Below, one piece after another: positions 1 through 64,000 of a DNA stretch of 64,000 nucleotides (position 1 is the first letter of the stretch; the number at the start of each line of letters is the position of its first letter). Both the position numbers and the translations under genes were made by a program. The stretch is from Nitrospirota bacterium (GTDB taxonomy: Bacteria; Nitrospirota; UBA9217), in assembly GCA_963818475.1 (NCBI GenBank), contig CAWFSF010000002.1, forward strand, positions 448,001 to 512,000, in the 5' to 3' direction. The notes beneath the pieces were generated by a model that ran no database searches, was not told the DNA's origin, and was given only the letters and a program-made list of their open reading frames with translations.

Positions 1-805
1 TCCCTCCCACCCGCCGGAACTCGCCGGAATCGAGGAACCGCAGCAGCTTCGCCTGGAGCCCCACGGGCATTTCGCCGATCTCGTCCAGGAAGAGCGTCCC
101 CTTGTCGGCGACCTCGACGAGGCCGTGCTTCAGCTGATGGGCGCTGGTGAAGGCCCCCTTCTCGTGCCCGAAGATCTCAGACTCGATGAGGCTCTCCGAC
201 AGGCTTGCGCAGTTCAGCGCGATGAACGGGGTGTCCTTCCGCTTGCTGTTATGCCAGACCGTGTTGGCCACCAGCTCCTTGCCCGTGCCGCTCTCTCCCT
301 GGATGAAGACCGGCGAGTCCGTGGGCGCCACCTTCCTGATGAGCGCCAGGACGTCCTGCAACTGCCTGCTGGTGCCGATGAACTCGAAGGGGGTCTCCTT
401 GCGAACCAGCTCCTGCTCCAGCAGTTTGCTCTTGACGCTTAAGCGGCTGTACTCGCAAGCGCGGTCCACGACGATCACCAGTTCGTCGAGCTTGTACGGC
501 TTGGTGAGGTAATCATAGGCCCCGTTCTTCATGGCCTCCACCGCGGTCTCGACCGTGGCCTTGCCGGTCAGCACGATGATGGGCGGCGCCTGCGGGTCTT
601 CCTTGAGCTTTTTCATGAGCGACAGGCCGTCCATGCCGGGCATGACCACGTCGAGCAGGATAGCGTCAAAGGCGTTGTTCGACAAGAGCCGCAGAGCCTC
701 TCCGCCGTCGGCGGCCACCGACACGGAATAGCCCTTGCGGGTCAGCTCGTTCTTCAGAAGCCTTCGGAACGGCTCTTCGTCATCGACAACAAGAATGTTC
801 AGCAT
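1..805 (-). CDS. Sigma-54-dependent response regulator (NtrC/AtoC family), 3' end beyond window
   Basis: Manual translation from ATG at 805: [14 protein letters not shown] (receiver), [11 protein letters not shown] (Walker A), [20 protein letters not shown]. Confidence 0.92.
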
Positions 806-840
806 TGTGATATCCCAACCCGGAAAACCCGGAACTGCCT

Positions 841-1099
841 TTTTTCACCACGGAGGCACAGAGACACGGAGAAAACCTTACGTCAGTATTAATTCAAGAA
901 CGTAACCTTTAAAAGAATCTCACTTCTACTTTTAGCCGTCATTCCGGCATGTCTCTAGCCGGAATCCAGAGGTGTTGTTTTTATATCTTAAAAATCCTGG
1001 ATTCCCGATGAAGCATTCGGGAATGACGAGAAAAGGACAATCGTACTTAAGAATCTACTCCCGCCTTCCTCCGTGTCTCCGTGCCTCCGTGGTAAAAAA
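841..1099. repeat. Inverted-repeat element with 9-nt periodic arms, containing a nested REP-like pair at 938-969/997-1028
   Basis: Arms caccacggaggcacagagacacggag and ctccgtgtctccgtgcctccgtggt; inner gtcattccgg..ccggaatccag / ctggattccc..gggaatgac. Confidence 0.8.
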
Positions 1100-1127
1100 G
1101 GTTCTTCTTTTGCTCTGACGATTCTGT

Positions 1128-3079
1128 TCACCGATGCCTGATCGCCGGCAGTTTGATGATAAAGGTCGTTCCCTTTCCCGGTTCGCTCTCCACATCAATG
1201 GTCCCGCCGTGCTCTTCCACGATCCGGTGGCAGATGGTGAGCCCCAGGCCGGTCCCCTCGCCGACGGGCTTGGTCGTAAAGAAGGGATCGAACACCTTGC
1301 CGATGAGGTCCGCAGGGATGCCCGCGCCCGTGTCCCGGACATCAAGCCGGACCCAGCCCGCGTTCTCCACCCCGTCAGGGCTGGTCGCGATCGAGATGCT
1401 CCCGCCCTCGGGCGTGAAATAGATGGCGTTCAGGAGCAGGTTCATCAGGAGCTGCCGGAGGCTCCCCGCGTCAGCGGAGATCTTCGGCAGGTCGCGGTTC
1501 AGCGTGAGCGACAGGGTATGCTGCAGCCGGGCTGTCCGGTGCTGGAGCAGGAGCAGCACTTCCTTGATGAGCTCGTTGATGTCGATCTCCCGGAACGTGC
1601 CGCCCGACGGCCGCGCGAACTCAAGCAGGCTTTTGAGGATCCCCTTGCACCGGAAGATCTCGCTGTGGATGGTCCGCAGATACTCGGGAAAGTCCTCGAA
1701 GCCCGGGACGCCCGAGAGCGTTGGTTCGTGGGCGCGGTCGAGCAGCGCCTCGGAATAACCCGCGATGATCCCCAGGGGATTGTTGATCTCGTGGGCGATG
1801 CCCGCCACGAGCGTGCCGAGCGACGCCAGCTTGTCCGTGCGGATGAGCTGCTGTTCGAGCCGCCGCTGCGCCGTCACGTCCTTCAGATAATGAACGATGG
1901 CGTAGAGCTTGCCCTCGTCGTCCAGGAGCGGATAGGCCCAGAAGTGGAAGATGTTCCCGCTCGTTGGTCTTCAGCTCCTGAAAGGTCGGGCGCTTGTGGG
2001 TCAACGTGTCCTGGCACAGGCAGTGTGCGATCGTGATCCCGATCCGGTCGAGCAGTTCCCCGCAGTACTTGCCCGTGATCTCGGTCTTGGAAAAGCCCGT
2101 TGTGGCGAGCAGGGTCTGGTTGGCGCGGACGACCTGCTGTTTGCCGTCCTCGATCCAGACCATGTCGGTGATCGCATCGAAGGTCCGCTCCCACTCCTTT
2201 TTCTCCTTCGATATTTCTTCAAAGAGCAGCGCGTTCTCCAGGGCGACGGCAATGTGCTTGGCCACCATCAGCAGGACCTCGAGGTCCTTCTCGGAGTACT
2301 GCCCGGGCTCGGTGCTGTCGAAGTTGAACACGCCGAGCATCCGGTCGTGGTAGAGAGGGATGCTGACAGTGGACCGGATGCCTTCCTGCAGCAGCTTCCG
2401 GTCCAGGGGGAACGCTGTCGTCTCCAGGTCTTCGCTGATCCAGGGCCTGTTGTTCCGAACGACCCAGCCGGCGCTGGTGCCTTCGATCGGCGCCTTGACG
2501 CCTTTTTTCATGGCCGTCTTCATCTCCGTGTCCAGGGCGAAGATGAGGAGCGTGTTGTCCGTTTCATTGTAGAGGAGGAGGCTCGCCCTGCTGTAGGCAA
2601 TGATTTTGCGCAGTTCGGAGACGACCATGCGGAAGATGGTGCCGATGCTGAGGCTGGAGTTGATGATGCCCGATAAGCTCGTTGATGAGCTCGACCTGCG
2701 CCACCTTGCCGGGTGGCATGCAGGCGGGCAGGCCGTCCTCAGGCGCGTCCCGCACCACCACGGTCCGGAGGCCTATGCGCAGGTCCTGGCCGGAAATGAC
2801 GACGATGCGCGAGTGGAAGGAACTCCCGTCTTTCCGGTAACAGGGAGTAGGAGCAGATACAACAGGCATGGCTGCCGGATCGGACAGCAACCCCTCGAAA
2901 AACAGGAATTTTCCCACGTCGAGCCCGACCATCTCGTCCCTTTGCCAGCCAAAAACCCGGGGCACACTATCATTGCACGTGACGACCCTGCCCGCTGCGT
3001 CGATGACGAACACCGGCAGGTTCAGCACATCGAAGGTCTTCAGGAGTTCCGCGTTGTCGCTCTGAAGTGCGGTTTTCAT
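1128..3079 (-). CDS. PAS-GAF-PAS sensor histidine kinase, split into 3 ORFs by frameshifts
   Basis: 2564-3079 PAS; 1621-2628 GAF+PAS; 1128-1877 AHEINNPL H-box, NLLLNAI, DTGAGI, FFTTKPVGEGTGLGL; adjacent response regulator. Confidence 0.9.
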
Positions 3080-3112
3080 GATTTATAGTAACACAGTCGG
3101 GAAGGGGGTTCA

Positions 3113-3242
3113 ATTGCGGATTGCAGATTTAAGTCTTACGGTAATTTTGAGCCGCGAGCACATCCAAGCCAGGTTCAAAAGCCTTAACGCACAGTCCATT
3201 TTCGTTGTTTTAATCCGCAATCCGAAATCCGAAATCCGCAAT
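3113..3242. repeat. Heptamer (ATCCGCA/ATCCGAA) inverted-repeat element
   Basis: attgcggattgcagattt at 3113-3130 and aatccgcaatccgaaatccgaaatccgcaat at 3212-3242. Confidence 0.75.
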
Positions 3243-3280
3243 GCTTGACTAAGCAAGGTGTTGCAGACTATTATGAACCC

Positions 3281-4201
3281 GTGAAGCTCAGGATCGGACA
3301 TCTTTCCACCTTCTACCATACCGCCATCCTGCTTATGGCCCGAAAGGATATTTTATCCCGACAGGGGATAGAGGCTGAATGGACGCTCATGGGCACCGGT
3401 CCTGCCATCATGAAGGCCTTTGGCAGGGGCGAGCTTGACCTTGCTTACATCGGCCTGCCGCCTGCCATCATCGCTATGGAACAGGGCAGCCGGGTCGTTT
3501 GCATCGCAGGCGGCCACATGGAAGGCACGGTCATGGCCGGCAAGTCGCACTGGCTCGGCTTCCCGGAGACTGACGATCTTGGAAAGATCCTCGGCCAGTT
3601 CGAAGGTAAGACGATCGGCGTGCCGGGGAACGGTTCCATCCACGATGTCATCCTGAAGGATTCCATCGCCCGGTATGCGGCAGGAAGGAACATCCTGGTC
3701 AGGAACTACCCCTGGGCGGACCTCGTCACCGAAGCTGTGGTAACAGGAGAGGCGGCGGCTGCCTTCGGGACCCCTGCTTTGGCGATCGCGATCAAGCGCT
3801 TCGCCGGGGGGAAGATACTCTATCCTGCTGCGAAGCTCTGGCCGCACAATCCGAGCTACGGCATCATCGCGGACAGGTCCTTTCTGAATGCACATCGAGA
3901 GACGGCCGAGCGGTTCCTGATCAGCCATGAGGAGGCCGAGGCGGTCCTCAGGAACGATCCCGCCAATGCAGCGCAGGCGATAGCTGACCACGTGGGCATC
4001 ATCGACCAGGAGTTCGTGCTCGAGACCCTGCAGGTCTCGCCGAAGTACTGCGCACAGCTCACAACGGAGTACATCTCCTCCACCATGGCATTCGTCGGCG
4101 CTCTCAGAAAACTCGGATATATCAGGCGGGAACTGGAGAAGAACGAGATCTTTGATACGTCGCTGATCGCAAAGATACATCCGGAAAAGGACCATTACTG
4201 A
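3281..4201 (+). CDS. ABC transporter substrate-binding protein, NitT/TauT/SsuA-like
   Basis: LRIGHL, GPAIMKAFGRGELDLAYIGLPPAI, GKTIGVPGNGSIHDVIL; GTG start inferred; no permease adjacent. Confidence 0.8.
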   Translation: MKLRIGHLSTFYHTAILLMARKDILSRQGIEAEWTLMGTGPAIMKAFGRGELDLAYIGLPPAIIAMEQGSRVVCIAGGHMEGTVMAGKSHWLGFPETDDLGKILGQFEGKTIGVPGNGSIHDVILKDSIARYAAGRNILVRNYPWADLVTEAVVTGEAAAAFGTPALAIAIKRFAGGKILYPAAKLWPHNPSYGIIADRSFLNAHRETAERFLISHEEAEAVLRNDPANAAQAIADHVGIIDQEFVLETLQVSPKYCAQLTTEYISSTMAFVGALRKLGYIRRELEKNEIFDTSLIAKIHPEKDHY

Positions 4202-4225
4202 ATTCCACGCAATAGGGCAAAAAAC

Positions 4226-4360
4226 GGCAAGAAATTTTCTCGCAAAGGCGCAAAGGTCGCAAAGAAAAGCAAATCATTCGGGGGTTAAAAGCCAGGTCTT
4301 AAAGGTTTCCTTTGCGACCTTTGCGCCTTTGCGAGAGACGCCTTTGCTTGTCCGGGTTAA
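4226..4360. repeat. Inverted-repeat element with periodic CGCAAAG arms
   Basis: ctcgcaaaggcgcaaaggtcgcaaag / ctttgcgacctttgcgcctttgcgag; related copy at 49833-50017. Confidence 0.8.
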
Positions 4361-4384
4361 CGAAACGTGATAATATAACGATTC

Positions 4385-5152
4385 ATGCGAAAACAAGCAT
4401 TGCTCGACAATATCAGCATCATCCTCGTGGATACGAAGACGCCCGCGAATATCGGGGCTGTTGCCCGGTGCATGATGAACACCGGCCTCTCCCGCCTGAT
4501 CCTGGTGGATCCGCCGATCGACCGGAACGGCGAAGCGCTCAAGCTGGCTGCAGGAGCGGGCGCGATACTCGCTGCTGCACAGACCTATGACTCGCTGGAC
4601 AAGGCTGTTGCCGACCACCACTTGGTGATCGGCACCTCGCGCCACAAAGGAAAACAGCGAAAGAACATGCGCTCTCCACGCGTGCAGGCAGAAATCGTGG
4701 TTCCGCTGCTGGCACACAACAAGGCGGCAGTTGTGTTCGGGAACGAGGTGAACGGACTGACGAACCAGGATCTCGCCCTCTGCCATGAGTTGATCGCCAT
4801 CCCGTCGGCTGAGGCCCATCCTTCCCTGAACCTGTCCCATGCGGTCATGATCGTGGCATATGAACTGTTCCTGGCCGCAGGAGCAGGAGCCACGCCTTCT
4901 GTTTCCCGGACCGCACTGGCCACAGGAGCGGATGCCGAGCAGTTTTACAGCCATCTGCAGCAGACCCTGCAGGACATCGGCTTTCTGGACAAGGAGCGGC
5001 CGGAACGCATGATGCTTTCTTTGCGCCAGCTCTTCGGTAAAGCCCGCCTCAGCAGCCGGGACATCGGAATATTGCAGGGCGTCCTGAGCGCTGTTGACCG
5101 TGTCCGCAGCTCGGGCAGCAGCAGACCCCGGACCCCCTCAAACTGCGATTAG
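4385..5152 (+). CDS. trmJ: SPOUT RNA methyltransferase, TrmJ/LasT family
   Basis: PANIGAVARCMMNTG, VFGNEVNGLTNQDL, SLNLSHAV. Confidence 0.85.
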   Translation: MRKQALLDNISIILVDTKTPANIGAVARCMMNTGLSRLILVDPPIDRNGEALKLAAGAGAILAAAQTYDSLDKAVADHHLVIGTSRHKGKQRKNMRSPRVQAEIVVPLLAHNKAAVVFGNEVNGLTNQDLALCHELIAIPSAEAHPSLNLSHAVMIVAYELFLAAGAGATPSVSRTALATGADAEQFYSHLQQTLQDIGFLDKERPERMMLSLRQLFGKARLSSRDIGILQGVLSAVDRVRSSGSSRPRTPSNCD

Positions 5153-5296
5153 CAGACAATCTTCAGTTTAACATTCCCATTGATTTTATTTTCCGCATTA
5201 ATTATATTGTACAAAATTTAATGTTGCCAAGTTCGCGGTTACAAAGCGCGGACAAACCCCTTCCGAATCGGGAGGACAGCGCAGCTGGGAGATTCG

Positions 5297-5692
5297 ATGA
5301 AGAAAAACTGCTGGGAGCATAAAAAGTGCGGCAGACAGCCGGGTGGCAGCAAGGCCGCCGAGCTCGGCATTTGCCCGGTCACCACCTACGCGGAGCTGGA
5401 TGGAGCCCATGAGGGGAAGAATGCGGGCCGGGCCTGCTGGGCCATCGCAGGCTCGCTCTGCGGCGGCAAGATCCAGGGCACCTACGCTCAGAAACTGCAC
5501 AACTGCTGGAGATGCGAATTCATGAACGCAGTCAAGGCTGAAGAAGAACCCACGCCCTTCGGTTTTTCCGCAACGCGCCTCGGCATGGACAAGGCGCTCG
5601 AAAAAGAGCGGACAGCCAAAACCGCTCCTCAAAGAAGCGCGCCGGTTGTTGAGCAGAGCCAGCCTAAGAAAGTAAACTTCTGGGGCCGATAA
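5297..5692 (+). CDS. Cys-rich two-CW domain protein, copy 1
   Basis: NCWEHKKCGR, CPV, GKNAGRACWAIAGSLCGG, NCWRCEF. Confidence 0.75.
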   Translation: MKKNCWEHKKCGRQPGGSKAAELGICPVTTYAELDGAHEGKNAGRACWAIAGSLCGGKIQGTYAQKLHNCWRCEFMNAVKAEEEPTPFGFSATRLGMDKALEKERTAKTAPQRSAPVVEQSQPKKVNFWGR

Positions 5693-5706
5693 TTTTTTCA
5701 GAAAGG

Positions 5707-6093
5707 ATGGAGCATCGATCGATGGGGAAATTGAACTGCTGGGAACACAAAAAGTGCGGACGACAGCCGGGAGGGCACAAGTCTCAGGAGCTGGGCATCT
5801 GCCCCGTCACAACACATCAGGACCTGCATGGCGCCCACGAGGGGAAAAATGCCGGCCGGGCCTGCTGGGTCGTTGCAGGCTCGCTCTGCGGAGGCAAGAT
5901 CCAGGGTACCTATGCCCAGAAGCTGTCGAACTGCTGGAGATGTGATTTTATGACCGCGGTGAAGCGGGAGGAAGACCCGACGCCGCTCGGATTTTCAGCA
6001 ACGCGCCTTGGCATGGAAAAGTCCATTGAAAAACAACGGTACGGCATTCCTGCCGATTTCCTGTCATCGGTCCAGAAAACCGAATCCCATTAG
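5707..6093 (+). CDS. Cys-rich two-CW domain protein, copy 2
   Basis: Near-identical core to 5297-5692. Confidence 0.75.
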   Translation: MEHRSMGKLNCWEHKKCGRQPGGHKSQELGICPVTTHQDLHGAHEGKNAGRACWVVAGSLCGGKIQGTYAQKLSNCWRCDFMTAVKREEDPTPLGFSATRLGMEKSIEKQRYGIPADFLSSVQKTESH

Positions 6094-6122
6094 GGTCATC
6101 ACAACTTTATTTTTTGCATCTG

Positions 6123-6155
6123 ATGCCACAGCACAGTGCTGTGGCATTTTGTTTT
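6123..6155 (+). terminator. Intrinsic terminator between two-CW genes and ftsZ
   Basis: atgccacagca-cag-tgctgtggcat followed by tttgtttt. Confidence 0.7.
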
Positions 6156-6274
6156 CCATTAATCCTCTTCGCAAGTCTTTGTAACTACTCACATCAATAC
6201 ATTCTTCGCAGAATCCGAAAGCAGTCGCTTGTAATCGACGCAGTTTCCAGCCTTTTTTGGTTCTCAGGGTTAGT

Positions 6275-7528
6275 TCAATCCGCCTGCCGCCTGAGGAACG
6301 TGGGCTTGTCGTAATCCTGGTCGTCGATGCCCAGCGCCTCGTTCTTGAAAGCGAAGGCCTCCTGCTTGCGCACCGCCTTGGTAACTCCGCCGATCTTCTG
6401 ATATTCTTTCAGGTTCGACACCACCTTCATGCGGGTCTTGGCGCCCTCCTCATCAAAGCCCGTGGCGATCACCGTCACCATGAGCTCCTCGCTCATGACC
6501 GGATTGATCACCGCGCCGAAGATGATGTTCGCATCGGGGTCCACCTCCGCCTTGATGATGGCCGTGGCCTCGTCGAACTCGAAGATCCCCATGTCGCTGC
6601 CGCCGGTAATGTTGATGAGCACCCCGCGGGCGCCTTTGATGGAGCCGTCCTCGAGCAGCGGGCTGGAGATAGCCTTCTGCGCCGCCTCGACCGCCCGGTT
6701 CTCCCCCGTGCCGACGCCCGTGCCCATCACCGCCCTGCCGCGGTTCGACATCACGGTCTTGACGTCGGCGAAGTCGACGTTCACGTAGCCGTGCATCATC
6801 ACCACGTCGGAGATGCCCTTGACGGCCTGCACCAGCACGTTGTCGGCCAGCTTGAACGCATCGAGCGCGGAGGTCTTCTTTTCGGACAGATTGAGCACGC
6901 GGCTGTTGGGGATCACGATAAGCGCATCCACCTGTTTCTTCAGCTCCGCGATGCCTTCATCGGCATACTTCATCCGCTTGGCGCCCTCGAAATCGAAGGG
7001 CTTGGTCACCACGCCGACGACCAGGGCGCCCACCTCGCGCGCCAGCCCGGCGATCACCGGCGCCGCGCCCGTGCCCGTGCCGCCGCCCATGCCCGCGGTT
7101 ATGAAGACCATCTCGGTGCCGGCCAGCGCGGCCTTGATCTTCTCGGCATCCTCCAGCGCCGCGCTCCTGCCGATCTCCGGGTTCGCCCCGGCCCCCCGTC
7201 CGCTGGTGAGCTTGGACCCGATCTGGAGCTTCACCGGCACGGGCGACCGGTCCAGGGCCTGCATATCGGTGTTGACCACGATGAACTGCACGCCCTTCAC
7301 GTCGGCTTTGACCATGGTGCTGACCGCATTGCTTCCGCCGCCGCCCACGCCGATCACCTTGATGATCGCCGGCAGGTTCTCCTCGGCGAACTGGAGCATG
7401 CCCGCCGGGCCGCGCGCTCCTGCAGCGTCAGCCGTTCTGGAGCGGGTGGCCTCTGCAGCGGCATCGTGCTCGCTTGCCACGAATTCCATGATGTCCTGAA
7501 ATCCAAAATCGAGATTGTCGTCAGCCAT
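6275..7528 (-). CDS. ftsZ: Cell division protein FtsZ
   Basis: IKVIGVGGGGSNAV, GMGGGTGTG tubulin signature, C-terminal KPTFLRRQAD. Confidence 0.98.
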   Translation of the reverse strand: MADDNLDFGFQDIMEFVASEHDAAAEATRSRTADAAGARGPAGMLQFAEENLPAIIKVIGVGGGGSNAVSTMVKADVKGVQFIVVNTDMQALDRSPVPVKLQIGSKLTSGRGAGANPEIGRSAALEDAEKIKAALAGTEMVFITAGMGGGTGTGAAPVIAGLAREVGALVVGVVTKPFDFEGAKRMKYADEGIAELKKQVDALIVIPNSRVLNLSEKKTSALDAFKLADNVLVQAVKGISDVVMMHGYVNVDFADVKTVMSNRGRAVMGTGVGTGENRAVEAAQKAISSPLLEDGSIKGARGVLINITGGSDMGIFEFDEATAIIKAEVDPDANIIFGAVINPVMSEELMVTVIATGFDEEGAKTRMKVVSNLKEYQKIGGVTKAVRKQEAFAFKNEALGIDDQDYDKPTFLRRQAD

Positions 7529-7634
7529 CAACCCCTCCGTTCTTTTTAATGAACCCGGGTCTCCCGTCGCCTCGCGTCTTTTGCCGCATCCGGTTTGCGA
7601 GGTGCTGCTTCCTCTTCCTGGTCAAAGCTCAGCA

Positions 7635-8855
7635 TTAGAAGTATTCTCCCATCCATTTCGAGACTTTGGTCAAGATCCCGGTGCCCCTGAATTTCCGCGG
7701 CGCCTCTCGCTGGTTCGCCGCGCCGTACAGCACCAGCCCGACGCCGGTGGAGTAGACCGGGCTGTTCACGACATCCATGAGGCCCCCGATGTTCTTCGGC
7801 GTTCCGCGCCGCACCGGCAGCCCGATAAAGCGCTCGGCCGCCTCCTGCAGCCCCTCGAGCAGGGCGACCCCGCCGGTAAGGACGATGCCCGATGCGCACA
7901 TATCCTCGTACCCGGTCTTTTTGAGCCGCTGCTGGATCATGCCGAAAAGCTCTTCCACGCGCGGCTCGATGATCTCGCACAGGATCTGGCGGGACAGGAG
8001 ACGCGGCGGCCTGCCGCCCACGCTCGGCACATCAAGGGTCTCTTCGTGCTTCACGAGCGACGACAGCGCGCACCCGTATTTGATCTTGATCTTCTCGGCC
8101 TCCGACGCGGGCGTGCGCAACCCGATGGCGATGTCATTGGTCAGGTGGTTGCCGCCGATGGGAAGCACTTCGGTATGCCAGAGGCTTCCCTCGAGGAAGA
8201 TCGCCATATCGGTCGTTCCGCCGCCGATGTCGACGACGACCACGCCCAGGTCCTGCTCCTCGGCGGTCAGCACGGCGCGGCTCGACGCCAGCGGCTGCAG
8301 CACCAGATCGTTGACCTGGAGACCGGCGCGGGAGCAGCTCTTGACGATGTTCTGGATCGAGGTGACGGCGCCGCTGATGATGTGCACCTTGACGTCGAGC
8401 CGCACCCCGGACATGCCGAGGGGGTCCTTGATCCCGTCCTGGTCGTCGATGATGAATTCCTGCGGCAGCACGTGCAGCACCTGCTGGTCCATGGGGATGT
8501 TCACGGCCCGGGCGCCGTCGATGGCGCGCGCCACGTCGGCCTGGCCCACTTCCTTGTTCTTGATCGCCGCGACCCCGCGGGAGTTGAGGCCCTTGATATG
8601 GCCGCCGGAAACGCCGACATAGACGGAGTTGATCTCCACGCCGGCCATCAGCTCGGCCTCGTGCACGGCCTTCCGGATGGACTCGACCGTGCTGTCGATG
8701 TTCACGACCACACCCTTCTTCAGTCCATGGGAGGGGCTGATGCCGATCCCGATGATGTCCACCTGACCGTCGTCCTTTACCTCGCCCACGATGGCGCAGA
8801 CCTTGGTCGTCCCCAGATCGAGCCCTACCAGCACATTATCCTGCTTTTTTACCAC
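7635..8855 (-). CDS. ftsA: Cell division protein FtsA
   Basis: VGLDLGTTKV, DIGGGTTD, IVLTGG; GTG start after GGAGG. Confidence 0.97.
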   Translation of the reverse strand: MVKKQDNVLVGLDLGTTKVCAIVGEVKDDGQVDIIGIGISPSHGLKKGVVVNIDSTVESIRKAVHEAELMAGVEINSVYVGVSGGHIKGLNSRGVAAIKNKEVGQADVARAIDGARAVNIPMDQQVLHVLPQEFIIDDQDGIKDPLGMSGVRLDVKVHIISGAVTSIQNIVKSCSRAGLQVNDLVLQPLASSRAVLTAEEQDLGVVVVDIGGGTTDMAIFLEGSLWHTEVLPIGGNHLTNDIAIGLRTPASEAEKIKIKYGCALSSLVKHEETLDVPSVGGRPPRLLSRQILCEIIEPRVEELFGMIQQRLKKTGYEDMCASGIVLTGGVALLEGLQEAAERFIGLPVRRGTPKNIGGLMDVVNSPVYSTGVGLVLYGAANQREAPRKFRGTGILTKVSKWMGEYF

Positions 8856-8892
8856 GGCGCACCCTCCCTGATCGTAACTGCCAAGGTATTTT

Positions 8893-9003
8893 GGCTGAAG
8901 ACTGAAGGCTGAAGATGGCAACTATCGGCCGCCTTAAATTCCTTTTATGTGGCCTCGCGCGATTTGCGCTTAACAACCTTCCACCTTCAGCCTATCTACC
9001 TGA
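8893..9003. repeat. Heptamer (GCTGAAG-type) inverted-repeat element at the ftsQ/ftsA junction
   Basis: ggctgaagactgaaggctgaag ... accttccaccttcagcctatctacctga. Confidence 0.6.
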
Positions 9004-9006
9004 ATA

Positions 9007-9904
9007 CTATTTGCCCTTGCCCCGCGGACTGTTCCCCTTGACCGGTGACCCGCTGCCCGGAGCTTTTACGGTCATCACCGCTGCCTGACGCTCGGGACGC
9101 AGGTCGACGTAAGCGATGGTAAGGCCGCGCTGCTGTATGTCGCTCAGGATCTCACCCAGCCGCCTGAGCTTTTCCGTATAGTTGCCGCTGCCGATCCTGA
9201 ACTCATGTCCGTTGTACACCACGGCAAGCGTTTCAGCCGAATTCGCCCTGACCGTAATGTCGGCCGCTCTCCATCCGCCGCGGCGTGCGATCTCCTGCAG
9301 CAGCGCCAACGCCTCGGTCAGCACACCTGAATCCACCGGATGTCCTGGCTGCAGCCGGCAGCCGCTGATCGAAACGTTCGGCAAGACCTGCCCATCTGCC
9401 GCCGCCGCGGACTCCCGGACGATTACCACGCCCTCGTCGTCGATGAGGTAGCGCTCCGCTGCCGCTGTCGAGCACGGCAACGGGTGTCCGTTCGGATAGC
9501 GTCATGCTGATGCGGTTCGGCAAATGCCGGTGGAGCCGCACGTCCAGAACCCAGGGAAGCGCGCGGGCACGCTGCGCGGCTTCATCGAGGCTTACTTTGA
9601 AAATGCTCTGGCCGGTGAAAGCGCCGGCAATGTTCTGCAGCTCGTCTTTGCTCAGATGCCGGGCGCCGGTCACATCGACACCGGCGACCTGAAAGGTCTC
9701 GCTGTGCGCTGCCCATTGATACCCGATCCACGCAAGGTAACAGCCTCCGGTCACGAGCACGACCACCATGACCCTGATCAGCGCGGCCACCAGGCCGGAC
9801 GGTTCCCTCCGCGGTCCGCGGCCCACCGACACCCGCTTGACGGTCGTCCGTGGATTTCGTGAGCGGTACGATCTCGGTACCTTTACGTTCTTATAATCAC
9901 GCAT
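9007..9904 (-). CDS. ftsQ: Cell division protein FtsQ/DivIB (frameshifted)
   Basis: TM + POTRA (ALPWVLDVRLHRHLPNRISMTLSERTPVA) in 9233-9910; C-terminal YVDLR in 9007-9480; dcw position. Confidence 0.88.
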
Positions 9905-9908
9905 GGGC

Positions 9909-10042
9909 AATTTCGGATTGCGGATTTCGGATTTCGGATTTGTACATCAAAAAGACACCTTTCCTTTCGCAATCCGCATTCCGCATCTCCCCATCAGGAC
10001 TTCCAGTTCACATTCCGCAATCCGCAATCCGAAATCCGCAAT
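9909..10042. repeat. Heptamer ATCCGMA inverted-repeat element at the ddl/ftsQ junction
   Basis: (atttcgg/attgcgg)x4 at 9909-9941; complementary runs at 9966-9986 and 10011-10042. Confidence 0.8.
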
Positions 10043-10959
10043 TAGAGTGCCAGTCTCAAGATCTCCTCCACCAGGTCCGGGAAGGAGATCCCCGCTCCCC
10101 GGGCGATATCGGGCAGCAGGCTCGTGGCGGTCATGCCCGGCAGCGTGTTCACCTCGAGGATGTAGGGCGCGCCGCTTTCATCGATGATGAAATCGACCCT
10201 GCTGTAGCCCCGGCAGCCAAGAGCGCGGTGCGCGTTCAATCCCGCTTCGAGCACCCCTTCGTAGGCCTCTTTATCGATCCTGGCCGGGAAGAAGTGGTCC
10301 GACATCCCCTGTTTGTATTTTGATTCGTAGTCATAGAAGACATTCTTCGGCACGATCTCGATCGCGCCGAGCGCGCGGTCCCCCAAGACCCCGACCTGGA
10401 CTTCTTTCCCCCTGATGTATTTCTCCACCAGGATCTCCCGGTCATACTGGAATGCCAGGTCCGCTGCGGGCCTGAGCTCTTCGTGCGCATACACCAGGCT
10501 CACGCCGACGCTCGAACCTTCGGAACTCGGTTTGACCACCACGGGATAGCTCATGACCGACGGCACTTCATTCAGCTGCTCCCGCTTGCGGGCATCGACG
10601 ACCAGGTACGGGCCGACCAGGAGGCCGTGGTTTTTGAACACCATCTTGGAAATGATCTTGTTCATTCCCATGGCGCTCGCGAGGATGCCCGAACCGGTGC
10701 AAGGGATGCCGGCGATCTCAAGCAGCCCCTGGATGGCACCGTCCTCGCCGTACTTGCCGTGCAGGCCGTTGAACGCGACCTCAATGCCTGCTTTCCGGAC
10801 CTGTTCCCCCGCATCCCTGCCCACGTCGATGGCCACCGCGTTGTAGCCTTTTTCCCGAAGCGCCGCAAGGATGGCCTTCCCCGTGGAGAGCGAGACCTCG
10901 CGCTCCGACGAAAGCCCGCCCATAAGTACGCCGATTTTTTTATTCGTCACCAAGGCCAT
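10042..10959 (-). CDS. ddl: D-alanine--D-alanine ligase
   Basis: GGLSSEREVSL, LHGKYGEDG, EGSSVGV, LEVNTLPGMT. Confidence 0.97.
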   Translation of the reverse strand: MALVTNKKIGVLMGGLSSEREVSLSTGKAILAALREKGYNAVAIDVGRDAGEQVRKAGIEVAFNGLHGKYGEDGAIQGLLEIAGIPCTGSGILASAMGMNKIISKMVFKNHGLLVGPYLVVDARKREQLNEVPSVMSYPVVVKPSSEGSSVGVSLVYAHEELRPAADLAFQYDREILVEKYIRGKEVQVGVLGDRALGAIEIVPKNVFYDYESKYKQGMSDHFFPARIDKEAYEGVLEAGLNAHRALGCRGYSRVDFIIDESGAPYILEVNTLPGMTATSLLPDIARGAGISFPDLVEEILRLAL

Positions 10960-10966
10960 AATAGTG

Positions 10967-11093
10967 AAATTCCAAATACCAAAGTTCAAATCCCAAATAA
11001 TATCGAAACGCCAAGACCCAATGTACGAAACGCTTTATTTTCCTTTTGGTGCTTGGAGCTTATTTGAGATTTCGTGCTTGGTTTTTGGAATTT
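10967..11093. repeat. Degenerate heptamer inverted-repeat element at the murB/ddl junction
   Basis: aaattccaaataccaaagttcaaatcccaaat ... atttcgtgcttggtttttggaattt. Confidence 0.65.
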
Positions 11094-11100
11094 GTCCCTC

Positions 11101-12009
11101 CTATTCTTCTCCGAGGATCTTGATCTCCGGCTCAAGCCGCGCGCCGTGCACATCGAGCACGGTTTGCTTCACGATCTCCATGAGCGACAGAACATCGGCA
11201 GCCGTTGCCTTGCCGGTGTTCACGATGAAGTTCGCATGCTTTTCCGAGACCTGCGCGCCGCCCACGGTCTTGCCCTTGAGCCCTGCGCTTTCGATCAGCT
11301 TGCCGGCCGACTCGTCAAGCGGGTTTTTGAATATGGAACCGGCGTTCGGCAACCCCCAGGGCTGCCGCTCCTTCCGCTTGTCCATGAGCGCCTTGACCTT
11401 CGCTTCTATTTTGTTCTTCTCATCGTGTCGCAGCTGCAAGAGGGCGCTCAGCACGACGTGGCCCGCAGGAACACTTGCGCTCCGGTACCCGAAGCCCATC
11501 TCTTCTTTGCTCCGGGTTGCAAGCTCCCCGCCGGGGGTGAGCAGGGTCACGGTCTCGACCACATCTCCCATCTCCCCCTCGGCAGTGCCTGCGTTCATGC
11601 AGACCGCGCCGCCGAGGGTGCCGGGAATGCCGGTCGCAAATTCGAGTCCCGTCAGCGCCGCGTTGGCGGTGAAGGAGATCACTTTCGCGAGCGCAGCGCC
11701 CGCTTCCGCGTAAACGACCGCATAGGTGCCGCCCAGGGAGCGGTATTCCCGCTCGACCTTGACCGCGTTCAGGCGCCGCAGGCTGATCACGACGCCGCGA
11801 AACCCGCCGTCCCGCACCAGAACGTTCGTGCCTCCGCCCAGAACGACGGAGTTCAGCTCCTGCGCCCTGATCTCCCGAAGCAGCGCCACCAGATCAGCAG
11901 TGTCCGCGGGATAGACCAGCAGGTCCGCCGGACCGCCGATGCCGAAGGACGTGTGCCTGCTCAGCGGTTCGTTCCGCAGGACCTCTCCCTTAATGTTTTT
12001 TATCTCCAT
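11101..12009 (-). CDS. murB: UDP-N-acetylenolpyruvoylglucosamine reductase
   Basis: [43 protein letters not shown]. Confidence 0.97.
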
Positions 12010-13378
12010 GCGTCAGCCCCTCCAGTGTCTGTTCTCCCAGCTTCCACACGTCGCCGGCCCCGAGCGTGATAAGGAGGTCGCCCTTTTTGAGCGCCTCCAC
12101 GAGGTGCGGCACGATCTTGTCCCGGTCCGGGAGGAACGTCACGTCCTTGTGCCCGTACTTCTTGATGCCCTCGAAGAGCGCCTGGCCAGAAACGCCGGGG
12201 ATCGGCTTCTCACCGGCGGCGTAGATATCCATGATAATGAGCTTGTCCGCCTGGTTGAAGGACGTGAAGAACTCCTGGAGCAGATGCTGCGTCCGGGTGT
12301 AGCGGTGCGGCTGGAACACGACCACGACGCGGCGCTCCAACCCTGCTGCAGCGGCAGCCAGCGTGGCCCTGACCTCGGTGGGGTGGTGGCCGTAATCGTC
12401 CACAACGATGATGCCGTTCACCTCACCCTTGATCTGGAACCGCCGCTGCACGCCGGCGAACTCCTTGAGCGCCTTGCGGATCGTTTCAAGCTCCACCTCC
12501 AGCTCCCGGGCGACCGCGATGGCCGCCAGGCTGTTATTGATGTTATGCACGCCCGGCACCGACAGTTCGAACCAGCCCAGGTCCTGGCCGAGATGGACGA
12601 CCTTGAACCGGGACCCCAGCGGCTTGAGCGCGATGTCCCTGGCCTGGTAATCCGCCTGGGAGCTCATGCCGTAGGTCTGGTAGCGCTTCTGGACCGACTG
12701 GATGAGCGCCTGGATATGCGGCTGGTCCAGACAGAGGATCGCGACGCCGTAAAAGGGCACCTTGTTGATGAAGGTGAGGAATGCGTCCTTGATCTCCGCG
12801 ATGTCCTTATAGTAGTCGAGGTGCTCCTCGTCGATGGTCGTGACCACCGCGATGGTGGGCGAAAGCTTGAGAAAGCTGCCGTCGCTCTCGTCCGCTTCGG
12901 CCACCAGGAACTCGCCCTGGCCCAGCTTGGCATTGGACCCGCCCAGGCTGTTCAGCTTGCCGCCGATGACGACGGTGGGGTCGATGCCGCCCGCCGCCAG
13001 CACGGTCGCTACCATCGAGGTCGTCGTGGTCTTGCCGTGCGCGCCTGCGATGGCGACACCGTACTTCAGGCGCATGAGCTCTGCCAGCATCTCCGCCCGC
13101 GGGATCACCGGCACCTGCTGTTCCCGCGCCGCGATCACTTCGACGTTGTCGTTCTTGACCGCCGAAGAGATGACGACCACGTGCGGCGAGGTGACGTTCT
13201 CAGCACGGTGGCCGATGGCGATCTCGCCGCCGAGCTTCCGCAGCCGCTCCGTGATGTCCGACTCCTTCATGTCCGATCCCGAGACCTTGTACCCGAGGTT
13301 CAGGAGCACTTCGGCAATGCCGCTCATGCCGATGCCGCCGATGCCGACGAAATGAATGTGTTTAATTTTTTTGAACAT
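11990..13378 (-). CDS. murC: UDP-N-acetylmuramate--L-alanine ligase
   Basis: [39 protein letters not shown]. Confidence 0.97.
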
Positions 13379-14439
13379 AGTCTCTGCAGATGCCTGCGAT
13401 CTCCTCCGCCGCCGTGTTCGCCAGCGGTTGCACCGATGGCGCTTCTGTTCCGGCATATTTTTGTATCACTGCTGCGAGCTTCTCCGCCGTCAGTTCCGGC
13501 TGCAGCACCACCTCGGCTGCGCCGCGGGCCGCCAGGGTCCTCGCGTTATGCTCCTGATGATTGTCCGCGGCAAAAGGGAACGGGACCAGCACGGCCCGCT
13601 TTCCGCACACGGCGAGCTCCGCCACCGTGGTGGCGCCGGAGCGCGAGACCACCAGGTCCGCCACAGCATAGGCGCCTGCCATGTCAACGACATAGGGCAG
13701 CACGACCGCCTTCACGCCCGCCTCGCGGTATCCGGCGGCCACGTCGGCAACGTCGGCGGCCCCGGTCTGATGCAGTATCTGAAGGTTGGCGAGTCCTGCT
13801 CAGGTTCTGCGCCGCTTCCTTCATGGCCATGTTGATGGCATGGGCGCCGCCGCTTCCGCCCATGACGAAGACCGTGAACCTCCCGGGATCCAGTCCGAAA
13901 TCAAGAAGCGCCTTCCCGCGGTCGCCCTGATCAATGCCCTTGCGCACCAGCGGTCCGGCATGGACGGTCTTCTGCTTCGGAAAGAATTGCTGACGGTCCG
14001 TGCCGGGAAAACAGAGCACCACCTTCCGGGCCAGCCTGCCGAGCACGCGGTTCGCCAGACCGGCATAGGAGTTCGGCTCGATGATAAGGAGCGGCCTGCG
14101 GCTGAGCCAGGCCGCAAGCGCCACGGGCCCCGATGCGTAGCCGCCGACGCCGATCACCACGTCCGGATTCACTTCCCGCAGCAGGAGCAGTGACTGCAGA
14201 ATGCTCCGCGGCAGCGTAATGAGGGTCTTCAGCGTCGAGACCAGCTTCATTCCCTTGAGCTTGCCCACGCTGATGAAGCGCAGCGGCAGCCCTTCTCCGG
14301 GCAGCACCCGCGCCTCGATGCCCTGCTCGGTTCCCACGAACAGGACCTCGTTGCCGGGCTGGTGCAGCAGTTCCCGGGCAATAGCGATCCCCGGATAGAG
14401 ATGCCCCCCCGTTCCCCCGCCCGCAATGATCACCTTCAT
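13362..14439 (-). CDS. murG: Lipid II GlcNAc transferase MurG (frameshifted)
   Basis: [27 protein letters not shown]; C-terminal [11 protein letters not shown] and DNHQEHNA in a second frame. Confidence 0.93.
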
Positions 14440-14474
14440 GCCTTTGCCTGCTTTTTTTTCTTCGTCTTGGTTGT

Positions 14475-14506
14475 CATTCCGCAATCCGAAATCCGCAATC
14501 CGCAAT
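14475..14506. repeat. Heptamer ATCCGMA run at the ftsW/murG junction
   Basis: cattccgcaatccgaaatccgcaatccgcaat. Confidence 0.75.
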
Positions 14507-14511
14507 GCATC

Positions 14512-15621
14512 TCAGGTTTCCCTCGAAATATTCAACAGCACTCCCAGCGCCCCCAGGGTGATCACCAGCGACGAACCGCCGTAGCTGACCAGCGGCAGCG
14601 CAATGCCCTTGGTCGGGAACATGCCGGTAACGACGGCCATGTTCATGAGCGCCTGGAGGCAGACCAGGAGCGTAATGCCGAACGCCAGCATCCGGCTGAA
14701 ACGCTCGCCCGCCGCAAGTGCGATCCGCAGGCCGCGCCACAGGAGGAACAGGAACAGGGCGAGCACCGCAAGCGCGCCGATCAATCCGAGCTCCTCGCCG
14801 ATCACGGCATAGATGAAATCCGAGTGGCGCTCCGGCAGGAAGAGCAGCTTCTGCCGACCCTCGCCGAGCCCCCGGCCGAAAATGCCGCCGCTGCCGAAGG
14901 CGAGGAACGACTGGATGATCTGATGTCCGGCACCCTGGGGGTCGGCCCAGGGATCGAGGAACGAGAAGATCCGCCGCGCCCGGTAGGCCTTGTGGAACAC
15001 GGCAATATAGATAAAGGGCAGCGCCGCAAGAACGGTCGCGCCAAGATGCAGAACATTCGCTCCTCCGGCAAAAAGCATGATGCCCGCGACCAGGGCGATC
15101 GTCATGGTCGTTCCGAAATCCGGCTGGAGCACCGCCGTTGCCATGAACAGACCGGCCACGACGTAGGCGGGTGTGATGCCGTTCATGAAATCTCTTATGC
15201 GTTCGCCCTTCTTTGCAATATAATAGCTCAGATAGACAACCAGAGCGACCTTGGCGAGCTCCGAGGGCTGGAACGAGAGCATGCCGAGCCGCAGCCACCG
15301 GCTCGAACCATTGACCGTCCGCCCGATGCCGGGCACCAGCGTCGCCGCCAGCAGCAGCAGCGATGCAAGCAGGATCGCCACGACGACCCGCTGTTCTCCG
15401 AGCCAGCGGTGGTCCATGCGCATGGTGATCGCCATGACCAGAAGCCCGCCAACGGCCCACAGAAGCTGGCGCCGTGCAAAGAACGCCGCGTCGTCGTAGC
15501 TCGTGAGCGCGACCACGCTGCTCGAACTGTAGACCATCACCACGCTGATGATGATAAGCCCCAGGATCGCTGCGAAGAGCGGGCTGTCGTAATGGCCTCG
15601 TTGTGTCGCTGCGATCTGCAT
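14512..15621 (-). CDS. ftsW: SEDS peptidoglycan polymerase FtsW
   Basis: FQPSELAK, LQPDFGT, LPERHSDFI, LPLVSYGGSS. Confidence 0.97.
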   Translation of the reverse strand: MQIAATQRGHYDSPLFAAILGLIIISVVMVYSSSSVVALTSYDDAAFFARRQLLWAVGGLLVMAITMRMDHRWLGEQRVVVAILLASLLLLAATLVPGIGRTVNGSSRWLRLGMLSFQPSELAKVALVVYLSYYIAKKGERIRDFMNGITPAYVVAGLFMATAVLQPDFGTTMTIALVAGIMLFAGGANVLHLGATVLAALPFIYIAVFHKAYRARRIFSFLDPWADPQGAGHQIIQSFLAFGSGGIFGRGLGEGRQKLLFLPERHSDFIYAVIGEELGLIGALAVLALFLFLLWRGLRIALAAGERFSRMLAFGITLLVCLQALMNMAVVTGMFPTKGIALPLVSYGGSSLVITLGALGVLLNISRET

Positions 15622-15681
15622 TCAGGGCTCCCGTTCCAACCTTCGCCTTGCCTTCATCTTAATCCGCAATCCGCATTGCCA

Positions 15682-17019
15682 TTACAGCTTCTTCACCGCT
15701 TCCTTGAACTTCCGGCCCCGGTCCTCGAAATCCTTGAACATGTCGAAGCTCGCGCAGGCCGGCGACAGCAGCACCACGTCGCCTAACGCTGCCTGTTCTG
15801 CTGCGATCCGAACCGCTTCCTCCAGGGAGGCAGCGCGCACGGTATCGGTCGCGCTGCCAAGCGCCTCTTCCATCTTGTCTGCGGCCTTGCCGATCAGGAT
15901 CAGCAGTTTCACCTTTTCGGCAAAGAGGTTGTAGAGCGGGCTGAAATCGCTTCCCTTGTCGAGTCCGCCGGCGATCAGGATGACCGGGTGCGTGAAGCCT
16001 TCGACGGACTTCACCACGGCGCCGACGTTCGTGCCCTTGGAATCGTTGATATAGGTGACGCCGTTCCGCTTGCGCACGAACTCAAGCCGGTGCTCGAGCC
16101 CGGGATATTCTTTCAGCACGGCCGCGACCGATGCGATGTCCGCACCGGCGATGAGCGACAAGGCCGCGGCTGCCAGGGCATTCTCGAGATTATGCACTCC
16201 TTTTATCCTGATCTCGTCGGTCCGGATAACGCGCTGGTTGTTAAACAGGAGATAGCCGTCCAGAACGCAGGCGCCGGGGTTGAACCGAAGCAGCCGCGAA
16301 AAAGGGACGATCGTGGCAGCCGTCCGCTGTGCGAACGCCTTCACCTCGGGATCGTCATAGTTCAGCACCAGGACATCGTCCTTCTGCTGGTTCATGAACA
16401 CGCGCGCCTTGGCTTCGCTGTACTCGGCCAGGTCGTGGTACCGGTCGAGATGGTCCTGGGTCACGTTCAGTATCGCGGCAACGCGGGGCCTGAACGTTTC
16501 GATGTCCTCCAGCTGGAAGCTTGACAGCTCGGCCACGATCCAGTCCTGGCCCCGAAGCAGTGCGACATCCTCGGTCAACGCATTGCCGATGTTCCCTGCC
16601 ACGAGGACCTTCTTTCCCGCCTTCGCCAGCATGAGCCCCACCAGGGTCGTGACCGTGGACTTGCCGTTCGTGCCGGTGATGCCGATGTAGGGAGACTCCG
16701 ACAGCAGCCACGCGAGCTCAAGTTCGCTGATCACGGGAACGCCCTTCTCGCGCGCCTTCAGGATCGGCGCGATCTTCGGCACGCCGGGGCTGAGCACGAT
16801 CAGGTCCGTTTCAAGGAAGATGCGCTCCGGGTGGCCGCCTGCCTCGACAACGATGCGGCTGATGCCCAGGGCCGTTACCTGCGCTGCCAGCTCCGCAAGC
16901 GGTTTTTTGTCCGTAATGGTCACCTGCGCGCCGAGCGCGTCGAGCGCGCGAGCTGCCGCAATGCCGCTCCGGGCCATGCCCACCACCGTTACCCGTTTAT
17001 CCTTAAAGTTCACCGCCAC
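15682..17019 (-). CDS. murD: UDP-MurNAc-L-Ala--D-glutamate ligase
   Basis: ITGTNGKSTVT, ELSSFQLE, NDSKGTN, LSPACASFDMF. Confidence 0.97.
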   Translation of the reverse strand: MAVNFKDKRVTVVGMARSGIAAARALDALGAQVTITDKKPLAELAAQVTALGISRIVVEAGGHPERIFLETDLIVLSPGVPKIAPILKAREKGVPVISELELAWLLSESPYIGITGTNGKSTVTTLVGLMLAKAGKKVLVAGNIGNALTEDVALLRGQDWIVAELSSFQLEDIETFRPRVAAILNVTQDHLDRYHDLAEYSEAKARVFMNQQKDDVLVLNYDDPEVKAFAQRTAATIVPFSRLLRFNPGACVLDGYLLFNNQRVIRTDEIRIKGVHNLENALAAAALSLIAGADIASVAAVLKEYPGLEHRLEFVRKRNGVTYINDSKGTNVGAVVKSVEGFTHPVILIAGGLDKGSDFSPLYNLFAEKVKLLILIGKAADKMEEALGSATDTVRAASLEEAVRIAAEQAALGDVVLLSPACASFDMFKDFEDRGRKFKEAVKKL

Positions 17020-17079
17020 GTTTCCTCCGCCGTTACAGCTTTTTTCAGTCATCGCATCGTTAAGACTACATCACAAATC

Positions 17080-17163
17080 TTTTTTACCACGGAATCACGG
17101 AGACACGGAGAAATGCCAGTTCTTTTAGCTTGTTCTTCTCCGTGCCTCCGTGTCTCCGTGGTA
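17080..17163. repeat. 9-nt periodic CACGGAG inverted-repeat element at the mraY/murD junction
   Basis: accacggaatcacggagacacggag / ctccgtgcctccgtgtctccgtggt; same family as 841-1099. Confidence 0.8.
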
Positions 17164-17183
17164 GATCATGCTTTTTTAAAATT

Positions 17184-18266
17184 TTACCGCAGCTTCAGCG
17201 TGCTGATCGACACCAGCGCCAGGATGATGCCGGCGATCCAGAAACGCACGATCACCTTGGACTCGGGCCACCCGATCTGCTCGAAATGATGGTGCATGGG
17301 CGCCATCCTGAAGATCCGCTTGCCCCGCAGCTTGTACGAGCCGACCTGCAGCACCACCGAAAGCGTCTCGGCAACGAAGATGCCGCCGGTGACCACCAGG
17401 ATCAGTTCATGTTTGGTCACCACGGCCAGGGTGCCGAGCGCGGCTCCCAGCGAGAGCGAACCCACATCGCCCATGAACACCTCGGCAGGATGGGCGTTGT
17501 ACCACAGGAACCCGAGGCTCGCGCCGAGCAGGGCGCCGCAGAAGATCACGAGCTCGCCGCTGCCGGGGATATACAGGATCTTCAGATAGTCGGCGATCAC
17601 GCGGTTCCCGCCCAGGTAGACGAGCACGGCGTTGGCCGTTGCCGCAATGCCCACGAGGCCGATGGCCAGGCCGTCGAGGCCGTCGGTCAGGTTCACGGCG
17701 TTCGACGATCCCACGATCACGACCACGACAAAGGGGATATAGAACCAGCCCAGGTCTAGAAGTACGCGCTTCATGAACGGCACCGAGAGATAGGTGTTGT
17801 TCGGATCGCCCGGATTATAATAGAGGAAGAACCCGATGGCGAGCGCCGCTGCGATCTGCAGTCCGAACTTCTCCCGGGCCCGGAGGCCCGTGGATCGTTT
17901 TTTTACGACCTTGCGGTAATCGTCCCAGAACCCGATGGCACCGAAGGAGAGGGTGGCAAAGAGCACCACCCAGACATACTTGTTCGTCAGGTCGGACCAC
18001 AGCAGGGCCGAGCCTGCCAGCGCGGCGATGATGAGCAGGCCGCCCATGGTCGGCGTGCCCTGCTTGCTGAGATGGCTCTGGGGCCCGTCGTCCCTGACAT
18101 GCTGCCCCACTTTGAGCCTCCGGAGCCAGGAGATCATGGGCTTGCCGAAGACGAAGCAGATGATAAGCGCGGTCAGGACCGCCCCGGCGCTGCGGAAGGT
18201 GATGTACTTGAAGACATTGAATCCGGAGAACTGGTTGCGCAGCGGGTAAAGCAGATGATAGAGCAT
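17184..18266 (-). CDS. mraY: Phospho-MurNAc-pentapeptide transferase
   Basis: [38 protein letters not shown]. Confidence 0.98.
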
Positions 18267-19633
18267 TAGAATTCCTCCAGGATCTTTTCCATCTTCATGC
18301 CGCGCGAGCCCTTGATGAGCACGGCGTCGCCGTTTTTGGATTCTTTCGCCAGCCGCGCCGCAGCCTCAGCATGCGATCCTGCTGCGAAGAGGCGCTTGTT
18401 CGGCATCCCGGCCCCACGGGCGCCTTCGAGCATCAGCTTTGCCAGCGGACCCACGGTGATCAGCACCTCCACGCCCAGGCGCGCGGCAATCCTGCCGATT
18501 GCCCGGTGTTCCTCAACCGAGGAAGGGCCGAGCTCGAGCATGTCTCCCAGGACGGCCACGGACCGCGCTCCCGGTCGCAGGGTGACCAGCGTTTCGAGTG
18601 CGGCCTGGACCGAGCCGGGGTTGGCGTTGTAATAATCAGCAAGCACGGTCCTGCCCTTGATCACTTTGAGCTCGGAGCGCATGGCAACCGGTGAAAAATC
18701 ATCGAGCCCGTGCTGTATCGACTCGAGCGGCATGCCCACGGCTATCGCCGCAGCCGCCGCTGCCAGCGCATTGTAGATATTGTGCCTGCCCACGGCGCGG
18801 AGACGCACCTTCACCTGCCTGCCCTCCGCCTCGAGTGTAAAATCAGTGAGATCCTTCTCCTGCCGGATGGCGGAGGCCTTTACGTCCGCGCGCTGCTCGA
18901 TGCCGAAGGAAAGAACGCGGCCGCTCCACTTCTTTTTGAACGTTTCAAAATACGGATCATCGGCATTCAGCACAGCGGCTCCGCCGTCCCTGATATTTCC
19001 AAGCAGCTCCGCCTTGGCCTCGGCCACCCCGTCCAGGGATCCCAGGAACTCAAGGTGCGCCGGCCCGATGTTCGTGATCACGCCCACGTCCGGGTTCACG
19101 AGCCGGGCAAGCAGGTCGATCTCGCCCCGGGCGCTCATGCCCATCTCGATGACCGCGGCGCGGTGGTCCTTTTGAAGCTTCATCAGCGTCAGCGGCACGC
19201 CGATATGGTTGTTCAGGTTCCCTTCGTTCTTCAACACCGGCCCCTGCTGCTGCAGGATGCCGGCGGTCATTTCCTTGGTCGTGGTCTTGCCGTTCGACCC
19301 GGTGATGCCCACCATGGGAAGAGAGAACTTTTTGCGGTGCAGGAATGATATCTCCTGCAGCGCCCGCAGGGTATCTTCCACCGGAATGATGTTCGAAAGC
19401 CCGCTGAACTTCGCAAACTGTGTTTCCAGCATGGACCGGTCGACGACAGCGCCCCAGGCGCCTTTTTTCATCACCTCGGGCACGAAGTCGTGTCCATCGA
19501 AGCGGTCGCCTTTGATCGCAACAAAGAGCTCGCCTTCCTTGATTCTCCGAGAGTCTATGGATACACCCTTGATCTCCATGGCCTCGATCCTTTCGAGTAC
19601 GCCGGTCACTTTCTTTTTTTCAGCGTCGTTCAT
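18266..19633 (-). CDS. murF: UDP-MurNAc-tripeptide--D-Ala-D-Ala ligase
   Basis: [45 protein letters not shown]. Confidence 0.97.
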
Positions 19634-19663
19634 TGCCCGATTTCAAATGCAAGCTGACGGCTT

Positions 19664-21211
19664 TTATCCCGTGCAACCGGTTCCGCATTTTGCATTTTGC
19701 TTCCTCTTCCTGATCGCGTCGCGCGCGGCTTCCCGGTCGTCGAAATGGTGCTTCACATTGCCGATGATCTGGTAGTCCTCATGCCCTTTGCCGGCAAGCA
19801 CGACGACGTCTCCGGGTCCTGCAAGCATGATCGCCGTGCTGATGGCCGCGGCGCGGTCGGGAATGACCAGATAGGGCGTTTTCCCGGGAATAATCTGCAA
19901 TGCTGCCGCAGGCGAATCGACCCTGGTCCCCGAAGCGGCCATGCCGCCTTCTATCTCACCGATGACGGCCCGCGGGTCTTCGGTCCTCGGATTGTCCGTG
20001 GTGACGATCGCAAGGTCGCTTTTATTCACAGCAACAGCGCCCATCAAGGGCCGCTTGGTCCTGTCCCGGTCTCCGCCGCAGCCGAACAGCGTGATCACTT
20101 TTCCCGTTGCTATTTCCCGGACGGCGTCCAGCAGCTTCGCCAGGGAATCTTCCGTGTGTGCGTAATCCACGATAACACCGAAGCACTGCCCCGCCTCCAC
20201 CTTCTCCATCCTGCCCGGCACTGCCTTCATCGCCGCGATGCCCCGGCCGATCGTCTCCGCGCTTATTCCCTGGGACAGGCCTGCGCCGATGGCAGCGAGG
20301 ATATTGTAGACATTATGCATGCCGATGAGCGGCGACTCCACGGAGATCACGCCGATGGGCGTGTGCACGGAAAAGGAGAGCCCCCCGATACCGTGGCCGA
20401 TGGCCTTCGCCGGATGAATGTCGGCCTGTCCGGACATACCATAGGTATACACCTTCGCCTTCGTCCTTGCAATAATGTCCGAAGTGGCCGCATCGTCCTT
20501 ATTGACCACCGCGGTCTTGTCCGCAGCAAGGCCCGTGAACAGCCTGAGCTTTGCCTGAAAATAGGACCCCAGGTCCTTATGGAAGTCCAGGTGGTCCTGC
20601 GCCAGGTTCGTGAAAAGGGCGGCCTCGAACACGCAGCCGTCGGTGCGGCCCAGCGCCAGGGCATGGGAGGAAACCTCCATGACGCAATAATCAGCCTGCG
20701 CTGCCACCATCTCAGCCAGGAGCCTTTGCAGGTCCAGCGACTCGGGGGTCGTGTTCGGCGCGGGATAGACCTTGTCCCCCACGCGATAGTCGATGGTGCC
20801 TATGAGTCCGGTCCGATGACCGGCAGCCTCGATGATGGATTTCACGAGGTAGCTCGTGGTCGTCTTGCCCTTCGTGCCGGTGATGCCGATAAGCTTGAGC
20901 CGCTCTGAAGGATGGCCGTAAAAGACCGTTGCAAGGCGCGCAAGAGCAATGCGGGAGTCGGGCACACCAATGACCAGTGCAGCGTTCGTATCTGCAGTGC
21001 TCCCCTCCTCGGCTATGACCGCGACAGCACCCTGCGCGAGGGCCTGCTGAATAAACTGATGGCCGTCCGAGTGGAATCCTCGCACGGCCACAAAAAGCGA
21101 CCCGGCGGTGATTGACCGGGAGTCGTGGGAAAGGGCGACAATCTCGCTGTCAGGGCAGTGCGGGGGCAGCGCGACCTGCAATGCCGTTGTCAGCAATTCA
21201 CTGAGTTTCAT
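19664..21211 (-). CDS. murE: UDP-MurNAc-dipeptide--meso-DAP ligase
   Basis: TGTKGKTTT, MEVSSHAL, VDYAHT, DNPR (DAP-type), AGKGHEDYQ. Confidence 0.97.
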   Translation of the reverse strand: MKLSELLTTALQVALPPHCPDSEIVALSHDSRSITAGSLFVAVRGFHSDGHQFIQQALAQGAVAVIAEEGSTADTNAALVIGVPDSRIALARLATVFYGHPSERLKLIGITGTKGKTTTSYLVKSIIEAAGHRTGLIGTIDYRVGDKVYPAPNTTPESLDLQRLLAEMVAAQADYCVMEVSSHALALGRTDGCVFEAALFTNLAQDHLDFHKDLGSYFQAKLRLFTGLAADKTAVVNKDDAATSDIIARTKAKVYTYGMSGQADIHPAKAIGHGIGGLSFSVHTPIGVISVESPLIGMHNVYNILAAIGAGLSQGISAETIGRGIAAMKAVPGRMEKVEAGQCFGVIVDYAHTEDSLAKLLDAVREIATGKVITLFGCGGDRDRTKRPLMGAVAVNKSDLAIVTTDNPRTEDPRAVIGEIEGGMAASGTRVDSPAAALQIIPGKTPYLVIPDRAAAISTAIMLAGPGDVVVLAGKGHEDYQIIGNVKHHFDDREAARDAIRKRKQNAKCGTGCTG

Positions 21212-22950
21212 CGGTTCACCAGGAGCATGCTGCCTCCCACATCATCGGGCGCAACCTGCAGATAGGCCAGACTCTGCTCCGCCACTGCCCGGAACACCGG
21301 CGCTGCCACGGTGCCGCCATAGATGTCGCCTTCAGGACTGTCGACCATCACGAGGATCACCAGCTTCGGCGATGCTGCGGGTACGAAGCCGACAAAGGAA
21401 CTGACATATTCTTTTTTTGAATACAGGCCGGTCCGCTCGTCGATCTTCTGGGCCGTACCGGTCTTGCCTGCCGCGCTGTAGCCCGTGGGTTTCGCCTCCT
21501 TGCCCGTACCGGACGCGATGACCCGCTGCAGCATCCGGCTGACCTTGGCGCAGGTTTCTACCGTGATCACCCGGACGACGGGCTGCGGTGGGAATTTCTT
21601 TCCAGCCCCGCCGCCCTGGTCCACGATCTGGGAAACGATATAAGGCTTCATGAGCATACCGCCGTTGGCCAGCACGCCGTAGGCTGCGGCCATCTGGATC
21701 GGCGTTACCCCGATCTCCTGGCCGATGGCGATGGAGCCGATCGAGACGCCGGACCACAGCCTGCGGTCCTTGAGCAGCCCCGGGATCTCGCCCGGAATGT
21801 CCACGCCGGTCTTCCGCCCGAATCCAAAGGCAGAGATGTATCTGGCGAACCGCTCCTTGCCGAGCCGCAGGGCGACCTTGATCGTCCCCACGTTGCTCGA
21901 ATCGGCGATCACGTCCGTGAACGTCAGTACGCCGTTCCGGTGGGCATCACTGATCACCCGGTCAGCGACCTTGATGCTCCCGGCGCTGCAGTCGAATTTC
22001 TCAAAAGGGTGCACGACCTTTTCTTCCAGCGCTGCCGCTGCAAGCACCGGTTTGAAAATCGAGCCGGGCTCGAACATGTCGGTCACGCCGCGGTTCCGCC
22101 ACTCGCCCGATTGGTACCGCCGCGGCTCGTTCGGATTGAAGGACGGACGGCCATGGGCCGTGGCCACCGACAAAGCCAGCAGTTCGCCGGTTGCGGGGTC
22201 CATGACGATACAGACTCCGCCCTTCGCCCGGGCCGCCGCGACAGCGCGTTCGAGTTCCCGGTCGGCAATATGCTGGATCACCTCATCGAGGGTGAGGATG
22301 ACGTCGTTTCCCGCCTTCGGCAGCCGGTACTGGAAGCCGGGGCCGCCGGGAAAGACCGTCCTGCCCACCGCGTCCTTTTCCGCCAGCACCCAGCCGTTCA
22401 CGCCGCGGAGCTCCTTGTCGTAGGAGCGCTCCAGGCCTTCAAGCCCTTCGTTGTCCACGCCCGTAAAACCGAGCACCGGACCGGCAAGCGTCTTCTTGGG
22501 ATAGAACCGGCGGCTTTCGAATTTGAACCCGACGTCCCGGGACCCCAGGTCCTTCACTTTCGCGGCGCGGCCCGGCTCCACCTTGCGGCTGATCCAGACG
22601 AAATGCTTATCGCTCATGAGCCGGCGCTCCAGCGTTTTCCGATCTTCACGCAGGATCCGGGAGAGCTGTTGCGCCATCTGCCGGGGGTTCTCGATATCGG
22701 ACGGTACCCCGTAGACGGACTCCACATCGAGGCTCACGGCAAGTTCGCGCTTCTGTCGGTCGAAGATCGTGCCGCGTTTTGGTTCCAGCATGACCACGCG
22801 CTGCTGCTGCCGCTCGGCGCGGGCAGCCAGGTCCGCCCGGGCAATGACCTGCAAATACACGAGCCGCCCCGCGACCAGCGCGAAGCCCAGCCCCATCAAT
22901 GCAACTATGAGGAGTATCCTCCCCCGCCTGTCCATCCGCACCTGCTCCAT
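21208..22950 (-). CDS. ftsI: Class B PBP FtsI (PBP3)
   Basis: EPGSIFK (SxxK), SSN, KTGT; N-terminal TM. Confidence 0.95.
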   Translation of the reverse strand: MEQVRMDRRGRILLIVALMGLGFALVAGRLVYLQVIARADLAARAERQQQRVVMLEPKRGTIFDRQKRELAVSLDVESVYGVPSDIENPRQMAQQLSRILREDRKTLERRLMSDKHFVWISRKVEPGRAAKVKDLGSRDVGFKFESRRFYPKKTLAGPVLGFTGVDNEGLEGLERSYDKELRGVNGWVLAEKDAVGRTVFPGGPGFQYRLPKAGNDVILTLDEVIQHIADRELERAVAAARAKGGVCIVMDPATGELLALSVATAHGRPSFNPNEPRRYQSGEWRNRGVTDMFEPGSIFKPVLAAAALEEKVVHPFEKFDCSAGSIKVADRVISDAHRNGVLTFTDVIADSSNVGTIKVALRLGKERFARYISAFGFGRKTGVDIPGEIPGLLKDRRLWSGVSIGSIAIGQEIGVTPIQMAAAYGVLANGGMLMKPYIVSQIVDQGGGAGKKFPPQPVVRVITVETCAKVSRMLQRVIASGTGKEAKPTGYSAAGKTGTAQKIDERTGLYSKKEYVSSFVGFVPAASPKLVILVMVDSPEGDIYGGTVAAPVFRAVAEQSLAYLQVAPDDVGGSMLLVNR

Positions 22951-22989
22951 GACGCACCCTGCCTGGTCTCGGCCGCGGGCCCGAACCGG

Positions 22990-23349
22990 TTATTCCGCGC
23001 GCTGCGCCTTCGACCGGGGCTTCGCAGCCTGCGGCTGACGCTTCGCGACGATCAGATTTTCCTTGGCGATCCGCACCATACCGAGACGCTTGAGCGCGAT
23101 CTCTTCGATCCGTGCCGGCGACGACAGGCTGGCGGCCTCGATGCGGAGGGCACGGTTCTCCCGTTCGAGGTCGCGCTTCTCCTGCTCAAGCGCCTCGATC
23201 TGATATCCCAGCTGGACGATCTTGACCTTGCCGCCCACATAGAGCAGCAGGGCCGCGACGATCATGAGGACAACCATGGCCCGGCGCAGACTACCCCGCC
23301 TGCCCCGTTCGAATACAAAAGACCCTATGTCACCTGCACGTGTCTGCAT
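22990..23349 (-). CDS. ftsL: Cell division protein FtsL
   Basis: TM + leucine zipper + SPARIEEIALKRLGM; upstream of ftsI. Confidence 0.88.
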   Translation of the reverse strand: MQTRAGDIGSFVFERGRRGSLRRAMVVLMIVAALLLYVGGKVKIVQLGYQIEALEQEKRDLERENRALRIEAASLSSPARIEEIALKRLGMVRIAKENLIVAKRQPQAAKPRSKAQRAE

Positions 23350-23612
23350 TTTTTCACCGCACCGGCCTTTTCCGTGCCGGACTGCCGAGAAGTCAGTTAC
23401 GATTCAAACCTTCTCAAACTGGCAGGATAAATCTTGAAAACTTTGACACTGATCAAAGCTGAGAACGGCTATGAAGGAGAATTGTTCTTATCTTTGTTTT
23501 ATCATAGTCGTCATCATGTCTTTTATCTGTGTCAAAGAAGTTGCTTCCTGCTTGTCCGGGTCAGGTTCTCTAAGACATGCTACTTATCCGTCCGCAGCCG
23601 GACTCACTGCTC

Positions 23613-24578
23613 TTACAGCTTCTCCGCACCCCTGAGCTTTGCGCTCCGCGAAGCCGGGTTGCGATCGATCTCCTCAGGTCCAGCGATGACCGGCCTTTTG
23701 GTCAACACCTTGAGCTCCGGAATTTTTCCGCAGGCGCATCGCGGCAGTTTCGGCGGACAGACACAGGCAGTAGCGGCCGCCACAAAGGCCTGTTTGATGA
23801 TCCGGTCCTCAAGAGAATGAAAGGAGATGACGGCGATCCTGCCGCCGGGCCTGAGAGCGCGGATCATGTGCTGCAACCCCTCGCGGAGCGCGCCGATCTC
23901 GTCGTTCACCGCGATCCGGAGGGCCTGGAACGTCTTGGTGGCAGGGTGAATGCGCCGCGGGGGGTAGGTCGGGAACACACTCGCGACGATGCCGGCGAAC
24001 TGGACCGTGCCCGTGATCGGCCCCCGGGTCCGCGCCCGCTCGATGGCCCTGGCGACGGCGCCCGCCCTGTCTTCTTCCCCGTATTCGCGGAAGATCCGGA
24101 CGAGCTCCGCAACGGGAAGCGTATTCACGAGGTCCGCTGCGGTCTGCGGCATTGATTGGTCCATCCGCATATCGAGCGGTCCGTCGAGCATGAAACTGAA
24201 ACCCCGCTCCGGGGTGCGCAGATGGAACCACGATACCCCCAGATCGAGCATGATACCGTCGACAGCGTCGTAGCCGAGCTCGGCCAGCACCGCAGGCAGG
24301 TCCCGGAAGTTCCTCTGGCGCAGCACCGCGCGGCTGCCGTACGGTGCAAGGATCTCGCGGGCCCGCGTCAGCGCCTGAACGTCCTGGTCCAGCCCGATAA
24401 CTACGCCGTCGGGCGCCGATCGCTTCAGGATCTCCGCTGCATGTCCGCCGCCGCCGAGCGTCCCGTCCACATAGATGCCGCCCGAACGGGGCGCAAGCAG
24501 GTCAACCGCTTCGTGGAGCAGAACGGTAATGTGTTCCGATTGCGGATTTCGGATTTCGGATTTCGGATTGGACTTCAT
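23613..24578 (-). CDS. rsmH: 16S rRNA m4C1402 methyltransferase
   Basis: HITVLL, DGTLGGGGH, DLGVS, GPLDMRMD, HPATKTFQALRI, SRSAKLR. Confidence 0.97.
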   Translation of the reverse strand: MKSNPKSEIRNPQSEHITVLLHEAVDLLAPRSGGIYVDGTLGGGGHAAEILKRSAPDGVVIGLDQDVQALTRAREILAPYGSRAVLRQRNFRDLPAVLAELGYDAVDGIMLDLGVSWFHLRTPERGFSFMLDGPLDMRMDQSMPQTAADLVNTLPVAELVRIFREYGEEDRAGAVARAIERARTRGPITGTVQFAGIVASVFPTYPPRRIHPATKTFQALRIAVNDEIGALREGLQHMIRALRPGGRIAVISFHSLEDRIIKQAFVAAATACVCPPKLPRCACGKIPELKVLTKRPVIAGPEEIDRNPASRSAKLRGAEKL

Positions 24579-24643
24579 TCTTCAATCCTCCACCGGCGAA
24601 CTCGCGCCTCACATTCCGCAATCCGCATTCCGCAATCCGCAAT
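24539..24643. repeat. Heptamer ATCCGMA inverted-repeat element straddling the rsmH start
   Basis: attgcggatttcggatttcggatttcggatt (24539-24569) and cattccgcaatccgcattccgcaatccgcaat (24612-24643). Confidence 0.8.
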
Positions 24644-24648
24644 GCCAT

Positions 24649-25008
24649 TCACAGTCCCAGCGGAAGGTTCGTTGCCGGCTTGGTCACCCCGAAGCTCCTG
24701 GCGGCCTGGAGCGGTGTATCGAACACCTGGAACTCCTCGAGCATGCCGGTGGTGCGGAATATGTTCTTGATATAATCCGACAACCCGGCGAGCCTGAGAT
24801 CCCCGCCAAAGGACTGGAGCCGTTTTTTTTCATCCACCAGCACTGAAAGGATCGTAAAGTGCACGTGCTCGACAGACTCGAAGTTCAGGATAAGGCCGTA
24901 CATTTCGCCCTTGACGAGCTGGCCGATGACGCGGTCGACCTCTGCCATCTTTGCAGCGTCGATCTCGCCGTCGAGATTCATCTGATATACTTTGAGTTTG
25001 GTCTCCAT
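24649..25008 (-). CDS. STAS domain protein (anti-sigma antagonist-like)
   Basis: LDGEIDAA, LILNFESVEHV, GGDLRLAGLSDYIKNIFRTTGM. Confidence 0.85.
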   Translation of the reverse strand: METKLKVYQMNLDGEIDAAKMAEVDRVIGQLVKGEMYGLILNFESVEHVHFTILSVLVDEKKRLQSFGGDLRLAGLSDYIKNIFRTTGMLEEFQVFDTPLQAARSFGVTKPATNLPLGL

Positions 25009-25009
25009 G

Positions 25010-25444
25010 CTATAGGCCCAGTGCTGCAAGCGTCTCGTTGATCTTGTCGCCGTTTTGAGAATGTCTCGCCTCCCACGCCCCGCTGTCCCAAATCTCTATT
25101 TTGTCGATGATGCCGATAAGCACCACATTCTTTGCGATCGTCGCATGTTCGCGGTGGGACGGCGGAATGAGAATGCGGCCTTGCTTGTCCAATTCGCACT
25201 CCGTTGCGGACGAGAAGAAGAAGCGCATGAAGTCCTTCACTTCCTGCTTCATCATCGGCAGCGCCTTGATCTTTCCCTCAAGTTTCTCCCACTCCTCGAG
25301 CGGATAGACCGTCAGACACTTGTCGTAGTCCATGGCCAGCACGAGCCTGCCGTCATAGCGGTCGGAAATGATGTCCCGGAACTTCGAAGGAACACTCACC
25401 CTGCCCTTGGTGTCAACAGTATGTTCAAAACTGCCTCTGAACAC
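25010..25444 (-). CDS. mraZ: Transcriptional repressor MraZ
   Basis: FRGSFEHTVDTKGRVSVP, ELDKQGRILIP, IEIWD. Confidence 0.97.
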   Translation of the reverse strand: MFRGSFEHTVDTKGRVSVPSKFRDIISDRYDGRLVLAMDYDKCLTVYPLEEWEKLEGKIKALPMMKQEVKDFMRFFFSSATECELDKQGRILIPPSHREHATIAKNVVLIGIIDKIEIWDSGAWEARHSQNGDKINETLAALGL

Positions 25445-25460
25445 CGACCCCTCCAGCGCT

Positions 25461-25526
25461 GCCCACTTTTCCCCACCTTATACCACTTGCCAGGCAAAGT
25501 ATATCTTTCACGCATGGCGATGTCAA
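25461..25526 (-). promoter_or_regulatory. dcw sigma70 promoter with three MraZ boxes
   Basis: Minus strand TTGACA (25526-25521)-17 nt-TATACT (25503-25498); GTGG repeats starting at 25486, 25476, 25466 (10-bp period). Confidence 0.85.
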
Positions 25527-25708
25527 GAAAATTATTAATTTTATAGCAGGTTACAGGGTGGGTAGCCGATTGCTAAAAAAACTGTTTTTGGACGTGACAA
25601 GGGCTGGTGAAAAAGGTAGTATGGTTTGCTGGAAAGTGGACAATAGAAGTCAGATCCCGGAAGCCGGGCTCAAATAAGGGCCTGCACCCAGCTGTTTTTT
25701 ATTTTACT

Positions 25709-26020
25709 ATGACCGACTCTTTTTTCTTTACAGCCGACGAACAGCATATCAAGCGCGAGAAAGGCAAGGCGCGCGAGCTCCGGGCCTCGCAATGGTGGAA
25801 ACGGAAACGGTCGAGCGGGGTATGCTACTACTGCGGCAAGACGTTCAAGCCTGCAGACCTGACCATGGACCATCTCGTGCCGGTCGTGCGCGGCGGCAAG
25901 TCCGTACAGGGAAACCTTGTCCCGGCATGCAAAGACTGCAACAGCAAAAAAAAATATCTTCTCCCGGCGGAGTGGGAGGAGTATATAGCGTCGCTCAAAA
26001 AAGAACCTGCGCGCGGATAG
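25709..26020 (+). CDS. Small HNH endonuclease
   Basis: CYYCG, TMDHLVPVVRGGKS, NLVPACKDCNSKK. Confidence 0.9.
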   Translation: MTDSFFFTADEQHIKREKGKARELRASQWWKRKRSSGVCYYCGKTFKPADLTMDHLVPVVRGGKSVQGNLVPACKDCNSKKKYLLPAEWEEYIASLKKEPARG

Positions 26021-26060
26021 GCAGGACGAGGCAAGATCAGTGAGCTCTGCGACATTCTCT

Positions 26061-26839
26061 ATGAAAACATTCACGCTGCAGCTATTCCTCTCCCTCTTTT
26101 TTTCATGGCCGCAGTTCCGTCTTTCGCAGCGGCAAAGCTGGTGCAGATCGAGACGCGGCCCGGCGTTTCTGTTTCGATCTATTATATAAAACGCGCCGAT
26201 GCCAGGGCGACGGTGGTCCTGCTGCCGGGCGGGAACGGGAGCATCCAGCTCACCCATGGCTACCCTGCCTCCAACGGCTTTCTCGTCAGCAACCACTACT
26301 ATTTTGTCGACAGCGGCTTCAATGTCGCCATCGTCGACAAACCGAGCGATACCGAAGATCTCGACTTCTATGTCCGTTCGCGTCCCGAGCATGTGAAGGA
26401 CCTTCGCCAGGTTGTGGCATATCTGAAAGCTGACGAAAACCTTCCGATCTGGCTCGTCGGAAACAGCAGAGGGACCATCTCCGCAACTGCCGCGGCAATT
26501 GCCTTTGGGAATGACGAATTGGCGGGTATCGTGCTCACCTCGAGCATAACGTCCTGGTGGAAGAAAGGTGCGGTCCCGTCACAGAACCTGGAGGCCATTC
26601 GCATCCCGGTGCTGGTCGTGCATAACGAACTGGATGCATGCCGGCTCTGCAAACCCAGCAACGCTTCCCGGATTTTGGAAGGCCTGACGAATGCGCCGAT
26701 CAAAAAACTGGTCCTGGTAAAAGGCGGGGGCCCGCCCTCAGGAAAAGAATGCACATCGACGCATTGGCATGGGTTCGTGGGGATGCAAAAAGAGGTCGTG
26801 AGCCTCATTACGGACTGGATCAAGAAGCCGGTGAACTGA
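26061..26839 (+). CDS. Secreted alpha/beta hydrolase (signal peptide frameshifted in a T run)
   Basis: WLVGNSRG nucleophile elbow, IPVLVVHNELD, WHGF; ATG 26061 signal-like MKTFTLQLFLSLF is off-frame by one base. Confidence 0.75.
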
Positions 26840-26962
26840 GGGGAGGCGGGAATTTTTTGCTAAGTAGTTTCGCCCAATAAGTAAAGGTCGTTGGCTGCAT
26901 TTAATCTGCTTTTATCCGTTGTTAATCCGCTCCTTCCGTGTCCAAATGCTTTTGGCCCTGCG

Positions 26963-27811
26963 TCATTTCTCAGGACCCGGCTTCATGTCCGTAAGGCTGA
27001 ACACGAAGGAACCGATCGTGATCGTGCTCTTCATAAGAACCGGGACCTTCCGACCGTCATCCGTAAGCCAGATAAAAACCTCCCCCTTGTTCAGGAAGAC
27101 CCCTTCGTATAACGGATGGGTCTTGACCTTGATCGTGGCAAACTCACCGGCAGGCGTCTTCACCTTCTCCCTGCCCAGCGTGAGGACCTCGATAGACCAG
27201 TTCTTGTCGCTGTCAAAAACGTTTACCGTGATCACCTTGCCGATGGTGAATTCATTGATCGTCCGGAGATAGTAGAGCGACGACAGTGCATCCTGCACCT
27301 GCTCCGGGATGTCCATGGTCTTCGGGACATCGTCGTTTTTCGTGCTGATGACTTTCTTCCGCTGATGGTCGAAGACCACATCGCGGCGCATCTTTTTCTT
27401 TCCGTGGCTCAGCCTGAGGCGGTAGGAGAGGCTTTCCATGATCTGCGGGTCAAAGGTGCTCTGGACAGTGTCACTCACCGGGAAGAACCTGTCCACGGCT
27501 CTTAGGGAGCGTCCCGTGATGACGAACAAGAGAACAGGCCTTCCGTCCCGCAGCGTTTCACTTTTGATCTCCATGACCGCGGTCCCTGCGGAGAGAAGCC
27601 TCGACCAGCTGATATCGTAGGTCAGTGTTTCGCCGGGCTGCAGCGCCCGAATGCCCGGTAGGGCAGAAACGAGCTGCCGCTCCTCCGCGACAACAACGCC
27701 GGGAACAAATAACCGTCCGAGAACGAGAAAATACAGGACAACCATTTTCAACAATATATGACGGGATTCGCCGCGTGAGAAGATTTCCATGCGCTGAATG
27801 TAGCAAAACAT
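26963..27811 (-). CDS. DUF3108-like exported protein
   Basis: GETLTYDISW, QDALSSLYYLR, EKVKTPAGEF, IWLTDDGRKVPV. Confidence 0.75.
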   Translation of the reverse strand: MFCYIQRMEIFSRGESRHILLKMVVLYFLVLGRLFVPGVVVAEERQLVSALPGIRALQPGETLTYDISWSRLLSAGTAVMEIKSETLRDGRPVLLFVITGRSLRAVDRFFPVSDTVQSTFDPQIMESLSYRLRLSHGKKKMRRDVVFDHQRKKVISTKNDDVPKTMDIPEQVQDALSSLYYLRTINEFTIGKVITVNVFDSDKNWSIEVLTLGREKVKTPAGEFATIKVKTHPLYEGVFLNKGEVFIWLTDDGRKVPVLMKSTITIGSFVFSLTDMKPGPEK

Positions 27812-28036
27812 CGGGCGATAGTCAAACAGGGGGACGTGAACCTAAACCCGACAGGTGACACGGATCAGATCGGACAAGAGCTATGCAGCGGTTTTAACTG
27901 TTGATGGTCGAGGAAGGTGAATGCGGTGATCGTACAATGGCAGGCGAATTATGCGTGCCGGGGAAAGGAGCCTGACCGTGAACGGGTTCGAAGGTCCGTC
28001 CGGCGATCCTGCTCGCCATGCCGGGACAGTGGCAGC

Positions 28037-28993
28037 CTAAATCTTTTTCATTCTCCGGGTCCGGTGCCGGTATTTTCTGACCGGTGGCTCCTGGAAGGAG
28101 ATCTCGAGGTCCGGATTCATTCCAAGCTCGGCCAGCGTCTGGGTGCTCTCCCAGAGCCGGAACCGTGATGCTGCCCCGAGAACCACGGTATAGATGAGGC
28201 CCTTCTCCGTATCCATGGCGCCTACAAAGCAATGCCGTGCGCTGCTCGTGAATCCCGTCTTGCCGCCGACCATATTGCTCCGGTACCACAGCATATCGTC
28301 CGAATTTTCCAGATAGAGCTCCCTGCCCGCTGTTGTCGTGATCTGCCACTCTTTTTTTCCAAGGATCTCTTTGATCAGCGGATAGGTGAGGGCCTGTTTC
28401 AGGATAACGACCAGATCGCGGGCGGTCGTATATTGATTGCCTTTGGGCAGCCCCGAGGCGGTAACGAAATGCGTATCGCAGGCCCCTATCTCCTCAGCCT
28501 TCTGGTTCATCAACGCCACAAAGGCATCCTCCGAACCGGCAGCCTCTTCGGCCAGCGCCACGGCCGCGCCGTTGATCGATTTCATGAGCGCGAGGTGGAG
28601 AAGATCGGACACCATCAGTTCATCGTCCGCTTTCAGCCTGGGTTTGATGGAGCGCGTTGCAGCCGCCGTACGGCTCACCCTCACCGGCGCTTCCGGCGCA
28701 AGGCGGTCCAGGGCCACCATGGCGGTCACCAGCTTTACCGTGCTGGCAGGCGGCAGTTTGGCTGAAGGGTTCTGGGCGTACAGGACGGATTCCTTATCAT
28801 CCATCACAAAGCACGCCCTGGCGGAAACGACCTGCGAAGAAGATGAAAAGGAAACGGCCGGCTGGGCGACTGCCAGCAGAAGAGCCACGCCCAACAGATA
28901 ACGGATGAATCGTTTCAATAGAGCTCCTGACGTGAATATTGGTGCGATATCGTGATATGTCCGCGTAATAGATAGGGTCCGCGCGGAAAGCAC
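28037..28993 (-). CDS. D-Ala-D-Ala carboxypeptidase/endopeptidase (peptidase S11); true start probably downstream
   Basis: PPASTVK (SxxK), SIN (SxN), KTGFT. Confidence 0.9.
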   Translation of the reverse strand: MLSARTLSITRTYHDIAPIFTSGALLKRFIRYLLGVALLLAVAQPAVSFSSSSQVVSARACFVMDDKESVLYAQNPSAKLPPASTVKLVTAMVALDRLAPEAPVRVSRTAAATRSIKPRLKADDELMVSDLLHLALMKSINGAAVALAEEAAGSEDAFVALMNQKAEEIGACDTHFVTASGLPKGNQYTTARDLVVILKQALTYPLIKEILGKKEWQITTTAGRELYLENSDDMLWYRSNMVGGKTGFTSSARHCFVGAMDTEKGLIYTVVLGAASRFRLWESTQTLAELGMNPDLEISFQEPPVRKYRHRTRRMKKI

Positions 28994-29053
28994 GCAGCGA
29001 CCACATTATCAGGACTGGCCCGAAAAGTCAAACAGATAGACCAATAGATCCGC

Positions 29054-29081
29054 TTGACACCGGTTCCGGCAGCGCTACACT
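29054..29081 (+). promoter_or_regulatory. Putative sigma70 promoter of the Lon-like gene
   Basis: TTGACA-16 nt-TACACT, then GGAGG before GTG 29112. Confidence 0.55.
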
Positions 29082-29111
29082 TGAAGCAGAACAACGAGGG
29101 AGGATACCACC

Positions 29112-31567
29112 GTGGACCTGCATAACCGTGAAGTGCCCTCCGCCGAACTCCGGCATGTCTGCGATCCCGCCGAATTCCCTTTTCAAACTACGGCAGAACT
29201 TGCTCCTTCCGATGAGGTCATCGGCCAGGAGCGCGCAGTGAAGGCCATCGAGTTCGGCCTCTCCATCACGAACCATGGCTACAACATCTTTGTGTCCGGC
29301 ATCCCGGGGACCGGCAAAAACTCCATTGTCAAGTCCATCGTACAGCGGATCTCCCGGGAGCTGCCCGTGCCGGACGACTGGTGCTACCTCAACAATTTCA
29401 AGGACCCCGATCGCCCGCGTGCCATCAAGCTCCCGCCGGGAAAAGGCGACGAGTTCCGGCGCGATACTGGAGAAGTTCATCGAGTTCATGCAGAGCGAGA
29501 TCCCCAAGGTCTTCGAATCCAAGGAATATGAGGAACAGAAGACCGGCATCACCGACGAGGCTGAGAAGGCAAAGGAAGTCCTGTTCAGCGATGCCGCCCG
29601 GCTCTCCCTCGAACTCGGATTTCAACTTACGATCACGCGCACCGGCATCGTCAAGGTCCCGATGTGGAAGGGCAAGCCGCTCACGCCCCAGGAGCTGGAG
29701 ACCCTTTCGCCGGAGCAGCGGCACGAGCTGGAGGAACACGAGAAAAAGGTGGACGCCGGGATCCGCGACTTTCTTTCCAAGGCGCGGCTGCTCGACAAGC
29801 AGGCGCACGAAAAGATCCATGAGCTGAACCGCCGGGTGGCGCACTTTTCCATGGGACACCAGCTCGACGACCTGAAGGAAAAGTACAGCGTCAACCCGCG
29901 CATTCCCGAATACCTCGCCGAAGTGGAAGAAGACATCCTGGGCAACCTGCGGGAGTTCCTGGGCCAGACGCAGGAGCTGCCGTTCCAGATCGAGGGCATG
30001 GACAAAGGGAGCTTTCTCGAGCGCTACAAGGTGAATCTCATCGTGGACAATGCCAGGACCAAAGGCGGGCCGCTCGTCGAGGAGGTCAATCCCACCTACA
30101 ACAACCTGGTCGGCCGCATCGAACGCAAGGCGCGGTTCGGCGCTTTCTTCACCAACTTCACCATGATCCGGTCCGGCTCGGTGCTCCAGGCCAACGGAGG
30201 CTACCTGCTCTTGAACGCCATTGACGTGCTCCGGAGCCCCTTTTCCTGGGACGCGCTTAAGCGGATCATCAAGCGGCAGGAAGTAAAGGTCGAGGACGTC
30301 ACCGAACTCTACGGTTTTGCCACCGGAGGCATCAAGCCCGAACCCATCCCGGTGTCGCTCAAGATCATCATGCTCGGCAGCCCCTGGCTCTATTACCTGC
30401 TCTACAATTACGACGAGGACTTCAGGGAGATCTTCAAGGTCAAGTCAGATTTCGACACCCAGACCCCGGGTTCAAAGGACGAAACCATGCGGTATGCGAA
30501 TTTCGTCGGCAGGATCGCAAAGAGCGACGGACTGCTCCCCTTTGACCGGAGCGCTGTTGCCGGCATCGTTGACCACGCCAAGCGCCTTGCCGAAAAAAAG
30601 AACAAGCTGTCGCTCCGCTTCAGCGAACTGTCGGACCTGGTGCGCGAGGCCTCGTACTGGGCAGGGAAAGCGGGGAGTTCCGTGGTGACCGATGGCCATG
30701 TGGATAAAGCGCTGGACCAGAAGATCTACCGGTCCGAATCTGCTCGATGAACGCATCCAGGAGCTGTTCACCGAGGGCACCCTGATGGTCGATGTCTCCG
30801 GCACAGCGATCGCGCAGGTGAACGGGTTGTCCATCTACGACATCGGCGATTTTTCCTTTGGAAAACCATCGCGCATCACCAGCCGCGTGTACCTCGGTAA
30901 AGCAGGCGTCGTCAACATCGAGCGCGAAGCCAAGCTCTCGGGCCGCATCTACAACAAAGGCGTGCTGATCCTGTCGGGCTATCTCGGCGGCGCCTTTGCC
31001 CGGGACAAAACGCTTTCGGTCTCGGCGACCCTTGCCTTTGAGCAAAGCTACGGCGAGATCGAGGGCGACAGCGCGTCAGCTGCCGAGCTGATCGCGCTGC
31101 TGTCGGGCATCGCCGAAGTGCCGGTCAGGCAGGACCTCGCCATCACCGGCTCGATCAACCAGAAGGGCGAGGTCCAGCCCATCGGCGGTGTGAACGAAAA
31201 GATCGAGGGATTTTTCAGTATTTGCAGGAACCGGGGATTGACCGGCGATCAGGGCGTGATCATTCCACAGCTTAATGTAAAGAACCTCATGCTGAAAAAG
31301 GACGTTGTCGAAGCGGTCAAGGAGGGTACGTTCCGGATCTATGCCGTCAGTACCGTGAATGAAGCGCTGGAGATCCTGACGGGCATGCCCGCAGGCGAGC
31401 GAAAGGAAGACGGCGCCTATCCCGAAGGTACAGTCAACTTTATGGTGGACAAGCGGCTTCGCGAGATGTCGAAGAAACTGAAGGCTGAAGACAAGGGAGA
31501 GGAGCAGAAAAAGAAGGAAGAAAATAATGATGCTGCTCCGAAGAAGGACCCGAGGCCGATGCCGTAG
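29112..31567 (+). CDS. Lon-like protease (LonB/LonC type, peptidase S16), split into 3 ORFs
   Basis: IGQERA, GIPGTGK, ANGGYLLL, EGDSAS, QPIGGVNEKIEGF. Confidence 0.88.
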
Positions 31568-31762
31568 GACGGCACGGCAAAGGATCAGGGCAGCGTCCCC
31601 CTTTGTTACGCGGATTTATCCTCTACATTCTTCTCCATGACGATCAGTATGCAATTATCGGTTAAGGGCTCCCGCCTAATTTCTGTGTATCCCAGCTTTG
31701 TAACTATTCAGGTTGGCCGCGAAAGAACGCAAAGATCTCAAAAAATACAAACCGCTTCCCTT

Positions 31763-32971
31763 CTACTGTTCCTTCCCGCAGGCCTTGCAATACCTCCCGT
31801 ATACCGGCGTGGGCTGATCACAGGCGTTGCAGGTTTTGAACTGCGCAAACCCGCAGAACGGGCAGGCGTTCGATCCTGCGGGAAGATGCTTCCCGCACTG
31901 CTGGCACAAGCCTTTGGCGATCCGCCGCTCCATCAGCTTCTGCCGCGAAAAGAGCTTCTTCTGAAAAATGTAGATAACGAACAGTGCCGCCGCGACCGCG
32001 AGCGCGATGACGAGATAATGCCAGAGCGCAACGAGCTTCAGCGATTCCAGCAGGTCAATGAGCTTCTTCAGCAGTTTCTTCGGGATGATGTCGTAGACGG
32101 TCTCGATGATCTTGAAGAAGACCGGGATGAACGAGACGACGAGGAGGTGCGAAGAGACCAGTGTCTGGATGCCGCGGTCCTTCCTTGTGCTTGCAGTGTT
32201 CCAGACATAAAAGATCGCTAAGAGCGGAAGCAGGAAAATCATCTGCATGCCCAGTCTTTTGACTGGGTGCCAGAAGTACATGCGTTGGAGATCGGACCTC
32301 AGCCGTTCCCGCTCAGCCGGCTGCAGGACCTTAATTTTTTCCCAGAACAGGCCGACCTTTTCGTTCCCATTGATCTTCTCTTCCGCCCCCGCAATCTGAG
32401 CGCGCAGGGTGTTCAGGGCGTTTGATTTCTCCTGAATATCCTTCTTAATGTTGTCGACATTCGCCTGTCCTTCCTTCTGTTCAGCAATGGTCTCCAGAAG
32501 AGAGGTGTCGTAGGCTCCCTTCAGATTACCGATTTCCCGCTGAAGCTCCCTAGCTTCGCGGTCGAAGTTGTTCCGATCGTCAAAAAGGGCGGTCAACTCC
32601 TTGTCGTTCTTTATCTGGTCAAGAAGGTCAAGATAGGGCGAGCAGACCGGATGGTGCTCTTTATTTTTCTCTTCGATCTGATAATAGCTGTTGCGGTGCG
32701 AGAGGATGATGCCGGAAAGATTCTCCATCCGGTTCGTGGGATTCCAGTCCCGGTTCAGGACGATCTCCCTGCAGGAATAAGGAATGTAGTCGTCTGGAGC
32801 GGAGAGCTGTTGGGTGTGTTTATCAAGGCCGTCGAATATCGAAAAGAGGATAAAGATGTCGAGGAAAAGAATGATGATCAGCGAAGCCTTGCTGATTGGC
32901 TGGCTGTCAAGACTGGTGAGATTGGATTTGATCCTGAATAATCTGTCCTTCATCGCTCCCAATATGCTCAT
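31763..32971 (-). CDS. Membrane protein with coiled coil and C-terminal double zinc ribbon
   Basis: TM segments, coiled coil, CQQC..CPFC..CNAC..CKAC. Confidence 0.75.
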   Translation of the reverse strand: MSILGAMKDRLFRIKSNLTSLDSQPISKASLIIILFLDIFILFSIFDGLDKHTQQLSAPDDYIPYSCREIVLNRDWNPTNRMENLSGIILSHRNSYYQIEEKNKEHHPVCSPYLDLLDQIKNDKELTALFDDRNNFDREARELQREIGNLKGAYDTSLLETIAEQKEGQANVDNIKKDIQEKSNALNTLRAQIAGAEEKINGNEKVGLFWEKIKVLQPAERERLRSDLQRMYFWHPVKRLGMQMIFLLPLLAIFYVWNTASTRKDRGIQTLVSSHLLVVSFIPVFFKIIETVYDIIPKKLLKKLIDLLESLKLVALWHYLVIALAVAAALFVIYIFQKKLFSRQKLMERRIAKGLCQQCGKHLPAGSNACPFCGFAQFKTCNACDQPTPVYGRYCKACGKEQ

Positions 32972-33127
32972 CGTTTCTCCCTTTAATGAACGTATTCGCT
33001 GCAGCTTGACCTTCGAAGCTGTTTGATGGCTGCCTTTTGTGGCGTGTTATTGCAACCTCTCCTTTTGGGTAATGACCAAAATCAACAGCTTGTCGCTGGA
33101 TCAAGATGCGGTCTTTATCCTAAAAAC

Positions 33128-33284
33128 GGCATTTGGACACGGAAGAATCGGAAACATCTGATTAACGCGGATAAATTCTAAAGCAAAGCATTCACCTATT
33201 GGGTGAACTTCTTATAAAAGAACTAATCCGCCGTTATCCGGCTCTTATCCGTGTTAATCCGTGTCCAAATGCTTTTTTTCAGGT
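33128..33284. repeat. Inverted-repeat element with GCATTTGGACACG ends
   Basis: ggcatttggacacgg at 33128 / ccgtgtccaaatgc at 33259; right end also at 26937 and 51676. Confidence 0.7.
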
Positions 33285-33626
33285 TCATAACCCCGACTTG
33301 CCGAGCAGCGCCCAAACAGCAAGAGCTGCGCCGAAGAGAGCGAGAATGACCGCAGCCGCGGCAAGCCGTTTGATCACCTTGATCTCTTGATGAAGCGCTG
33401 CAGCGCTGGCATCAATACCCTCCAGGGTCTCTTTCACTTGGGTGGCCAACGCCTTTACTGATTCGGCATTCCGGGTTACTGCAGCTTGAAGTTCTTCAAT
33501 TTGTGTTGGCACAACCTCTGCCGCCTTCTCCCGGCCGGGCTTTGAGGTGAAAGCGGGGATTGCTGCTGAAACGATTTGCGTTATGTAGGGGAGCGCCGCC
33601 TTCAGTACGGGAATCCACGCAGCCAT
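33285..33626 (-). CDS. Hypothetical protein (coiled coil, C-terminal TM)
   Basis: 113-aa ORF with GGAGG RBS. Confidence 0.7.
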   Translation of the reverse strand: MAAWIPVLKAALPYITQIVSAAIPAFTSKPGREKAAEVVPTQIEELQAAVTRNAESVKALATQVKETLEGIDASAAALHQEIKVIKRLAAAAVILALFGAALAVWALLGKSGL

Positions 33627-33707
33627 GTTATACCTCCGTTCTAAGAAAAAGGGAATGGAAGAAGCCTATCGATGAAGGTCATACGCTGCGAATGCTTTCC
33701 TCCTCCG

Positions 33708-34935
33708 CTAGTTCTCATTTCCCTGCTGCTCCGTCTCGACCTCATACCAGTTGATCTTTCGCGTCATATACATCACTACGGCAAGAATGATCAAGAGCCC
33801 GATACTGCCCATGATGAGCGCGTAATCCTCGAGCTGCAGAATTATAAACAGGTAGGAATACAGGACCGTCAGTATCCCCAGGATGGTGAGCGCAAATCTT
33901 GAATTGGATACGATCGCCTTTGCGTACCCCGAGATCATAAGCGTAACAGCGGTGGCCGACAGGAGGTAGGCATAATTAAAATGCATATGCTCGGACAATG
34001 ACAATACCAGTGTGTAAAAAATCAGGATTGCCATCCCAATGAGGATGTATTGAATGGGATGAACTCTCCGTTTATTGATTATTTCGGAAAAGAAGAACGC
34101 CGCAAAGGTGAAAACGAGGAACATGATCGAATATTTAGCAAGCCGCGTCGATTTCTGGTAAACATCGGCTGTCAGGATCAACTGCAGTCCGAAGGCCGAT
34201 GGTTCAACCTTATATTGAGCGCCTTCCCAGAATTGCGGGTAGTTTCTGTTCAGGTGCAGTATCTTCCAGCTTGCGGAAAAACCGTCTTTTTTCACCTCGC
34301 GGGCGACCGGCAGGAACGCGCCATTAAAGCTTGGCGAAGGCCAGCTTGAATTGATCTTGACCGTATTGGACTCGCCAACGGGGATAAGGCTTATCTGTTC
34401 GCTGCCGTTCAGGTTCAAGGCAAAGGAAAACTTGTTGGGCGCGTTCGGCGTCAAGGACCTGATCAGCGTGCCGACGCCTGCTTCGGCAAGATCGGTCGTC
34501 TTGAGCCCCGGGCTGGCATTATAGGCCACGCCGTTGAAGTTAAGGACGATCTTGTCCTGTATCCCGCGCATATCGGTAATGCCGAGCGAGAGATAGGCCT
34601 TGTCCCAGAGGATGTTCTTTTGATCGATGTTCAGCTGGCTCATGGGCGGCAGTTTGAAGTTTCCGCTGAACTGGAGCTTGACATTATAGAGGACCGCCTC
34701 AAAGAGGCTTCGATAGCGCACTTCGGGTTTTATTTCGCCGATTACATCCACTGTTTCAGGCAGGATGTGCAGATAGTTGAGATTGAATTGTGTTTTTCCA
34801 TCGTCGTCTTTGAAAAATGTCTTGAAGGGGACGGTAATGAACGGCCCGGTTATCGTCTGACGGTCTCCCCATTTTTGGCTGATCTCGTGCACGACCGAAT
34901 CTCGTCGATCCTGTCGTTCGCTTATCAGGCTTTGG
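33708..34935 (-). pseudogene. creD: Inner membrane protein CreD, 5'-truncated
   Basis: WPSPSFNGAFLP, KYSIMFL, HPIQYILIG, LSLSEH, LEDYALIMGS, MYMTRKINWY; similarity begins at QSLISERQDR and the first TM/start is missing. Confidence 0.75.
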
Positions 34936-34945
34936 TACTGCCTGG

Positions 34946-34975
34946 TGTCGGGTTCGCAAGGTCGCTCTACCCGAC
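34946..34975. repeat. REP-like hairpin at the creD breakpoint
   Basis: gtcgggttcgcaaggtcgctctacccgac. Confidence 0.5.
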
Positions 34976-35066
34976 CAACGAGCTACCGCCACATTGCTCC
35001 TTCGAATAAAGCAGATCCGGGTTCAATGCCATCACATGATACATGCCGTTCAAATTAGCGATCATG

Positions 35067-35768
35067 TCAAGGAACATCGCTTTCTTCCCACGTTACTTCT
35101 TTCATATCAGGAAGAGCTGACAGACGTTTAACAATATCGGACCAGTGTTTTTGACTTTCGTCGCTGTGATGCAGCCGCATGCGGTACGTAACGGTATTTG
35201 CGGAAATGTCCCTGTGGTAATTAACGAACTGGAGAGAGAGGTCTTTGTATTCGGCGAGAAGCTCTTTGATGTGACCCAGGAGCCCTTCCGTGGTAACTGC
35301 CTTCACCGTGAGGCTTGTGTAAATTCTACGGTGAGAAAGGGCTTTTACCGGGTAGGCGAGATAGAGACTCGCAAGAATAATGGCCGTCGTTACTAAGGCG
35401 GTGATAATGTATCCTGCACCGACAGCAAGGCCGATACCGGTAGCCGCCCAGAGCCCCGCAGCAGTGGTCAATCCTCGCACGGAACCCTTGCCTTTAATTA
35501 TCGCGCCAGCCCCCAGAAAACCCATGCTGGCAATTGCATAGGAAGCGATTCTGCCGGGATCAAGACGTACCACGGATTTATCTGAGAGAGTTCGATAGAG
35601 CTCCTCCATGTGCAGGGAGAGCATCATCATGAGGCAGGAGGCCACGCCGACGATAACGTAGGTCCTGAATCCGGCTGCCTGTCCGTGAGCTTCACGCTCA
35701 AATCCTATTGCACCTCCAACAGCCGCTGCGAGCAATAGCTTGCCGATATCATACGTGATCGTGTCCAT
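35067..35768 (-). CDS. MgtC/SapB family protein
   Basis: IGFERE, AGFRT, DPGRIA, GFLGAGAI, VRGLTTAAGLW. Confidence 0.92.
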   Translation of the reverse strand: MDTITYDIGKLLLAAAVGGAIGFEREAHGQAAGFRTYVIVGVASCLMMMLSLHMEELYRTLSDKSVVRLDPGRIASYAIASMGFLGAGAIIKGKGSVRGLTTAAGLWAATGIGLAVGAGYIITALVTTAIILASLYLAYPVKALSHRRIYTSLTVKAVTTEGLLGHIKELLAEYKDLSLQFVNYHRDISANTVTYRMRLHHSDESQKHWSDIVKRLSALPDMKEVTWEESDVP

Positions 35769-35814
35769 AGAATTAACTCCATGCCCTGTTATATTCGTTC
35801 TTAGTCCCCGTGCG

Positions 35815-35873
35815 GTTTAACGATGAGTTGAGCCCCGCGCCGGAGAGCGCGGGGCTCGAACGACTTGTTAGCT
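35815..35873 (-). mobile_element. attC site (59 bp)
   Basis: Minus strand AGCTAAC-aagtcgttcgagccccgcgctctccggcgcggggctcaactcatc-GTTAAAC. Confidence 0.92.
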
Positions 35874-36377
35874 TTTATATAGGTCTGACCACGCCAGTCT
35901 CTCCTCAAGCAGTTCATCAATCTCTGAGGTATCTAAATTGATAAGAAGGGCACCGATCTTGTGATCCCCCCTAGCAAGTGCAAGCGCGCCCAGAATACTT
36001 CTGATGAGAAGTGGATCTGTTGTATTCTGCAAATCTGCGATTCCGAGCTGAAGCAGCTTTTGCCAAGCTTGTTCATATTCTTTGAGTAGCCATGAAGGAA
36101 TGGCCGGATTAGCTTTCCGATGCCTTTCAATTTCAATTGTTGATATCAACGCATAAAGATTCCAGTCTCGCTCAGCAACTGTCTGGCTAATTTTCACAAT
36201 ATGGGGTACTGCTGCGTAAGATGCCTCGCCAACATCGCCTTGATGATGTAGATTCTCCCAAAGCTCGCCCCAGACTGCTTTATCAAGTTCAAGTTTCCGC
36301 AGGGCAGGCGTTGGGTCGTATTCAATCTTGTATCCGCCCTTAAGCTTTTGCCATCTTGGGTCATCGAGTTCCATCAT
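35868..36377 (-). CDS. Gene cassette 4, hypothetical 169 aa
   Basis: ORF fills the space between two attC sites; stop codon inside R''. Confidence 0.85.
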   Translation of the reverse strand: MMELDDPRWQKLKGGYKIEYDPTPALRKLELDKAVWGELWENLHHQGDVGEASYAAVPHIVKISQTVAERDWNLYALISTIEIERHRKANPAIPSWLLKEYEQAWQKLLQLGIADLQNTTDPLLIRSILGALALARGDHKIGALLINLDTSEIDELLEERLAWSDLYKS

Positions 36378-36385
36378 ATTCCCTC

Positions 36386-36441
36386 AGCTAACGCGGAGTT
36401 CACACGCCGCGAAGCGGTCGGCGTGGAACGACAAGTTTGAC
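36386..36441 (-). mobile_element. attC site (56 bp)
   Basis: GTCAAAC-ttgtcgttccacgccgaccgcttcgcggcgtgtgaactccgc-GTTAGCT. Confidence 0.88.
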
Positions 36442-36455
36442 TTCGGCATTAACTA

Positions 36456-36893
36456 CTAGTCGCCTATGAAGCGGATAAAGTGATGTGGCCCTGCGTTCGC
36501 CGTCTCTTGTAAAAGTTTCAAGACTTTTTCTATGTGCAACTTCATTTTAGTGAGTTCTGATTTTAGCTCAAATTCACTCGCATTTGTTCGAGTTTCATAC
36601 TCCTTTACGATGGTTGCATCCCAGTTCGCACGACGTGCGGCCTTCAACCCTTCTTCTCTATATGCACGTAGACGCTTCGTTGTGATTACGGCTAAAGCTG
36701 CCCTGAACTCGTCAATAAGTATCGGAATCTGTAATTGATTAAATATCGTGTCGCCGTATGGATCAATGAATCCGAGACATCTCGTTCCTTCCAGTTTTGC
36801 AGTGCCTAACAGGAGGCTGACAAACCCGCGTGGGTCGCCAAGCGTCTCTTCATCAGCCTTATCCGACGGCTCAATTTTCAAATCAATACCCAT
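36456..36893 (-). CDS. Gene cassette 3, hypothetical 145 aa
   Basis: Start MGIDLKIE just after attC R'; FIDPYGDTIFNQLQ..FIRFIGD. Confidence 0.8.
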   Translation of the reverse strand: MGIDLKIEPSDKADEETLGDPRGFVSLLLGTAKLEGTRCLGFIDPYGDTIFNQLQIPILIDEFRAALAVITTKRLRAYREEGLKAARRANWDATIVKEYETRTNASEFELKSELTKMKLHIEKVLKLLQETANAGPHHFIRFIGD

Positions 36894-36904
36894 AATTATA
36901 TACC

Positions 36905-36976
36905 GTCCAACGACCAAGCTCAGCCGAGGAAGGCCACAAACGCGGCCTGACGTCGGCTGGAGCACTCGTGCTATGT
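36905..36976 (-). mobile_element. attC site with degenerate R''
   Basis: ACATAGC-acgagtgctccagccgacgtcaggccgcg..ggccttcctcggctgagcttggtc-GTTGGAC. Confidence 0.78.
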
Positions 36977-36981
36977 TGCTG

Positions 36982-37245
36982 CTAGGCACCGAAGAAGACC
37001 CAACTGCTGGACGAACGAGTGACCAAATCTTCTTCGGTTTGAAAAACCCGGACTACCTCGTTTGGATTAAACGGCATTTCCTTCTCACCCTGCACGGAGA
37101 AAACTTCGTTCGGATAGACGAGCAGCACCTTGTGAATGATTCTTCCGTTCGCAAGCTCTACGCTGACAATCGAGCCGTCCTGTTTGAATTCTTCAAATGG
37201 ACCATAGCGACGAATCACATCAATTGGAATTTCATATTTAGCCAT
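36982..37245 (-). CDS. Gene cassette 2, hypothetical 87 aa
   Basis: ORF bounded by attC sites. Confidence 0.8.
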   Translation of the reverse strand: MAKYEIPIDVIRRYGPFEEFKQDGSIVSVELANGRIIHKVLLVYPNEVFSVQGEKEMPFNPNEVVRVFQTEEDLVTRSSSSWVFFGA

Positions 37246-37265
37246 AGGTACTCAGCTCTTTTGCA

Positions 37266-37330
37266 ACATAATGCTCAGCTAAGGGGCGCGGTGGTCTTTT
37301 GCCGCGTCCCTCTTGAGCGTTTTGTTATAT
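37266..37330 (-). mobile_element. attC site with mutated R' core (ATT instead of GTT)
   Basis: ATATAAC-aaaacgctcaagagggacgcggcaaaagaccaccgcgccccttagctgagc-ATTATGT. Confidence 0.82.
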
Positions 37331-38169
37331 TTTTCTACTGGCTTAACACCCTCAACAATTGATGTGGGCTTACTACCTTTAAGTTCTTTTTCTAGCGTTA
37401 ACGGCCCGATTTCTTCTGGTTTAAATGAGATGTTATTTTCTGAAGAGATTTTGCGGATTGTATATGTTCGAATTACTTGTTTCGTAATCCTATTAATAGG
37501 GGCACTCACAACAGTGTCTCCATATTGACGCAAAACAACCTCGTCATCACTCCCTATGACAAGCAAATATTCCACTTGACGTCGTGCTGTTCCGAGTCCG
37601 GCAGAGTATGAAATTGTAAGTAAAAAAATGGTTACTAAAACAACCATGATCCAGCTGACACCGTAATACCTTGAAATATTATCAAGCACGGTATCATAAC
37701 GTAAATCTTCTTCATGTCTGTGCTGAATGCGCTCGGCATAGCTTCGCTTATCTCGGAATGCTAAAGCCGGAAGAATGAAGTCAAAGAAAACCATAAGACC
37801 AAAAAGAATCCAAAGATATTTTAAATTCGCAATATTTTCTCCGGCTATTAACACATAAGCTATGAATACTAAGAGAAAACCATTGTAAAGCCTTAAACGT
37901 CGCCGAATAGGAGTTGGAAGTTTTATCCACAACGGATTGAAGACCTCGGCAGTCTGCCAGAGTAAAAATATGATACCTAGTAAGTAAACAAAAGCAAGAA
38001 ATGTTCCAGGCAATGTGATTTCTATTAGTTGAGCTGATATCCCATAATATTTGACAATACCCAATTCATATACATATGCGACTGCATATGAGAAGGCCGG
38101 AAAAGCGGCGATCAACAGAGCGCTAGAAATCCAAGTCTCTTTTTTGTTTGATTCGTTTTCTGTATTCAT
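37279..38169 (-). CDS. Gene cassette 1, multi-TM membrane protein 296 aa
   Basis: AT-rich ORF with ~5 hydrophobic segments; reads into its own attC. Confidence 0.82.
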   Translation of the reverse strand: MNTENESNKKETWISSALLIAAFPAFSYAVAYVYELGIVKYYGISAQLIEITLPGTFLAFVYLLGIIFLLWQTAEVFNPLWIKLPTPIRRRLRLYNGFLLVFIAYVLIAGENIANLKYLWILFGLMVFFDFILPALAFRDKRSYAERIQHRHEEDLRYDTVLDNISRYYGVSWIMVVLVTIFLLTISYSAGLGTARRQVEYLLVIGSDDEVVLRQYGDTVVSAPINRITKQVIRTYTIRKISSENNISFKPEEIGPLTLEKELKGSKPTSIVEGVKPVEKYNKTLKRDAAKDHRAP

Positions 38170-38175
38170 AGCAAT

Positions 38176-38200
38176 TTATAACCAGTTATTGACTATAAGT
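38176..38200 (-). mobile_element. Candidate attI (array start)
   Basis: cttatagtcaat-aactg-GTTATAA; R site matches cassette 1 R'' ATATAAC at 6/7; no attC left arm seen upstream. Confidence 0.55.
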
Positions 38201-38206
38201 AAATCG

Positions 38207-38318
38207 GTTTGTAATATTACAAACAAGTTTATAATATTAGATGCCGGTTTGTAATAGTATAAACTTCCAAGGTTTGTAGTATTACAAACCCGACTTAATC
38301 ACTTGGGTTTCTAATATT
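38207..38318. repeat. Array of 18-bp palindromes, consensus GTTTGTAATATTACAAAC
   Basis: Copies start at 38207, 38227, 38247, 38272 and 38307; the last is split by the IS and completed at 40195-40200. Confidence 0.85.
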
Positions 38319-40188
38319 GATGGTCTCGTAAGAAGTCACGCAGCAAAAAACGCCGCGAATTGCATATCCGACCACTGGAGACTGCCCCAACATCTAATGG
38401 CCGCCATAACTCGCTGCAATCGCTCTTTGAAAGCGCAAGACGACAAGGAAAAGGTGCCTATCGGAGCCGGTTTCCCTTCGGTTTCCCGGTTTCGATACGC
38501 CGCCGCCCGGATGATATTGATCCCCGCCGCTTTTAAGTAAGCGGCGCAGCTCACTGCGGACATGCCCCGAACGCGAAGGTTCTTGATTCCGGTCAAGCGA
38601 TCAAGCTGGGACATGGTCCCTTCGATTCCCGCACGAAAGCGGTACCGGTCCCGAAACTCCGGGGAGTCTTCGTACACACGCCGCCGTGCCAGACGGATTG
38701 CTTTAACGTCGTACCTGAGAGAGCGTCCATGTTTGATAGCTTTCGTCGGGCACGTTTTCTTTCGGGAACAGCCGCGACAGGTTCTTTTTGAGAAAAACGC
38801 GAAGTACTTCTCAGTCTGGCTTTCGGTGTGTTCCGGCGCACATCCCATCGGACATGCGGTTACCTCGTTCACACTGTTCATGGTGAATTCCGTGAGCGAC
38901 GAAGCCTTGGGTCCTGTGCCCTTGACCGGCGAAACGATTTCAACACCCAGAGCTGCCGCCTTCCGGCAGTTCTCGTAACCGCCATAAAGGGTATCGGCCA
39001 GGGCTTCCTTCGGCTTCAGGCCAAGCTCCTCGGTGGTTTCGATGAGCGGGATCAGGGCATGAGCATCGCGCTTGTGGGCAGGTTCGACGATCACACCGGT
39101 GATCAAATTCAGGGTGTCGATATCCTCGGAAGTGCCGTAGCTTTCGGCGACCTGCATCTGATAGCCTTGGCCCTTATAGCCGCTATATCCGGCCTCAGGG
39201 TCGGAAGGGTTCTGCAATGAGTCAGACGAGACGTCTTTGTTCTCTTTGACCAAGACCTGGGTTGTATGCGTATCAACACGCTCCAGGATGCACTGTTCCT
39301 TGAGCAGCCGGACAAGGAACTGATAGCTGGTCATGGTGACAACCGGCTCGTTTCCCCTGAAACGTTCCACCAGGGTGAATACGTCCTCAGCCAGGCTTGC
39401 AAGTGTCTTCGTCGATTCCGAAGGCTTGATCATCGAGAAGACGCCTTCACCCTGCTTGGTCATGTACCGATCGGAGAGAGTCTTGTCCAAAGCTTCGTAG
39501 AGCTCTTTATGATGGCGCTTGAGGTTTACGAGGAACTTCTTGATGGTCTTGACGAACAGTCCGATCCGGCCCAAATGGCGCATGTTGGAAAAGATATGGA
39601 CCGAGTCGAAACGCTGTTTTGATACGTCAACGGAAAAGACCTCGGCAAGTTTCTTGGTAACGTCATCGAAGATATCCTGGTACAGGTTCCGCTCGGTCAG
39701 GACATTCCGCATGGTCCAGAGGGTTTTGGGACTGACATAAGCGTCGGCATCGGCCGTACTGGTAATGTTCAGCGCGTAATGCCACTGGAGATTGTAGGCA
39801 TACTGGTCTACTGCTTCCTCGTCGGTCATATCGTGCATCTGCTGGATCATCATGAGGCCGAGCATGGCGTAAAGCTCCTTGGTCGGCGCTCCCATGACCG
39901 GGTTGTACTTGGAGAAGACCTTCTCGACCGGAAGTGTAGGGAGGATGTGTTCCCGAAAGATCTTTGCCCAGGACGCCTCGATGCGTTGCTTTCGCTTGGG
40001 ACCCAGGAAGGGAAACTGGTCGAACATGTCGTGGGTTTTGTGATCCTTAGTATAGATCATGCCGGCTCCTCAAATGCGATGAGTGATACCGTTGTGTATC
40101 ACAAAACCCCTTGTGCTGCAAAGGAAATATGATGATTCATGCGATTATTTTTGGCTGATTATGCAAATATTATTCTTACGAGACCATC
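38319..40188 (-). mobile_element. Complete insertion sequence, IS1182/IS5-like
   Basis: Perfect 16-bp terminal IR GATGGTCTCGTAAGAA; AATATT duplication at 38313-38318 and 40189-40194. Confidence 0.92.
38336..40060 (-). CDS. DDE transposase (574 aa)
   Basis: QRFDSVHI, QNPSDPEAGY, ADTLYG, YRFRAGIEGTMSQL. Confidence 0.9.
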   Translation of the reverse strand: MIYTKDHKTHDMFDQFPFLGPKRKQRIEASWAKIFREHILPTLPVEKVFSKYNPVMGAPTKELYAMLGLMMIQQMHDMTDEEAVDQYAYNLQWHYALNITSTADADAYVSPKTLWTMRNVLTERNLYQDIFDDVTKKLAEVFSVDVSKQRFDSVHIFSNMRHLGRIGLFVKTIKKFLVNLKRHHKELYEALDKTLSDRYMTKQGEGVFSMIKPSESTKTLASLAEDVFTLVERFRGNEPVVTMTSYQFLVRLLKEQCILERVDTHTTQVLVKENKDVSSDSLQNPSDPEAGYSGYKGQGYQMQVAESYGTSEDIDTLNLITGVIVEPAHKRDAHALIPLIETTEELGLKPKEALADTLYGGYENCRKAAALGVEIVSPVKGTGPKASSLTEFTMNSVNEVTACPMGCAPEHTESQTEKYFAFFSKRTCRGCSRKKTCPTKAIKHGRSLRYDVKAIRLARRRVYEDSPEFRDRYRFRAGIEGTMSQLDRLTGIKNLRVRGMSAVSCAAYLKAAGINIIRAAAYRNRETEGKPAPIGTFSLSSCAFKERLQRVMAAIRCWGSLQWSDMQFAAFFAA

Positions 40189-40194
40189 AATATT

Positions 40195-40356
40195 ACAAGC
40201 TTTTCTAATTCGTTGCTCATGATTTTACCGTATTCTATGTACCATGCCTTTGCCTCCGGATCCTATTTTCCCTGCTGCGCCCCTGACCTTCTCCCTTAAA
40301 GCTTTGTCGCCATATCCAATACGCACGGGACCCATGGTGTTCAGGTCTACTTTCAT
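40195..40356 (-). pseudogene. Remnant of a small basic protein gene; 3' end continues at 38318-38282 across the IS
   Basis: PVRIGYGDKALREKVRGAAGK, +1 shift with TAG, DPEAKAWYIEYGKIMSNELEKLVI, then LETQVIKSGL* after removing the IS. Confidence 0.55.
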
Positions 40357-40401
40357 GTCATCTTACTAAAATACTTTCGGACCCTTCAAAATTCAGCCGC
40401 A

Positions 40402-40857
40402 TCAGCACCAATCGGGATTAGCTGCGGTTATCATCGACTTTGCCGCCAGGATCATCTCATCCAGGTCTTCCAGGTTCACGCTCTTGGCGTCCTGTTCATG
40501 GATGTAGCGCCACCGGGCAAAGGCGGTGTCGAGTGTTTCGAAGTGTTTCAGCAGCTCGTCCGAGGACAGCGCCGTGTTGGAGAACTCGTCGAACCTGACG
40601 AGGAGCGTCTTCCGGGTCTCGTCCTTCATACGCCGAAACAGACCGGCCAGGGGCATGGGGTCGTCGCTGTCGTTGTCCTCGAGCGCCAGCAGGCACTTGA
40701 AGTAGAGCTTGAGCGCCAGGGCGGCGCAGGTCACCGCGGGCTGGGCCATCGACAGGAATGTTCCGTCCGCCTGTTTCGACGGTTTCATGAGGATCGTAGC
40801 CCCAAGGTAGTAAGCGTTTGCAGAGTTGTAGTACAACAGCGCGTTTGCCTTGTCCAT
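40402..40857 (-). CDS. HEPN-like protein with degenerate motifs
   Basis: ALALKLYFKCLL, LAGLF, AFARWRYIHE pattern; AAGGAGG RBS. Confidence 0.55.
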   Translation of the reverse strand: MDKANALLYYNSANAYYLGATILMKPSKQADGTFLSMAQPAVTCAALALKLYFKCLLALEDNDSDDPMPLAGLFRRMKDETRKTLLVRFDEFSNTALSSDELLKHFETLDTAFARWRYIHEQDAKSVNLEDLDEMILAAKSMITAANPDWC

Positions 40858-40905
40858 CTTCTCCTCCTTGCATTCGGACAACTGCGCCAAAAAGGTTGGG
40901 GATCG

Positions 40906-42465
40906 TTAATTCGCCTTCCCCTTGCTGTCCTTCTCGCCTTCCTTCTTCTCCGTCATCGCCCCCAGATAGCTCGGCAGCTCCACCCCCGCCATCCTGGCAA
41001 CGTCCTGCAGCGGCGGAATGCTGCGCACGAGGCTCGACAGGAAATTGGACGTGGACGAACTGCCGTCGCCGTGGCCGCCTGCCGAATCCCAGACCGTCAC
41101 CTTGTCGATCTTGATGTTCTTGATGGCTTCCACCTGCATGGACACGATCTGCTCGATCTTCTCGGTCATGAGCAGCGTCGCAACCGCCCGGGCGTCGCCG
41201 TTGCAGCTCTTGACCAGGTTCTGATACCCCGCGGCCTTGCTCTCCAGCACCTGCCTGATGCCCTTTGCCTCGGCCTCGTACTTGAGCAGGATGCCGTCGG
41301 CCACGCCGCGCGCCTCGCGCCGGGTCTTCTCGGCCTCTGCCTCGGCCGCGATCTCGATCATCCTCTTATCGATCTCCTGCTTCACCACTTCTTCGGCGTT
41401 CAGGCGCTCCTGTTCCGCGCGGTACTGGGCCTTCTGGATCTCCACCTCGGCCTCGCGTTTGGCCACTTCGCCCTTCTGCAGCGCCTCGGCCTGGCGCATG
41501 GCGAGCTCGGCATTGGTCGCCGCGATATCGGCCTTGGCCTTGTTCTCGCCCGTGACCGCTTCCGCTTCCTGCGCCTGCACATACACGCGGCGGTCGGCCT
41601 CGGCTTTTTTCTTTCCCTTTTCGGACAGGGCCACGTTCTCGGCGATCCGGATCTCCTTCTCCCGGTTGGCGTCGGCTTCGCCGATCGATGCCGCGGTCTC
41701 CTGCTGCTGCACGAACACGCGGCGGTCCGCATCGGCCCGCTTCTTTCCCTTTTCCGATTCGGCCGTGTTCTCGGCGACCTTGATCTCCTTGTCCCGGTTG
41801 GCCACGGCCTGGCCGATGGCGCCCATCTTGTCCTGCTCCGCCACATCGACTTTCGCGCGGTTGATGGCTTCCGAGGCCGCCTTCTTTCCGATGCTCTGGA
41901 TGTAGTCGGACTCGTCGGTGATGTCCGTGATGTTCACGTTGATGAGGTACAGGCCGATCTTGTTCAGCTCCGGCTCCACGTTCTTCCTGATGGACTCGAG
42001 GAAGCTTTCCCGGTCCTGGTTGATCTGCTCGATGGTGAGCGACGCGACGGTCAGGCGCAGCTGGCCGAAGATGATCTCCTTGGCCATGTCCTCGATGCGC
42101 TGGGGCGGAAGGTTCAGGAGCCGCTCGGCCGCGTTGTTCATGGTGTTCTTGTCAACGCTGATGCCCACGGTGAAGGTGCTCGGCACGTTGATGCGGATGT
42201 TCTGGAGCGAAAGCGCGCCCTGGAGCGGAATGCTGATGGTGATCGGCGTGAGGCTCATGTAGGCCGAGTCCTGGATCAGCGGCCAGACCAGGGCGCCGCC
42301 GCCGTGGATGCACCGGGCCGACTGCCCCTCCCCCACTTTTCCGTACACCACGAGGATCATGTCCGAGGGGCACCGCTTGTACCGCGACGCCAGGAACACG
42401 ACTGTTGAGACCACCAGAATGATCAGTGCCGCGATCGGAAGGACCCACAAACCCATGTTGAACAT
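40906..42465 (-). CDS. Flotillin (SPFH domain) protein
   Basis: N-terminal TM, GGGALVWPLIQ, GQLRLTVASLTIEQINQDRESF, AEAEAE coiled coil. Confidence 0.92.
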   Translation of the reverse strand: MFNMGLWVLPIAALIILVVSTVVFLASRYKRCPSDMILVVYGKVGEGQSARCIHGGGALVWPLIQDSAYMSLTPITISIPLQGALSLQNIRINVPSTFTVGISVDKNTMNNAAERLLNLPPQRIEDMAKEIIFGQLRLTVASLTIEQINQDRESFLESIRKNVEPELNKIGLYLINVNITDITDESDYIQSIGKKAASEAINRAKVDVAEQDKMGAIGQAVANRDKEIKVAENTAESEKGKKRADADRRVFVQQQETAASIGEADANREKEIRIAENVALSEKGKKKAEADRRVYVQAQEAEAVTGENKAKADIAATNAELAMRQAEALQKGEVAKREAEVEIQKAQYRAEQERLNAEEVVKQEIDKRMIEIAAEAEAEKTRREARGVADGILLKYEAEAKGIRQVLESKAAGYQNLVKSCNGDARAVATLLMTEKIEQIVSMQVEAIKNIKIDKVTVWDSAGGHGDGSSSTSNFLSSLVRSIPPLQDVARMAGVELPSYLGAMTEKKEGEKDSKGKAN

Positions 42466-42733
42466 ACGACCTCCTTAGATTAATCTTGTTCGAAATCGAC
42501 CAAATTTTTGTCAAAAGGCAAAACATTTTCACCGCGAAGGCGCGAAGGACGCGAGGACGTCAAAGCTACAACGATACTCTCTACAGACAGGACTCAAGGT
42601 TTCCTCGCGACCCTTTTAGACATTAAAGATTTTCTCTCGACGGCTGCGCTATTTTGGCGAGCGTCTCCGCGGACAACAAACTCTTGCGAGTACAGAGGCT
42701 TTTCTAGATCTGCGGCTAAGGACTATGTTCTGT

Positions 42734-43312
42734 TCACATCTTCTCAACAACCAGCACGCTGCCATTCACTTCCAGGACCCTGATCCGCTCGCCGGTTTTG
42801 ATCTCCGCTCCGTCCTTTGCCGTTGCCTCGAACTCGCGCGGCCTGCCTTGCAGCGAGACCTGCACCTTGCCCGCCCCTTGCGCGCGGATCGTCAGATAGA
42901 CCGTTCCCTGCTCTCCGATTGCAGCCGCATTGTCCATGGTGCCGCTGGACTGGAGCTTCTTGACGGACGAGAAGATCCTGCCGATGAGCCAGACCGTCCC
43001 CATCCCTGCAACGAGCGCGGCTGCCAGGGCCACGCCGCCGCTTGCATGGCTTTCGCGCAGCATGGCGAAACCGACCAGGCCGAACATCATGAAGAACGCG
43101 GTCAATCCCTGGAGCGTCAGCAGCTTGAAGCTGACGTCGGCATCAATATGGTCCACGTCTGCATGGCCCACCTCGAGATCTGCGTCCGCGTTAGTGTCGC
43201 CGCCCCCGAAAAGCTGGACCGCGAACCTGACGATGAACAGCCCTCCGCCGATTACCGCGCATACTATGAAAAAAAGCTCAAGACCGCTGAATTCCGTACC
43301 TGCACCACTCAT
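42734..43312 (-). CDS. NfeD-like membrane protein
   Basis: TM segments + OB fold GEQGTVYLTI..GKVQV..IKTGERIRV; upstream of flotillin. Confidence 0.88.
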   Translation of the reverse strand: MSGAGTEFSGLELFFIVCAVIGGGLFIVRFAVQLFGGGDTNADADLEVGHADVDHIDADVSFKLLTLQGLTAFFMMFGLVGFAMLRESHASGGVALAAALVAGMGTVWLIGRIFSSVKKLQSSGTMDNAAAIGEQGTVYLTIRAQGAGKVQVSLQGRPREFEATAKDGAEIKTGERIRVLEVNGSVLVVEKM

Positions 43313-43589
43313 GACGTTCGCCTCCACTGTTCTGATGCTGCGATTTGATCGGCATTGCAGATCGTATACATAAAACTATGGAAAGAGTATGTGAATAGGC
43401 ATTTGTTGTCAAGGAAATACAGGTATACCGGGGAGGGCAATTTAAGGGTAATGAAAAGTGCAGGGTACAGGGATCGGGGGGACAGGGTCTCGTGGTGCGG
43501 GTTCAAGGTCGAAGGTGCCATGCAAACAGCAACAAAAAACGCGCTGAACTTTCCAGCGCGCTCTCCGTTCATTCCTCTAAAAAAGGCTT

Positions 43590-44114
43590 CTACTCTGCCC
43601 GCTCCCAGTCGACGCGGGCCAGTTTGTTATCATGAGAAAAGTGGTATGCCACTTCGCCGTGAAAAGCCCTCTTGATGGCCTTGCCGAGCCGCTGCGCCAG
43701 CCGCTCGTTCGTGGTCGTGATGACGAGGCTGCCGCTCCCGTTCTCCTTCACCGACATCACCCGCTCCAGGGGGTTATCTCCCCGCGCCTGCTTTTCCTCG
43801 TTCTTGACGAGTCTCAGCAGTTCCTGTTTGTGCGGCAGCACATAATCACCCCGTAGCGTCACGATGCCGCCGGGTATATCGTCCTGCATCTTGTGGCATG
43901 CCGGGCAGACCAGCAACGTGATGGCAGGGTCCTGCATGAGCATGTCGTAGCGCTCGGGTTCAATGGACCATCGCTTGTTGCTGTACACGGCGTGGCACCT
44001 CTCGCAGACCGATACCTTCTTGCTGGCCCCTCTGGGAAGATAGGGGTCTGTTGTGATCGTTTTCTTTTTGTACGATGGCTTGTAGTTCTTTGCTGTGCTC
44101 GCATTCATTTTCAT
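43590..44114 (-). CDS. BCAM0308-family protein
   Basis: CERCHAVY, CPACHK, PGGIVTLRG, NPLERVM, TTTNERLAQRLG. Confidence 0.75.
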   Translation of the reverse strand: MKMNASTAKNYKPSYKKKTITTDPYLPRGASKKVSVCERCHAVYSNKRWSIEPERYDMLMQDPAITLLVCPACHKMQDDIPGGIVTLRGDYVLPHKQELLRLVKNEEKQARGDNPLERVMSVKENGSGSLVITTTNERLAQRLGKAIKRAFHGEVAYHFSHDNKLARVDWERAE

Positions 44115-44164
44115 AATTACCGCCTCCTCCTCGCGAACGCGTTACCGTTACGATCAGGATGAGC

Positions 44165-44384
44165 TCACTTCAGCTTCCGCTGGATCTCGGGAAACTCCTT
44201 CTTGAACTCAGGCATGTTCCTGGCAAGGAACAGCTCAAGCGCCTTGATCTCCGCTTTGAGGTCCTTGATCTCTTCGTCGAATTCTTTTTCGCGTTTCTTC
44301 ATGCTGTCCGCAAGGTTCGACAAGGCCTTTTCCTGGATCTTGAGCCGCTCTTCGGTGCCGATTGCAGCTCTTCCGATCGTTCAT
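44165..44384 (-). CDS. Small coiled-coil protein not in the ORF track (probable frameshift near start)
   Basis: IGTEERLKIQEKALSNLADSMKKREKEFDEEIKDLKAEIKALELFLARNMPEFKKEFPEIQRKLK*; GAGGTG RBS before ATG 44384. Confidence 0.55.
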
Positions 44385-44401
44385 GTCACACCTCGTGTGA
44401 G

Positions 44402-44713
44402 CTATTTTTGCAGCTTCATCCCGAGCTTCTGCTCAACAGACTCAAGCTTCTTCTCGATCCGCTCTTCCTTGCCCTTGCGGTCGTCGATCTTGATGCTCGT
44501 GACCGCCCGATCAGCGTCCTTCATCACCTCCTGATGGCACTCTTTGATGATGCCCATGACCTGGTCCCACTCGCCTTCGAGCACGGTTCCCATGGGGTTC
44601 GCCTTGTAGGAAATGCCGCTCTCGGCAACGATCTTCAATACCCGTGCCACCACGGGACTGACGCTCACACCTTTACCCAGGGGCACAATGCTGAATTCCA
44701 CGAGTATGCTCAT
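44402..44713 (-). CDS. MTH1187/thiamine-binding family protein
   Basis: EFSIVPLGKGVSVS, NPMGTVLEG, IKIDDR. Confidence 0.9.
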   Translation of the reverse strand: MSILVEFSIVPLGKGVSVSPVVARVLKIVAESGISYKANPMGTVLEGEWDQVMGIIKECHQEVMKDADRAVTSIKIDDRKGKEERIEKKLESVEQKLGMKLQK

Positions 44714-44902
44714 ACTTTTTTCCTCTTATCCGCAGAACGACTTACGTCGCTCCTTCCACCTCATCCTGATTCAAGTATACCGCCCTTGCCGGAGCATGTA
44801 AAGACGGTCCCGAGGCTGCTTTTCGCGCTTGTAAGCCCTTGGACCCTGTGCGATAATAAGACTGCTTTTCCCTGCTCTTCACGGATCGGCTAAACAACAA
44901 CG

Positions 44903-45676
44903 ATGGTCAGAGCTCTCATCAAAATTGCGGGGACGCTTATCCTTTTTTCCTCTACCTGTTGGCATCGCTCGCTGCGCTCGCGCTCCCGGTCTCGGGGCGC
45001 GTCAGGCGGGCATGGCTGAACAGGCTCGTGTACCTTTTTTGCCGGACTGGTGCTCCGGCTCTACGGAGTGCGCGTTACCGCAGCAGGCAGCGGGAAGCTC
45101 GCGCCGCACCGGGGACACCTGGTGGTCGCGAACCATCTCTCCTATGTTGATGTGCTCGTGATCGCGTCGCTGGCGCCTGTGGTGTTCGTCACGTCCATGG
45201 AGCTGCGGAACACTCTGCTGCTGGGCCAGCTCGCCCGGCTGAGCGGCAGCTTGTTCGTTGAGCGCCGGAAATCGTCGGGACTCAGACAGGAGATCGACGC
45301 CATCACCGGCGTGCTCATCCAGGGATTTTCCGTGGTGCTTTTTCCCGAGGGCACGACATTCAACGGCGACTGCGTCCATCCGTTCAAGCAGTCGCTCCTT
45401 GATGCAGCGATCAAGGCGAACTGCAGTATCCTGCCGGTCTGCCTTCGCTACCAGCGCGTGAACGGCAAGCCGCTTTCCGCTGCTTCGCGTGATGCGGTAT
45501 TGTATTACGGCGGCGTTTCTTTCTTTCAGCATTTCCCCCGGTTCCTTACGCTCCGCTCCGTTGAGGTGAAGATCTCGGTGCTGCACCCGATCTCTGCGGG
45601 CGCGGATGAATCGCGCAAGCAGCTTACTCTGCGCGCCCATGAGGCGATCTGCGCAGAGTATCAGGCGCTGGCGTAG
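44903..45676 (+). CDS. Lysophospholipid acyltransferase (PlsC family), 5' frameshifts
   Basis: NHLSYVD, FVER, FPEGT. Confidence 0.88.
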
Positions 45677-45796
45677 AACATCCTGCCATCGTTCTGCGCC
45701 CTCGCTCCCTCCGTCCCTTGCCAATGAACTGCTGCTCAGGTAGAATTAACTCATCAAAGCAGGCAGCCCAAGCGTATGAAGCCGGCCACTTCACTT

Positions 45797-45845
45797 CCCC
45801 CCTCACCTTTATCCTCTTTCCCGAGGGGAGAGGTAGGGTGAGGGG
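45797..45845. repeat. CCCTC..GAGGG palindromic REP-like element; related copy at 53061-53100
   Basis: ccctcacc..atcctct..ggggagagg.agggtgagggg. Confidence 0.6.
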
Positions 45846-45879
45846 TTTTCATTCGTTCCCGTCCAGATAGGAGAAAAGC

Positions 45880-46911
45880 ATGCAGCTTCATTTCACCAGA
45901 ACCAACGGCCCTGTCGATGATGCTATCGACCGGCTTATCAAGGAAGCAGGCGACGTCCAGCGCCCCGAGATCGTGCGCGAAATGGTGCTGGCGGCGCTCA
46001 AGGCGGGCCAGGAGGACGATGAACGCGCCGACCTCAAGCTCATGAACTCGACGCTCAAGGAAATGCGTTTCACGGCCAAGGTCTTCGGCCCCTACCGCGG
46101 CGTGCGCAAGGTCACGGTGTTCGGATCTGCGCGCACGAAGCCGGACACCGCGATCTATGCCATGGCGCGCGAGTTCGGCAGGAAATTGTCCGAAGCGGGG
46201 TACATGGTCATCACCGGCGGCGGCGCGGGCATCATGCAGGCGGTGAACGAGGGCGCCGGACCCGAACATTCCTTCGGCGTCAACATCAGGCTCCCCTTCG
46301 AACAAAAGGCGAACCCGGTGCTCGACGGCAACCCGCGTCTCATCACCTATAAATATTTCTTCAACCGCAAGGTGGCGTTCCTCAAGGAGGCCCATGCCGT
46401 GGCGCTCTTCCCCGGAGGGTTCGGCACGCTCGATGAGGCCATGGAAACGCTCACCCTGGTCCAGACCGGCAAGCGGGACCCCCTGCCGCTCGTTCTGGTC
46501 GATGAACCGGGCGGCAAATATTGGGACGGGCTCGTCAGATTCTTTACCGAGGAGCTCCGCTCGCATGGTTATATCGATGCTGAAGACTTTACGCTCTTCG
46601 AGCGCGCAGCATCCGCGGATGAAGCAGTCCAAAAGATCGCCCGTTTCTACCGTTGCTACCACAGCATGCGGTATGTAAACGGCCAGCTCGTGCTCCGGCT
46701 CACGTCGCCGCTCCCCCCTCAGACGGTCGCCCGTCTCTCCGAAGAATTCAGCGACATCCTTGCACCGGGGGGCGGCATGGCGATCTCGGGCCCCTTGCCT
46801 GCCGAGGCCGATGATGCCGAGCTTGCCCATCTGCCCCGTCTCGTGATTGACTTCAATCGCAGGGCTTTTGGAAGAATGCGAAACCTTATTGACCGGATCA
46901 ATGATTGCTAG
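45880..46911 (+). CDS. LOG family (TIGR00730) nucleotide phosphoribohydrolase
   Basis: VFGSAR, TGGGAGIM, FFNRKVAF, FPGGFGTLDE. Confidence 0.92.
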   Translation: MQLHFTRTNGPVDDAIDRLIKEAGDVQRPEIVREMVLAALKAGQEDDERADLKLMNSTLKEMRFTAKVFGPYRGVRKVTVFGSARTKPDTAIYAMAREFGRKLSEAGYMVITGGGAGIMQAVNEGAGPEHSFGVNIRLPFEQKANPVLDGNPRLITYKYFFNRKVAFLKEAHAVALFPGGFGTLDEAMETLTLVQTGKRDPLPLVLVDEPGGKYWDGLVRFFTEELRSHGYIDAEDFTLFERAASADEAVQKIARFYRCYHSMRYVNGQLVLRLTSPLPPQTVARLSEEFSDILAPGGGMAISGPLPAEADDAELAHLPRLVIDFNRRAFGRMRNLIDRINDC

Positions 46912-46982
46912 GTGAACATTATGCCTGTATTATTTACCACGGAGACACGGAGACACAGAGAAGGGCAAAAGGAGGGGTAACC

Positions 46983-47396
46983 ATGTATCGCTTTATACGT
47001 GTTCTTTTGATGTTCATGATCGCAGGAAGTATAGGTATTCTGTTTTGTGGGACGCCGCAGAGAGCGGGCGCTGAAACAGCCGGCAAGGAGCCCTCTGTCC
47101 AGACAAAGGAGAGCACCAAGGATACCCGGATCAAGGAGCTCAAAAAGGAGCTGGATGAACTGGACAAAAAGGCTGAAGATCTTGCCGCAAAAGCCAGCAG
47201 TGACATTGCAGAGCAGAAGAAGCAATTCAAAAAAGACCACGAGGCCGCTGTGAAAAAGCTTGATGCCCTGAAGGCCGACGCATCGCGGAAATGGGAGGAT
47301 GTGAAGCCTGAGCTGGAAGCAGCGCTCGCGAACGTGAAAAGGGCCTTCGAAAAACTGCGCTCGAAGTCAGAGGAAGAACCCAAAAGCGGCAAGTGA
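46983..47396 (+). CDS. Exported coiled-coil hypothetical protein
   Basis: Signal-like N-terminus, K/E-rich helix, GGAGG RBS. Confidence 0.7.
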   Translation: MYRFIRVLLMFMIAGSIGILFCGTPQRAGAETAGKEPSVQTKESTKDTRIKELKKELDELDKKAEDLAAKASSDIAEQKKQFKKDHEAAVKKLDALKADASRKWEDVKPELEAALANVKRAFEKLRSKSEEEPKSGK

Positions 47397-47648
47397 CGTC
47401 GCCGAAAGACTACTGCTTTGATCTTGCCGGGCGACCCTCTGAGGCCGCCCGGTAATGCCTGACTTTATCTGCGAAAATCTGCGTTCATCCGCGGCCAATG
47501 ATCGTGTTTTTGGTCATTCTTCTCCTTGCCATCGGTTAATCCTTACTGGTTTTCTCTGCCTCAAAACGCCCTTTCTGCCTAAAATCCTTGACTTTTCCGC
47601 CCTGAGTTGTTATTTTACGTGGCTACGTTGGAACGCAGCGGACCTCCT

Positions 47649-49255
47649 ATGGACTATACAGACGAAATACAGAAGCGGCGCACCTTCGCCATCATCAGCC
47701 ACCCTGACGCGGGAAAGACCACGCTGACCGAGAAGTTCCTGCTCTTCGGCGGCGCGATCCAGGTGGCGGGCGCGGTGAAGTCGAACAAGATCCGGAAGAG
47801 CACGTCCTCGGACTTCATGGACATCGAGCGCCAGCGCGGCATCTCGGTCGCCACGTCGGTCATGGGCTTCGATTACAACGGGCTCAAGATCAACCTGCTC
47901 GACACGCCGGGTCACAAGGATTTCGCCGAGGACACCTACCGCACGCTGACCGCCGTGGACAGCGTCATCCTCGTCATCGACTGCGCCAAGGGCGTGGAGG
48001 AGCAGACCCTGCGGCTCATGGAAGTCTGCCGCATGCGCAATACGCCGGTCATTGTCTTCGTGAACAAGCTCGACCGCGAAGGCAAGCACCCCTTCGAGCT
48101 CCTGGACGAACTCGAAGTGAAGCTGAACATCAAGGTCCAGCCGCTCTCCTGGCCCATCAGCATGGGCACCTCCTTCAAGGGCGTGTACAACCTCTACAAC
48201 AACAGCCTCTACCTCTTCCGTGCCGGCGGCGCAACGGTGCAGACCGACGTGCTGGAGGTCAAGGGCATTGCCGACCCGATGCTGGACCAGCAGCTCGGCG
48301 ACTATGCGGTGAAGCTCCGGGAGGACGTGGAGCTGATCGACGGCACGCACAATCCCTTTGACGTGCAGGCCTATCTGCGCGGCGAGCTCGCGCCGGTCTT
48401 CTTCGGCAGCGCCATCAACAACTTCGGCGTGAAGGAGCTCCTGGACACCTTCACCGAGATCGCGCCCACGCCCGGCAGCCGCCCCACGGACCAGCGGACC
48501 GTCAATGCCGATGAACAGGATTTCACCGGCTTCGTGTTCAAGATCCACGCGAACCTGGACCCGCGCCACCGCGACCGCATCGCCTTTATCCGCGTCTGCT
48601 CGGGCAAGTTCGAGCGGAACAAGATGTTCCTGCACGTGCGCCTGAACAAGAACATCCGCTTCACCAGCCCGGCAAGCTTCCTGGGCGCGCGGAAGAGCAT
48701 CGTGGACGAGGCCTTCCCCGGCGATGTGATCGGTCTGTACGACACGGGCAATTTCAAGATCGGCGACACGCTCACCGAAGGCGAGAAGCTCATGTTCCAG
48801 GGCATCCCGACCTTCTCCCCGGAGGTCTTCAAGGAGCTGGTGAACCGCGATCCCGGCAAGTCCAAGCAGCTCGCCAAGGGCATCGAGCAGCTCACCGACG
48901 AAGGCGTGGCCCAGCTCTTTACGCAGCACCAGGGCAACCGCAAGATCGTGGGCACCGTGGGTCAGCTGCAGTTCGACGTGCTCGCAGTACCGGCTGGAGC
49001 ATGAATACAACGCAAAATGCAGCTTCGAATCCATGGCTATCTACAAGGCATGCTGGATCACCGACAACGGACAACGCGGAGATGGAGAAGTTCTGCAGGT
49101 TCAAGTCGGACCGCATTGCCACGGACAAGGACGGCAACACGGTGTTTCTTGCTGAGTCGGAATGGGTGCTCAGGAACATGATCGAGGCTTATCCGGCCGT
49201 CAAGTTCCACTTCACGTCGGAGTTCAAGCGGGAGATGCAGGAAGTGAAGAAGTAG
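47649..49255 (+). CDS. prfC: Peptide chain release factor 3 (frameshifted near 3' end)
   Basis: [38 protein letters not shown]. Confidence 0.95.
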
Positions 49256-49267
49256 TTCACCTTATTT

Positions 49268-49756
49268 TCATTGACCGCCCCTTTCGCTGTTCTCCACCAC
49301 GACATCCTTCCTTCGAATATAGACCTTCTTATCAACAGACGCATGCAGCGCGCCGTCGGCATCAACGAGCTCAACGAGATAGGACCGCTCGACGGACGGC
49401 GAGGCTCCGGCCGCAGCCTTGATGACAGCTACCTCTTCTTCGGTCAGAATAAACTGCGCATACAACGTGCCTTTCCCCGGCCGCTTGAATCTGATCGTAG
49501 CCGCCTTGTCCCACACCACATACTCTGGTCCAAGTATCTTCATCAGCATGATCATATAGATGGGATCGACCGCAGCGTACATGCTGCCGCCGAAGATCGT
49601 GCCCACAATGTTTCTCGTCCTCCAGCTTAACGGCACCTTGATGCGCACTTCGCGCCAGTCAGACGCGATATAGGTGATGCGCGCACCCGTGCCGCGATAG
49701 GCGGGAAAGAAATTGAATCCCCAGCGCGTGAGCGTTGTTGACAGCGATTCCGGCAT
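49268..49756 (-). CDS. DUF4442/hot-dog fold protein
   Basis: NFFPAYRGTG, RNIVGTIFGGSMYAAVDP, VWDKAATIRF. Confidence 0.82.
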   Translation of the reverse strand: MPESLSTTLTRWGFNFFPAYRGTGARITYIASDWREVRIKVPLSWRTRNIVGTIFGGSMYAAVDPIYMIMLMKILGPEYVVWDKAATIRFKRPGKGTLYAQFILTEEEVAVIKAAAGASPSVERSYLVELVDADGALHASVDKKVYIRRKDVVVENSERGGQ

Positions 49757-49832
49757 GGTGTGCCCCTTCCCCTGTTGACCGACTTTACCGAACGGCGCCC
49801 GATGGAGCATCAATAAACCTGCAAACGGTAAG

Positions 49833-50017
49833 GGCAAGAATATTTCTCGCAAAGCTCGCAAAGAACGCAAAGGGAACCTTGAGTCAAAATCTTTTCCGGT
49901 TTAAAACCAAAACGCAAGCCGTGGTTTAGGATTTTCTTGGCGTCCTTTGCGGCTCGCTTAGAAGCGCCTACTTTTGGTTGCGAGAGACGCCTTTGGTTCC
50001 GGCTTATCCGGGTCAGG
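49833..50017. repeat. Second CGCAAAG inverted-repeat element
   Basis: ggcaagaatatttctcgcaaagctcgcaaagaacgcaaag ... tgcgagagacgcctttgg..tccgggtcagg. Confidence 0.75.
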
Positions 50018-50024
50018 ATAAAAG

Positions 50025-50058
50025 AAAGCCCATGGTATTTCATCGCCATGGGCTTTTC
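50025..50058. terminator. Intrinsic terminator downstream of trpB2, possibly bidirectional
   Basis: aaagcccatgg-loop-ccatgggcttt. Confidence 0.7.
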
Positions 50059-50080
50059 GTATTTGATGCGAAAACGGAGA

Positions 50081-51442
50081 TTACGCGATGACCGGAAGCT
50101 TTGCCAGCGATTTTTTGATGTCCTCTTCCGGATGCTCGTGGTCCATCAGCTTGCCTTCGCGATAGTCGGCATAGGCCTGGAGGTCCAGGTAGCCATGGCC
50201 GCTCAGGTTGAAGAGGATCGTCTTCTCCTTGCCCTCTTCCTTGGCGCGGAGCGCTTCGTCGATGGCCGCGCGGATCGCATGGGCGCTTTCGGGCGCCGGT
50301 ATGATCGCCTCGGTGTTCGCGAACTGCATGGCTGCTTCGAACACCGCGGTCTGGTGATAGGCCTGTGCTTCGATGAGCTTGTCATGGTACAGCTGCGAGA
50401 TAAGCGGCGAATCGCCGTGATAGCGCAGTCCGCCGGCGTGGATGCCGGACGGCATGAAGTCATGGCCCAGGGTATACATGGTCATCAGCGGCGTGAAGCC
50501 TGCCACATCGCCGAAGTCATACCGGAACTCGCCCTTGGTGAGCGTCGGGCAGGAGGTAGGCTCAACAGCAATGATCCGCACGTCTTTCCGGTTGCCCTTG
50601 ATCTTGTCGTGCAGGAAGGGGAAGGCGATGCCGGCGAGGTTGCTCCCGCCGCCGCAGCAGCCGATCACGATGTCCGGGTAGTCGCCGACTATCTCAAGCT
50701 GCTTCTTTGCCTCGAGCCCGATCACGGTCTGGTGCAGGCAGACATGGTTCAGGACCGATCCGAGCGCGTAGTTCGTGTCAGTGTGCGTGGCCGCATCCTC
50801 CACCGCCTCCGAGATGGCGATGCCGAGGCTGCCCGAGTTGTCCGGGTCGAGCTCGAGGATCTTCCTGCCCGAGTTCGTCGTGTTCGACGGGCTCGCATGC
50901 ACCGTGGCGCCCCAGGTCTCCATCATGATCCTGCGGTAGGGCTTCTGGCCGTAGCTCACCTTCACCATATAGACCGTGACATCGAGGCCGAAGAGCTTGC
51001 CGGCCAGCGCCATGGAGGTGCCCCACTGACCGGCGCCGGTCTCGGTCGCAATGCGCGTCATTCCCGCCTTTTTATTGTAGTATGCCTGGGGGATCGCGGT
51101 GTTCGGCTTGTGGCTGCCGGCGGGGCTTACGCCCTCATATTTGTAGTAGATCTTCGCCGGCGTGCCGAGCAGCTTCTCGAGCCGGTGAGCGCGGAACAGC
51201 GGCGCAGGCCGCCAGAGCGAATAGATGTCGAGCACCTCTTCGGGGATATCGATCCAGCGCTCCTGCGTCATTTCCTGCTCAATGAGCGCCATGGGGAAGA
51301 TGGGGGTCAGGTCGTCGGGTCCTACCGGCTGCTTCGTGGCCGGATGCAGCGGTGGCTTCGGAAGGTTCGGCATGTCCGCCATGATGTTGTACCACTTGGT
51401 CGGAATCTCTTTATCAGAAAGAACGATCTTGGTCTGTCTCAT
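50081..51442 (-). CDS. trpB2: TrpB2 (tryptophan synthase beta-like PLP enzyme)
   Basis: [37 protein letters not shown]. Confidence 0.93.
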
Positions 51443-51767
51443 ACTTCCTCCTCAGGCAATATGGTCCATGATACAGATGCAACAAAGTGCGGTTATTTTA
51501 TACTATTTAGGGGGCGTTTCACAACGGTATTTTGTTTCCGTGTTTTTCTGAGTCAGAGCTAGTCCTGAACGTCCTGACACTGTCAAATCGGATAAGATCG
51601 ATAACGGCATTTTTCCTGAACATGGTTCACGCAATAAGTGAGTGCGTTGTTTACGATTATCCGACCGCTGTAATGCGTGTCCAAATGCTTTTTTCAGGTA
51701 AGATTGTTCCGCGCGCAGAGGAGAAATTACCATAGCTCCTGACAAGAGGTGGATGTTCTCAGCCGCT

Positions 51768-52043
51768 TCACGAGCCGATAGAGAACATGCTTTCCAGGTC
51801 GTGGCGGGAGTGCACCCTGAACGCCATCAGTGTTTCGGACGTAAGGATGCCCTCTACTTTCAGCATATGGTTCGTCACCACTTCCGCCATCTGCTCGCTA
51901 TCCTTCACCCGGATGATCACGGCAAGATCGTACCTTCCGGCGACCGAATATACTTCCGTGATCCCCTCCATGTCTGCAAGCGCTTCGGCAACCGTATTTA
52001 CTTTGTCACGCGCCACCGTTAACAGGACCAGAGCTGTGTTCAT
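51768..52043 (-). CDS. Stand-alone Lrp/AsnC ligand-binding domain protein
   Basis: EVYSVAGRYDL, VEGILTSET. Confidence 0.88.
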   Translation of the reverse strand: MNTALVLLTVARDKVNTVAEALADMEGITEVYSVAGRYDLAVIIRVKDSEQMAEVVTNHMLKVEGILTSETLMAFRVHSRHDLESMFSIGS

Positions 52044-52106
52044 AGAGCCTCCTCCACAAAGATTTGTTTCAGTATATCAGATTCCATCTTTCAAGGTTGC
52101 CGGTTC

Positions 52107-53022
52107 TCAGGTCCGCATGCATCGCGGCTCCGGCGCGGACAGGTCGCCGGTGTGGTGATAGGCATGGGCAGGACAGCCGCCATGGCATGCGGCGTGAAGA
52201 TCGCAGGTCCTGCGCGGGCAGCGGTTGCAGTCAAACTCCCTGAAGAAGGAAAGCACGGGATGATGCCAGAGGGTATCCAGCGGATCGGTCAGGATGTTGC
52301 CAAGCCGGAAATCGGGCTTGCCGAAGAACAGGTTGCAGGGATAGACCGAGCCGTCGGGCATGATCCCGAGCTTTGTCGTGCCGGCGGGGCACCGGACCTT
52401 CGCCAGCTCCGGATAGGTTGCGCAGTCCGGCAGAAAGCCGGAGCAGAAGACCGTGCCCACGTTCTGTCCTTGAACCGGCCCGGTGCCGCAGGGAAAGAAC
52501 TCATCAAAGGGCACCGTGTCCCTGAGCTGCGAACCTTCGAGTGCATCTTTGTACAGCAGGTAAAAGGTCTTCGGCTTCTGCAGAGAGGATCTCCTGGACG
52601 AGATGAACATCGAGCGCACGGGTGTGGACCATCTTGACGATCGGCCGATGGTCATGCATGAACGTGCGAACCGCGGCGAACGTTGCACGGTCGTTGATCG
52701 ACATGCCGATCGAAAGGTGATCGAACCGGGCAAGCAGGTCCTGCAGCTGCGGGATGTTCGTGCCGTTCGAGCTCATGTTCACGCGCAGGCCCCGGCGTCC
52801 GGCTTCGCGCAGGAGTCCGGGCATGTCATGGTGGAGCGTCGGTTCGCCGCCCATCAGGTCGATCGTGGTAACGGGCCACTCCCTGAGCCGGTCGAGCATG
52901 GTCCTGAAATCGATGAGCTCCATGTCCTCCATGAACGGCATGGTGTGGTTGAAGCAGAACGAGCAGGACCGGTTGCACCGGAGCAGAGGATAGAGCTGGA
53001 TGTAATCAGGGCCGGTTTTCAT
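52107..53022 (-). CDS. Radical SAM/SPASM protein (frameshifted)
   Basis: CNRSCSFC, GGEPTLH, CPAG..DGSVYPC..CHGGCPA. Confidence 0.88.
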
Positions 53023-53136
53023 AATTTCTATTGCGGATTGCCGAATGCGGAATTTATCCGTTATCCTCTACCCAGCGGGGAGAGGGCTGGGTGAGGGGGG
53101 ACTTTCCGGGATGCACCAAAATTTGCTTCGTTTGCA

Positions 53137-53996
53137 TTAAATGACGAAGGATCTTCCCTTCTTCTTGATGAACCCTTCCTTCTCCATCTGAACAAGATTG
53201 TCCTTCACCCGCTCCGCGTCCATAGCGACCTTTTTCACGATCTGCAGCGCAGTGAGCGGCGCGTCAGCAACCAGGACCTTGAGTATCCTGCCCCTTACCT
53301 GCCGGTTCGAGTTCTCGAACGGGGCTCTGGCGCGTATAATGTGCGCTCCTGCGGTTGGGATTGGCATGCTGCTGCTTCAGCATGGTCCCGTAGTCCATGA
53401 GAGCATTGTACCACGTCCGGGGGTCTGCGGGGTCCATGGTCCGCTCGACAAGAGGGATGAGCTCGTCATCATGGACACCTTCCTGGTCCTGAAAGAACTC
53501 GTGGATATAGACGCGGCGGATGTTCGTGTCCATGAAGACCACGGGCTTGTTGAATGCAAAGGCCATGACAGCGCCTGCGGTGTATGTGCCGATGCCCGGG
53601 AGCGCAAGAAGCTGCTCACGCTCGGACGGCAGCCTGCCTTTATGCTCTTCCACCACTTTTTGCGCGAGGGCTTTGAGCGCAAGGGCCCGGCGGTTGTAGC
53701 CCAGGCCGGACCAGAGTGACGAGCAGCTTCGGAAGCGGGGCTTGTGCCAGAGCGGCAAAGTCCGGGAAGGCGGCAAGGAACTCCCGGTACTTCCCGATCA
53801 CCCGCTCGACCTGCGTCTGCTGGAGCATGATCTCGGACACGAGAACGCGGTAGGGGTTTCGCGTTTTTCGCCAGGGCAGATCGCGGCCGCTTGCGTGGTA
53901 ATGGCCGTAGACCTTCTTCCGGAATGCACGGACCTCTGCTGAGGTGAGCTTGCTATTGTTCTTTGTTCGAAGATGCGTTGTGGTCTTCCTGTCCAT
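53137..53996 (-). CDS. mutY: A/G-specific adenine glycosylase, short form (frameshifted)
   Basis: RDLPWR, VSEIMLQQTQV, WSGLGYNRRA, LPGIGTYTA, DTNIRRV, ALMDYG. Confidence 0.88.
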
Positions 53997-54023
53997 GGTG
54001 TCGTTCCGGGGCAGCGGTGAGTT

Positions 54024-54677
54024 TTATTTTTTTCTGAGCAGAACATAGAGTGCGCCAAGGCCGCCGTCACACTGGCGCGCGGTGACGAAGGCAATGAGGT
54101 CCTTCCGATAGCGCCCCGCAAGCCGCTTGACGACCCACGCCTTGATCTGCGGCCCCTTGAGGGAGCGGAGCCCCCTGCCGTGGATGATCTTCACGCAGCG
54201 CAGCCCTTTTTTAAAGGACTCGTCAAGGAACTGTGCAAGCTCATCGTCCGCCTCGGCAACCGTACATCCGTGGAGATCAAGAAAGGCCTGGACGGAAAAG
54301 CGCCCCGCGTGCAGTTCCGGGAGGATGGTGTCGTGATACTCCGGGCTCACCCATTCCACGTATTCCTGCGTGTCCGGCAGATGCATCGGCCGGTGTCCTG
54401 CCGCGATCTCACCGAGGACCGTGAGCGCTGCGCCGTCCGGGTCACGGCATTCGGCTGCCGCTGTCGTCTTCCGGTGATGTTGAACACAGGGGAGCGCCCT
54501 GAAGGCTTCGATCTCATGGACATCACGCATCTCGCTGCTGAACAGCTCCTCGTCCGTATATTCTTCTTTTTTCTTTCGGCGCGGCGGAGGGGGAGGCGCA
54601 GCACGTGCGTTCTGCTCCAGCTCTTTTCGGAGCTTTTCAAAAGGACGCGGGGAAAATATCGCCTTCTTGGTGCTCAT
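54024..54677 (-). CDS. Smr domain protein
   Basis: LDLHG, IIHGRG, DGGLGALYVLL. Confidence 0.9.
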   Translation of the reverse strand: MSTKKAIFSPRPFEKLRKELEQNARAAPPPPPRRKKKEEYTDEELFSSEMRDVHEIEAFRALPCVQHHRKTTAAAECRDPDGAALTVLGEIAAGHRPMHLPDTQEYVEWVSPEYHDTILPELHAGRFSVQAFLDLHGCTVAEADDELAQFLDESFKKGLRCVKIIHGRGLRSLKGPQIKAWVVKRLAGRYRKDLIAFVTARQCDGGLGALYVLLRKK

Positions 54678-54807
54678 GGAGAATTATACCCCACTTATCG
54701 CACGGAGGCTACAGGGTTTTGACTACTGATTATGGAATGGAGGAGCTCCGATTCAAGGATACCCTTGCGGGGGACGCACGTAATACGTCGGTCTGTACTG
54801 TTTACGT

Positions 54808-57383
54808 TTACCTCGAAGCAGGAGGGAAAGATCGGTCGGTAGACGGAACAGCACCGTGCGGTCCGGCTCCGGCGGCAGCTTGCCGCATCACATGGATCTT
54901 CTGTCCCGGGAAGATAAGGTCGGGCGTGGCAATGCCGTTGTCCTTTACGAGGCGCGGATAGCTGTGCGGATTCCCGGTGAACCTCTTCGCAATGTTCCAG
55001 AGATTGTCGCCTTTTACCACCGTGTACACGAACTGCGCGGGCATGGTCTGGTTCGAAGGCACGATCACGTAGAGCGGGGGGTCCTTTTCAGTCTGCGGCG
55101 CGCTCTTCTGCGTCGTTGCCTGTTTCTCCGTCGTTTCAGGCATCGACGGGCTTCGCGGCTCCTGTCGTTTGGGCATGTTGAAGAGGTAGATGGCGAGCAG
55201 CAGCAAAAACGCAATCAGGGCCGCGATGCCTAGCTGCTCCCCGTTCTTCCGTGCCATGGACTGGGCCTCCTCGGGCCGGAGTTCACGGGAGAACTGCGGT
55301 TCCGCCTGTCGGTCCGCTTCCTCTTCCCGCTTAGGCGCGTCCGCGGCTGGCTGTTGCCGCGCTGCTTCCCATTCCCGTTTGCTGGCCTCTTCTTCTGCCC
55401 GGACCCGCGCTTCTTCGGCCGCCTTCCCGCGCGCCTTTTCCAGCGCCACGGCTTCGGCCTCTGCACGCGCGCGGGCCTCTGCTTCTGATTTCATTTTTTC
55501 CGCTCTTTCCTGCGTCTGTTTTTCTTCAATGACTTTTGCGTCGGCCTCTGCTTTTAAGCGCGCCTGTTCAGCAGCCCGAGACCGTGCCTCTTCCTCTGCC
55601 TGGAGGTTCTCCGCCTCGGCGCGTAGTCGCGCTTGTTCCCGTGCGGCTGCTCTGCTGCTGTTGCCCGTGCATTTTCTCTTCTGCCCACTGTCTCGAGCGC
55701 TGCTGCCTGTGCAGCATCCCCGGCGCCGGTATGGGGAACCGGCTGCTTGTACCCCGCTGTTCCGGCGTGCATGTCCTGGCCGGGACGGGCAACCTCAGGT
55801 TGACAAACGGTCTCTATCACGGGCGGAACAGCGGAATGCGCCCATTCCTGGTCCGCTTTTGGCGCTCCAGCCGGAGGACCGGCCGGGAGGTCCGTCAGCA
55901 GATTGGACGCATCAGGATGCTGCGCCGGCGCGATCGTTGCCGTCAATCCCGATTCAGGCGCACTGGCCTCCCTCAGTTCCGGCAACAGGTCGGCCACGAA
56001 CTCACGAACGGCCACCTTCTCGAAATGGGCCGCCAGGGACTCCACGTTTAGAATAAGCCTTACCATGCCTTCGTCCAGGTAACACCCGTACAGGATCTGA
56101 TGGGGCAGTGCAATGGGCATCTGACAATGCGCTTCGACAGGGAGCAGGCGGCTCTCTGCAACCTCATCCGTTATTACGAGGGCCTGAAAATCCCCGTTGA
56201 CGAGGTGCATCATCCGGCTCAGCGTCCCGATCGGTGAGCGCCTCCCGAAAAGCGCTGCCAGGTCCAGGACCGGGAGCAGTTCTCCCCGATGTTCCGCGAC
56301 CCCCAGCACGAGCTCCGGCGCCCCCGGCACGGGAACGAACGGCAATAACGCTAGGTCATCCTTCATCTCTTCTTTGGGAATGGCATGGCGAGTGCCCAGG
56401 AGCGAGAACTCGACGATCGCGGTGTCGCTCTTCTGGAACCGCGCAGGAAACAGGGACGAAGGGCTGAAGACCGCCTGCCCCGCCCGGTCCACGGCAGTGT
56501 CTTCTGCAGCGACGAACACGTTATTGTCGACGAGCAACCATATGTTCCCCTTCGCCAGGGCAGCGGCCGGAAGCCATGGTTTCGCGGCGAGTTTCGGCAG
56601 GGCGAGCACCGTGAGGTCCGGCCCCTCGACGACTCCGAGGTCCTGATCAACGCCAACACCGTATCGGGCACTCCGCGGCCCGGCAAGAAGAAGGCCCTTT
56701 TTGCAGGCCGCCGTCCCGAAATCCAGGAACGCTTCCGGCAGCATCACCGGCACCGCTGCACCGTCGTGTAGTGTGACGCCCACAAGCCGCCTCGGCTGAC
56801 CGGGAACCGGAGCGATGCCGCCCTCCCCGAGGGCAGTGTAATCCGTATCCTCTGCGTCGACGCAGAACAGCGCGCCGCCGACCAACAGCATCCTGACACG
56901 GCGGACGTCCGACAGGTCGATGGCGCGAGCGGGCGGCCCCGGTTCCGGGGACGGAAGTTCCAGGAGACCCTGCTTCAGCCGGTCATGAAGCGTGCCTATA
57001 TTGATAATGGGTACCAGCGATGCACCGCGCAACGCGCAGGTATCCGCAACAGGCGTTGCCAGGGCGGGAGGGAGGGACAGAACACCTTCCGGAGGGCATT
57101 CAAACCCTTCAACCTTCCCATCCACGCAAAAACCGGCGATCTTGTCATTTGCATTGATAATAAGAAAGGTCCCGTCCCGGGGACTCGCAAGAGGCGGATG
57201 GCCGAGGCAGGCGCCCAGATCGGCAATGACCGCGCTGCGGTCTTCGATGATCGCGATGCCGGCGATGACAGGAGGGCTGAGCGGAAGGTGATGGAGCGGC
57301 TTCGCGCCGTAGGCCGAAGAAACCGCGGCCTCCCATACACCATAATGGGCGCCGCTGATATTGAGCAGAAGCAGGTTGGGCAT
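54808..57383 (-). CDS. 3x CheW-like + charged helix + TM + LysM protein (frameshift near 55650-55700)
   Basis: Three CheW-like repeats in 55554-57383; A/E/R/K helix, LGIAALIAFLLLLAIYLF and YTVVKGDNLWNIAKRF..PDLIFPGQKI in 54808-55494. Confidence 0.72.
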
Positions 57384-57625
57384 AGGATTAGTTGTGACGA
57401 GATGCTTCTAAATTCTCCATTCGTTCCTGTATGTTTTCCTCGGACTTCACAGGAGCAGGACCGCCCTCATCTCAACCAATCAGACGTCGTAGTAAAACCG
57501 GGCGTAGTATCGGTGAGGTGAGAGCCGGGTGAAGTCTACGAACGGCAATGTAATATAAATACCTCGACATGTAAAGACATTCATGTCAGACAAGACAGGC
57601 ATGACACAAACATTCGTGCGCGCAC

Positions 57626-57656
57626 AAAAAAAACCCATGCCGAGTATCAGCATGGG
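57626..57656 (-). terminator. rnpB terminator
   Basis: cccatgc-loop-gcatggg followed by T8 on minus strand. Confidence 0.75.
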
Positions 57657-57671
57657 CGTGAAACAAAAAGA

Positions 57672-58045
57672 TCAGAGCGGGTCGTAAGCCGAGTTCTGTC
57701 CTCCCGGTTGCCCGGAAGTGGTGATCATTTATCTGGGCCTTCGATTGCTCGAAGGCACGAGCGATCTACCCGGAAGTCTCGGACGGGCCGTCCTTACTCC
57801 CGATTGCTCGGGAGACGCTTCCCTATGTGACCTTGCTCCAGGCGGGGTTTTCCAAGCACTCCCGGTCGCCCGGGAATCTGGTGGGCTCTTACCCCACCGT
57901 TTCACCCTTACCCTTGCGGGCGGTCTTCTTTTCTGTGGCACTATCCATGGGGTCGCCCCCTGTCCCGTTTCGGGACCGCCTTGCCCTGCGGAGCTCGGAC
58001 TTTCCTCCCTCCGTTGCCGGAGAGCGATCACCTCACCCGCTCTGA
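57672..58045 (-). ncRNA. rnpB: RNase P RNA (type A)
   Basis: GAGGAAAGTCCGAGCT near 5' end, ACAGAACTCGGCTTA near 3' end, complementary termini. Confidence 0.97.
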
Positions 58046-58057
58046 ATTCAAAGAACC

Positions 58058-58162
58058 ATTGCAAAGTGCAAATTGTAAATTGTAAAATTCAAACTGAACT
58101 GCCTGTATATCTTAAGTGTTTAAGCATTTTGCACTTTAAACTTTGCATTTTGCAATTTGCAT
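58058..58162. repeat. AT-rich heptamer (TGCAAAT-type) inverted-repeat element
   Basis: tgcaaagtgcaaattgtaaattgtaaa ... ctttgcattttgcaatttgca. Confidence 0.7.
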
Positions 58163-58579
58163 TAAATCTTCTCATCGATCGCCTTGTTCGCCAGAGCATC
58201 CGCGTCGTGGTTTTGTTCCCGCGGAATGTATTGTACCTCCACGCTCCCGATCCTGGCAATCAGTTCCTTAACCCTGGCATGGAGCGGTTTCAGTCCCTCG
58301 TTCTTTACCTTGTATAGACCGTTCAGCTGCCTTACCATCAGCTCCGAATCCGCAAAGAGCCGCACCTTCGAAGCGCCAAGCTGCACGGCCCGCTCCAGGC
58401 CGATGATGGCGGCGGTATATTCAGCGATATTGTTGGTGGTCGTTCCCAGATACCGCGAGATCCCTTCCAGGGGACGGCCATGCTGACATGATGCTCACTC
58501 CTGCGCCGGCCTCGCCGGGATTGTTCCGGGAGGCGCCGTCGGTATAGATGGTCAGTTCCTTCATACTTCCTTTATCCAT
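58162..58579 (-). CDS. rnhA: Ribonuclease HI (frameshifted)
   Basis: YTDGASRNNPG, TNNIAEY, DSELMVRQ, IPREQNHDADALAN. Confidence 0.9.
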
Positions 58580-58613
58580 GGAGCAACCTTCAATCCACGG
58601 AGGTGGTCGCTGC

Positions 58614-59341
58614 TCAGGGAGCCTTTGGGCGATCGCTTCTTTATAGTACAGTATGCGGTTGCAGTTAGGGCAGGTGATGATGCTCTCGTTCTTTTTGACG
58701 TTCACATACACCTGCGGGGGAATGCTCATGTAGCAGCCGGAACAGGACTCGGCACGCGCCTCGGCAATGGCGATGCCGGCTTTGGTGTTCAACAGCTTTT
58801 CATACTGCGATGATCACTGTGGGCTGGACCAGCGAGACGATTTTCTGCTCTGGCCTGTTCCACCGCCTGCAGTTCTGTCTCGATCTTCGTGAATTCGGCC
58901 TCATGCTGTTTCTGTTCAGCCTGGATCGCGACCTCTTCCTCACGCAGCCGCTGCTCGGCAGTCGTGATCGCCGCCGCGGCGGCATCGATCTTTTCCATGA
59001 GCGAGATAATGTCATCCTCGATGGTCTTATTCTCCAGTTCTATCGTTTCGATTTCCTTCAGCAGCGCCTGGTATTCTTTGTTGTTCTTGATCTCCGACGT
59101 GCGCGTCTTCAGCTTCTCGACTTTCTGCACCCCCGCTTCCAGGTCCTGATCACGGTCCCGCTTGTTCTTCTGTGCCGTCAGAAGAGCTTCCTTGGCGCTT
59201 TCGAGCTCCGCCTGGCTTGCGGTGCGTTTGCTTTCGAGATCTAGCCAGAGCCTCGGGCAGTCTTTTTTTCTGTGCGGCAAGCGTGCGGATGTTTCCATCA
59301 ATTTCCTGAAGCTGTATAAGTAAGCCGAGCTGTTCGTCCAT
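58614..59341 (-). CDS. Coiled-coil C4 zinc ribbon protein (DUF164-like), frameshifted
   Basis: LIQLQEID, NNKEYQALLKEI, CSGCYMSIPPQ..CPNCNRILY. Confidence 0.85.
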
Positions 59342-59350
59342 CGCGCCTCC

Positions 59351-59380
59351 AAAAATAAAAATGCGCCTTGCGGCGCATTC
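59351..59380 (-). terminator. Hairpin/terminator downstream of the tRNA
   Basis: aatgcgcc-gcaa-ggcgcatt followed by tttattttt. Confidence 0.65.
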
Positions 59381-59485
59381 TTGTGAACTGAGACCTACCG
59401 TGCTGTCCGCAGGCAGATACCCGTGTTAGACTTCGCTGTCGTTGAGATCCCCTGCATCTGCTGTACATCCTTCCCCATCAGAGAG

Positions 59486-59561
59486 TGGTGGGCCCACCAG
59501 GACTCGAACCTGGGACCAACCGGTTATGAGCCGGTAGCTCTACCAACTGAGCTATGGGCCC
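59486..59561 (-). tRNA. tRNA with CAU anticodon, most likely tRNA-Ile2
   Basis: GGGCCCATAGCTCAGTTGGTAGAGC..CTCATAA..GGTTCGAGTCC..GGGCCCACCA, 76 nt with CCA. Confidence 0.92.
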
Positions 59562-59622
59562 TGCGGAAAACGCGTGTTCCAGAATGTTCCTGGTGACATG
59601 CAGGCCTGTCACAACGAGCTGC

Positions 59623-59651
59623 ATCTTGCCACAACGCTGGTAAAATGTCAA
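59623..59651 (-). promoter_or_regulatory. Putative tRNA promoter
   Basis: TTGACA-17 nt-CAAGAT. Confidence 0.5.
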
Positions 59652-59683
59652 GGAAACGCCGGGCACGGTCGAATCGTCCCCGG

Positions 59684-61516
59684 CTACTCCATGAAGCTCT
59701 TCAACTGCTTGCTTCTGCTGGGGTGGCGCAGTTTCCTGAGGGCTTTCGCTTCGATCTGCCGGATACGCTCGCGCGTCACGTCGAACTCCTGGCCGACCTC
59801 TTCGAGCGTATGGTCCGTCTGCTCGCCGATGCCGAACCGCCAGCGGAGCACCTTTTCTTCCCGCTCGGTCAGCGTGTTCAGCACCTTGCGGACCTGCTGG
59901 TGCAGGTTCTTCCGGATGGCCGATTCGAGCGGCGAGGCCACCTTCTTGTCCTCGATGAAATCACCCAGGTGGCTGTCCTCTTCCTCACCGATCGGCGTTT
60001 CCAGCGAGATGGGCTCCTTGGCGATCTTCATGATCTTGCGGACTTTTTCGACCGGCAGCTTCATCGTGGCGGCGATCTCTTCGGTGGAAGGCTCCCGCCC
60101 GAGGTCCTGCACCAGTCCGCGCGACGTGCGGATAAGCTTGTTCATGGTCTCGATCATGTGCACCGGGATGCGGATCGTCCGCGCCTGGTCCGCGATCGCC
60201 CGCGTGATGGCCTGACGGATCCACCACGTGGCATAGGTGCTGAACTTGTACCCGCGCTGCCATTCGAACTTGTCCACGGCCTTCATGAGGCCGATGTTCC
60301 CTTCCTGGATCAGGTCCAGGAACTGGAGGCCCCGGTTGGTGTACTTTTTGGCAATGGAAACGACCAGCCGCAGGTTGGCCTCAACGAGCTCGCTCTTGGC
60401 GTACTTGGCGCGCTCTTCGGCGCGCTCGTAGGACCGGAGCGCCTTTTTCAGGTCCTCGGCCGGTACGCCGCATTCGGTCTCGACCTTCTTGATGCGCTTC
60501 ACGGCATTGCGGTAGGTGCGCTCGACCGCCAGCAGGGCCTCCTGCCGCATCTCGAACCGCCGTGCGGCATTCTTGAGCTCCCGCTCGCCCTGGCGCATCC
60601 TCTTGAAAGCATCCTTCAGATCGGTCAGGGACCGGCCGGTCTTGCGTTCGAGCCCGTGGATCTCCCGCTCTGACTGCAGGACCTCGCTCACGAGCTCCCG
60701 GAGCTTCATGACGACACGGTCCGTCTGACGGCAGTGGATGTTCAGCGCTTCGAGCTTGTCGAAGAGGGCGTACCGCGTGGTCTGGATCTTTTCACGCAGG
60801 TCCTTCTTCTTCGCCTCGGTGCAGCGGCTGCTGGCCACGTGATTCACCAGCGTGTTGAGATCCTTGCTGTGCCGGTCGATCTCGCCGATCAGCTTAAGCA
60901 CGCGGGCATGCACTTCTTCCTCGTTCTGCGTCTGGATATCCTCCAGGTCGTCCTCGCCTGCATGGACGACCTCGTGGATGCTGATCTTTCCCTTCCGCAG
61001 CTTGTCGCCCAGGTCGTGCACATCCTGCAGCGAAAAAGGCAGGCTGTACAGGATCTGGGATGCTTCACGCTTCCCCTCTTCGATCCGCTTCGCGATCGAG
61101 ACCTCGCCTTCCTTGGACAGGAGGGGCACCGTCCCCATCTCCTTGAGGTAGAGGCGGACCGGATCATCGGTCTTCCCCACGCCGACCTCGACCTCTTCCT
61201 CCTCGGCCTCTTCCTCGGCCGCATCGTCGAGGCTTGCCTCCTCGGCATCAGCGCCTTCCTCCAGCTCATCTTCGGCCGGCTGACGCGTCTTGCTGTCGTG
61301 CCGCGTATCGGTGATGTCGATGTCGAGTTCGCCGTCCCCGAACAGCGAGATGATGCTGTCCAGTTGTTCCGTGGAAACATCCTCCGGAGGGATCGCGTCG
61401 CTCGCTTCCTCGTAAGGCATGTAGCCCCGCTCGGCGTTTTTCGCTGCCGGCTTTTTCGTATCCCCTGCCTTGCCCTTCTTTAACATGCGCTGGTGCTCCT
61501 TTACGTACTGCATCAT
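59684..61516 (-). CDS. rpoD: Primary sigma factor RpoD
   Basis: [64 protein letters not shown]. Confidence 0.97.
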
Positions 61517-61548
61517 CTCTTTATCGCCAAGTGCGATAGAATTGGTTT

Positions 61549-63350
61549 CTACTCCGTGCTCGTACCCGACTTGCCGGGGATTTTCCTTCCCGGTCTCCTG
61601 CTCAGTTCCAGCTGTTCTTCGCTCAGCCGGACAAATTCCGCGCGGTCGCCGCGGGCAGCGGCTTCCTGGATCGCCTTTATGAGCAACTTCATTTTCTTTT
61701 CCGGGTCTTTTTGCTTGATGACCTCTACACAATCCTGAAACGATTTCGCCGGATCGTCGTAGACCATATCCAGCACGGCATAATGGGAGATGAGGCTCTT
61801 CAACTCCTCGTCCTCGTCCCGCAGCAGGGCGCCGGTATCCAGTTTCCCCTGCTCCCCCAGCATCGTGAAGATGCGTTCGGCCACGCGCTGGAACAACGGG
61901 TCGGTAAAATCACGGGGCTCGATCCGGTCCTTCAGGCTCCGCGCGATCTCCTCGTCCTTCAGCATCAGATGGATCAGGATCTCCTCCGCCCGGGGCCGTC
62001 GCCGTCCCGCCGAATGCGCGACCGGAACGTTTCCGCCAGCCGGCGCCGAGTGCGGTTTCAGCGTCTGCTTCGGCATCTCCTGCCGGAGCACGGTCTCGTC
62101 CAGCTCGAGGATCTCCGCCGTTTTCTTGAGGTAGTGGTCGCGCTCGATCCCGCTCGGCAACCGGGAGATATACGAGAGCATCTCCTCCGCTTTTTCGACC
62201 TTCTCATCGATGCTGCGGCTGGGGCTGCTCTTCACCACCTGCTCGATCACGAAGTCCATGAACTTGGATGACTCGCGCAGCCGGGCGGCAAAGGCCTCCT
62301 GGCCCTGCTTCTGCAGGAACGTGTCCGGGTCGTCACCGCCCGGCAGGGACACCACGTTCACCTTCATGCTGCTTGATACAAACAGATCGAATCCCCGGAG
62401 CGAGGCCTTTACGCCGGCCGGATCGGGGTCGAAGATCAGCACGAGCTTGTCGGCGAACCTCCGCATCAGGCGGAGATGCCCGTCGGTAAGCGCCGTTCCG
62501 AGCGTTGCCACGGCGTTCCGGATGCCGTACTGGTGGCAGGCGATCGCATCAAGGTAGCCTTCGACGATGATGAAGTATCCCTGCTTGCGGCCGTGGTCCT
62601 TGGCCATGTCCAGTCCGTACAGAACGTGGCTCTTGCTGTACAGCGCTGTTTCCGACGAGTTCAGATATTTGGGCAGGGAGTCGTCCATCACCCTGCCGCC
62701 GAAGGCGATCACCTGACCGGTCATATCGCGGATCGGGAAAATGATCCTGCCGCGGAACCGGTCGTAGTATCCCTCACCCTCGCTCCGCTTGACCACCAGC
62801 CCGGCCCGCTCCATCTGAGCAGGCGTGTAGTTCCGCTGTTTCAGATGCTTCAGCAGGCCGTCCCATTCAGGCCGCACGTAGCCGAGCGCGAACTCCCTGA
62901 TGACCGCGTCGCTCACGCCGCGCTTCCTGAGATACTCCCGCGCTGCGCTTCCGGCGGGGCCTTCCAGCTCTTTTTTGAAGTACTCTGCGGCCTCGGCGAC
63001 GATCTTGAGGAGCGTCTTTTTCTCGTCCTCGGACCTTTGTCTTGTCGGTGGTCCCGGGTATCCTGCGGCAGCGTGATGCCGGAGCGTGCCGCCAGGGTCT
63101 TGATCGCTTCAGGAAAATTAAGCCCTTCCTGCAGCTCCACAAACTTGAAAACGTCTCCGCCCACGCCGCATCCGAAACAATGAAAGATCTGTTTTTCCGT
63201 GTTCACGTTGAACGACGGGGTCTTTTCCGAATGAAAGGGGCAGAGGCCCAGCCAGTTCTTGCCCGTCTTCTTGAGCGCGACGTATCCTGAAATCAGATCG
63301 TAGACATTGATGCTGTCCCGTACCCGCCGTATGACATCCTCGGAATACAT
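61549..63350 (-). CDS. dnaG: DNA primase (frameshifted)
   Basis: [40 protein letters not shown]. Confidence 0.95.
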
Positions 63351-63351
63351 C

Positions 63352-64000
63352 TTATTTCTTCAGCTCCACAACAGTGACGCCGGCGCCGCCTTCGGCGGGC
63401 TCGCCCGCCCGCGTTGCCGCGACCAGGGGGTGATGCTTCAAATAACCGGTCATGGCGGTCTTGAGCGCCCCGGTCCCCAGTCCATGGATGATGGTCACCA
63501 CAGACAGGCCGCTGAGCCCCACCCGGTCAAGGTATCGATCTACCTCGGCAAGCGCCTCATCCACGCGAAGACCGAGAAGGTTCAGCCGGTCCGGCGCCTG
63601 CTCCAGTTCGTGAAGGTCCGCACTCCATCCCGGTGCTGCAGCCTTTCGCGACCGTCCCTCGCTCACCGGGAACCACCTCTTCCGCCGAGATCTTCAGCGT
63701 CTTCCCGTCGAGCTCGATCTCCAGAACGCCATGCTGGACGCTCAGAACCGTGCCGCTCCTGGCGAGGCGGGGGACTTTGACCTGGTCGCCGGGATGCACG
63801 TCCTGCATGCCGCCAGACGGTACGCGTCTCTGCTCAACCTGCTCAGGCTCGAGCGTGCGCACAAGGGATTCGATGTCCGAGCGGACGTTCTTGATCCCGG
63901 CCTGCTCCAGAACCCTCACGTTCGAAAGTTCCCTGAGCTTCTGCCGCATCAGCGCAAGGACGTCCCGGGCCTCCTGGTGCGCCTTGGCTCTGACCGCGCG
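63352..64000 (-). CDS. mutS2: MutS2 C-terminal part (KOW + Smr), partial and frameshifted
   Basis: PGDQVKV, LNLLGLRVDEAL, IIHGLGTGAL, EGGAGVTVVEL. Confidence 0.88.

Follow-up and report, generated by a model that had tools for sequence, protein, structure and literature searches.

A decayed integron platform in a Nitrospirota genome and its relatives with a small gene and phased palindromes beside attI

Remains of an integron platform in the window

The window, which is the whole 64,000-nucleotide stretch analysed here from a Nitrospirota genome (G000), contains a conserved attI core followed on the minus strand by three attC-bounded cassettes and adjoined by five 18-bp palindromes within 38207-38318, the fifth of which is interrupted by an IS element (Table 1). 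The sequence GTTTGTAATATTACAAAC is matched three times in the window, at 38207 (no mismatches), 38247 (two) and 38272 (one), against 0.00 matches expected from 100 shuffles, and a degenerate copy at 38227 (four mismatches) places the first three palindrome starts exactly 20 bp apart. Excision of the IS in silico and joining of its flanks gives GTTTCTAATATTACAAGC, a restored fifth palindrome lying 35 bp past the fourth copy, which is the fifth-site offset of intact relatives (array starts at 344/364/384/409/444 in locus L023 and 115/135/155/180/215 in locus L024). The initial annotation had counted five palindromes, the first three with an exact 20-bp period, and had described a small gene that overlaps two of them and regains its 3' end once the IS is removed. 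All of this is borne out, the excision restoring palindrome 5 as well as the gene end; the overlap with two palindromes follows from the frame read across the IS, which stops inside palindrome 4.

Table 1. Coordinates of the features discussed, in window positions (↓, boundary as written in the attI core)
Feature	Position	Strand	Description
attC-like site 3	35819..35869	-	AAC-N5-GTTCGAGCCCCGCGC...GCGCGGGGCTCAAC-N5-GTT; closes cassette 3; found by folding heuristic, -16.4 kcal/mol
Cassette 3 ORF	35868..36377	-	169 aa, no Pfam family
attC-like site 2	36386..36441	-	...AAC TTGTC GTTCCACGCCG...CGGCGTGTGAAC TCCGC GTTAGCT; found by eye, missed by heuristic; near-identical site in locus L061
Cassette 2	36456..37245	-	overlapping ORFs of 87 aa (36982-37245) and 177 aa (36456-36989); no clear family
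attC-like site 1	37261..37330	-	ATATAAC...GTTGCAA; closes cassette 1; found by eye and by folding heuristic
Cassette 1 ORF	37279..38169	-	296 aa, no Pfam family; hydrophobic by eye
GTTATAA	38176..38182	-	end of homology with five other loci
attI core	38180..38199	-	CTTATAGTCAATAACTGG↓TT (also written ...CAATAACTGG↓TT); cross-platform homology stops at GTT
Palindrome 1	38207..38224	none	proximal, perfect; gene-strand start 34 bp from core AATAAC
Palindrome 2	38227..38244	none	degenerate, four mismatches
Palindrome 3	38247..38264	none	two mismatches
Palindrome 4	38272..38289	none	one mismatch; contains stop of restored small gene, 38282-38284 (-)
Palindrome 5, left 12 bases	38307..38318	none	GTTTCTAATATT, interrupted by IS
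IS element	38319..40188	-	terminal inverted repeats GATGGTCTCGTAAGAA; AATATT duplicated at both flanks
IS transposase	38336..40060	-	DUF772, DDE_Tnp_1_6, DDE_Tnp_1
Palindrome 5, right part	40189..40200	none	duplicated AATATT plus ACAAGC
Accessory-gene remnant	40189..40356	-	about residues 62-114 of the 117-aa family; +1 frameshift and in-frame TAG; resumes at 38282-38312 beyond the IS

Six loci, the window included, have about 110 bp in common that end in ...AACTGGTT↓ at GTTATAA and diverge beyond this point; the defining feature of an attI site, conservation up to G↓TT with unrelated cassettes beyond, is thus present. Each cassette is closed by an attC site of the R''-L''...L'-R' imperfect palindrome type, all three on the minus strand. 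The sites were read by eye and compared with the output of our own folding heuristic rather than a curated model (two stricter earlier versions were dropped); in the 64 kb the heuristic recovered two of the three sites seen by eye plus two unrelated matches elsewhere. Three attC-like sites within 35819-37330 and no IntI match within the window correspond to a CALIN. At Rfam gathering thresholds the window yields RNase P RNA and one tRNA only, with no match at the array. On the plus strand TTGACT-17-TAATAT resembles a promoter; this site lies across the core and palindrome 1, faces away from the cassettes and was dismissed as a conserved feature because TTGACT is missing from palindrome types C and D (see below).

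The small gene, read on the minus strand from 40356, can be followed only by allowing a +1 step and passing a TAG in frame, and is also truncated at its 5' end, since it matches residues ~62-114 alone of intact 117-aa relatives. What the initial annotation took for a small basic gene is thus only the last ~45% of a 117-aa gene, and this remnant (P0001) matches no Pfam family at E <= 1. The protein of the conserved family is basic (pI 9.57). The integrase profile TIGR02249 has no match above cut-off on the window's contig or in all of G000, a genome that holds IntI fragments only. The proposal that the small gene stands here instead of intI fails: in intact relatives the small gene has a bona fide, divergently oriented TIGR02249 IntI ~80-300 bp upstream, and both intI and the 5' half of the small gene are lost from the window. 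With these deleted, the rest of the gene frameshifted, stopped and split by the IS, and only intI fragments left in the genome, the array is a relic, and the window contains the decayed head of a sedentary chromosomal integron, a fossil platform useful mainly as a pointer to its family. This agrees with the earlier suggestion of a remnant of a non-canonical integron platform.

Intact platforms in Nitrospirota and Geobacteraceae

Intact versions of the small gene, encoding ~117 aa with a marginal match to DUF5710, are found in related Nitrospirota and Geobacteraceae genomes. Homologues of the protein occur in 32 of the 64 genomes of the order, often several in each, and the family as a whole comprises 3477 clusters at 90% identity and 2551 at 50% identity (E <= 0.001), all unnamed. 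Among the 72 loci with enough upstream sequence, 34 have a divergent integron integrase upstream of the small gene and 12 have a UmuD-like gene inside a umuDC-like operon. The intact layout runs from a divergent intI through a sigma-70-like promoter, the small gene, the palindromes and the attI core AATAAC-NN-G↓TT to the attC cassettes. The small ORF had been proposed as part of the platform, and it is conserved and points at the cassettes. The IntI proteins of these platforms carry a ~160-aa N-terminal extension; the IntI of locus L024 matches TIGR02249 in two frames with 155.5 and 180.5 bits (profile positions 2-159 and 164-313, cut-off 265), and TIGR02249 is found above cut-off in 28 of the 64 genomes of the order.

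At least one family palindrome follows the gene in 76 of 80 genome loci and at least two in 64, with arrays of up to five sites and rarely more. Successive sites are separated by 20 bp (44 intervals), 25 bp (28) or 45 bp (22). Of 49 loci, 25 have a palindrome-to-core distance of 32-34 bp and a further 13 one of 53/54 or 74 bp, and both the site spacing and the proximal-site-to-core distance of 33-34 bp are kept across two phyla; even single-site arrays (L135, L149 and L136) keep the 33-34 bp register to the core. The same attI core is present at 26 order-level loci and also at the order's classical IntI loci, which lack the small gene and the palindromes and have a promoter-like site immediately before the core. 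By our heuristic, attC-like hairpins number 60 in 248 kb downstream versus 10 in 351 kb upstream. The initial annotation had suggested that similar proteins occur beside tyrosine recombinases in Deltaproteobacteria and had called for intact homologues to be checked for such linkage; they were found adjoining IntI in Geobacteraceae and 'Deltaproteobacteria' MAGs, together with downstream palindromes and attC-like hairpins. A tblastn search for plasmid-borne copies gave a single partial match, to a Trichlorobacter lovleyi replicon, and the module is therefore not considered a plasmid feature.

Some copies of the module have no intI and sit within a umuDC-like operon, with the attI module and its attC cassettes separating the umuD-like gene from the umuC-like gene. 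The UmuD-like gene heading these platforms belongs to the S24 family (PF00717, 102-106 bits) and scores 123-125 bits against the UmuD-type model NF007621 (cut-off 110) and 112-122 bits against TIGR00498 (cut-off 110.95); a stronger LexA (>200 bits) is encoded elsewhere in each of five genomes. The intI promoter of intact relatives contains a GAAC-N4-GTTC operator, and more specifically GTGAAC-N4-GTTCAC lies between the -35 and -10 elements of both PintI and, in the intI-less platforms, the promoter of the UmuD-like gene. A link between the SOS response and the integron integrase is already known, and the nesting of an attI and its cassettes in an SOS-boxed umuDC-like operon extends this link beyond the integrase, to the array of cassettes itself. 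Integron-like elements of Pseudomonas in rulAB, which are umuDC homologues, resemble these platforms in being cassette-bearing, recombinase-associated and linked to a umuDC-type SOS operon; as outlined in PMC4542609, they are 9-16 kb long, carry three recombinase genes and insert within rulB, whereas here it is an attI module with attC cassettes that separates a umuD-like from a umuC-like gene.

The small protein and the types of palindrome

A first AF2 model of the small protein (23 rows, pLDDT 70) was uninformative (best Foldseek E 0.41, best VIA Z 4.0). A monomer model built from 148 rows (pLDDT 88) consists of two small beta-alpha-beta-beta units with no recognisable DNA-binding fold, the best matches among solved structures being Foldseek E 0.91 and VIA Z 3.6, which does not exclude membership of a known fold family. 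The homodimer model reaches an ipSAE of 0.61 compared with 0.00 for the best control. Among solved homo-pairs 20 of 30 attain the mark, and among single chains 1 of 23. The runs agree to 69% or more, pLDDT is no lower than 79, and the predicted interface is a symmetric strand pairing of residues 38-50.

DUF5710 (PF18974), for which we know of no function, matches the two intact type-A proteins tested with 26.9 and 26.6 bits (gathering cut-off 26.5). The majority of the family falls short of the cut-off, proteins of other subgroups having 22.8-25.8 bits or no reported match. The match covers ~23 residues, G(K/R)W(D/N)PExKxW(Y/F), at residues 77-99. The idea of two tandem DUF5710-like repeats finds no support, since aligning the N-terminal half to the C-terminal half with hhalign yields a probability of 13.8%. 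Searches for the excisionase/RDF families (Xis, Cox/Apl, AlpA/HTH_17) yield DUF5710 only in Pfam at E <= 1, nothing relevant in NCBIfam, one PHROGs match of unknown function at E <= 0.1 (E 0.063) and no PDB profile match at E <= 1, while the ESM Atlas returns unnamed clusters only, plus one DUF5710 cluster at 0.81.

All copies within one array have a single palindrome sequence type, which follows the small-protein tree and the locus, not the IntI tree or the genome. With the palindrome-encoded tail removed, the small-protein tree contains a type-D clade of 33 rows from both phyla (SH-aLRT 98), and the type labels require 12 changes on this tree compared with a shuffled mean of 34.2, none of 200 shuffles being as low; the tree is a quick search with SH-aLRT support only. 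The IntI tree divides first by phylum (SH-aLRT 100), and types C and D are present on each side of that split; within Geobacteraceae, IntI also clusters by palindrome type. The attI core likewise varies by phylum (AACGAGTT versus AACT(G/T)GTT). Several types can coexist in one genome, with types A, B and D in G000 and mixed types in five named MAGs. Each half-site of types A and B begins with GTT/ends with AAC, whereas GCAT opens types C, D and E. The covarying C-terminal tail of the small protein is encoded by the first palindrome, and within residues 1-108 no column cleanly tracks palindrome class: none separates A/B from C/D/E, and C and D are told apart by I/V at position 96 alone. Since gene and palindromes physically overlap, co-inheritance alone would give much of the tree signal.

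Proposed role of the module and competing explanations

We posit that the window probably contains the relic of a platform variant with an accessory module between the intI/promoter region and attI, in which a protein-bound, phased array beside attI would assist IntI. The best candidate for the binding protein is the small protein itself; that a dimeric accessory protein binds the array, as the initial annotation had proposed, is the reading with the best support, which comes from the covariation of types, the locus-specific type of each array and the predicted symmetric dimer. A symmetric dimer could bind each palindrome, building up a nucleoprotein array in fixed register beside attI that may assist or license IntI at that site in the manner of the arm-type and accessory complexes of tyrosine recombinases. 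The array might also gate read-through into the cassettes, since cassette transcription has to cross it. The evidence so far fits a recombination role and a transcription role alike.

An exclusively transcriptional function, with the small protein acting as a transcription factor whose roadblock or operator array gates read-through from its own promoter, is unlikely in our judgement. It would accord with the position of the array within the transcript path, with the promoter-like site right before the core in classical loci, and with locus L025, where a strong, consensus-like TTGACT-17-TATAGT (a pattern match only, in a region deleted from the window) precedes the small gene and is followed by no other cassette-strand promoter-like site and no terminator-like site up to the cassettes. 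A roadblock, however, needs no 33-34 bp register, yet this is kept even in single-site arrays, and the module is always accompanied by the attI core. The fixed distance to the core could instead mean that the palindromes are extra IntI sites of a long attI and that the small protein is unrelated, as also suggested by the core-like GTT and AAC half-site ends of types A and B and by attI1, which according to the review section concerned has two supplementary integrase-binding repeats. This explanation is improbable given that types C, D and E begin with GCAT, that C and D fall on both sides of the first IntI split while it is the core that varies with IntI lineage, that IntI loci of the same order have the same core without palindromes, and that arrays are kept in platforms with no intI within 8 kb.

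Two further explanations dispense with the small protein, and we consider both very unlikely. Palindromes acting as DNA cruciforms or hairpins, or as RNA stem-loops in transcript processing or stability, would suit inverted repeats of 18 bp located in AT-rich, transcribed DNA beside a system built on folded DNA (attC); the stems are nevertheless 7 bp and AT-rich, of 213 sites just 54% have a Watson-Crick pair at positions 5/14 and 68 have A facing G there, the array copies keep one sequence type instead of mere pairing potential, and the phasing is in helical-turn units of 20/25 bp. Occupation of the array by a genome-wide host factor (LexA, a LexA/UmuD-like paralogue or an IHF-like protein) draws on the S24 LexA/UmuD-like gene at the head of 12 of 72 platforms and the SOS-type operators close by, but single genomes contain several types, each matching the adjacent small-gene type, the IntI-type platforms have no S24 gene nearby, and the GAAC-N4-GTTC operator of the SOS-type promoters is a different sequence.

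The platforms resemble sedentary chromosomal integrons and CALINs in their attC-bounded cassettes on one strand, the conserved attI ending G↓TT and, in relatives, the divergent TIGR02249 IntI, whose promoter has an SOS-type operator. They differ in the conserved protein gene and phased palindromes between promoter and attI, in the ~160-aa N-terminal extension of IntI, and in that the attI module is also seen within a umuDC-like operon that has no intI. The usual description of an integron has three parts, intI, attI and Pc. Directionality and accessory factors of recombination include lambda Xis, P2 Cox and 186 Apl, and PepA, ArgR and ArcA at cer and psi, with Cox and Apl each being both a transcription regulator and a recombination accessory. 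The module is similar to this class in its small basic protein and in having multiple phased sites whose distance to the crossover core is fixed; unlike Xis, Cox and Apl, to which no sequence or fold similarity was found, it has dyad-symmetric 18-bp sites and a partner recombinase that uses folded single-stranded attC. The DR1/DR2 repeats of attI1, in the part of the literature consulted on them, likewise place extra repeated protein-binding sites (a predicted property of the palindromes) beside a simple site; they are direct repeats bound by IntI1, whereas the palindromes follow a separate locus-encoded protein.

No description of the module was found in the main texts of the freely accessible integron papers searched, and within that literature the accessory-module platform is an undescribed integron design. 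It provides a conserved, platform-encoded candidate for a specific host factor together with its DNA sites; factor dependence, in the passages concerned by the cited authors, may decide which integrons can be mobilised. A more speculative and rather doubtful extension is that the module serves as an address label, each attI having an orthogonal protein/operator type of its own, by which an IntI supplied in trans would be recruited to or licensed at that particular attI, including an attI in the SOS-induced umuDC operon. If true, one genome could run several independently controlled cassette-capture platforms, and the small protein would be an accessory recombination factor encoded by an integron, the first of its kind, and a concrete case of the 'missing specific host factor' discussed for chromosomal integrons. 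Cultured strains of Geomonas, Geobacter and Geomobilimonas are among the carriers, which makes the module directly testable.

Integron head and its losses in the window

The minus strand below 38176 carries three ORF units, each closed by an imperfect palindrome of attC form (AAC-N5-stem...stem-N5-GTT); our own folding heuristic recovered two of the window's three attC-like sites, together with two unrelated matches elsewhere in the 64 kb. A second array of the palindromes upstream of these cassettes is present on contig C6 of the same genome (G000), and the two loci have ~110 bp in common, ending exactly at ...CTTATAGTCAATAACTGGTT, beyond which they diverge (GTT|ATAAATT vs GTT|GAATCTT). A junction of this kind, shared and then diverging, is what an attI crossover point should look like, and the same array and junction recur in four more genomes of the order. 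The feature is an integron head, and its region a low-GC island (0.41–0.51 vs ~0.6 elsewhere). Adjoining CreD and MgtC-family genes lie just past the last attC, inside the island.

The palindrome GTTTGTAATATTACAAAC has three 18-mer matches in the window at ≤3 mismatches and none in 100 dinucleotide-preserving shuffles, and a repeat search added a degenerate copy and a half copy (start-to-start spacings of 20, 20, 25 and 35 bp). The half copy adjoins an insertion sequence (IS) with a 574-aa transposase (domains DUF772, DDE_Tnp_1_6 and DDE_Tnp_1); once the IS and a single AATATT are taken out, the joined flanks read GTTTCTAATATTACAAGC, which makes a fifth palindrome with the same offset as in intact relatives. 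Beyond the IS, a short frame can be followed through only by allowing a +1 step and one in-frame TAG; carried on across the IS, it stops within palindrome 4. What the initial annotation described in the sequence (five palindrome copies, the first three at a 20-bp period, and a decayed small gene whose 3' end is restored by IS removal) is all borne out. The same IS or close relatives sit in palindromes at five places, two in G000 (one of them in the window) and one each in the loci L037, L041 and L049, with the end GATGGTCTCGTAAGAA placed right after base 12 of the 18-bp palindrome every time; it looks like a palindrome-targeting element. Here and in the related locus L025, the strand that does not carry the cassettes has a promoter-like TTGACT-16/17-TAATAT lying across the attI core and palindrome 1; it is not found with palindrome types C and D and is therefore probably incidental.

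The interrupted frame belongs to a small gene that is intact in relatives (117–121 aa), of which the window keeps only residues ~62–114. Relatives carry a divergent integron integrase ~300 bp upstream of this gene. The integrase gene is frameshifted in loci L024, L025 and L026; against TIGR02249, whose cut-off is 265, the two L024 frames give 155.5 and 180.5 bits (profile positions 2–159 and 164–313). IntI above this cut-off occurs in 28 of the 64 genomes of the order, so intact genes exist; the window's own genome yielded IntI fragments and none over the cut-off. The platform therefore runs from intI through the small gene, the palindromes and the attI core to the cassettes, and intI is gone from the window together with the small gene's 5' half. 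The earlier proposal that the small gene stands instead of intI does not survive this comparison. The window copy is a fossil, of interest for the family to which it points. Besides this copy, G000 has five or more decayed platform remnants (types A, B and D) as well as one linked to an S24 gene; at its second type-A array, attC-like hairpins flank the palindromes on both sides, and this array may be composite or the product of rearrangement. IntI genes of the order are open frames of ~450–560 aa with a ~160-aa N-terminal extension that includes a second SAM-like stretch.

Coordinates of features in the window and in related loci
Feature	Location	Strand	Details
Inverted repeat	4223-4358		136 nt, near-perfect, CGCAAAGG-type units; fold -37.6 kcal/mol (DNA parameters)
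CreD homologue	33708-34892	-	profile match begins at position 39 (of 428)
MgtC-family gene	35067-35768	-	
Promoter-like site	38189-38218; L025 3432-3460	+	
Palindrome matches	38207, 38247, 38272		≤3 mismatches
Degenerate palindrome	38227		
Half palindrome	38306-38318		
IS	38319-40188		terminal inverted repeats GATGGTCTCGTAAGAA, AATATT at each flank
Small-gene frame	from 40356	-	
RNase P RNA	57670-58043	-	class A, 278 bits; ordinary
tRNA gene	59489-59561	-	ordinary
Second array in G000	C6:1511819-1511881		
Second IS copy in G000	C6:215874-217710		
Decayed remnants in G000	C6:1511819-1511881, C6:~1940574-1940900, C6:~1750100-1750504, C6:~215700-217900, C5:381072-382000		
Second type-A array of G000	L005 11985-12524	-	hairpins on both sides
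Example of an IntI gene	L024:846-2278		
GTGAAC-N4-GTTCAC operator	intI promoters L024, L025, L075; S24 promoters G000:C5 ~382000-382260, L057, L058		

Spread and geometry of the module

Of the order's 64 genomes, 32 encode homologues of the small protein, with a maximum of five in one genome. At 25 of 26 order-level loci examined, a family palindrome sits either across the small gene's 3' end or past it, L052 keeping only a shortened remnant, and the AATAAC-NN-GTT core comes next wherever the sequence runs on uninterrupted. A one-genome-per-species scan gave 106 relatives, of which 80 were kept; their record titles name Nitrospirota/Nitrospirae, Geobacteraceae/Desulfuromonadales, 'Deltaproteobacteria' and one Betaproteobacteria, and include cultured Geomonas, Geobacter and Geomobilimonas strains. 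The linkage of homologues to recombinases, palindromes and attC sites that the initial annotation had anticipated was found, with a divergent IntI at 34 of the 72 loci having ≥2 kb upstream, at least one palindrome at 76 of 80 (at least two at 64) and attC-like hairpins (≤75 nt) at 36 of the 59 having ≥1.5 kb downstream. These hairpins number 60 in 248 kb downstream of platforms vs 10 in 351 kb upstream. Among 4799 candidates, 3477 clusters at 90% identity belong to the small-protein family; at 50% identity (E ≤ 0.001) it has 2551 clusters, and none in either set is named. The module is general and extends beyond the window's genome.

Palindromes most commonly start 20 bp (44 intervals), 25 bp (28) or 45 bp (22) apart. 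The nearest detected palindrome starts 32–34 bp from the core in 25 of 49 loci (34 bp in the window), and 53/54 or 74 bp from it in 13 more, a shift by one or two steps of 20 bp; even single-site arrays (L135, L149 and L136) keep the 33–34 bp register.

Integrase-headed and umuDC-nested platforms

Of the 72 loci, 12 have a co-oriented peptidase-S24 gene upstream and 26 have neither this nor a divergent IntI. The S24 protein scores above the cut-offs of both the UmuD-type and the LexA models and is a second copy, a stronger LexA being encoded elsewhere in each of five genomes tested. S24-headed loci run in the order SRAP gene (divergent), S24, sometimes a GxxExxY/PDDEXK_3 gene, small gene, palindromes, core, cassettes and a Y-family polymerase gene (IMS/UmuC-like), and no intI was found within 8 kb of them; the platform is therefore nested in an umuDC-like operon. 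S24, small gene and IMS occur together in L106, L109, L113 and L125, and small gene and IMS in L118, where the upstream flank is short; L057, L058, L059 and L066, which may overlap with this set, have the same layout. In these loci a UmuD-like and a UmuC-like (IMS) gene enclose the attI module with its attC cassettes, and a divergent SRAP gene is often present.

The promoters of intI and of these S24 genes have in common an operator, GTGAAC-N4-GTTCAC, which occupies the space between the -10 and a TTGACA -35. It is probably an SOS box, of the LexA-box type GAAC-N4-GTTC. In the order's classical IntI loci a promoter-like site directly precedes the same attI core, and small gene and palindromes are both absent. 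The umuDC link is reminiscent of integron-like elements in rulB of Pseudomonas (PMC4542609); these differ in content and insertion point.

Palindrome types, a candidate binder and its possible role

Five palindrome types were distinguished by half-site: A (GTTTGTA), B (GTTTATG), C (GCAT(C/A)TA, ATAT centre), D (GCAT(C/A)TA, CNNG or TATG centre) and E (GCATCCT). On a quick small-protein tree (a careful search did not finish), from which the tail after LEK was trimmed as being encoded by the first palindrome, palindrome types require 12 changes vs a shuffled mean of 34.2 (0/200 as low), and the type-D clade (33 rows, SH-aLRT 98) includes both phyla. In the IntI tree the two phyla separate first (SH-aLRT 100), types C and D occurring on both sides, and the core also varies with phylum (AACGAGTT vs AACT(G/T)GTT). 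Types A, B and D coexist at separate remnants in G000, and five named MAGs have two or three types each; the specificity factor is therefore locus-encoded, not a genome-wide host factor. Several observations weigh against the small protein as the candidate binder of the palindromes: because the small gene and the sites overlap, linkage alone gives much of the type covariation; within residues 1–108 no alignment column tracks palindrome class, bar I/V at position 96, and in Geobacteraceae the IntI tree clusters by palindrome type too. At palindrome positions 5/14 a Watson-Crick pair is present in no more than 54% of 213 sites, and 68 have A facing G, a pattern better matched by degenerate half-sites than by hairpin pairing.

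The small protein is basic (pI 9.57), and matches Pfam DUF5710 marginally (26.9 and 26.6 bits vs a 26.5 cut-off, residues 77–99), other subgroups falling slightly under. A 148-row model is confident (pLDDT 88, pTM 0.51), but no DNA-binding fold can be recognised in it, and structure and profile searches turned up no solved relative of the protein, which also counts against binding. The predicted homodimer pairs symmetrically via strand 38–50 (ipSAE 0.61 vs best control 0.00; ≥69% contact agreement between runs, pLDDT ≥79). Among proteins of solved structure, 20 of 30 homo-pairs and 1 of 23 single chains attained the mark. A dimer is thereby supported rather than shown.

The data are compatible with a putative role of protein and array in either recombination or transcription, and an accessory role in recombination is tentatively favoured because the register to the core is fixed. 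On the side of transcription, the sole cassette-strand promoter-like site upstream of the cassettes in L025 precedes the small gene, with no terminator-like site found after it, and cassette transcription must therefore cross the array. Our literature search found no description of a small gene/palindrome/attI module. In its working the module would resemble both the accessory and arm-site complexes (Xis, Cox/Apl, PepA/ArgR) known from other tyrosine recombinases and the supplementary attI1 sites DR1 and DR2; by sequence the small protein is in none of these protein families.
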